DNA of 64,000 nucleotides, from assembly GCF_003334815.1 (NCBI RefSeq), contig NZ_QOWO01000019.1. The stretch is one strand, 5' to 3'. Source of the stretch: Escherichia coli. Lineage in GTDB: Bacteria; Pseudomonadota; Gammaproteobacteria; Enterobacterales; Enterobacteriaceae. Under the pieces are notes generated by a model, which did no database searches, was not told the origin of the DNA, and saw only the letters and a list, made by a program, of their open reading frames with translations. Position numbers and translations under genes: made by a program. Position 1 is the first letter of the stretch, and every line of letters begins with the position of its first letter. Shown piece after piece: positions 1 to 64,000 of the stretch.

Positions 1-1172
1 ACGTAAGGCGTTGTTATGAAGGCTTCAGCAAATAAAACATTATTTTCTCGATCTTCACTATAAATAGCGCCAGGTATTATATCCCATCCTCCGGGGCTAA
101 GCTGTGTTCCAGCATGGATATTGTGTGAAACGGTGATCGGAGAAAAATTTAAACCTGTTTGCAAGGTAATAATATTAAGAATGTCCCCCATAACGCCCCG
201 AACCGAGCCATTTTCATCCGTCATAGAATAGGGGGGCGAGTAAGGATTTTCCAGCACCTTTAAATTGGGATGCTGCTTAATCCACTGTTTTTCATGTTCA
301 GTGAGTTCTAATGGTTTGTTCAGAAAGGCCAGGTTTCCTGTATCAAGCCAATTTTGTGATACTTCATAGCGAACTTCATTTGTTAAAGCATCAACAAATC
401 TATTGAGTACTTCATTAAGAATGACAGATTCTTTTCTGGTCAAGAAAAAATTATATTGACGCGGCGAGTTATAATATTTCACTACATTTAAGGAGTGAGT
501 GAAATAGCGGGAAATCATACTGCTGGTAATGATGTTACTACCAATAAAGTAATCATTGTGCCCAGCTGAGACGGATGCTAATGCCTGATATAAATTTGTA
601 AAAGAGATAATTGTTGCTTTTGGAAATGATTGATGAATTACCTCGTCTGGGGGGTAATTTGCTACCCGAGCAATATTTACTGGTTTTGGTGAGGTAAGCG
701 GTCGCATTGAGTCGTGAAGGGTGGTTACCAGCGCCGGAAAGGTAATTATCAATGGTTTGGTTGCAGCAATGTCATTATTAAGAGGCGGCGAAGTAACTAA
801 ATGTGATAACACTATATCGACTTCACCTTCTGCAAGCGCGTCCATTGCTTTTTGATGATCTGCGTATTCCCGGAGTGTTAATTTGATATTTAACGCTCTT
901 TTTAAAAGATTTAAATAATCAGCATTAATACCACGAACCCGTTGCTGCGAATCGGTATGCAACAACGTAGCCGTTTGGGACTTATGTACTGCAATCACAA
1001 GATTTTTTTTGCTCGCTAACCAACGTAATTCCTTGTTGCTCAGACGTAGTGGATCAAGTGTGACACGGTTGTTACTACTGATGCCACGATATTCGATGTA
1101 ATCTTCGTCTGCGAAACTTATGGTCGACCAAAGACCACAACAGAGAAGAAAAATATAGGGTAAAAACTTCAT
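1..1172 (-). CDS. evgS: Sensor histidine kinase EvgS, N-terminal part only (gene continues past window start)
   Basis: Reverse-strand frame starting at ATG 1172 translates MKFLPYIFLLCCGLWSTISFADEDYIEYRGISS..., the known EvgS N-terminus; open to position 1; lies 4 bp downstream of evgA stop as in the evgAS operon. Confidence 0.9.
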   Translation of the reverse strand, partial: MKFLPYIFLLCCGLWSTISFADEDYIEYRGISSNNRVTLDPLRLSNKELRWLASKKNLVIAVHKSQTATLLHTDSQQRVRGINADYLNLLKRALNIKLTLREYADHQKAMDALAEGEVDIVLSHLVTSPPLNNDIAATKPLIITFPALVTTLHDSMRPLTSPKPVNIARVANYPPDEVIHQSFPKATIISFTNLYQALASVSAGHNDYFIGSNIITSSMISRYFTHSLNVVKYYNSPRQYNFFLTRKESVILNEVLNRFVDALTNEVRYEVSQNWLDTGNLAFLNKPLELTEHEKQWIKQHPNLKVLENPYSPPYSMTDENGSVRGVMGDILNIITLQTGLNFSPITVSHNIHAGTQLSPGGWDIIPGAIYSEDRENNVLFAEAFITTPY

Positions 1173-1176
1173 GTGG

Positions 1177-1791
1177 TTAGCCGATTTTGTTACGTTGTGC
1201 GAATGTGTAAAGATCCATCAGTGATTTACATTCTAATTTTTCCATCAGGCGACTTTTATAAGTGCTGACAGTTTTGTTGCTGATGAACATTTTTTCAGCA
1301 ATGTCATTATTATCCTTGCCATCAAGAATATACCGCATGACACTAATTTCTTGTTTCGATAAGGAGTCGAGTTTTTGCTGGTCGGACGTTAAACTTCCAA
1401 CAAACCGGTTGAGAGAGAAGGGGAAATAGCAGTAGCCATTTTTTGCAGCTTCAATAGCCGCAATGATATTGTTCATGCCTTCTTTTTTACTCACGAAACC
1501 ATTAGCGCCAGCATCAGCACAATGTTTCCCGTAAAAATGGTCATTTTTAGCGGAGACGATAATAATAATTCCGCTATATTGGCGCTTCCTCAGCGTTTCT
1601 AACACCTGGATACCGTTAACTCCGGGGATATCGACATCAATGATGACGATATCAGGCTTAAGTGTTTCCACCCGCTGAACGGCACTTCCGCCTTCAGTCA
1701 ACTCTGCTAAGATTTCAATATCGTTTTTGATCAATAAATTACGAATTGCTGCGATAGCAAGAGGATGGTCATCAATAATTATTGCGTTCAT
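1177..1791 (-). CDS. evgA: Response regulator EvgA (NarL/FixJ family)
   Basis: 204-aa ORF MNAIIIDDHPLAIAAIRNLL...; receiver domain plus LuxR-type HTH; sits between evgS and divergent emrK. Confidence 0.95.
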   Translation of the reverse strand: MNAIIIDDHPLAIAAIRNLLIKNDIEILAELTEGGSAVQRVETLKPDIVIIDVDIPGVNGIQVLETLRKRQYSGIIIIVSAKNDHFYGKHCADAGANGFVSKKEGMNNIIAAIEAAKNGYCYFPFSLNRFVGSLTSDQQKLDSLSKQEISVMRYILDGKDNNDIAEKMFISNKTVSTYKSRLMEKLECKSLMDLYTFAQRNKIG

Positions 1792-2015
1792 AGATTATTC
1801 CCTTTGCAATGAAGCATCTCCCTTCTCCCTGTAGTAATACAGACATAAGGCGTCATCTCATTTTCTCAATAAAAATAAGAAAATCTGAGCTTCCTTTAAG
1901 ATAATTCGACAAGTATACCATATAAATAGTCGGCATAAATGAAATGTCAACAATAAAATCAGGGATTGTACCGATGATTTATAGTTTCAAGTTGGCACTA
2001 TAAGTCTTCTTACTA

Positions 2016-2033
2016 ATCCTACAGGCGTAAGAA
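2016..2033 (+). promoter_or_regulatory. Candidate EvgA-binding box in evgA-emrK divergent intergenic region
   Basis: 18-bp ATCCTACAGGCGTAAGAA matches the recalled EvgA consensus TTCYTACA-NN-TGTARGAA with 2 mismatches; about 175 bp upstream of emrK start; a TTCTTAC half-site lies just upstream at 2007-2013. Confidence 0.4.
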
Positions 2034-2206
2034 TTGTATTGCAAAAGCCACGGTTTAGTCCTCTGTTGTTTTTTTTGCACCTCATTTAAATTAGGCCTCC
2101 AACGTTCCTGGGATAATGTGCAACACATGCACTGTGTTTGATATGAAGAATGAATGCTCTTTTCATTCAATTCATAAATTTCATCTATGAGAAATGAGAG
2201 ATAATA

Positions 2207-3370
2207 GTGGAACAGATTAATTCAAATAAAAAACATTCTAACAGAAGAAAATACTTTTCTTTATTGGCGGTAGTTTTATTTATTGCGTTTTCAGGTGCCT
2301 ATGCCTATTGGTCAATGGAATTAGAAGACATGATTAGTACAGATGACGCCTATGTCACGGGGAATGCAGATCCAATTTCTGCACAAGTCTCAGGTAGTGT
2401 CACTGTCGTTAATCATAAAGATACGAACTACGTTCGACAAGGTGACATTTTAGTTTCACTGGATAAAACTGATGCCACTATCGCACTCAATAAAGCTAAA
2501 AATAATCTGGCAAATATTGTTCGGCAAACGAATAAACTATACTTACAGGATAAACAATACAGTGCCGAAGTCGCTTCAGCACGTATTCAGTATCAACAAT
2601 CTTTAGAAGATTATAACCGTCGAGTGCCGTTAGCGAAGCAGGGGGTTATTTCAAAAGAAACGCTGGAGCATACCAAAGATACGTTAATAAGTAGCAAAGC
2701 GGCATTGAATGCCGCTATCCAGGCTTATAAAGCGAATAAAGCTTTAGTAATGAACACACCATTAAACCGTCAGCCACAAGTCGTTGAAGCGGCGGATGCA
2801 ACTAAAGAAGCCTGGTTGGCGCTTAAACGTACGGATATTAAGAGTCCGGTTACCGGCTATATTGCCCAGAGAAGTGTTCAGGTCGGCGAAACAGTGAGCC
2901 CCGGACAATCGTTAATGGCTGTCGTACCGGCACGTCAAATGTGGGTTAATGCCAACTTTAAAGAAACACAACTCACGGATGTACGGATTGGTCAATCGGT
3001 CAATATTATCAGCGATCTTTATGGTGAAAATGTTGTGTTTCATGGTCGGGTGACAGGGATCAATATGGGAACCGGCAATGCGTTCTCCTTATTACCTGCA
3101 CAAAATGCGACAGGGAACTGGATCAAAATCGTTCAGCGTGTACCGGTTGAAGTTTCTCTTGATCCAAAAGAACTCATGGAACACCCCTTGCGTATTGGTT
3201 TATCGATGACAGCAACTATTGATACGAAGAACGAAGACATTGCCGAGATGCCTGAGCTGGCTTCAACCGTGACCTCCATGCCGGCTTATACCAGTAAGGC
3301 TTTAGTTATCGATACCAGTCCGATAGAAAAAGAAATTAGCAACATTATTTCGCATAATGGACAACTTTAA
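2207..3370 (+). CDS. emrK: Multidrug efflux membrane fusion protein EmrK (EmrA paralogue)
   Basis: 387-aa ORF with N-terminal TM helix and HlyD-like periplasmic adaptor sequence; followed by overlapping MFS pump gene. Confidence 0.93.
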   Translation: MEQINSNKKHSNRRKYFSLLAVVLFIAFSGAYAYWSMELEDMISTDDAYVTGNADPISAQVSGSVTVVNHKDTNYVRQGDILVSLDKTDATIALNKAKNNLANIVRQTNKLYLQDKQYSAEVASARIQYQQSLEDYNRRVPLAKQGVISKETLEHTKDTLISSKAALNAAIQAYKANKALVMNTPLNRQPQVVEAADATKEAWLALKRTDIKSPVTGYIAQRSVQVGETVSPGQSLMAVVPARQMWVNANFKETQLTDVRIGQSVNIISDLYGENVVFHGRVTGINMGTGNAFSLLPAQNATGNWIKIVQRVPVEVSLDPKELMEHPLRIGLSMTATIDTKNEDIAEMPELASTVTSMPAYTSKALVIDTSPIEKEISNIISHNGQL

Positions 3371-4908
3371 TGGCAATCACTAAATCAACTCCGGCACCAT
3401 TAACCGGTGGGACGTTATGGTGCGTCACTATTGCATTGTCATTAGCGACATTTATGCAAATGTTGGATTCCACTATTTCTAACGTCGCAATACCGACAAT
3501 ATCTGGCTTTCTGGGAGCATCAACAGACGAAGGCACCTGGGTTATCACCTCGTTTGGTGTAGCAAATGCCATTGCGATCCCTGTTACTGGCAGGTTGGCA
3601 CAAAGAATAGGCGAATTAAGATTATTTTTACTTTCAGTCACTTTTTTTTCGCTGTCTTCATTAATGTGTAGCCTATCGACCAATCTTGATGTGCTGATAT
3701 TTTTTAGAGTCGTTCAGGGGTTAATGGCGGGGCCGTTAATTCCACTGTCACAGAGTTTATTATTAAGGAATTATCCGCCAGAAAAAAGAACATTTGCTCT
3801 GGCATTATGGTCAATGACCGTGATTATCGCTCCGATATGTGGGCCGATATTGGGCGGTTATATTTGTGATAACTTTAGCTGGGGTTGGATATTTTTAATC
3901 AATGTCCCTATGGGGATTATCGTCCTGACATTATGCTTAACCTTACTTAAAGGAAGAGAAACTGAGACTTCACCGGTCAAAATGAATCTACCAGGACTGA
4001 CCCTGTTAGTGCTCGGTGTTGGTGGCTTGCAAATTATGCTTGATAAAGGGCGCGATCTGGATTGGTTCAACTCGAGTACAATAATAATATTAACAGTAGT
4101 ATCAGTTATTTCTCTGATCTCTTTAGTCATTTGGGAGTCGACCTCAGAGAACCCGATTCTTGATCTCAGTTTGTTTAAGTCCCGTAACTTCACCATTGGT
4201 ATTGTGAGTATCACATGCGCGTATTTATTTTACTCTGGAGCGATCGTCCTTATGCCGCAGTTACTCCAGGAAACGATGGGGTATAATGCGATATGGGCCG
4301 GACTTGCTTATGCGCCCATCGGCATCATGCCACTATTAATTTCACCTTTGATAGGACGTTATGGCAACAAAATAGACATGCGGTTGTTAGTGACATTTAG
4401 TTTTTTGATGTATGCGGTTTGCTATTACTGGCGTTCTGTGACATTTATGCCAACGATTGATTTTACAGGCATCATTTTGCCGCAGTTTTTTCAGGGATTC
4501 GCCGTTGCCTGTTTCTTTTTACCCTTAACAACGATTTCGTTTTCAGGCTTGCCAGATAATAAATTTGCCAATGCCTCGAGTATGAGTAATTTTTTTCGTA
4601 CCTTGTCAGGATCAGTTGGTACGTCGTTGACAATGACGCTGTGGGGACGACGCGAATCGTTACACCATAGTCAGTTGACAGCAACCATCGATCAATTTAA
4701 CCCCGTGTTTAATTCATCGTCACAAATTATGGATAAATATTATGGTTCGCTTTCAGGAGTTCTTAATGAAATTAATAATGAAATAACCCAGCAGTCACTT
4801 TCTATTTCTGCAAATGAGATTTTCCGTATGGCGGCTATTGCTTTTATCTTACTTACGGTTTTGGTTTGGTTTGCGAAACCGCCGTTTACAGCGAAAGGCG
4901 TTGGGTGA
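3370..4908 (+). CDS. emrY: Multidrug efflux MFS transporter EmrY (EmrB paralogue)
   Basis: 512-aa polytopic membrane ORF; start overlaps emrK stop by 1 nt (TAATG), consistent with translational coupling. Confidence 0.93.
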   Translation: MAITKSTPAPLTGGTLWCVTIALSLATFMQMLDSTISNVAIPTISGFLGASTDEGTWVITSFGVANAIAIPVTGRLAQRIGELRLFLLSVTFFSLSSLMCSLSTNLDVLIFFRVVQGLMAGPLIPLSQSLLLRNYPPEKRTFALALWSMTVIIAPICGPILGGYICDNFSWGWIFLINVPMGIIVLTLCLTLLKGRETETSPVKMNLPGLTLLVLGVGGLQIMLDKGRDLDWFNSSTIIILTVVSVISLISLVIWESTSENPILDLSLFKSRNFTIGIVSITCAYLFYSGAIVLMPQLLQETMGYNAIWAGLAYAPIGIMPLLISPLIGRYGNKIDMRLLVTFSFLMYAVCYYWRSVTFMPTIDFTGIILPQFFQGFAVACFFLPLTTISFSGLPDNKFANASSMSNFFRTLSGSVGTSLTMTLWGRRESLHHSQLTATIDQFNPVFNSSSQIMDKYYGSLSGVLNEINNEITQQSLSISANEIFRMAAIAFILLTVLVWFAKPPFTAKGVG

Positions 4909-5015
4909 TGATAAAAGGAGGGGGTTATAGCGGGTAAGACCGGGGATCTTAAGTCTGCGCCATCGGCAGCATCGCTCACCCAGGGAAAGGATTGCGATGC
5001 TGCGTTGAAACGTTA

Positions 5016-6344
5016 TTAACGGCCTTTTGCCAGATATTGATTCATCTCTTCTTCCGGCACCATTCCACCTCCCGTCGCCCACACCAGATGAGTGGTATTA
5101 CGCAGTTGTTCTGCGCTGAAACCGTGCATCTGTTGGTAACTTACTGATGCACACACGCGCTGAGGTCCGGCCATACCCGCCAGTGCCGAAGGTTCAAGAC
5201 GAATACCTTCTTCCTGCGCCAGCCAGCCAAGCATGTCATACATGGTTTGATCGCTAAGGGTATAGAAGCCATCCAGCAGACGCTCCATTGCCCGCCCGAC
5301 AAAGCCTGATGCGCGACCAACTGCAAGGCCATCCGCTGCGGTAAGGTTGTCGATACCAATATCCTGAACAGAAATCTGATCGTGTAATCCTGTATGGACG
5401 CCTAACAACATACAAGGGGAGTGCGTTGGTTCGGCAAAAAAGCAGTGAACATGATCGCCAAACGCCAGTTTAAGCCCGAATGCGACGCCACCAGGACCAC
5501 CGCCAACACCACACGGCAGATAGACAAACAGAGGGTTATCAGCATCGACGATACGGCCTTGCTGGGCAAATTGCGCTTTAAGACGCTGGCCAGCGACGGA
5601 ATACCCAAGGAACAACGTGCGGGAATTTTCGTCATCAATAAAGAAACAGTTCGGGTCAGACTGCGCTGCTTTACGTCCTTCCTCGACGGCAACACCATAA
5701 TCTTGCTCATATTCCACGACCGTAACGCCATGGCTGCGCAGTTTCGCTTTTTTCCATGCCCGGGCATCAGCAGACATATGAACTGTCACCTTAAAGCCAA
5801 TGCGGGCGCTCATAATGCCGATTGATAACCCCAGATTTCCGGTTGAGCCCACAGCAATGCTGTATTGGCTAAAGAACTGTTTAAACTCCGGAGAAAGCAG
5901 TTTGCTGTAGTCATCATCAAGCGTCAGCAACCCCGCTTCCAGAGCCAGTTTTTCTGCGTGTGCCAGGACTTCATAAATCCCGCCGCGTGCTTTTATGGAG
6001 CCGGAAATGGGCAAATGGCTATCTTTTTTCAGTAACAGTTGCCCGCTGATCGGTTGCTGATATTCTTTTTCCAGCCGTTTTTGCATAGCTGGAATGGCAA
6101 CCAGTTCTGATTCAATAATCCCCCCAGTGGCAGCAGTTTCAGGAAATGCTTTTGCCAGATAGGGTGCAAAACGGGATAAGCGCGCATGGGCGTCCTGAAC
6201 ATCCTGTTCGGTCAGGCCAACATAAGGTAAACCTTCAGCCAATGAGGTCGTGCCAGGATTAAACCAGGTGGTTTCTTTAAGAGCAACCAGATCCTTTACC
6301 AACGGATACTGGGCGATGAGCGAGTTCATTTTAGCGTTTTCCAT
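5016..6344 (-). CDS. dsdA: D-serine dehydratase (D-serine ammonia-lyase)
   Basis: 442-aa [34 protein letters not shown]..., PLP-dependent fold; downstream of dsdX. Confidence 0.95.
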
Positions 6345-6361
6345 AGTACGTCTCTTTGCGC

Positions 6362-7699
6362 TTAGATGATAAATGACAGCAGGAATGTGCCCGCCAGAGC
6401 GACGACTGAAGCGATAAATGTCGCTGTCGTATAGTATTTAAATGTTTCATTGAGCGTAGCGCCGCAATATTGCTTCACTAGCCAGAAAAGCGAGTCCGTA
6501 ACGATAGTGCAGCCAATTGCACCTGAACCGATAGCAATCGCAATAATTTCCGGGCTGATGTCGGGATACAGCGGCAGCATGGGTGCAACAATTGCCGTTG
6601 CCCCCATCATTGCCACGGTAGCGGAGCCCACTGCCGCATGCAGAATAAGAGCCACTAACCAGGCCAGAAGAATCGGGTGCATATGCATATTGGAGAGAAT
6701 AACTGCCAGCGTATCAGCGAGACTGCTGCTTTTTAAAATGGCGTTGAATGCGCCTCCGGCCCCGATAATCAGCAAAATATTAGCAATAGAACCGAAGCCA
6801 TTTTCCGTATGTGTGAGCATCGTCCCCATGCTCATATGCTGGCGTATACCCAACACATAATAGGCGACAAACACGGCGATAAACATGGCAGTGATAGGGT
6901 TGCCAATAAACTCAACCAAGATATACAAACCACTCTCACGCGCCATATTCAATTCGGCAATCGTTTTAACCAACATCAGCGCAATGGGTAGCAGTATGGT
7001 GAATAACGTTGCGCCTAATGACGGTAGTGTTTTTTCATCGCGAACTTTGAGATCTGCAAACTCTGTGGGTACAGGTTTAAAGGGCAGTCGTTGACCCAGA
7101 AATTTAAGGAAAAGTGGGCCACCGATCAGTGATGCCATCAGCCCAACCAGCAAACCGTAGACGATCACCGAACCGATATCTGCGCCCAGCTTATTGGCAA
7201 CATATAAAGCAGCCGGATGTGGAGGAACCACGCAGTGCACTGCCATCAATGCGGTACATAGCGGAATGGCAAGCTTTAATAATGAGGTATTGGTTTTTTT
7301 GGCAATTGAAAAAGCCAGAGGAATCAATAGCACGACGCCCACTTCAACAAACAGCGTGATGCCACAAATCAGGCCAACCAGCACCATAATGACATCAACT
7401 GAAAGCCAGCGGCAGCGTTGAAGTGTCAGACCAATTCTTTCTGCGGCCCCGGATACTTCCATCATTTTTCCCAGTATCGTGCCAAGGCCGATAACCGCTG
7501 CGAGGAACCCCAGCGTTCCGCCAATTCCACTTTCAATAGCATTTACCATATCCAGTGGCCCCATGCCCATCATCGTTCCCACGAAGAAGCTGGCCAGCAA
7601 CAGCGCCAGAAACGGGTGGAATTTGAACTTCACGATGGTCAGTACAATTAACACGATGCTGATAAGCAGCGTGCTCACAACCCAGATTTGAGAGTGCAT
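6362..7699 (-). CDS. dsdX: D-serine transporter DsdX (GntP family permease)
   Basis: 445-aa polytopic membrane ORF of gluconate-permease type immediately upstream of dsdA. Confidence 0.93.
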
Positions 7700-7916
7700 A
7701 TCTCACCTTCCCCTGTGATTAACCTGATGATATTGGACAAAAAAACAACGCAGGCTGACAAACGATAAAATTTGCCTTTCACATGAGGTAAATTGCATCA
7801 ATGGAGTGATTTACATCTAAAAATGAAGGTGAATTGAGATATGGTTCACTTTAGCTCATCTCATAGCTGAAATTTTGCCGCTATTTTTTTACACTTAAGC
7901 GAAAAATGAGGTGATT

Positions 7917-8852
7917 ATGGAACCCCTTCGTGAAATAAGAAATCGGCTGCTTAACGGCTGGCAATTATCAAAAATGCATACTTTTGAAGTGGCTGCCAGG
8001 CATCAGTCCTTCGCCCTGGCGGCAGAGGAATTGTCGCTGAGCCCCAGTGCGGTAAGTCACCGTATCAATCAGCTGGAAGAAGAATTGGGCATTCAGTTGT
8101 TTGTTCGTTCCCATCGCAAAGTGGAATTAACGCACGAGGGGAAACGTGTTTATTGGGCGCTAAAATCGTCGCTGGATACCCTGAACCAGGAAATTCTTGA
8201 TATCAAAAATCAGGAGTTATCGGGAACGTTAACTCTGTATTCCCGGCCCTCTATCGCCCAATGCTGGTTGGTGCCCGCATTAGGTGACTTTACACGCCGG
8301 TATCCGTCTATTTCGCTCACCGTGCTCACTGGTAATGACAACGTCAATCTGCAACGTGCCGGAATCGATTTGGCGATCTACTTTGATGATGCGCCGTCAG
8401 CGCAACTCACTCATCACTTTCTGATGGATGAAGAAATCCTGCCAGTATGTAGCCCGGAATACGCTCAAAGACATGCTTTAACCAACACGGTAATTAACCT
8501 GTGTCACTGTACGTTGCTCCATGACAGACAGGCATGGAGCAACGACTCCGGTACGGATGAATGGCATAGTTGGGCGCAACATTATGCGGTTAATTTGCCG
8601 ACATCTTCTGGAATTGGCTTTGATCGTTCTGATTTAGCTGTTATTGCCGCGATGAATCATATTGGGGTGGCGATGGGAAGAAAACGCCTGGTACAAAAAA
8701 GGCTTGCCAGTGGTGAGCTCGTCGCGCCGTTTGGCGATATGACGGTGAAATGCCATCAGCATTATTACATCACCACATTACCGGGCAGGCAGTGGCCAAA
8801 AATTGAAGCGTTTATTATCTGGCTAAGAGAACAGGTAAAAACCACTTCATAA
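7917..8852 (+). CDS. dsdC: LysR-type transcriptional activator DsdC
   Basis: ORF with N-terminal LysR HTH (HTFEVAARHQSFALAAEELSLSPSAVSHRINQLEEELG); divergent from dsdXA; start set at MEPLREIRNR (ORF track begins 2 codons earlier at 7911). Confidence 0.9.
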   Translation: MEPLREIRNRLLNGWQLSKMHTFEVAARHQSFALAAEELSLSPSAVSHRINQLEEELGIQLFVRSHRKVELTHEGKRVYWALKSSLDTLNQEILDIKNQELSGTLTLYSRPSIAQCWLVPALGDFTRRYPSISLTVLTGNDNVNLQRAGIDLAIYFDDAPSAQLTHHFLMDEEILPVCSPEYAQRHALTNTVINLCHCTLLHDRQAWSNDSGTDEWHSWAQHYAVNLPTSSGIGFDRSDLAVIAAMNHIGVAMGRKRLVQKRLASGELVAPFGDMTVKCHQHYYITTLPGRQWPKIEAFIIWLREQVKTTS

Positions 8853-8946
8853 TGAATAAAACCACGAGTTCCTGGTGTGCCTTATTCGGCCTGCTAGTTC
8901 GAATTTAATTTACGGTTTTTATGTGGTTTTAGGGATAAACACAAGG

Positions 8947-9021
8947 ATGGTGTCCCCTGCAGGAATCGAACCTGCAATTAGCCCTTAGGAGGGGCTCGTT
9001 ATATCCATTTAACTAAGAGGA
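8947..9021 (-). tRNA. argW: tRNA-Arg (anticodon CCU)
   Basis: Reverse complement reads GTCCTCTTAGTTAAATGGATATAACGAGCCCCTCCTAAGGGCTAATTGCAGGTTCGATTCCTGCAGGGGACACCA: cloverleaf, anticodon loop CUCCUAA, T-loop GGTTCGATTCC, 3-prime CCA encoded. Confidence 0.93.
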
Positions 9022-9097
9022 CAATGCGGCATGAGTATACCCGCTAATGGAGTGCGGGGTAAGTACGCTGCCGCTCGATTGCTTAAACCCTCGCCAT

Positions 9098-10030
9098 TTA
9101 TGCCGGGTTTTTATAATTTTTCTTAATGTTTTCCGCACGTTCTGCTTTTTGGCGTGCTTCTGCTTTACGCTTATTGCTCATGTCGTTACGAATCTGTGCA
9201 TGACTCATTAACGCGAAGATAAAGGTGCCGCCGCAGATGTTCCCCGCTAAAGTAGGTAGTGCGAAGGGCCAGATGAAATCGCTCCAGTGCAGCGTACCGT
9301 TAAACACCAGATAGAGGATTTCAACAGAACCGACCACGATATGGGTGGTGTCACCCAGGGCAATAAGCCAGGTCATCAATATAATCACCACAATCTTTGC
9401 CGCACCCGCTGCAGGAAACATCCAAACCATAGTGGCGATCAGCCAGCCGGAAATGATCGCGTTGGCAAACATCTCGCTGGGGGTGTTCTTCATCACATCC
9501 ATGCCGATTTTGACAAATGCATCGCGAGTTTCTTCATTGAAGATAGGCATATATTCAAATGCCCACGCCGCAATACCTGTCCCGAGAATATTACCCAGCA
9601 GCACGACGCCCCATAACCGTATAAGTAAGCCGACGTTGCTCATTGTCGGTTTTTGCATGACGGGTAGTACCGCAGTCACGGTATTTTCGGTAAATAATTG
9701 CTGGCGGGCCATAATGACGATAATAAAACCAAAGGTATAACCGAGATTCTCCAGCAAGAAGCTGCCCGGCACACCTTCCAGTTCGACTTGAAATATCCCT
9801 TTTGCCAGTAACGAAGCGCCCATCGACAGACCCGCCGCAATGGCTGACCACAGTAGCGCCATTGCGTCGCGTTCCAGCTCTTTTTCACCATCCTGGCGGA
9901 TATGCTCATGAATTGCCATCGCCCGGGAGGGGAGTCGGTCTTCATCTATTTCTATTTTTTTGCCGCGCTCTTTTTCTTCGCTCTCAACTTCAATTTCGTC
10001 GCTGTGTTGATCAATTTTGTCGTTGTCCAT
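9098..10030 (-). CDS. yfdC: Inner membrane protein YfdC, formate/nitrite transporter (FNT) family
   Basis: 310-aa ORF with acidic N-terminus and FNT-like TM core; located between argW and mlaA. Confidence 0.9.
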   Translation of the reverse strand: MDNDKIDQHSDEIEVESEEKERGKKIEIDEDRLPSRAMAIHEHIRQDGEKELERDAMALLWSAIAAGLSMGASLLAKGIFQVELEGVPGSFLLENLGYTFGFIIVIMARQQLFTENTVTAVLPVMQKPTMSNVGLLIRLWGVVLLGNILGTGIAAWAFEYMPIFNEETRDAFVKIGMDVMKNTPSEMFANAIISGWLIATMVWMFPAAGAAKIVVIILMTWLIALGDTTHIVVGSVEILYLVFNGTLHWSDFIWPFALPTLAGNICGGTFIFALMSHAQIRNDMSNKRKAEARQKAERAENIKKNYKNPA

Positions 10031-10323
10031 GGTCTCTTCTCTTGAATTAGCACGTATAGCTAAAGCGTAGCGGCTTTTTTGCTCGCAACTGACGGGAGTT
10101 ACTCTGAAAATGTAGAAAAGGCTGCGTTTGCCTTTTTCTGTTTCTATAGAATCAAGTAGCCTACAGGGCGGCGATTACCAGGCTATGATCAAATCAGCAA
10201 ATCAGGGCGTCTGGACATCAGTTGACGTGCTGTTACAATCGCCCACACCTAAACAGGCGGATACGGTATCGTTCCGTCATGGATGGCAAACTGCATAAGC
10301 CATAAAAAAACAGGGAGACATTT

Positions 10324-11079
10324 ATGAAGCTTCGCCTGTCGGCGCTTGCTCTGGGAACTACGCTTCTGGTGGGGTGTGCGAGTTCCGGTACAGATCAGCA
10401 AGGGCGTTCTGACCCGTTAGAAGGGTTCAACCGCACCATGTACAACTTCAACTTCAATGTATTAGACCCGTATATTGTTCGACCGGTCGCTGTCGCCTGG
10501 CGTGATTATGTTCCGCAACCGGCGCGTAACGGTTTGAGCAACTTTACTGGCAACCTTGAAGAACCTGCGGTGATGGTTAACTACTTCTTGCAGGGCGACC
10601 CTTATCAGGGGATGGTCCACTTTACCCGCTTTTTCCTGAACACCATTTTGGGGATGGGCGGTTTTATTGATGTTGCAGGGATGGCGAACCCGAAACTGCA
10701 ACGGACTGAACCTCACCGCTTCGGTAGTACGCTTGGTCATTATGGCGTGGGTTATGGGCCTTACGTTCAGTTACCGTTCTACGGTAGCTTCACGCTGCGT
10801 GATGACGGTGGTGATATGGCGGATGGTCTTTACCCGGTTCTTTCCTGGCTGACCTGGCCGATGTCTGTGGGTAAATGGACGCTTGAAGGGATCGAAACCC
10901 GCGCTCAGCTGCTGGATTCCGATGGTCTGCTGCGTCAGTCGTCCGATCCTTATATTATGGTGCGCGAAGCGTACTTCCAGCGTCATGATTTCATCGCTAA
11001 TGGCGGCGAACTCAAACCGCAGGAAAATCCGAACGCACAAGCGATTCAGGATGATTTAAAAGATATTGATTCTGAATAA
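10324..11079 (+). CDS. mlaA: Outer-membrane lipoprotein MlaA (VacJ), phospholipid asymmetry maintenance
   Basis: 251-aa ORF with lipoprotein signal MKLRLSALALGTTLLVGC (lipobox LVGC) and MlaA/VacJ family sequence. Confidence 0.93.
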   Translation: MKLRLSALALGTTLLVGCASSGTDQQGRSDPLEGFNRTMYNFNFNVLDPYIVRPVAVAWRDYVPQPARNGLSNFTGNLEEPAVMVNYFLQGDPYQGMVHFTRFFLNTILGMGGFIDVAGMANPKLQRTEPHRFGSTLGHYGVGYGPYVQLPFYGSFTLRDDGGDMADGLYPVLSWLTWPMSVGKWTLEGIETRAQLLDSDGLLRQSSDPYIMVREAYFQRHDFIANGGELKPQENPNAQAIQDDLKDIDSE

Positions 11080-11090
11080 GAAACAAATAA

Positions 11091-31161: not shown

Positions 31162-31440
31162 ATGATCGCGGAGTTTGAATCACGCATTCTGGCATTAATC
31201 GACGGTATGGTTGACCATGCCAGTGATGATGAGTTGTTTGCCAGTGGGTATTTGCGTGGCCACCTGACATTAGCCATCGCAGAACTGGAAAGTGGTGATG
31301 ACCACTCCGCTCAGGCGGTGCATACGACCGTTAGCCAGAGTCTGGAAAAAGCCATTGGTGCTGGTGAATTGTCGCCTCGTGACCAGGCGCTGGTGACCGA
31401 TATGTGGGAAAACCTGTTTCAGCAGGCGTCACAGCAGTAA
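31162..31440 (+). CDS. yfcL: Small conserved protein YfcL
   Basis: 92-aa [52 protein letters not shown]... Confidence 0.85.
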
Positions 31441-31459
31441 GTTGCGGCGTCTGGAGCAG

Positions 31460-31543
<84 letters not shown>

Positions 31544-31560
31544 AACACTGCGAGAGCAGA

Positions 31561-33633
<2,073 letters not shown>

Positions 33634-33643
33634 CTATTAAATG

Positions 33644-33678
33644 GCTGATCGGACTTGTTCGGCGTACAAGTGTACGCT
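33644..33678 (+). promoter_or_regulatory. fabB promoter operators: candidate FadR site plus FabR palindrome
   Basis: CTGATCGGACTTGTTC (FadR-like TGGTCNGACC variant) directly followed by perfect palindrome GGCGTACAAGTGTACGCT resembling the FabR operator; 50-80 bp upstream of fabB. Confidence 0.5.
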
Positions 33679-33725
33679 ATTGTGCATTCGAAACTTACTC
33701 TATGTGCGACTTACAGAGGTATTGA

Positions 33726-34946
33726 ATGAAACGTGCAGTGATTACTGGCCTGGGCATTGTTTCCAGCATCGGTAATAACCAGCAGGAAGTCCTGGCATCT
33801 CTGCGTGAAGGACGTTCAGGGATCACTTTCTCTCAGGAGCTGAAGGATTCCGGCATGCGTAGCCACGTCTGGGGCAACGTAAAACTGGATACCACTGGCC
33901 TCATTGACCGCAAAGTTGTGCGCTTTATGAGCGACGCATCCATTTATGCATTCCTTTCTATGGAGCAGGCAATCGCTGATGCGGGCCTCTCTCCGGAAGC
34001 TTACCAGAATAACCCGCGCGTTGGCCTGATTGCAGGTTCCGGCGGCGGCTCCCCGCGTTTCCAGGTGTTCGGCGCTGACGCAATGCGCGGCCCGCGCGGC
34101 CTGAAAGCGGTTGGCCCGTATGTGGTCACCAAAGCGATGGCATCCGGCGTTTCTGCCTGCCTCGCCACCCCGTTTAAAATTCATGGCGTTAACTACTCCA
34201 TCAGCTCCGCGTGTGCGACTTCCGCACACTGTATCGGTAACGCAGTAGAGCAGATCCAACTGGGCAAACAGGACATCGTGTTTGCTGGCGGCGGCGAAGA
34301 GCTGTGCTGGGAAATGGCTTGCGAATTCGACGCAATGGGTGCGCTGTCTACTAAATACAACGACACCCCGGAAAAAGCCTCCCGTACTTACGACGCTCAC
34401 CGTGACGGTTTCGTTATCGCTGGCGGCGGCGGTATGGTAGTGGTTGAAGAGCTGGAACACGCGCTGGCGCGTGGTGCTCACATCTATGCTGAAATCGTTG
34501 GCTACGGCGCAACCTCTGATGGTGCAGACATGGTTGCTCCGTCTGGCGAAGGCGCAGTACGCTGCATGAAGATGGCGATGCATGGCGTTGATACCCCAAT
34601 CGATTACCTGAACTCCCACGGTACTTCGACTCCGGTTGGCGACGTGAAAGAGCTGGCAGCTATCCGTGAAGTGTTCGGCGATAAGAGCCCGGCGATTTCT
34701 GCAACCAAAGCCATGACCGGTCACTCTCTGGGCGCTGCTGGCGTACAGGAAGCTATCTACTCTCTGCTGATGCTGGAACACGGCTTTATCGCCCCGAGCA
34801 TCAACATTGAAGAGCTGGACGAGCAGGCTGCGGGTCTGAACATCGTGACCGAAACGACCGATCGCGAACTGACCACCGTTATGTCTAACAGCTTCGGCTT
34901 CGGCGGCACCAACGCCACGCTGGTAATGCGCAAGCTGAAAGATTAA
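33726..34946 (+). CDS. fabB: 3-oxoacyl-ACP synthase I (KAS I)
   Basis: 406-aa [36 protein letters not shown]...; condensing-enzyme active-site region present. Confidence 0.95.
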
Positions 34947-34953
34947 TTCGCAG

Positions 34954-34989
34954 TAGGTCGGAGTAGACGCGCCAGCGTCGCATCCGACG
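34954..34989. repeat. REP element downstream of fabB
   Basis: GTAGGTCGGAGTAGACGCGCCAGCGTCGCATCCGAC palindromic unit. Confidence 0.5.
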
Positions 34990-35021
34990 TTACGCGCCAA
35001 TGCGGCCTCCGGCACTAACGC

Positions 35022-35050
35022 AAAAGGGAACCTGATGGTTCCCTTTTTCA
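35022..35050 (+). terminator. Rho-independent terminator of fabB
   Basis: Stem GGGAACC/GGTTCCC, loop TGAT, followed by TTTTTC. Confidence 0.7.
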
Positions 35051-35207
35051 CATCATTGACAATCGCCGCCAGTTCCAGGCAAACTTCCCGCTTTGTCGAT
35101 TTCCTTCTGAAAAGACGTACGCGTTAAATCCTGCCAACGCACCGTAACCCTGAAACCAGAGAGATGAGACGGGGATACTCCTCGCCTTGCGCTGCATTCT
35201 GGAGTAA

Positions 35208-37381
<2,174 letters not shown>

Positions 37382-37479
37382 TACGTATCCTTATACCTGA
37401 AATCTTCGCAAGTATGCCTGGCCGCGAGATTATGGCACACTTGTCCGGTTAACTCTCGTCTCATACAGGTAACACAAAC

Positions 37480-38616
37480 GTGAAAATCCTTGTTGATGAA
37501 AATATGCCTTATGCCCGCGACTTATTTAGCCGTTTGGGTGAGGTGACCGCGGTTCCCGGGCGTCCAATCCCCGTCGCTCAACTGGCAGACGCGGATGCGC
37601 TGATGGTGCGTTCGGTCACGAAAGTGAATGAATCTTTGCTGGCAGGAAAACCCATTAAATTTGTTGGCACTGCCACTGCGGGGACCGACCATGTCGATGA
37701 AGCATGGTTGAAGCAGGCGGGAATTGGTTTTTCCGCTGCACCTGGCTGTAATGCGATTGCGGTGGTGGAATATGTTTTCTCCTCCCTGCTGATGCTTGCC
37801 GAACGCGATGGATTTTCACTGTACGACCGTACGGTGGGGATCGTGGGCGTTGGTAACGTTGGACGTCGATTGCAGGCGCGACTGGAAGCGTTAGGGATTA
37901 AAACCTTACTTTGCGATCCGCCTCGCGCCGACCGTGGGGATGAGGGTGATTTCCGCTCGCTGGATGAGTTAGTCCAGCGCGCGGATATTCTGACTTTCCA
38001 TACGCCACTCTTTAAAGATGGTCCGTACAAAACGCTACATCTGGCGGATGAAAAACTGATCCGTAGCCTGAAGCCCGGAGCGATTCTGATTAACGCCTGC
38101 CGTGGCGCAGTCGTCGATAATACTGCGTTGCTGACCTGCCTGAATGAAGGCCAGAAGTTAAGCGTAGTGCTGGATGTCTGGGAAGGCGAACCGGAACTCA
38201 ACGTCGAGCTGCTGAAAAAAGTGGATATCGGCACGCCGCATATCGCAGGCTATACCCTGGAAGGTAAAGCACGCGGTACTACGCAAGTGTTTGAAGCTTA
38301 TAGCAAGTTTATTGGGCATGAACAGCACGTTGCGCTGGATACATTACTGCCTGCGCCAGAGTTTGGTCGCATTACGCTGCATGGCCCGCTCGATCAACCG
38401 ACGCTGAAAAGGCTGGTGCATTTGGTGTATGATGTGCGCCGCGATGACGCACCGCTGCGTAAAGTCGCCGGGATACCGGGTGAGTTCGATAAACTGCGCA
38501 AAAACTATCTTGAGCGCCGTGAATGGTCATCTCTGTATGTAATTTGTGATGACGCCAGTGCGGCATCATTGCTGTGTAAACTGGGTTTTAACGCCGTTCA
38601 TCATCCGGCACGTTAA
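37480..38616 (+). CDS. pdxB: Erythronate-4-phosphate dehydrogenase PdxB
   Basis: 378-aa D-2-hydroxyacid dehydrogenase-family ORF with GxGxxG NAD motif (GIVGVGNVG); GTG start at 37480. Confidence 0.93.
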
Positions 38617-38681
38617 TCTCTTCTTCATGCTCTCTGCTGTAACATTGGCAGGGAGCCTTGCTATTTCTGGAGTAAACCACC

Positions 38682-39695
38682 ATGTCTGAAGGCTGGAACA
38701 TTGCCGTCCTGGGCGCAACTGGCGCTGTGGGCGAAGCCCTGCTTGAAACGCTGGCTGAACGTCAGTTCCCGGTTGGGGAAATTTATGCACTGGCACGTAA
38801 CGAAAGCGCAGGCGAACAACTGCGCTTTGGTGGTAAGACAATCACCGTGCAGGATGCCGCTGAATTCGACTGGACGCAGGCGCAGCTGGCATTTTTTGTC
38901 GCAGGCAAAGAAGCTACCGCTGCCTGGGTTGAAGAAGCGACCAACTCAGGTTGCCTGGTGATCGACAGCAGTGGATTGTTTGCTCTCGAACCCGACGTAC
39001 CGCTGGTGGTGCCGGAAGTAAACCCGTTTGTACTGACAGATTACCGGAACCGGAATGTCATCGCCGTACCAGACAGTCTGACCAGCCAGCTGCTGGCGGC
39101 ACTGAAACCGTTAATCGATCAGGGCGGTTTATCACGTATCAGCGTTACCAGCCTGATTTCAGCCTCCGCCCAGGGCAAAAAAGCGGTCGATGCGTTAGCG
39201 GGGCAGAGTGCGAAATTGCTCAACGGCATTCCGATTGACGAAGAAGATTTCTTCGGGCGTCAGCTGGCGTTCAACATGCTGCCGTTACTGCCGGATAGCG
39301 AAGGTAGCGTGCGTGAAGAACGTCGTATCGTTGACGAAGTACGCAAAATCCTGCAGGACGAAGGGCTGATGATTTCGGCTAGCGTCGTCCAGGCACCGGT
39401 ATTCTACGGTCATGCCCAGATGGTCAACTTTGAAGCTCTGCGTCCACTGGCAGCAGAAGAAGCGCGTGATGCGTTTGTTCAAGGCGAAGATATTGTGCTC
39501 TCTGAAGAGAACGAATTCCCAACTCAGGTAGGTGATGCTTCGGGTACGCCGCATCTTTCTGTTGGCTGCGTGCGTAATGACTACGGTATGCCGGAGCAAG
39601 TCCAGTTCTGGTCGGTGGCCGATAACGTTCGCTTTGGCGGCGCGCTGATGGCAGTAAAAATCGCCGAGAAACTGGTGCAGGAGTATCTGTACTAA
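38682..39695 (+). CDS. usg: USG-1 protein, aspartate-semialdehyde dehydrogenase homologue
   Basis: 337-aa [33 protein letters not shown]..., Rossmann N-terminus; in pdxB-usg-truA-dedA order. Confidence 0.9.
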
Positions 39696-40507
39696 TGTCC
39701 GACCAGCAACAACCGCCAGTTTATAAAATTGCGCTGGGCATTGAGTACGACGGCAGTAAGTATTACGGCTGGCAACGGCAGAACGAAGTCCGCAGTGTGC
39801 AGGAGAAGCTGGAAAAGGCGCTCTCCCAGGTGGCGAACGAACCCATCACCGTCTTCTGCGCCGGGCGTACTGACGCAGGGGTACACGGTACCGGGCAGGT
39901 TGTGCATTTCGAAACAACCGCGCTGCGCAAAGACGCGGCGTGGACCTTGGGCGTAAATGCGAATTTACCTGGTGACATCGCTGTGCGTTGGGTTAAAGCT
40001 GTACCTGATGATTTTCATGCCCGATTTAGCGCCACGGCTCGCCGTTATCGCTACATCATCTACAATCATCGGCTGCGCCCGGCGGTACTGAGTAAAGGGG
40101 TAACCCATTTTTACGAACCGCTGGACGCTGAACGGATGCATCGGGCTGCGCAATGCTTGCTGGGCGAGAATGATTTCACCTCGTTCCGTGCGGTGCAGTG
40201 CCAGTCCCGAACCCCGTGGCGCAACGTTATGCATATTAATGTCACGCGTCACGGTCCTTATGTGGTGGTAGATATTAAAGCGAATGCTTTTGTACATCAT
40301 ATGGTCAGGAATATTGTCGGCAGCCTGATGGAAGTCGGTGCCCACAACCAGCCGGAGAGCTGGATAGCAGAGTTGCTGGCGGCAAAGGACAGAACGCTGG
40401 CGGCAGCAACGGCAAAAGCGGAAGGGCTGTATCTGGTCGCGGTGGATTACCCTGACCGGTATGATCTTCCAAAACCGCCAATGGGCCCGCTATTTCTGGC
40501 GGACTAA
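39695..40507 (+). CDS. truA: tRNA pseudouridine(38-40) synthase TruA
   Basis: 270-aa [32 protein letters not shown]...; catalytic Asp in AGRTDAGVH motif; start overlaps usg stop. Confidence 0.93.
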
Positions 40508-40589
40508 CGAGAATAATGCTCGGAACATTTCAGGCTGTAGCCAACGTAGTTACAGCCTGAAAGATGACGAGTACAAGGCATAGGCAAAT

Positions 40590-41249
40590 ATGGACCTGAT
40601 TTATTTCCTCATCGATTTTATCCTGCACATTGACGTGCATCTGGCAGAGCTGGTCGCGGAGTACGGCGTCTGGGTTTATGCCATTTTGTTCTTAATTTTG
40701 TTCTGTGAAACCGGTCTGGTGGTAACGCCGTTTTTACCGGGTGATTCATTGCTGTTTGTTGCCGGAGCGTTGGCATCACTGGAAACCAACGATCTCAACG
40801 TCCATATGATGGTGGTGCTGATGCTGATCGCCGCGATTGTGGGTGACGCGGTCAATTACACTATCGGGCGGTTGTTCGGTGAAAAGTTGTTCAGTAATCC
40901 CAATTCGAAAATTTTCCGTCGCAGTTATCTCGACAAAACCCATCAGTTTTATGAGAAACATGGCGGCAAAACGATTATTCTCGCCCGTTTTGTGCCGATC
41001 GTCAGAACGTTCGCCCCGTTTGTTGCGGGAATGGGCCACATGTCGTACCGTCATTTCGCCGCTTATAACGTGATCGGCGCACTGTTGTGGGTACTGCTTT
41101 TTACCTACGCAGGCTATTTCTTCGGTACAATCCCGATGGTTCAGGATAACCTTAAGCTGCTGATCGTCGGGATTATTGTGGTTTCTATTTTGCCGGGCGT
41201 CATCGAAATAATCCGTCACAAACGCGCTGCGGCACGCGCCGCAAAATAA
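40590..41249 (+). CDS. dedA: DedA family inner membrane protein
   Basis: 219-aa membrane ORF carrying the DedA-family region ([13 protein letters not shown]). Confidence 0.9.
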
Positions 41250-41404
41250 AAAGTAACTCCGCGGTTCGACCACTTTTTTATCCAAAGTTTCGGGCTGTTA
41301 TGTTTTAATGTGCAACATTCATGGTCTGTTGGGGGCAAAAATGGCATTATGCGTCCCCAAAGATAAAACTGGCATCGAACCAGGTTCAGACAGAAAGGTC
41401 CCTA

Positions 41405-42319
41405 ATGAGCTGGATTGAACGAATTAAAAGCAACATTACTCCCACCCGCAAGGCGAGCATTCCTGAAGGGGTGTGGACTAAGTGTGATAGCTGCGGTCAG
41501 GTTTTATACCGCGCTGAGCTGGAACGTAATCTTGAGGTCTGTCCGAAGTGTGACCATCACATGCGTATGACAGCGCGTAATCGCCTGCATAGCCTGTTAG
41601 ATGAAGGAAGCCTTGTGGAGCTGGGTAGCGAGCTTGAGCCGAAAGATGTGCTGAAGTTTCGTGACTCCAAGAAGTATAAAGACCGTCTGGCATCTGCGCA
41701 GAAAGAAACCGGCGAAAAAGATGCGCTGGTGGTGATGAAAGGCACTCTGTATGGAATGCCGGTTGTCGCTGCGGCATTCGAGTTCGCCTTTATGGGCGGT
41801 TCAATGGGGTCTGTTGTGGGTGCACGTTTCGTGCGTGCCGTTGAGCAGGCGCTGGAAGATAACTGCCCGCTGATCTGCTTCTCCGCCTCTGGTGGCGCAC
41901 GTATGCAGGAAGCACTGATGTCGCTGATGCAGATGGCGAAAACCTCTGCGGCACTGGCAAAAATGCAGGAGCGCGGCTTGCCGTACATCTCCGTGCTGAC
42001 CGACCCGACGATGGGCGGTGTTTCTGCAAGTTTCGCCATGCTGGGCGATCTCAACATCGCTGAACCGAAAGCGTTAATCGGCTTTGCCGGTCCGCGTGTT
42101 ATCGAACAGACCGTTCGCGAAAAACTGCCGCCTGGATTCCAGCGCAGTGAATTCCTGATCGAGAAAGGCGCGATCGACATGATCGTCCGTCGTCCGGAAA
42201 TGCGCCTGAAACTGGCGAGCATTCTGGCGAAGTTGATGAATCTGCCAGCGCCGAATCCTGAAGCGCCGCGTGAAGGCGTAGTGGTACCCCCGGTACCGGA
42301 TCAGGAACCTGAGGCCTGA
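41405..42319 (+). CDS. accD: Acetyl-CoA carboxylase carboxyltransferase beta subunit
   Basis: 304 aa from ATG 41405 ([32 protein letters not shown]...), N-terminal Cys4 zinc ribbon (CDSC...CPKC); ORF track adds 28 upstream codons. Confidence 0.93.
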
Positions 42320-42388
42320 TAACTGATAAGGGCAGGGCCACTGGCTCTGCCCTTTTGCTATTCTCACCGTAACGAATCAGCGGATACC

Positions 42389-43657
42389 ATGATTATCAAA
42401 CGCACTCCTCAAGCCGCGTCGCCTCTGGCTTCGTGGCTTTCTTATCTGGAAAACCTGCACAGTAAAACTATCGATCTCGGCCTTGAGCGCGTGAGCCTGG
42501 TCGCGGCGCGTCTTGGCGTCCTGAAACCAGCGCCATTTGTGTTTACCGTTGCGGGTACGAATGGCAAAGGCACCACCTGCCGTACGCTGGAGTCGATTCT
42601 GATGGCGGCAGGGTACAAAGTGGGCGTCTACAGTTCGCCTCATCTGGTGCGTTATACCGAGCGCGTACGTGTGCAGGGCCAGGAATTGCCGGAATCGGCC
42701 CACACCGCCTCTTTTGCGGAGATTGAATCGGCACGCGGTGATATTTCCCTGACCTATTTCGAGTACGGTACGCTGTCGGCGTTGTGGCTGTTCAAGCAGG
42801 CACAACTTGACGTGGTGATTCTGGAAGTAGGGCTGGGCGGTCGTCTGGACGCAACCAATATTGTCGACGCCGATGTCGCGGTAGTAACCAGTATTGCGCT
42901 GGATCATACCGACTGGCTGGGTCCAGATCGCGAAAGTATTGGTCGCGAGAAAGCAGGCATCTTCCGCAGCGAAAAACCGGCAATTGTCGGTGAGCCGGAA
43001 ATGCCTTCTACCATTGCTGATGTGGCGCAGGAAAAAGGTGCACTGTTACAACGTCGGGGCGTTGAGTGGAACTATTCCGTCACCGATCATGACTGGGCGT
43101 TTAGCGATGCTCACGGCACGCTGGAAAATCTGCCGTTGCCGCTTGTCCCGCAACCGAATGCCGCAACAGCGCTGGCGGCACTGCGTGCCAGCGGGCTGGA
43201 AGTCAGTGAAAATGCCATTCGCGACGGGATTGCCAGCGCAATTTTGCCGGGACGTTTCCAGATTGTGAGCGAGTCGCCACGCGTTATTTTTGATGTCGCG
43301 CATAATCCACATGCGGCGGAATATCTCACCGGGCGTATGAAAGCGCTACCGAAAAACGGGCGCGTGCTGGCGGTTATCGGTATGCTACATGATAAAGATA
43401 TTGCCGGAACTCTGGCCTGGTTGAAAAGCGTGGTTGATGACTGGTATTGTGCGCCACTGGAAGGGCCGCGCGGTGCCACGGCAGAACAACTGCTTGAGCA
43501 TTTGGGTAACGGCAAATCATTTGATAGCGTTGCGCAGGCATGGGATGCCGCAATGGCGGACGCTAAAGCGGAAGACACCGTGCTGGTGTGTGGTTCTTTC
43601 CACACGGTCGCACATGTCATGGAAGTGATTGACGCGAGGAGAAGCGGTGGCAAGTAA
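42389..43657 (+). CDS. folC: Bifunctional folylpolyglutamate synthase / dihydrofolate synthase
   Basis: 422-aa Mur-ligase-family ORF with P-loop GTNGKGT. Confidence 0.93.
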   Translation: MIIKRTPQAASPLASWLSYLENLHSKTIDLGLERVSLVAARLGVLKPAPFVFTVAGTNGKGTTCRTLESILMAAGYKVGVYSSPHLVRYTERVRVQGQELPESAHTASFAEIESARGDISLTYFEYGTLSALWLFKQAQLDVVILEVGLGGRLDATNIVDADVAVVTSIALDHTDWLGPDRESIGREKAGIFRSEKPAIVGEPEMPSTIADVAQEKGALLQRRGVEWNYSVTDHDWAFSDAHGTLENLPLPLVPQPNAATALAALRASGLEVSENAIRDGIASAILPGRFQIVSESPRVIFDVAHNPHAAEYLTGRMKALPKNGRVLAVIGMLHDKDIAGTLAWLKSVVDDWYCAPLEGPRGATAEQLLEHLGNGKSFDSVAQAWDAAMADAKAEDTVLVCGSFHTVAHVMEVIDARRSGGK

Positions 43658-44309
43658 GTTTCAGAATCGGTTAGTGGGCACGATCGTGCTGGTGGCGCTG
43701 GGGGTGATTGTACTTCCAGGGCTGCTGGACGGGCAGAAAAAACATTATCAGGATGAGTTCGCGGCTATCCCGCTGGTGCCGAAAGCGGGCGATCGTGATG
43801 AGCCTGATATGATGCCAGCCGCCACCCAGGCGTTACCGACGCAGCCGCCGGAAGGCGCAGCGGAAGAGGTGCGGGCAGGTGATGCCGCAGCACCGTCGCT
43901 CGATCCGGCCACTATTGCAGCCAATAACACCGAGTTTGAACCGGAACCTGCACCGGTCGCCCCACCGAAGCCGAAACCGGTGGAGCCGCCTAAACCAAAG
44001 GTTGAAGCACCACCTGCGCCGAAGCCAGAACCGAAGCCGGTCGTGGAAGAAAAAGCTGCACCGACGGGTAAAGCCTATGTTGTGCAACTGGGTGCGCTGA
44101 AAAATGCCGATAAAGTGAATGAGATTGTCGGTAAGCTGCGCGGTGCCGGTTATCGGGTTTATACGTCGCCATCCACGCCAGTGCAGGGTAAAATTACCCG
44201 TATTCTGGTTGGGCCGGATGCCTCGAAAGATAAGCTGAAAGGTTCGCTGGGTGAGTTGAAGCAACTTTCTGGCTTAAGTGGCGTGGTAATGGGCTATACG
44301 CCGAATTAA
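43647..44309 (+). CDS. dedD: Cell division protein DedD (SPOR domain)
   Basis: 220 aa from GTG 43647 (VASKFQNRLVGTIVLVALGVIVLPGLL...), TM anchor, Pro/Lys/Glu-rich linker, C-terminal SPOR domain; start lies inside the folC 3-prime end. Confidence 0.88.
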   Translation: MASKFQNRLVGTIVLVALGVIVLPGLLDGQKKHYQDEFAAIPLVPKAGDRDEPDMMPAATQALPTQPPEGAAEEVRAGDAAAPSLDPATIAANNTEFEPEPAPVAPPKPKPVEPPKPKVEAPPAPKPEPKPVVEEKAAPTGKAYVVQLGALKNADKVNEIVGKLRGAGYRVYTSPSTPVQGKITRILVGPDASKDKLKGSLGELKQLSGLSGVVMGYTPN

Positions 44310-44318
44310 TACGGTCTT

Positions 44319-44403
44319 GCCTGATGCGACGCTGGCGCGTCTTATCAGGCCTACGCAGGGGTAGAACCGTAGGTCGGATAAGGCGTTTACGCCGCATCCG
44401 ACA
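44319..44403. repeat. BIME: two inverted REP elements downstream of dedD
   Basis: GCCTGATGCGACGCTGGCGCGTCTTATCAGGCCTAC and GTAGGTCGGATAAGGCGTTTACGCCGCATCCGACA. Confidence 0.7.
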
Positions 44404-44495
44404 CGCATTGCCCGATGCCGCAAAGGCATAAAAAGTCGATGGCGTTGAATATTTTTTCAGCGCCATTTTTATTGATGCGCGGGAAGGAAATCCCT

Positions 44496-44511
44496 ACGCA
44501 AACGTTTTCTT
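44496..44511 (+). promoter_or_regulatory. PurR operator (PUR box) of the cvpA-purF operon
   Basis: ACGCAAACGTTTTCTT matches the 16-bp PurR palindromic consensus; followed by a TAGAAT -10-like hexamer about 55 bp upstream of cvpA. Confidence 0.7.
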
Positions 44512-44567
44512 TTTCTGTTAGAATGCGCCCCGAACAGGATGACAGGGCGTAAAATCGTGGGACACAT

Positions 44568-45056
44568 ATGGTCTGGATTGATTACGCCATAATCGCGGTG
44601 ATTGCTTTTTCCTCTCTGGTTAGCCTGATCCGCGGCTTTGTTCGTGAAGCGTTATCGCTGGTGACATGGGGTTGTGCTTTCTTTGTTGCCAGTCATTACT
44701 ACACTTACCTGTCAGTCTGGTTTACGGGCTTTGAAGACGAACTGGTTCGAAATGGGATTGCCATCGCGGTACTGTTTATCGCTACCCTGATCGTTGGTGC
44801 TATCGTGAACTTCGTGATAGGCCAGTTGGTGGAGAAAACGGGGTTGTCAGGCACCGATCGGGTGCTGGGCGTCTGTTTCGGTGCGTTGCGCGGTGTGTTG
44901 ATTGTTGCTGCCATTCTCTTCTTTCTCGACTCCTTTACCGGGGTGTCGAAAAGCGAAGACTGGAGCAAATCACAGCTGATCCCGCAATTCAGTTTTATCA
45001 TCAGATGGTTTTTTGATTATCTGCAAAGCTCGTCAAGTTTCTTGCCCGGAGCGTAA
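44568..45056 (+). CDS. cvpA: Colicin V production membrane protein CvpA
   Basis: 162-aa 4-TM ORF MVWIDYAIIAVIAFSSLVSLIRGFVREALSL... directly upstream of purF. Confidence 0.9.
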   Translation: MVWIDYAIIAVIAFSSLVSLIRGFVREALSLVTWGCAFFVASHYYTYLSVWFTGFEDELVRNGIAIAVLFIATLIVGAIVNFVIGQLVEKTGLSGTDRVLGVCFGALRGVLIVAAILFFLDSFTGVSKSEDWSKSQLIPQFSFIIRWFFDYLQSSSSFLPGA

Positions 45057-45092
45057 GTGCTCTGAGATGTGGCTTAACGAGGAAAAAGACGT

Positions 45093-46610
45093 ATGTGCGG
45101 TATTGTCGGTATCGCCGGTGTTATGCCGGTTAACCAGTCGATTTATGATGCCTTAACGGTGCTTCAGCATCGCGGTCAGGATGCCGCCGGCATCATCACC
45201 ATAGATGCCAATAACTGCTTCCGTTTGCGTAAAGCGAACGGGCTGGTGAGCGATGTATTTGAAGCTCGCCATATGCAGCGTTTGCAGGGCAATATGGGCA
45301 TTGGTCATGTGCGTTACCCCACGGCTGGCAGCTCCAGCGCCTCTGAAGCGCAGCCGTTTTACGTTAACTCCCCGTATGGCATTACGCTTGCCCACAACGG
45401 CAATCTGACCAACGCTCACGAGTTGCGTAAAAAACTGTTTGAAGAAAAACGCCGCCACATCAACACCACTTCCGACTCGGAAATTCTGCTTAATATCTTC
45501 GCCAGCGAGCTGGACAACTTCCGCCACTACCCGCTGGAAGCCGACAATATTTTCGCTGCCATTGCTGCCACAAACCGCTTAATCCGCGGCGCGTATGCCT
45601 GTGTGGCGATGATTATCGGCCACGGTATGGTTGCTTTCCGCGATCCAAACGGGATTCGTCCGCTGGTACTGGGAAAACGTGATATTGACGAGAACCGTAC
45701 AGAATATATGGTCGCTTCCGAAAGCGTAGCGCTCGATACGCTGGGCTTTGATTTCCTGCGTGACGTCGCGCCGGGCGAAGCGATTTACATCACTGAAGAA
45801 GGGCAGTTGTTTACCCGTCAATGTGCTGACAATCCGGTCAGCAATCCGTGCCTGTTTGAGTATGTATACTTTGCCCGCCCGGACTCGTTTATCGACAAAA
45901 TTTCCGTTTACAGCGCGCGTGTGAATATGGGCACGAAACTGGGCGAGAAAATTGCCCGCGAATGGGAAGATCTGGATATCGACGTGGTGATCCCGATCCC
46001 AGAAACCTCGTGTGATATCGCGCTGGAAATTGCTCGTATTCTGGGCAAACCGTACCGCCAGGGCTTCGTTAAAAACCGCTATGTTGGCCGCACCTTTATC
46101 ATGCCGGGCCAGCAGCTGCGTCGTAAGTCCGTGCGCCGTAAACTGAATGCCAACCGCGCCGAGTTCCGCGATAAAAACGTCCTGCTGGTCGACGACTCCA
46201 TCGTCCGTGGCACCACTTCTGAGCAGATTATCGAGATGGCACGCGAAGCCGGAGCGAAGAAAGTGTACCTCGCTTCTGCGGCACCGGAAATTCGCTTCCC
46301 GAACGTTTATGGTATTGATATGCCGAGCGCCACGGAACTGATCGCTCACGGTCGCGAAGTTGATGAAATTCGCCAGATCATCGGTGCTGACGGGTTGATT
46401 TTCCAGGATCTGAACGATCTGATCGACGCCGTTCGCGCTGAAAATCCGGATATCCAGCAGTTTGAATGCTCGGTGTTCAACGGCGTCTACGTCACCAAAG
46501 ATGTTGATCAGGGCTACCTCGATTTCCTCGATACGTTACGTAATGATGACGCCAAAGCAGTGCAACGTCAGAACGAAGTGGAAAATCTCGAAATGCATAA
46601 CGAAGGATGA
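45093..46610 (+). CDS. purF: Amidophosphoribosyltransferase
   Basis: 505-aa ORF starting MCGIVGIAG (N-terminal nucleophile Cys) with PRTase motif [13 protein letters not shown]. Confidence 0.95.
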
Positions 46611-46704
46611 TGCCTTCGCTGAGGGTGCCGGTCTGGCACCCTGACTTGCAACTCCCGCCGAAATCCTGCAAAGTCTGCCTGCAAGTCTGACAGGGCAACT
46701 ATTT

Positions 46705-47274
46705 ATGAAACGACTCATTGTAGGCATCAGCGGTGCCAGCGGCGCGATTTATGGCGTGCGCTTATTACAGGTTCTGCGCGATGTCACAGATATCGAAACG
46801 CATCTGGTGATGAGCCAGGCAGCGCGCCAGACCTTATCCCTCGAAACGGATTTTTCTCTGCGCGAAGTGCAGGCATTAGCCGATGTCACGCACGATGCGC
46901 GCGATATTGCCGCCAGCATCTCTTCCGGTTCTTTCCAGACGCTGGGGATGGTGATTTTACCCTGTTCAATCAAAACCCTTTCCGGCATTGTCCATAGCTA
47001 TACTGATGGCTTACTGACCCGTGCGGCAGATGTGGTGCTGAAAGAGCGTCGCCCGTTGGTGCTCTGCGTGCGTGAAACACCATTGCACTTAGGCCATCTG
47101 CGTTTAATGACTCAGGCGGCAGAAATCGGTGCGGTGATTATGCCTCCCGTTCCGGCGTTTTATCATCGCCCGCAATCCCTTGATGATGTGATAAATCAGA
47201 CGGTTAATCGTGTTCTTGACCAGTTTGCGATAACCCTTCCTGAAGATCTCTTTGCCCGCTGGCAGGGCGCATAA
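46705..47274 (+). CDS. ubiX: Flavin prenyltransferase UbiX
   Basis: 189-aa flavoprotein-fold ORF MKRLIVGISGASGAIYGVRLLQVLRD... Confidence 0.93.
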   Translation: MKRLIVGISGASGAIYGVRLLQVLRDVTDIETHLVMSQAARQTLSLETDFSLREVQALADVTHDARDIAASISSGSFQTLGMVILPCSIKTLSGIVHSYTDGLLTRAADVVLKERRPLVLCVRETPLHLGHLRLMTQAAEIGAVIMPPVPAFYHRPQSLDDVINQTVNRVLDQFAITLPEDLFARWQGA

Positions 47275-47455
47275 CTCCGCTGTTGCCCTGTTTCAGGGCA
47301 ATTTTGCAACCGCGATCAAATCCTCGACATTTTGTTTCTGCCATTCAATCGAAACGCTGCGATTCAACCGCTATACCTGCTATCTTCAACTTCAGGACAA
47401 TAATGCAACGTCTTATTAACATATTTAACGTTGAATGTTACTGTTGTCGTCAAGA

Positions 47456-47471
47456 TGGCATAAGACCTGCA
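47456..47471 (+). promoter_or_regulatory. Candidate sigma-54 (-24/-12) promoter of argT
   Basis: TGGCAT-AAGAC-CTGCA matches TGGCAC-N5-TTGCA at the GG and GC dinucleotides with correct spacing; about 70 bp upstream of argT start. Confidence 0.5.
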
Positions 47472-47539
47472 TGAAAGAGCCTGCAAACACACAACACAAT
47501 ACACAACATAAAAAAGCCATTTTCACTTGAGGGTTATGT

Positions 47540-48322
47540 ATGAAGAAGTCGATTCTCGCTCTGTCTTTGTTAGTCGGTCTCTCCACAGCGGCTTCCAGCT
47601 ATGCGGCGCTACCGGAGACGGTACGTATCGGAACCGATACCACCTACGCACCGTTCTCATCGAAAGATGCTAAAGGTGATTTTGTTGGCTTTGATATCGA
47701 TCTCGGTAACGAGATGTGCAAACGGATGCAGGTGAAATGTACCTGGGTTGCCAGTGACTTTGACGCGCTGATCCCCTCACTGAAAGCGAAAAAAATCGAC
47801 GCTATTATTTCGTCGCTTTCCATTACCGATAAACGTCAGCAGGAGATTGCCTTCTCCGACAAGCTGTACGCCGCAGATTCTCGTTTGATTGCGGCCAAAG
47901 GTTCACCGATTCAGCCAACGCTGGATTCACTGAAAGGTAAACATGTTGGTGTGCTGCAGGGATCAACCCAGGAAGCTTACGCTAACGAGACCTGGCGTAG
48001 TAAAGGCGTGGATGTGGTGGCCTATGCCAACCAGGATTTGGTCTATTCCGATCTGGCTGCAGGACGTCTGGATGCTGCGTTACAAGATGAAGTTGCTGCC
48101 AGCGAAGGATTCCTCAAGCAACCTGCTGGTAAAGATTTCGCCTTTGCTGGCTCATCAGTAAAAGACAAAAAATACTTCGGTGATGGCACCGGTGTAGGGC
48201 TACGTAAAGATGATGCTGAACTGACGGCTGCCTTCAATAAGGCGCTTGGCGAGCTGCGTCAGGACGGCACCTACGACAAGATGGCGAAAAAGTATTTCGA
48301 CTTTAATGTCTACGGTGACTGA
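47540..48322 (+). CDS. argT: Lysine/arginine/ornithine periplasmic binding protein
   Basis: 260-aa ORF with signal peptide, about 70 percent identical to the adjacent HisJ paralogue. Confidence 0.93.
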
Positions 48323-48542
48323 TACGTCGCTGGGAAGCTGTACCTGATGGAATGATCATCATGGTGCACGCCAGGTTTGTTGCACTATCGTGGTGCATTG
48401 AAATGCATACTTAAGCATTTTTAATGAAAAATAATACGTCTAACGGGGCGGGATATTTTGCCTTGATGGTCAATTTTATGGCACGATAAGTGTAACAAAC
48501 CTGTAAATATTCCCTATAAAAAGACTGTCAGTTGAGGACATT

Positions 48543-49325
48543 ATGAAAAAACTGGTGCTATCGCTCTCTCTGGTTCTGGCCTTCTCCAGCGCAACTGCGG
48601 CGTTTGCTGCGATTCCGCAAAACATCCGCATCGGTACCGACCCGACCTATGCGCCATTTGAATCAAAAAATTCACAAGGCGAACTGGTTGGCTTCGATAT
48701 CGATCTGGCAAAGGAATTATGCAAACGCATCAATACGCAATGTACGTTTGTCGAAAATCCGCTGGATGCGTTAATCCCGTCCTTAAAAGCGAAGAAGATT
48801 GACGCCATCATGTCATCGCTTTCCATTACGGAAAAACGTCAGCAAGAAATAGCCTTCACCGACAAACTGTACGCTGCCGATTCTCGTTTGGTGGTGGCGA
48901 AAAATTCTGACATTCAGCCGACAGTCGAGTCGCTGAAAGGCAAACGGGTAGGCGTATTGCAGGGCACCACCCAGGAGACGTTCGGTAATGAACATTGGGC
49001 ACCAAAAGGCATTGAAATCGTCTCGTATCAGGGGCAGGACAACATTTATTCTGACCTGACTGCCGGACGTATTGATGCCGCGTTCCAGGATGAGGTCGCT
49101 GCCAGCGAAGGTTTCCTCAAACAACCTGTCGGTAAAGATTACAAATTCGGTGGCCCGTCTGTTAAAGATGAAAAACTGTTTGGCGTAGGGACCGGCATGG
49201 GCCTGCGTAAAGAAGATAACGAACTGCGCGAAGCACTGAACAAAGCCTTTGCCGAAATGCGCGCTGACGGTACTTACGAGAAATTAGCGAAAAAGTACTT
49301 CGATTTTGATGTTTATGGTGGCTAA
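48543..49325 (+). CDS. hisJ: Histidine periplasmic binding protein
   Basis: 260-aa ORF with signal peptide [22 protein letters not shown]; first gene of hisJQMP. Confidence 0.93.
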
Positions 49326-49414
49326 TCGCCATCGGTGAAAGAAAGCCCGCTCCCTTCGGGTAACCGGAGGGAGACAAGAGGCGGTAATTCACCACACACG
49401 ACAGGACAGGCAGC

Positions 49415-50101
49415 ATGTTGTATGGGTTTTCAGGTGTTATTTTACAGGGTGCGCTCGTCACGCTGGAGCTGGCTATCAGCTCTGTAGTGCTCGCTGTAAT
49501 CATCGGTTTAATTGGCGCTGGCGGTAAGCTCTCGCAAAATCGGCTTTCGGGGCTGATTTTCGAAGGGTACACCACGCTGATTCGTGGCGTGCCGGACTTA
49601 GTGTTGATGCTGCTGATTTTCTACGGTTTGCAGATTGCGCTAAACACGGTGACGGAGGCGATGGGCGTCGGGCAGATTGATATCGATCCGATGGTCGCTG
49701 GTATTATCACTCTCGGTTTTATCTACGGTGCTTATTTTACCGAAACGTTCCGTGGTGCTTTTATGGCAGTGCCGAAAGGACATATAGAGGCGGCGACGGC
49801 GTTCGGTTTTACTCGTGGGCAAGTGTTTCGGCGGATCATGTTTCCGTCGATGATGCGTTACGCCCTGCCAGGCATTGGCAACAACTGGCAGGTGATCCTC
49901 AAATCTACCGCACTGGTTTCGTTACTCGGCCTGGAAGATGTGGTCAAAGCCACCCAACTGGCAGGCAAAAGTACCTGGGAACCGTTCTATTTCGCCATCG
50001 TCTGTGGCGTGATTTACCTGGTTTTCACCACTGTTTCCAATGGTGTGCTGCTGTTCCTTGAGCGCCGCTACTCCGTGGGTGTGAAGAGGGCTGACCTGTG
50101 A
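49415..50101 (+). CDS. hisQ: Histidine/lysine/arginine/ornithine ABC transporter permease HisQ
   Basis: 228-aa ABC permease with EAA-like loop (EAATAFGFTRGQVFRRIMFP). Confidence 0.93.
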   Translation: MLYGFSGVILQGALVTLELAISSVVLAVIIGLIGAGGKLSQNRLSGLIFEGYTTLIRGVPDLVLMLLIFYGLQIALNTVTEAMGVGQIDIDPMVAGIITLGFIYGAYFTETFRGAFMAVPKGHIEAATAFGFTRGQVFRRIMFPSMMRYALPGIGNNWQVILKSTALVSLLGLEDVVKATQLAGKSTWEPFYFAIVCGVIYLVFTTVSNGVLLFLERRYSVGVKRADL

Positions 50102-50814
50102 TCGAAATCTTACATGAATACTGGAAACCGCTGCTGTGGACCGACGGTTATCGCTTTACTGGTGTGGCGATCACTCTGTGGCTGCTTATTTTGTCGGTAG
50201 TGATAGGCGGAGTCCTGGCGCTGTTTCTGGCGATTGGTCGTGTCTCCAGTAATAAATACATCCAGTTTCCAATCTGGTTATTTACCTATATTTTTCGCGG
50301 TACGCCGCTGTATGTTCAGTTGCTGGTGTTCTATTCCGGCATGTACACGCTTGAGATTGTTAAGGGAACCGAATTCCTTAACGCTTTCTTCCGCAGTGGC
50401 CTGAACTGTACCGTGCTGGCGCTGACGCTTAACACCTGCGCTTACACTACCGAGATTTTTGCTGGGGCAATCCGTTCGGTTCCGCATGGGGAAATTGAAG
50501 CCGCCAGAGCCTATGGCTTCTCGACTTTTAAAATGTATCGCTGCATTATTTTGCCTTCTGCGCTGCGTATTGCGTTACCGGCATACAGCAACGAAGTGAT
50601 CCTGATGCTGCACTCTACTGCGTTGGCATTTACTGCCACGGTGCCGGATCTGCTGAAAATAGCCCGCGATATTAACGCCGCCACGTATCAACCTTTTACC
50701 GCCTTCGGCATTGCCGCGGTGCTCTATTTAATCATCTCTTATGTCCTGATCAGCCTCTTTCGCAGAGCGGAAAAACGCTGGTTGCAGCATGTGAAACCTT
50801 CTTCAACGCACTGA
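50098..50814 (+). CDS. hisM: ABC transporter permease HisM
   Basis: 238-aa permease with EAA loop ([20 protein letters not shown]); 4-nt overlap with hisQ. Confidence 0.93.
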
Positions 50815-50821
50815 GAATACG

Positions 50822-51595
50822 ATGTCCGAGAATAAATTAAACGTTATCGATTTGCACAAACGCTACGGCGAACATGAAGTGCTGAAAGGGGTATCACTGC
50901 AAGCGAATGCCGGAGATGTAATAAGCATCATCGGATCGTCGGGATCGGGGAAAAGTACCTTTCTGCGCTGCATTAACTTCCTCGAAAAACCGAGTGAAGG
51001 GTCGATCGTGGTCAATGGCCAGACGATCAATCTGGTGCGCGACAAAGACGGTCAACTCAAAGTCGCCGATAAAAATCAACTGCGCTTACTGCGCACACGC
51101 CTGACGATGGTATTCCAGCACTTCAATCTCTGGAGCCATATGACGGTGCTGGAAAACGTCATGGAAGCGCCGATTCAGGTGTTGGGCCTGAGCAAGCAGG
51201 AAGCGCGCGAGCGGGCGGTGAAGTATCTGGCAAAAGTCGGGATAGACGAACGTGCGCAGGGGAAATATCCGGTGCATCTTTCCGGCGGTCAGCAACAGCG
51301 TGTTTCTATCGCGCGGGCGCTGGCGATGGAACCGGAAGTTTTACTGTTTGATGAACCTACCTCGGCGCTCGATCCTGAACTGGTAGGCGAAGTGTTGCGT
51401 ATTATGCAGCAACTGGCAGAAGAGGGGAAAACCATGGTGGTAGTGACTCACGAAATGGGCTTTGCTCGCCATGTTTCTACTCATGTCATTTTCCTCCATC
51501 AGGGGAAAATAGAAGAAGAGGGCGCGCCGGAGCAGTTATTTGGCAACCCGCAAAGCCCTCGTCTGCAACGGTTCCTTAAGGGATCGCTGAAATAA
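50822..51595 (+). CDS. hisP: ABC transporter ATP-binding protein HisP
   Basis: 257-aa ORF with Walker [10 protein letters not shown], signature LSGGQQQR, Walker [12 protein letters not shown]. Confidence 0.95.
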
Positions 51596-51791
51596 TTTCC
51601 TCTCCGGTGGCTAACGCTGCCGGAGTATTTTCATGGGGAATTTGCGAGTCAGCTTCCGCTGAAATGTAAAAGTTACAGTCCGCTAAAAATACTTCTGAAT
51701 TCGCTGTCCAAAGATAAAAACTGCCTGCTGCATTGGGTGTTAATCGTGGTTATTGTCGCGTCATCTTAAATTTGAGGGGTGACGGAACGCC

Positions 51792-52682
51792 ATGACAATA
51801 TCGACAACTTCCACGCCGCATGATGCGGTATTTAAATCTTTTTTACGCCATCCAGACACCGCGCGGGATTTTATTGATATTCATCTTCCCGCGCCGCTGC
51901 GCAAACTGTGTGATTTAACGACGCTTAAACTGGAACCAAACAGTTTTATTGATGAAGACCTGCGGCAATATTATTCCGACCTCTTGTGGTCTGTGAAAAC
52001 GCAGGAGGGAGTGGGTTATATTTATGTAGTGATAGAGCACCAAAGTAAGCCGGAAGAATTAATGGCTTTTCGCATGATGCGTTATTCCATTGCGGCAATG
52101 CAAAACCATCTTGATGCGGGCTATAAAGAGCTTCCATTGGTGCTCCCGATGCTGTTTTATCATGGTTGCAGAAGTCCTTATCCTTATTCACTCTGCTGGC
52201 TTGATGAATTTGCCGAGCCTGCTATAGCCCGCAAAATATATTCATCGGCTTTTCCGTTGGTGGATATTACCGTGGTGCCGGATGACGAGATTATGCAACA
52301 CCGCAAAATGGCGCTGTTGGAGTTAATTCAGAAACATATTCGTCAGCGCGATCTGTTGGGATTAGTCGACCAAATTGTTTCGCTGCTAGTTACAGGGAAC
52401 ACTAATGACAGACAGCTAAAAGCCCTGTTTAATTACGTATTACAAACAGGGGATGCCCAGCGTTTTCGTGCATTTATTGGTGAGATAGCGGAACGCGCAC
52501 CACAAGAAAAGGAGAAACTGATGACCATTGCTGACAGATTACGTGAAGAAGGCGCAATGCAGGGCAAACACGAAGAAGCCCTGCGTATTGCTCAGGAGAT
52601 GCTGGATAGAGGTTTAGACAGAGAGTTAGTTATGATGGTGACCCGACTTTCACCAGACGATCTTATCGCGCAAAGCCACTAA
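51792..52682 (+). CDS. rpnB: Rpn family recombination-promoting nuclease RpnB (YfcI), transposase_31-like
   Basis: 296-aa [36 protein letters not shown]...YSDLLW...VIEHQS, the conserved N-terminus of the Rpn/YhgA-like family. Confidence 0.88.
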
Positions 52683-52729
52683 TCCTGTAACACCGGGAGT
52701 TAACTGGCGGATGTTTGCTGTAAACCACA

Positions 52730-53623
52730 TCAGCGAACGACATCCGCCAGCGCCTCTTCTAAATCGTACCAGCGAAACGCAAAACCCGCTTCTTCCAGCC
52801 GTTTAGGCAGCGCGCGTTGTCCACCTAATACCAGTACTGAAGATTCGCCCATTAACAGTCGAATGGCGGTCGCGGGGACGCGCAAAATGGCCGGGCGATG
52901 CAGCGCATGACCGAGCGCATGGGCAAATTGTTCATTGCGTACCGGGTAGGGCGAAACCATATTAAATGGCCCGCGCAGCTCGTTATCCAGCAGCCAGAGA
53001 ATACCGTTGACCATATCATCAATATGAATCCAGGCCAGATACTGCCGACCAGAGCCAATCGGCCCGCCCAGGCCAAGACGAAACGGCGGCAGCATTTTAC
53101 CGAGAATACCGCCATCCGGTGCCAGCACTACACCGGTACGCAGCAGGCACACTCGCGTTTTGTCACTTTGCGCCCGGCAGGCAATTTCTTCCCAGCGAGC
53201 GCAGAGTTTATGGGTAAATTCGTTATGCGGCGGTTCCTCTTCGGTAACCACCACTTCACCTAAGTCACCATAATAGCCCGTTGCCGAGCCGGAAATGAGT
53301 ACCGACGGTGGCGTGTCGCTGGCATTAATCAAATCGACCAGTTTTTGCGTGATATTCCAGCGGCTTTGGCAGAGACGCTCTTTTTGCTCGTGAGTCCAGC
53401 GTTTATCAGCAATCGGTTCTCCGGCCAGGTTGATTACCGCATCAACGCCGTTGAGGTTGCTTTGATCGGCAAGCCCTTGCCATAGTGTCACCCGAGGGCC
53501 GAGAACGGAACTGGCTTTCTGCGGGTTACGCGTCACTACCGTAATTTGATGGCCCAGCTCCAGCAAACGCGGAATCAAATGGCGACCAATTAATCCTGTC
53601 CCTCCGGTGATCACTATGTTCAT
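52730..53623 (-). CDS. yfcH: Epimerase-family protein YfcH (NAD-dependent, SDR fold with DUF1731)
   Basis: 297-aa ORF starting [16 protein letters not shown] (Rossmann GxxGxxG). Confidence 0.88.
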
Positions 53624-53643
53624 GCAGCCTCCCGATATGGCGA

Positions 53644-54006
53644 TTAACGCTGCCAGCTTAAGGTCATGGATACCGAATCGGCGTAGCGCAGCGCGTGCAG
53701 TTTATCGATCTCCACTTCAGCATACGTCACCCAGTGATGTTCACGTGCGATATCGAGCACATCCTGAGTTAATTTTTCCAGCAAAGAGAAACGGTTATTC
53801 TCTACATGCTGAATAATGTTTTTCGTTACGGTGCGATAATTCAGCGCATCGTTGATATCTTCGCTAGTGCGCGCTTTATCGGCGGGGTAGTGGATCGTCA
53901 CATTGATAACAATATCCTGACGGTTGTTAATTTCTTCTTCCTTAATTCCGATAAACGTACGCAAACGAAGGTTCTTTATACGAATAATAGCGGCAGGTTG
54001 TGCCAT
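53644..54006 (-). CDS. folX: Dihydroneopterin triphosphate 2-prime-epimerase
   Basis: 120-aa [33 protein letters not shown]..., FolB/FolX fold. Confidence 0.92.
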
Positions 54007-54062
54007 TGCAGGTTCTCCGTTGTTTTACTTAGGATGAAATAATACACGAGAACCTGTTTCTG

Positions 54063-55539
<1,477 letters not shown>

Positions 55540-55542
55540 TGA

Positions 55543-56097
55543 GTGATGAAACTGATGTTTGCATCGGACATTCATGGGTCGTTACCGGCGACGGAACGTG
55601 TTCTGGAGTTGTTTGCCCAAAGCGGTGCCCAGTGGCTGGTGATCCTTGGCGACGTGTTGAATCACGGCCCGCGTAATGCTTTACCGGAGGGTTACGCGCC
55701 AGCCAAAGTCGCTGAACGGCTTAATGAAGTGGCACATAAGGTTATCGCTGTGCGCGGCAACTGCGACAGCGAAGTGGATCAAATGCTGCTGCATTTCCCG
55801 ATAACCGCGCCGTGGCAACAGGTATTACTGGAAAAACAACGTCTGTTTTTGACGCATGGTCATCTTTTTGGCCCGGAAAATCTGCCTGCTTTAAACCAGA
55901 ACGATGTGCTGGTGTACGGTCATACCCATCTGCCAGTGGCAGAACAGCGGGGGGAGATTTTCCACTTCAACCCCGGCTCGGTGAGTATTCCGAAAGGCGG
56001 TAATCCGGCGAGTTATGGCATGCTGGATAATGACGTACTTAGTGTAATCGCACTCAATGATCAAAGTATCATTGCGCAGGTCGCGATTAATCCGTAA
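55543..56097 (+). CDS. yfcE: Mn-dependent phosphodiesterase YfcE (calcineurin-like)
   Basis: 184-aa ORF with metallophosphatase motifs (DIHG, GDVLNHG, GNCD, GHTH). Confidence 0.9.
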   Translation: MMKLMFASDIHGSLPATERVLELFAQSGAQWLVILGDVLNHGPRNALPEGYAPAKVAERLNEVAHKVIAVRGNCDSEVDQMLLHFPITAPWQQVLLEKQRLFLTHGHLFGPENLPALNQNDVLVYGHTHLPVAEQRGEIFHFNPGSVSIPKGGNPASYGMLDNDVLSVIALNDQSIIAQVAINP

Positions 56098-56154
56098 TTT
56101 ACCCACAACTCAAAATGCGCCGTAAGAGCGCCAGAAAAAGAAGGTTTCCTGATA

Positions 56155-56697
56155 ATGGAACAGCGTCGTTTGGCAAGTACTGAATGGGTGGATATTGTCA
56201 ATGAAGAGAACGAAGTCATTGCACAAGCCAGCCGGGAACAAATGCGGGCACAGTGTCTGCGTCATCGTGCAACTTACATCGTCGTGCATGATGGCATGGG
56301 CAAAATTCTGGTCCAGCGTCGTACCGAGACAAAAGACTTTTTACCCGGCATGTTAGATGCGACCGCAGGCGGTGTAGTCCAGGCCGATGAGCAACTGCTG
56401 GAATCCGCGCGTCGCGAAGCGGAAGAAGAGTTGGGCATTGCCGGTGTCCCCTTTGCCGAGCACGGGCAGTTCTATTTCGAAGATAAAAATTGCCGTGTCT
56501 GGGGCGCATTGTTCAGCTGCGTCTCTCACGGTCCCTTCGCACTACAGGAAGATGAAGTCAGTGAAGTTTGCTGGCTGACGCCGGAAGAAATCACCGCACG
56601 CTGCGATGAGTTCACTCCAGACTCGCTGAAAGCGCTAGCGTTGTGGATGAAGCGCAATGCCAAAAATGAAGCCGTAGAGACTGAAACGGCAGAATGA
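56155..56697 (+). CDS. yfcD: Nudix hydrolase YfcD
   Basis: 180-aa ORF with Nudix box region ([24 protein letters not shown]). Confidence 0.88.
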
Positions 56698-56729
56698 AAA
56701 AAGAGCCGCAATTGCGGCTCTTAACATTT

Positions 56730-58250
56730 TTAGTGGTAGCCCATCAACTGAGCGCCGATCACTACGACGCTGGACATAATAAACAGCAGTCCAAGTAGGG
56801 TCGCGCCCACCTTCAGCCAGTTACGGAAGTCCACCCTGCACACACCGAGCGTTGCCATTAACGACGCTGAGGTTGGGTAAATGATGTGACTGAAGCCATC
56901 ACCAAACTGGAACGCCAGCACGGTAACCTGACGGTTAACACCGACCAGATCGCCAAGCGGTGCCAGTAACGGCATGGTTAACGCCGCCTGACCAGAACCG
57001 GACGTCACGAAGAAATTAAATACCGCCTGGAAGAGCAACATAAACCAGGCCGCGACCGCGTTGTCCAGACCGCTAATGGCATTGGCAATGCTGTTGAGGA
57101 TGGTATTTAACACGCTGGCATCACCCGCTTCACCATTACCGACCAGCAGCAAAATCCCTTTGGCGAAACCCACCAGCAGGGCAGGGGCGATCATCATTCG
57201 CGCCCCTTCGGTAAAGGATGAAGCCATGGTATTAACCGTCATGCCGTTAAGGCGGAAAACAACGCCGATGATGCCAATCACCAGACCCATGGTGAAGAAC
57301 TGGCTGGCAATTTCTGGAATAAACCAGGCATTAACGATCACGCCCCAAATCACCCAGACCATTACGGCGGTCAGGACAATCAATACCAGCCAGTCACCAA
57401 AGGTAAACGGACGTTGTTCAACATCAGCCTGCTTTTCACGAAAGAAGCGGTCGGACTCATGCACGCGTGACAGAAGAGGATTCTTTTTCACTCGTGAGGC
57501 GTACACCATGGTAAAGATCAGGCCAATCAGAGTGGCGATAACCCACACCACGATGCGCAACCCGGAGCCAGAAAGCACCGGAACGCCGGCAATCCCCTGA
57601 GCAACGACCACACAAAACGGGTTCATCCACGAACTGGCAAAACCGATTTGCGTGGCAATATAGGTCACCAGGACGGTGGTAATACTGTCATAGCCCAGCC
57701 GGACCATTAGCGGTGCGATGATAATGGCAAAGGCGACGGCCTCTTCTCCCATACCAAATACCGCGCCGCCAAGTGAAAACAGAATAAACAGCGCAGGAAT
57801 AAAGAGAATTTCATTCCCGCGGGTATGGCGAATAAGCGCCAGGATACCGTTATCAATGGTTCCTGTACGCATCACAATGCCAAACGCGCCGCCAATCACC
57901 AGCATAAACATGATGATGCCAACGGCTGTCCCGTATTTCGATCCTGAGGTTAATCCTTCAAACGGGAAGTTCATCAGGCCCGGGCGTTCATCGCCCGTCG
58001 TGAACAGCTGTACGCGGTGATACTCAGGTTCGCCTGCTTCGTTAGTCAGAATGCGAAATGAGTGTGGATCTACGACTTTGCGTGTTTTTGTTTGACCATC
58101 AACCTGATACTGCACTTCCTGACTGTCAAACATCCCCACCGGAACTACCCAGGTGGCAAGGCTGGTTAAAATAGCAACAAAAAAGATAATCACCAACGTA
58201 TCGGGCATTGCCCATCTTCTTGTTGGTTTGGATTCAGTGATTGCGGACAT
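56730..58250 (-). CDS. yfcC: Inner membrane transporter YfcC (C4-dicarboxylate anaerobic carrier-like)
   Basis: 506 aa from ATG 58250 (MSAITESKPTRRWAMPDTLVIIFF...); ORF track starts 7 codons earlier at 58271. Confidence 0.88.
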   Translation of the reverse strand: MSAITESKPTRRWAMPDTLVIIFFVAILTSLATWVVPVGMFDSQEVQYQVDGQTKTRKVVDPHSFRILTNEAGEPEYHRVQLFTTGDERPGLMNFPFEGLTSGSKYGTAVGIIMFMLVIGGAFGIVMRTGTIDNGILALIRHTRGNEILFIPALFILFSLGGAVFGMGEEAVAFAIIIAPLMVRLGYDSITTVLVTYIATQIGFASSWMNPFCVVVAQGIAGVPVLSGSGLRIVVWVIATLIGLIFTMVYASRVKKNPLLSRVHESDRFFREKQADVEQRPFTFGDWLVLIVLTAVMVWVIWGVIVNAWFIPEIASQFFTMGLVIGIIGVVFRLNGMTVNTMASSFTEGARMMIAPALLVGFAKGILLLVGNGEAGDASVLNTILNSIANAISGLDNAVAAWFMLLFQAVFNFFVTSGSGQAALTMPLLAPLGDLVGVNRQVTVLAFQFGDGFSHIIYPTSASLMATLGVCRVDFRNWLKVGATLLGLLFIMSSVVVIGAQLMGYH

Positions 58251-58370
58251 AGCGCAAATATTCCCTTGCACAAAACAAAGTGGTAAGTATGCAAAGTGGG
58301 ATGGCGCAATTCATTGATGCAGCGCAGTTAAGCAAGATAATCAGAAAGGATTAATGCAAATTAAGAGAAT

Positions 58371-58399
58371 AAAAAACCGGAAATAGTGATTATTTCCGG
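58371..58399 (-). terminator. Rho-independent terminator of the ackA-pta operon
   Basis: On the minus strand: stem CCGGAAATA/TATTTCCGG, 5-nt loop, then TTTTTT; a second hairpin ATCCGCAGC-gcaaa-GCTGCGGAT lies just upstream at 58408-58430. Confidence 0.65.
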
Positions 58400-58439
58400 T
58401 TCAGATATCCGCAGCGCAAAGCTGCGGATGATGACGAGA

Positions 58440-60584
58440 TTACTGCTGCTGTGCAGACTGAATCGCAGTCAGCGCGATGGTGTAGACGATATCGTCAACC
58501 AGTGCGCCACGGGACAGGTCGTTAACCGGCTTGCGCATACCCTGCAGCATCGGCCCGATGGAGATCAGGTCGGCAGAACGCTGTACCGCTTTGTAGGTGG
58601 TGTTACCGGTGTTCAGATCCGGGAAGATGAACACGGTAGCGCGACCTGCAACCGGAGAGTTCGGCGCTTTGGATTTCGCAACGTCAGCCATTACCGCAGC
58701 GTCGTACTGCAGCGGACCGTCGATCATCAGGTCAGGACGTTTTTCCTGCGCCAGACGAGTTGCTTCGCGAACTTTTTCTACGTCGCTACCTGCACCAGAA
58801 GTACCGGTGGAGTAGGAGAGCATAGCAACGCGCGGTTCGATACCGAAGGCCGCAGCGGAATCAGCGGACTGAATCGCGATTTCTGCCAGCTGTTCAGCGG
58901 TCGGATCCGGGTTGATCGCACAGTCACCGTAAACGTAAACCTGTTCCGGCAGCAGCATGAAGAACACGGAAGATACCAGGGAGCTGCCCGGTGCAGTTTT
59001 GATCAGCTGCAGCGGCGGACGGATGGTGTTTGCGGTAGTGTGAACAGCACCGGAAACCAGACCATCAACTTCATCCTGTTCCAGCATCAGCGTACCGAGC
59101 ACCACGTTGTCTTCCAGCTGTTCGCGGGCAACGGTTTCGGTCATGCCTTTGTTCTTACGCAGTTCGACCAGACGACCAACATAGCTTTCGCGAACCACTT
59201 CTGGATCAACGATTTCAATCCCTGCACCCAGTTCTACACCCTGAGACGCTGCAACACGGTTGATCTCTGCCGGATTACCCAGCAGTACGCAAGTTGCGAT
59301 ACCACGTTCAGCACAGATAGCGGCTGCTTTAACGGTACGCGGTTCGTCACCTTCCGGCAGTACGATACGTTTGCCCGCTTTGCGCGCAAGTTCAGTCAGC
59401 TGATAACGGAACGCAGGCGGAGACAGACGACGGCTGCGCTCAGAAGTGGCAGTCAGAGATTCGATCCAGTCAGCGTTGATGTAGTTAGCAACGTATTCCT
59501 GAACTTTCTCGATACGTTCGTGATCGTCAACCGGAACTTCCAGGTTGAAGCTCTGCAGGCTCAGAGAGGTCTGCCAGGTGTTGGTGTTCACCATAAATAC
59601 CGGCAGGCCGGTAGCGAAAGCACGTTCGCACAGTTTAGAAATGCGCGCGTCCATTTCGTAACCGCCAGTCAGCAGCAGGGCACCGATTTCTACGCCGTTC
59701 ATGGCTGCCAGGCAAGCGGCCACCAGCACGTCAGGACGGTCTGCGGAAGTCACCAGCAGAGAACCGGCACGGAAGTGCTCCAGCATGTGCGGAATGCTGC
59801 GTGCGCAGAAAGTGACGGATTTAACGCGGCGAGTATTGATGTCGCCTTCGTTGATGATGGTCGCATTCAGGTGGCGAGCCATATCGATCGCACGAGTCGC
59901 GATCAGGTCAAAGCTCCACGGCACAGCGCCGAGAACCGGCAGCGGGCTGGATTCTTGCAGCTTCGCCGGATCAACATTGTTTACTTTAGCTTTGGAAGAG
60001 TCGTCGAAAATCTCGGACAGATCCGGGCGAGTACGACCCTGTTCATCAACCGGTGCGTTCAGTTTGTTAACGATAACGCCGGTGATGTTGGTGTTTTTGG
60101 CACCGCCGAAGCTGTTGCGGGTCAGTTCGATACGCTCTTTCAGCTGTTCCGGGGTGTCAGTGCCCTGAGACATAACGAAGACGATTTCCGCATTCAGCGT
60201 TTTAGCGATTTCGTAGTTCAGAGACTGGGCAAACTGGTGCTTACGTGTCGGGACCAGACCTTCAACCAGAACGACTTCAGCGTCTTTGGTGTTAGCGTGG
60301 TAGTTTGCGACGATCTCTTCCATCAGCACATCTTTCTGATTGCTGGAAAGCAGACCTTCAACGTAGCTCATTTTCAGCGGTTCAGCGGCCGTCGTGGTGG
60401 AAGAGTTCGCACGCACGATAGTCGTAGTCTGATCGGGCGCATCGCCACCGGTACGCGGCTGAGCGATAGGTTTGAAAACGCTCAGACGAACGCCTTTGCG
60501 TTCCATTGCACGGATCACGCCAAGGCTGACGCTGGTCAGACCGACGCTGGTTCCGGTAGGGATCAGCATAATAATACGGGACAC
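58440..60584 (-). CDS. pta: Phosphate acetyltransferase
   Basis: 714-aa [34 protein letters not shown]... (DRTGG N-terminal region plus C-terminal PTA catalytic domain). Confidence 0.95.
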
Positions 60585-60619
60585 GGTTTATCCTCTTTCG
60601 TTACCGCCGATTTGGCGGG

Positions 60620-60653
60620 TTACAAAACAGCACCGCCAGCTGAGCTGGCGGTG
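60620..60653 (-). terminator. Hairpin in ackA-pta intergenic region (candidate partial terminator)
   Basis: Stem CACCGCCAGC/GCTGGCGGTG followed on the minus strand by CTGTTTTGT. Confidence 0.45.
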
Positions 60654-60658
60654 TGAAA

Positions 60659-64000: not shown

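Follow-up and report, generated by a model that had tools for sequence, protein, structure and literature searches.

Introduction

In Bordetella, the response regulator BvgA, a NarL-family protein of the paralogous BvgAS system, acts at promoters such as fha from a far-upstream inverted repeat composed of TTTC(C/T)TA-like heptads, and further BvgA dimers load cooperatively toward the -35 element. In Escherichia coli K-12, inverted repeats upstream of yfdX and yfdWUVE are bound by EvgA, as stated in passages of PMC3720670 that cite Masuda & Church 2003. Passages of three other papers (PMC9496106, PMC8174306, PMC4283999, citing Kato 2000 and Masuda & Church 2003) describe direct binding of EvgA to the promoter region of emrKY and the presence of an EvgA site at all direct targets. 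In addition, emrKY is no longer induced when evgA or evgS is deleted (PMC6393483), and EvgA dependence of emrKY is also known from PMC8174306. Because direct EvgA binding and evgA/evgS-dependent induction are both reported in the literature, an EvgA operator upstream of emrKY is already known in K-12, and the present result very likely re-identifies this known site. Our literature search for genome-wide EvgA binding data (ChIP-exo, DAP-seq, SELEX) found none.

Here we analyze the control region between evgA and emrK in a stretch of 64,000 nucleotides of E. coli DNA, hereafter the window, with respect to the position, conservation, polarity and promoter context of the EvgA site.

Results

The evgA-emrK locus and its divergent spacer

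Positions 1100-3400 of the window are 100% identical to E. coli K-12 MG1655, and the coordinates are converted as K-12 (NC_000913.3) = 2485546 - window position. The evgA-emrK locus was found in 5,403 of the 5,426 complete E. coli genomes; plasmid copies of the segment account for 20 of the 5,447 matching places. RefSeq gives the gene order evgA, emrK, and then emrY, dsdA and dsdX. The main features of the locus are as follows.

1177-1791, minus strand: evgA, a 204-aa ORF in RefSeq, coding for a NarL/FixJ-family response regulator
1788-1817, minus strand: evgL, a leader ORF of 9 codons (MLHCKGNNL*) annotated in K-12, its stop codon overlapping the evgA start codon
1792-2206: divergent evgA/emrK spacer, 415 bp
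1973-2009: conserved palindrome with 18-nt arms (78% complementary) and the core TTATAGT-N11-ACTATAA, directly upstream of the EvgA box
2207-3370, plus strand: emrK, a 387-aa ORF with a GTG start, coding for the periplasmic adaptor of the EmrKY-TolC pump

The identity of both flanking genes is well defined. EvgA matches the NCBIfam equivalog NF007419 over its full length (1-204) with 437.9 bits against a cut-off of 251, thus combining a receiver domain and a LuxR/GerE-type helix-turn-helix with a score above the curated threshold of its family. EmrK likewise scores above the cut-off of the EmrA/EmrK subfamily model. The spacer has 34.2% GC; evgA, emrK and emrY have about 40-42%, and the window as a whole has 50.1%. 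The preliminary description of this DNA had recognized an AT-rich region of 415 bp between the two divergent genes, and both its size and its composition proved correct. The region is not wholly non-coding, however, since evgL lies at its evgA end. Translational coupling and CsrA repression have been reported for evgL (PMC11210196).

Inside the palindrome at 1973-2009, the segment TTATAGTTTC (1979-1988) is invariant across the nine lineages aligned below; to our knowledge, no binder of this palindrome has been described. An Rfam scan of positions 1600-2400 returned no known RNA element, the sole match being a chance snoRNA (E = 0.48) far below the gathering score. A generic promoter scan gave one promoter-like site, fewer than in shuffled sequences, and one weak terminator-like hairpin, GTGCAACACATGCAC with a T-rich tail at 2118-2132 on the plus strand, which falls within the predicted emrK leader. 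The hairpin is kept within E. coli and is not conserved in L005, a diverged locus introduced below. At the other end of the spacer, the longest invariant run of the alignment (27 nt, 2194-2220, plus strand) coincides exactly with a mini-ORF from ATG to TAA (MRDNSGTD*), which overlaps the emrK GTG start out of frame. Constraint on the Shine-Dalgarno and start region may be a simple cause of this invariance.

Several strains carry insertion sequences at the locus. An IS1 is located inside the evgA coding sequence of the K-12 derivative NCM3722 (L090), and the same IS1/evgA configuration is seen, by annotation alone, in matches H2-H5 (CY strains, TUM12357). HL15 (L091) has an IS5 inside emrK, as annotated also for SF10 (H7), and matches H8-H10 have other annotated insertions (ISKpn26, IS1). 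IS elements were considered as disruptors of the control region, and this idea was rejected, as the insertions inspected (NCM3722, HL15) hit the evgA or emrK coding sequence instead; in such strains it is the regulator or the pump that is knocked out.

Identification of the EvgA box

The site at the center of this analysis is the following.

2016-2033, plus strand: EvgA box ATCCTACAGGCGTAAGAA, consisting of ATCCTACA, GG and CGTAAGAA (K-12 NC_000913.3 2483513-2483530)

The box had been described from the sequence as an 18-bp imperfect inverted repeat with the EvgA recognition pattern, and its coordinates were found to be exact. As an inverted repeat it has complementary bases at 5 of 8 half-site positions; read toward emrK, the distal half is the weaker and the proximal half the stronger one. 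Compared with TTCYTACANNTGTARGAA, the box has two mismatches, an A at position 1 and a C at position 11. The consensus TTCYTACA-N2-TGTARGAA is said to be that of Masuda & Church 2003; neither this string nor the term 'EvgA box' turned up in our literature search. Within the 64-kb window, the box is the sole match to this consensus with at most two mismatches; the expected number of such matches is 0.04, and one occurred in 4 of 100 shuffled versions.

We tested the consensus on other K-12 operons which are called EvgA-activated in the literature. The following sites were retrieved.

safA, plus strand of the locus: TTCTTACAGCTGTAGGCA, 1 mismatch
ydeP, plus strand of the locus: TTCTTACAGGTGTAGGCT, 2 mismatches
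frc, plus strand of the locus: TTCTTACAACTGTAAGAA, 0 mismatches
yfdX first site, plus strand of the locus: GTCTTACAATTGTAGGAA, 1 mismatch
yfdX second site, plus strand of the locus: ATCTTACAGTTGTAGTTA, 3 mismatches

None of the shuffles of either locus used in this search contained three matches. We then scored the spacer with a position weight matrix (PWM) built from these five sites with the emrK box left out. The box scores 17.3 when read toward emrK and 14.4 when read toward evgA, and the next-best position in the spacer reaches 3.8. Elsewhere in the window, the segment GTCTTTCAGCTGTGGGAA at 61433-61450, with three mismatches and a PWM score of 18.0 on the minus strand, was dismissed as a chance match located inside a 400-aa ORF. 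The start codon of emrK follows the center of the emrK box at a distance of 182.5 nt.

Conservation of the box

To assess conservation, one genome per species was scanned with EvgA. Few close orthologs were found, none of them in a locus labelled E. albertii, E. fergusonii or E. marmotae; the phylogenetic depth is therefore given by two useful diverged loci with the emrKY/evgAS arrangement, L004 and L005, together with the diversity within E. coli. L004 is labelled E. coli (EvgA 97.5% and EmrK 95.6% identical), and L005 (NZ_CACVAF010000001.1) is labelled Yersinia vastinensis (EvgA 94%, EmrK 83% identical). The L005 contig is 590 kb long and has the order emrY-emrK/evgA-evgS with 82-94% amino-acid identity to E. 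coli, which suggests either horizontal transfer or a mislabelled assembly. The scan also returned L009, a 398-bp contig labelled Rhizobium cauense that matches the 5' portion of evgA from E. coli with 100% identity and is almost certainly assembly contamination.

Read toward emrK, the orthologous box is TTCCTACAGGTGTAAGAA in L004, with no mismatch to the consensus, and TGCCTACACGTGTAAGAA in L005, with one mismatch. As both boxes are nearer to the consensus than that of K-12, both K-12 deviations have the consensus base in the relatives. We next aligned nine lineages, namely, the window, L004, L005 and six E. coli lineages with spacers 94.7-97.8% identical. Variation within the box is confined to positions 1, 2, 9 (an N of the consensus) and 11, corresponding to 2016, 2017, 2024 and 2026. 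CCTACA (2018-2023) is invariant, as is the block that contains the proximal half-site:

2027-2040, plus strand: invariant block GTAAGAATTGTATT, the proximal half-site and 7 nt downstream

No other invariant stretch in the truly intergenic portion of the alignment is as long as this block. Among 12 E. coli spacers (the window included, with four extra ones outside the alignment that all have the identical box), 11 share the same box, and the remaining one has a different base at the N position. The cores CCTACA and GTAAGAA are invariant in every spacer examined, that is, in the 12 from E. coli and in L004 and L005. As judged from these comparisons, the pattern is that expected of a functional operator.

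Polarity and promoter architecture on the emrK side

When all six sites are read toward the respective gene, the distal half has the form nnCCTACA and the proximal half is TGTAAGAA. The polarity of the emrK box fits this pattern in the emrK direction. The similarity between promoters also extends beyond the box: in a box-anchored comparison, the flanks of emrK and safA share 58 of 140 positions, against 39.7 +/- 5.3 under the null (P = 0.0002; the safA region is L002 around 6020-6110). The elements of the emrK side are listed below.

1997-2004, plus strand: ACTATAAG, 11 nt upstream of the box; the same 8-mer is found at the same offset at the safA promoter
2057-2062, plus strand: AGTCCT, starting about 23-24 nt after the box, at about -42 to -37 of the predicted promoter
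2087-2092, plus strand: TAAATT, putative -10 hexamer of the EvgA-dependent emrK promoter, with a 4/6 match to the consensus
2098-2100, plus strand: predicted emrK transcription start, by analogy with ydeP

AGTCCT occurs at the same offset in safA, and AGTCTT at the same offset in ydeP. In four of the five K-12 promoters with EvgA boxes, a -10-like hexamer with A2 and T6 follows the box at a distance of 52-54 nt, a spacing of borderline significance (P ~0.06). In safA, frc and yfdX this hexamer is TATATT, CATATT and TATGAT, respectively, while the weaker ydeP hexamer, TAATTT, was left out of the count. The emrK hexamer itself is TAAATT in L004 and TAGAAT in L005. The ydeP leader RNA used in PMC11210196 starts at -178, a position 66 nt downstream of the ydeP box. 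Based on this calibration and on the apparently shared spacing, the emrK transcript is predicted to start at about 2099; by analogy, the center of the box would be at about -74.5 and the 5' leader would be about 107 nt long.

The 8-mer ACTATAAG may be an additional, weak contact for EvgA, or else an upstream promoter element. More generally, emrK, safA and ydeP may share a composite architecture beyond the 18-bp box, consisting of ACTATAAG, AGTC(C/T)T and a -10 element about 53 nt downstream. If real, this architecture would point to a BvgA-like multi-dimer EvgA complex centered near -74.

Does the box serve evgA?

The box lies in a spacer with promoters on both sides. It might thus be a shared bidirectional operator with positive autoregulation of evgAS as its main or an additional role, a reading which we consider possible, yet on balance doubtful. 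Autoregulation of evgAS was reportedly observed by Tanabe 1998, and the box is palindromic enough to work in either orientation, given its PWM score in the evgA direction. Moreover, evgA homologs in Klebsiella, Buttiauxella, Hafnia and an Enterobacter MAG, of which three lack emrKY, are preceded by box-like palindromes with four mismatches.

L007 203-220; L010 2696-2713; L008 2913-2930; L006 2565-2582: box-like palindromes upstream of distant evgA homologs

Klebsiella and Buttiauxella have the identical 18-mer TTCCTACAGCTGTCATCC, Hafnia has GTCCTACGTATGTAGGCG and the Enterobacter MAG has TTCCTACGTCTGTAGTCC; the remainder of each of these distant loci (3.6 kb each) contains no equally good match. 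This hints, by sequence comparison, at autoregulatory sites conserved in the Evg/Kvg family. On the other hand, the significance of each distant palindrome is weak (P 0.04-0.19), and two of these sites are orthologs and hence not independent.

The promoters described on the evgA side are the following.

1912-1920, minus strand: evgA sigma-S promoter with the extended -10 element TGGTATACT, start at about 1905
1923-1950, minus strand: evgA sigma-70 promoter, TTGACA (1950-1945), a 16-nt spacer and TATTTA (1928-1923), start at about 1915

The TTGACA promoter is listed for evgA in PMC3946193. The two starts are derived from the numbering in PMC11210196, which has a leader at -114, an RNA that starts at -124 and +89/+90 as the start codon of evgL, and the box would therefore be at about -110 to -120 on the evgA side. 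The L005 spacer lacks about 29 nt that match positions ~1895-1923 of the window, the stretch with the evgA -10 elements and start sites. Several observations disfavor a bidirectional operator: the polarity of the box and the architecture downstream of it match the emrK direction, no -10 element is found on the evgA side at the offset typical of EvgA promoters, and in macrophages the evgA transcript does not change significantly while emrK is strongly induced through EvgA (PMC6393483).

The additional TTCTTAC half-site

Next to the box, the preliminary description had noted a further half-site, the position of which is exact:

2007-2013, plus strand: TTCTTAC, a lineage-specific variant of an apparent extra half-site, probably not required

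One may imagine an operator of three half-sites (TTCTTAC at 2007-2013, ATCCTACA and CGTAAGAA), with the extra one needed for full EvgA binding. We deem this unlikely, even though TTCTTAC forms a perfect 7-nt inverted repeat with GTAAGAA (2027-2033) and TTCYTAC is rare, occurring six times on both strands of the 64-kb window, two of these in the 27-bp stretch at the box. With a box in K-12 that is weaker than its orthologs, compensation by a third half-site is also conceivable. Against it, T2011 is found only in the window and in two close relatives with at least 99.5% spacer identity, and the other EvgA promoters have no half-site at the offset of TTCTTAC. At 2007-2013, the other eight sampled E. 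coli strains have TTCTCAC, L004 has TTCTCAT and L005 has ATCTCAT, alleles which all break the invariant TA core of the half-site. Judging from this distribution, TTCTTAC is a derived single-base variant of the K-12-like lineage. Since T2011 is restricted to K-12-like strains, the heptamer falls outside the conserved operator and is probably incidental; its role as an operator half-site was thus not upheld.

T2011 gives rise to a third perfect half-site, and this allele may act as a natural cis-regulatory variant by which the inducibility of emrKY differs between E. coli lineages. The joint reading, in which a composite EvgA architecture is combined with T2011 as such a variant of emrKY inducibility, is speculative and in our estimate rather improbable.

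Alternative start sites and chance matches

A second candidate promoter for emrK lies closer to the gene.

2138-2166, plus strand: TTGATA-17-TTTCAT, predicted as a 'constitutive' sigma-70 promoter of emrK by Shimada et al. 2014 (PMC3946193)

If the EvgA-dependent transcript started here, the box would lie at about -148 and might act from there, for example against silencing by H-NS instead of through contact with RNA polymerase. The spacer is indeed listed, besides this promoter, as bound by the RpoD holoenzyme and H-NS (PMC3946193), and its 34% GC would agree with such a role. However, the promoter at 2138-2166 is a sequence prediction of a constitutive rather than an EvgA-dependent promoter, and the box-to--10 spacing that emrK seems to have in common with safA, frc, yfdX and ydeP favors a start near 2099, so that we regard this arrangement as improbable.

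A chance match without a regulatory role, as might be proposed from the two mismatches and from the shuffles of the window that also contain such a match, is very hard to believe for a site that sits precisely where a known direct target of EvgA is controlled, has substitutions only at weakly constrained positions and is nearer to the consensus in diverged lineages.

Discussion

Taken together, the results make it very likely that the emrKY promoter of K-12 has ATCCTACAGGCGTAAGAA (2016-2033) as its EvgA operator, at which a dimer of phosphorylated EvgA activates a weak downstream promoter. Consensus match, uniqueness, conservation and polarity support this assignment from the side of sequence, and EvgA dependence of emrKY and direct binding come from the literature. 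The initial proposal that EvgA activates emrKY through this site is supported by the identity of the genes, the pattern in the regulon, conservation, polarity and published data.

The mechanism is very likely as follows. Mild acid and alkali metals are sensed by EvgS, leading to phosphorylation of EvgA, and a phosphorylated dimer of this NarL/FixJ-family regulator, which has a C-terminal helix-turn-helix domain, would occupy both half-sites of the box. Bound EvgA would then activate a weak promoter without a good -35 element located just downstream, resulting in transcription of emrK-emrY. In the predicted geometry, the -10 element would be at 2087-2092, the start near 2099 and the center of the box near -74.5; a box at this distance would imply activation via the C-terminal domain of the RNA polymerase alpha subunit and/or cooperative binding of extra EvgA dimers. 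The latter could contact the weaker flanking elements (ACTATAAG and AGTCCT), as described for BvgA.

EvgA control of emrKY ties the sensing of acid and alkali metals to efflux, and it contributes to bile-salt resistance and to survival of Shigella in macrophages (PMC6393483). The operator at 2016-2033 is nothing new for K-12, yet it represents a sound annotation. The modest additions made here are the polarity of the box, a box-to--10 spacing of borderline significance, the extended similarity with the safA promoter, the lineage-specific extra half-site and the presence of evgL in the span. They translate into concrete constructs for dissecting transcription activation by EvgA.

The emrK box shares the 18-bp pattern and the polarity of a distal CCTACA and a proximal GTAAGAA with the EvgA boxes of ydeP, safA-ydeO, frc (yfdW) and yfdX in K-12, and the safA promoter, like that of emrK, has ACTATAAG and AGTCCT at identical offsets. 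Unlike the other EvgA boxes, the emrK box is located in a divergent spacer common with the operon of the regulator itself, and in K-12 it deviates from the pattern by the A at position 1 and the C at position 11. In yfdX there are two boxes at a distance of 38 bp, as against a single credible box in the emrK spacer. A broader comparison can be made with the 7-2-7 heptamer operators of NarL/NarP and with the RcsB box, where dimeric helix-turn-helix regulators likewise recognize inverted short half-sites around a 2-bp center. The half-site sequences differ, and EvgA has its own equivalog model; against the models of NarL, UhpA, FixJ and RcsB, it gives significant scores which are below their cut-offs. 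In contrast to BvgA, no second PWM site accompanies the box in the emrK spacer (other windows score at most 3.8). Nevertheless, the EvgA half-site TTC(C/T)TA is nearly the same heptad as that recognized by BvgA, and the predicted position near -74 together with the weak flanking elements would fit a BvgA-like arrangement.

Follow-up and report, generated by a model that had tools for sequence, protein, structure and literature searches.

The tRNA gene argW of Escherichia coli is a documented integration hotspot (PMC2951348; 10.1101/2021.11.03.467220; PMC8065619). The best described elements at this gene are KplE1 (CPS-53), the P22-like phages HK620, Sf6 and Kapi1, which employ the integrase IntS together with a TorI/Xis directionality factor. 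The recombination module shared by KplE1, HK620 and Sf6 has been published, and KplE1 excision has been reported in vitro as well as in vivo, making it an excision-proficient element (PMC2951348). Kapi1 integrates at the same core between yfdC and dsdC, and in its non-lysogenic host the tRNA-Arg gene sits directly between dsdC and yfdC; deletion of a 17-bp attB in that host abolished integration at the site (19/20 versus 0/24 colonies) (10.1101/2021.11.03.467220). Stx phages also have argW as a listed insertion site (PMC8065619), and two further papers (PMC13054288; PMC4366372), with reference to Moritz and Welch 2006 and Jahreis et al. 2002, call the locus highly variable via phage integration, dsdCXA and cscRAKB being the alternatives.

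The stretch of DNA analyzed here (64 kb in full, hereafter the window) contains the same argW host gene with a core identical to that of KplE1, HK620, Sf6 and Kapi1. Its yfdC-argW-dsdC neighborhood is that of the empty Kapi1 host KP7, and its flanks are those of attL and attR in K-12, with the difference from K-12 that the site in the window is empty. Set against the variable argW locus, also described as the "argW-dsdCXA genetic island", the window is the same locus in its simplest published configuration, in which dsdCXA is intact and both csc genes and a prophage are missing. The locus, the core, the phages and the variability are all already published and the window adds nothing new to their description. 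Its sequence can serve as a clean attB reference when prophages, satellites and Stx phages at argW are annotated; beyond such bookkeeping its importance is little.

Gene order around argW and the 16-bp attachment core

ARAGORN finds a single tRNA in the 64-kb window, on the minus strand at 8948-9022; it is a tRNA-Arg and its anticodon is CCT. The Rfam tRNA model RF00005 matches 8951-9022 with 63.4 bits against a gathering score of 29 (E 1.3e-12), and the CCA 3' end of the gene is encoded at 8948-8950. Gene names were taken from the RefSeq annotation of a genome (strain 300709) that is 100% identical over the 701 bp compared, and from K-12. The features of the locus, which follow the species backbone order dsdA-dsdX-dsdC / argW-yfdC-mlaA, are:

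5016-6344, minus strand: dsdA (open reading frame listing)
6362-7699, minus strand: dsdX (open reading frame listing)
7917-8852, plus strand: dsdC, LysR-type activator of dsdXA (open reading frame listing; RefSeq annotation of strain 300709 and K-12 J53)
8853-8947, no strand: dsdC-argW spacer, 95 bp, 39% GC, with the same sequence as in K-12 from dsdC to the attR core
8947-8962, minus strand: attB core of the IntS-type integrases (KplE1/CPS-53, HK620, Sf6, Kapi1), 16 bp, the overlap of K-12 attL and attR
8948-9022, minus strand: argW, tRNA-Arg(CCU), 75 nt, CCA encoded (ARAGORN and Rfam; annotated as tRNA-Arg in identical genomes)
8950-8970, minus strand: crossover segment of a P4-like satellite, 21 nt, GTGTCCCCTGCAGGAATCGAA, intact and single-copy (junction comparison with strain NCTC9087)
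8999-9022, minus strand: 5' segment of argW, tRNA positions 1-24, 24 nt, core of EHEC lambdoid prophages, intact and single-copy in the window
9023-9097, minus strand: yfdC-argW spacer, 75 bp, contiguous with and identical to K-12
9098-10030, minus strand: yfdC, formate/nitrite-transporter family gene, the proximal flank, 75 bp beyond the tRNA 5' end
10324-11079, plus strand: mlaA, beyond yfdC on the 5' side of argW (open reading frame listing)

The dsdC gene converges on argW and is the distal, attR-side flank of the attachment site. In the first-pass annotation its stop had been placed at 8852, which the open reading frame listing bears out. The same annotation had located the tRNA correctly, but its ends at 8947 and 9021 are each one base off; similarly, the near-adjacency of dsdC and argW is real, but the gap given as about 94 bp measures 95 bp.

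The core reads ATGGTGTCCCCTGCAG on the window strand and CTGCAGGGGACACCAT on the tRNA strand, and spans tRNA positions 61-75, the last 15 nt of argW, plus one further nucleotide. The same 16 bp make up the annotated attP core of HK620 and the published core of KplE1, CTGCAGGGGACACCAT (PMC2951348). In K-12 J53 the KplE1/CPS-53 element (10.2 kb, torI to intS) is seen between dsdC and argW where it had been said to lie, and the attL of K-12 retains the full tRNA. Alignment of the junction against K-12, as proposed earlier, delimited attL and attR: in the three-way comparison the window consists of the K-12 attR flank, the 16-bp core and the K-12 attL flank, and the 16-mer at 8947-8962 is the sole sequence common to the window and both K-12 junctions. 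The window has no mismatch to K-12 over 8962 bp on the dsd side, and 1 over 2801 bp followed by 7 over 50000 bp, gap-free, on the yfdC side; the two sequences are collinear except for the missing KplE1. From the succession of attR flank, core and attL flank we infer, with high confidence, that the segment is the intact, unoccupied attB of E. coli argW, a reading that none of the results speaks against.

The core is single-copy in the 64-kb window even when up to three mismatches are allowed, and so are the 25-nt 3' segment and the 24-nt 5' segment of argW. Repeat searches of the window with the 16-bp, 25-nt 3' and 24-nt 5' segments gave no direct repeat of a tRNA segment bounding an element; as a positive control, the test detected a 23-nt repeat 9.1 kb downstream of argW in Enterobacter sp. 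(locus L037).

IntS-family tyrosine integrases, those of KplE1/CPS-53, HK620, Sf6, Kapi1 and some Stx phages, would exchange strands between this 16-bp core and an identical attP core. Integration would put the prophage between argW and dsdC, with the tRNA's 3' end rebuilt from phage DNA, and would leave a 16-bp repeat beside the spacer. Such recombination would be expected, from the literature on these phages, at a core whose anatomy, sequence identities, single-copy status and prevalence were read directly. A search for integrases with 95% or higher identity to IntS gives 38 phage records; CUS-3, HK620, HK633, Sf6, IME10, Kapi1 and the Stx2 phage VT2phi_272 are among them. Phages with such integrases would all meet an intact core in the window, which makes argW of this strain a probable site of lysogenization by IntS-type phages. 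On its 5' side the core is preceded by G in the window, in contrast to A, the phage-derived 17th base of the Kapi1 attP; the divergent E. coli AVS0068 has A at this position.

The dsdC-argW spacer and the flank outside E. coli

The spacer at 8853-8947 contains no open reading frame of 40 or more amino acids, no integrase gene or fragment adjoins the tRNA, and Rfam gives no match within it. Its folding is no more stable than that of shuffled sequence (z of -0.39 and -0.76). A duplicated 3' segment of the tRNA was looked for in the spacer, again as proposed earlier, and none was found beyond chance. The best local alignment between spacer and tRNA sets TGGTGTGCC (8873-8881) against TGGTGTCCC (8948-8956) with 8/9 nt matching, a score that is equaled or exceeded by 49% of 2000 shuffled spacers, or by 21% when only the 3' 43 nt of the tRNA are considered. 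The open reading frame scan, the repeat searches and the shuffle test, negative throughout, agree with the initial statement that the spacer carries no integrase, tRNA repeat or cargo.

The 95-bp spacer can be read as an excision scar or degraded island, that is, the residue of an older element with TGGTGTGCC as its decayed attR. The repeat search does list this 9-nt match (8 of 9) at a start-to-start distance of exactly 75 nt from the tRNA 3' end, and the spacer sequence was not found beside argW in any other genus (80 loci examined). However, the shuffle test places the match at chance level, and 8873-8881 was rejected as a decayed attR; the spacer is without an integrase-like open reading frame; spacer and dsdC are kept as a unit in the divergent E. 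coli AVS0068; and no relic att core delimiting an ancient island was found between lpxP and dsdC of K-12 (20.5 kb), allowing 4/16 or 7/25 mismatches. We therefore regard a scar as very improbable.

Two further candidates were discarded. A region of the spacer around TTCGAA shows inverted similarity to the T-arm, which is a product of the palindromic TTCGAA itself and scores at chance level, and the Rfam match to Plastid-ycf2, which runs antisense to the tRNA and whose 24.8 bits fall short of the gathering score (65.7), is likewise due to chance. Consensus promoter and terminator scans of the spacer and the argW surroundings called no sites, and the expression signals of argW are to this extent inferred. 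The argW promoter is presumed to lie within 9023-9097, where a possible TTACCC-17-TATACT (9062-9034, minus strand) was read by eye that the consensus scan did not call.

The flanks of argW were compared in 80 yfdC-anchored loci, taken from other Enterobacteriaceae and from Escherichia species other than E. coli, a sample that does not include E. albertii, E. fergusonii or E. marmotae. The order mlaA-yfdC-argW is conserved across this sample, with yfdC and argW linked in 75 of the 80 loci. On the other side of the tRNA none of the 80 has orthologs of DsdC, DsdX or DsdA within 10 kb downstream of argW, the only hits being LysR paralogs of 26-32% identity, and none shares the spacer sequence beside argW; those loci that are occupied by large prophages are uninformative on the ancestral flank. 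The shortest arrangement is argW followed, after about 290-320 bp, by lpxP-alaC-ypdAB-glk (Lelliottia and Enterobacter; loci L036, L068 and L079). In E. coli about 19 kb, dsdCXA through yfdY, separates argW from lpxP, and in the divergent "E. coli" E69 another sequence follows attR. Because the dsdC-side flank is common to divergent E. coli but absent beside argW in the 80 non-E. coli loci, the spacer appears to represent the E. coli backbone state and not a deep ancestral one.

We tentatively suggest that the ~19-kb block between argW and lpxP, with dsdCXA, emrKY, evgAS, yfdE, yfdV, oxc, frc, yfdX, ypdI and yfdY, may have entered by successive argW-directed insertions that, later devoid of integrases and att repeats, became fixed as core genes. 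If true, the acid-resistance regulator EvgAS and D-serine catabolism would be domesticated tRNA-island cargo, and the empty site would be the newest layer of an older stack. The absence of the block from other genera, the 39-43% GC over evgA-emrKY and the different cargo in Escherichia whittamii would support such a history, but the synteny of the block would follow equally well from its loss in other genera or from ordinary rearrangement. In E. coli the block is not bounded by any relic att core, so its origin as an ancient island is only a synteny-based possibility.

With respect to base composition, evgA-emrK-emrY (within 1-5000 of the window) has 39-43% GC and yfdF (within 11001-12000) 36%, against 50% for the whole window. 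Low GC on both sides of the argW region would be compatible with horizontally acquired DNA.

In E. whittamii (locus L008, 11084-19800) a KplE1-type attL and a truncated intS lie downstream of argW. They are followed by a seven-gene cluster (including a FAD oxidoreductase-like gene, two glycosyltransferase genes, a sugar epimerase-like gene and an SMR/ArnF-like gene) and then by yfdY-lpxP; no dsd, emr, evg or oxalate genes were found at this locus. In Enterobacter sp. CC120223-11 (locus L037) argW is at 10999-11073 and a perfect 23-nt copy of its 3' end at 20168-20190, 9.1 kb downstream, which seems to indicate an island bounded by direct repeats; no IntS-like integrase match was found in this island.

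Other crossover segments within argW

Over the 25 kb compared, the flanks of E. coli NCTC9087 match the window at 100%, and an 11.5-kb P4-like satellite lies between argW and dsdC (locus L087, 8853-20562; window equivalent 8948-8970). Its genes include an integrase, a TOPRIM/DUF927 primase, psu and ogr/delta. Like the IntS-type phages this satellite makes use of the same tRNA's 3' end, and its segment 8950-8970 is present in the window, from which the satellite itself is absent. It differs from IntS-type integration in its loss of the full CCA: the rebuilt tRNA gene of NCTC9087 reads ...GGGGACAC|TTTAAA, no longer encodes CCA in full and is annotated as 72 nt. In the attR copy of NCTC9087 a CCCC run is one C shorter, perhaps through a sequencing error in the homopolymer.

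An argW gene that ends in GGGGACAC followed by TTT/TT instead of CCA is also seen in many Enterobacter, Lelliottia, Kluyvera and Citrobacter genomes (loci L019, L027, L034, L036, L046, L048, L049, L054, L055, L057, L060, L068, L082 and L084). This ending has the same signature as the P4-like attL of NCTC9087. Old satellite integrations may have rewritten the tRNA 3' end in these genomes, or CCA may simply not be encoded there.

Stx/lambdoid prophages of EHEC use the same tRNA but insert on its yfdC side and not on its dsdC side, at a site that is unoccupied in the window. Prophage DNA lies between argW and yfdC in O145:H28 RM12581 (locus L003, 4348-5787) and in an O157:H7 strain (locus L004, 3900-4030), and the duplicated core is in both cases the 24-nt 5' end of argW. 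Insertion at this end parts the tRNA from its native upstream region beside yfdC, and transcription of the tRNA must therefore come from phage-supplied sequence. The O157 element at argW ends in an 8.4-kb gene with an LPD38 domain.

In one tRNA gene of 75 nt there are at least three separate segments for crossover, in agreement with the published work on the locus. Every crossover core is present once in the window, so argW here is free of integrated elements and of any detectable remnant of one.

Prevalence and history of the empty site

A 701-bp dsdC-argW-yfdC query is contiguous in 911 of 5426 complete E. coli genomes, about one in six. That this contiguity arose from assembly collapse is unlikely, since 911 independent complete genomes share it. 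The same arrangement, with a 99-bp spacer and a few SNPs and indels, is found in AVS0068, a divergent E. coli at 96% identity, which points to dsdC-spacer-argW as an E. coli-wide backbone state.

Wild isolates such as BS74R-D, ML35 and NCTC9100 match the window at 100% over 25 kb, with the site empty. A K-12 strain cured of CPS-53 was considered as the source of the window and ruled out by eight SNPs relative to K-12 and by the wild isolates identical to the window. The fimbrial usher gene yfcU (20330-22975) is intact in the window, whereas in K-12/J53 it has an internal stop at codon 579 arising from a single difference at window position 22066 (C in the window, G in K-12). Judging from the intact yfcU, which carries a stop in J53, and from the several wild isolates identical over 25 kb, the window is from a natural relative of K-12 and not from an engineered deletion strain.

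The first-pass annotation had described the junction as the ancestral empty site. As the unoccupied attB counterpart of K-12 attL and attR the description stands, but the terms ancestral and naive are only partly supported, in view of exact excision, fast turnover and an E. coli-specific flank. Excision by a tyrosine integrase restores attB exactly and KplE1 is excision-proficient, so the sequence, free of any scar, fits a cured site as well as one that was never occupied. On identical 25-kb flanks (near-identical in the case of K-12) the site occurs empty, with the P4-like satellite or with KplE1; turnover is therefore faster than flank divergence, and polarity is not readable from the site. 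These comparisons illustrate that argW occupancy changes faster than its flanks diverge, consistent with published work.

Only 362 genomes have KplE1 in its K-12 form (coverage of at least 80%); identity reaches 99% or more in 359, and the KplE1 records listed carry lab-strain names, apparently of the K-12 lineage. Few genomes and lab-strain names among the records listed mean that simple counting favors a gain in the K-12 line. The advanced decay of KplE1, together with the near-identical flanks, argues against a very recent gain.

That this lineage never carried an argW element, and that the window preserves the pre-insertion state from which the K-12 KplE1 locus derives, has in our judgment a little less than an even chance. 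The absence of any scar or repeat fits such a history, as do the small number of genomes with KplE1, the mostly empty site in wild isolates with identical flanks, for which one gain in K-12 is the cheapest count, and the same dsdC-spacer-argW order in divergent E. coli at 96% identity. The missing scar is however uninformative when excision is exact and KplE1 is able to excise, the dsdC flank is not ancestral at the family level, and KplE1 is a heavily decayed 10.2-kb remnant between flanks that nevertheless differ at only about 1 in 7,000 bases, which does not sit easily with an intact phage having been acquired very recently.

It is quite possible, if not favored, that a recent ancestor had an argW prophage or satellite that was lost by precise excision through integrase and directionality factor, or through homologous recombination that brought in an empty allele. 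Elements able to excise are known from argW (PMC2951348), the three states of the site on 100% identical 25-kb flanks amount to rapid gain and loss, and the flanks are near-identical to those of K-12, the bearer of an old, decayed element. Against such a loss, it is without positive evidence, of which none can exist at the site itself, and the K-12 form of KplE1 is seemingly confined to the ~362 genomes of what is apparently the K-12 lineage.

Strain 300709, whose argW junction equals that of the window, differs nearby in an element that the window lacks: an extra ISEc20 (IS110-like), at 9875-11071 of its own sequence, lies between yfdF and fadL, at the equivalent of about 12400-12680 in the window.
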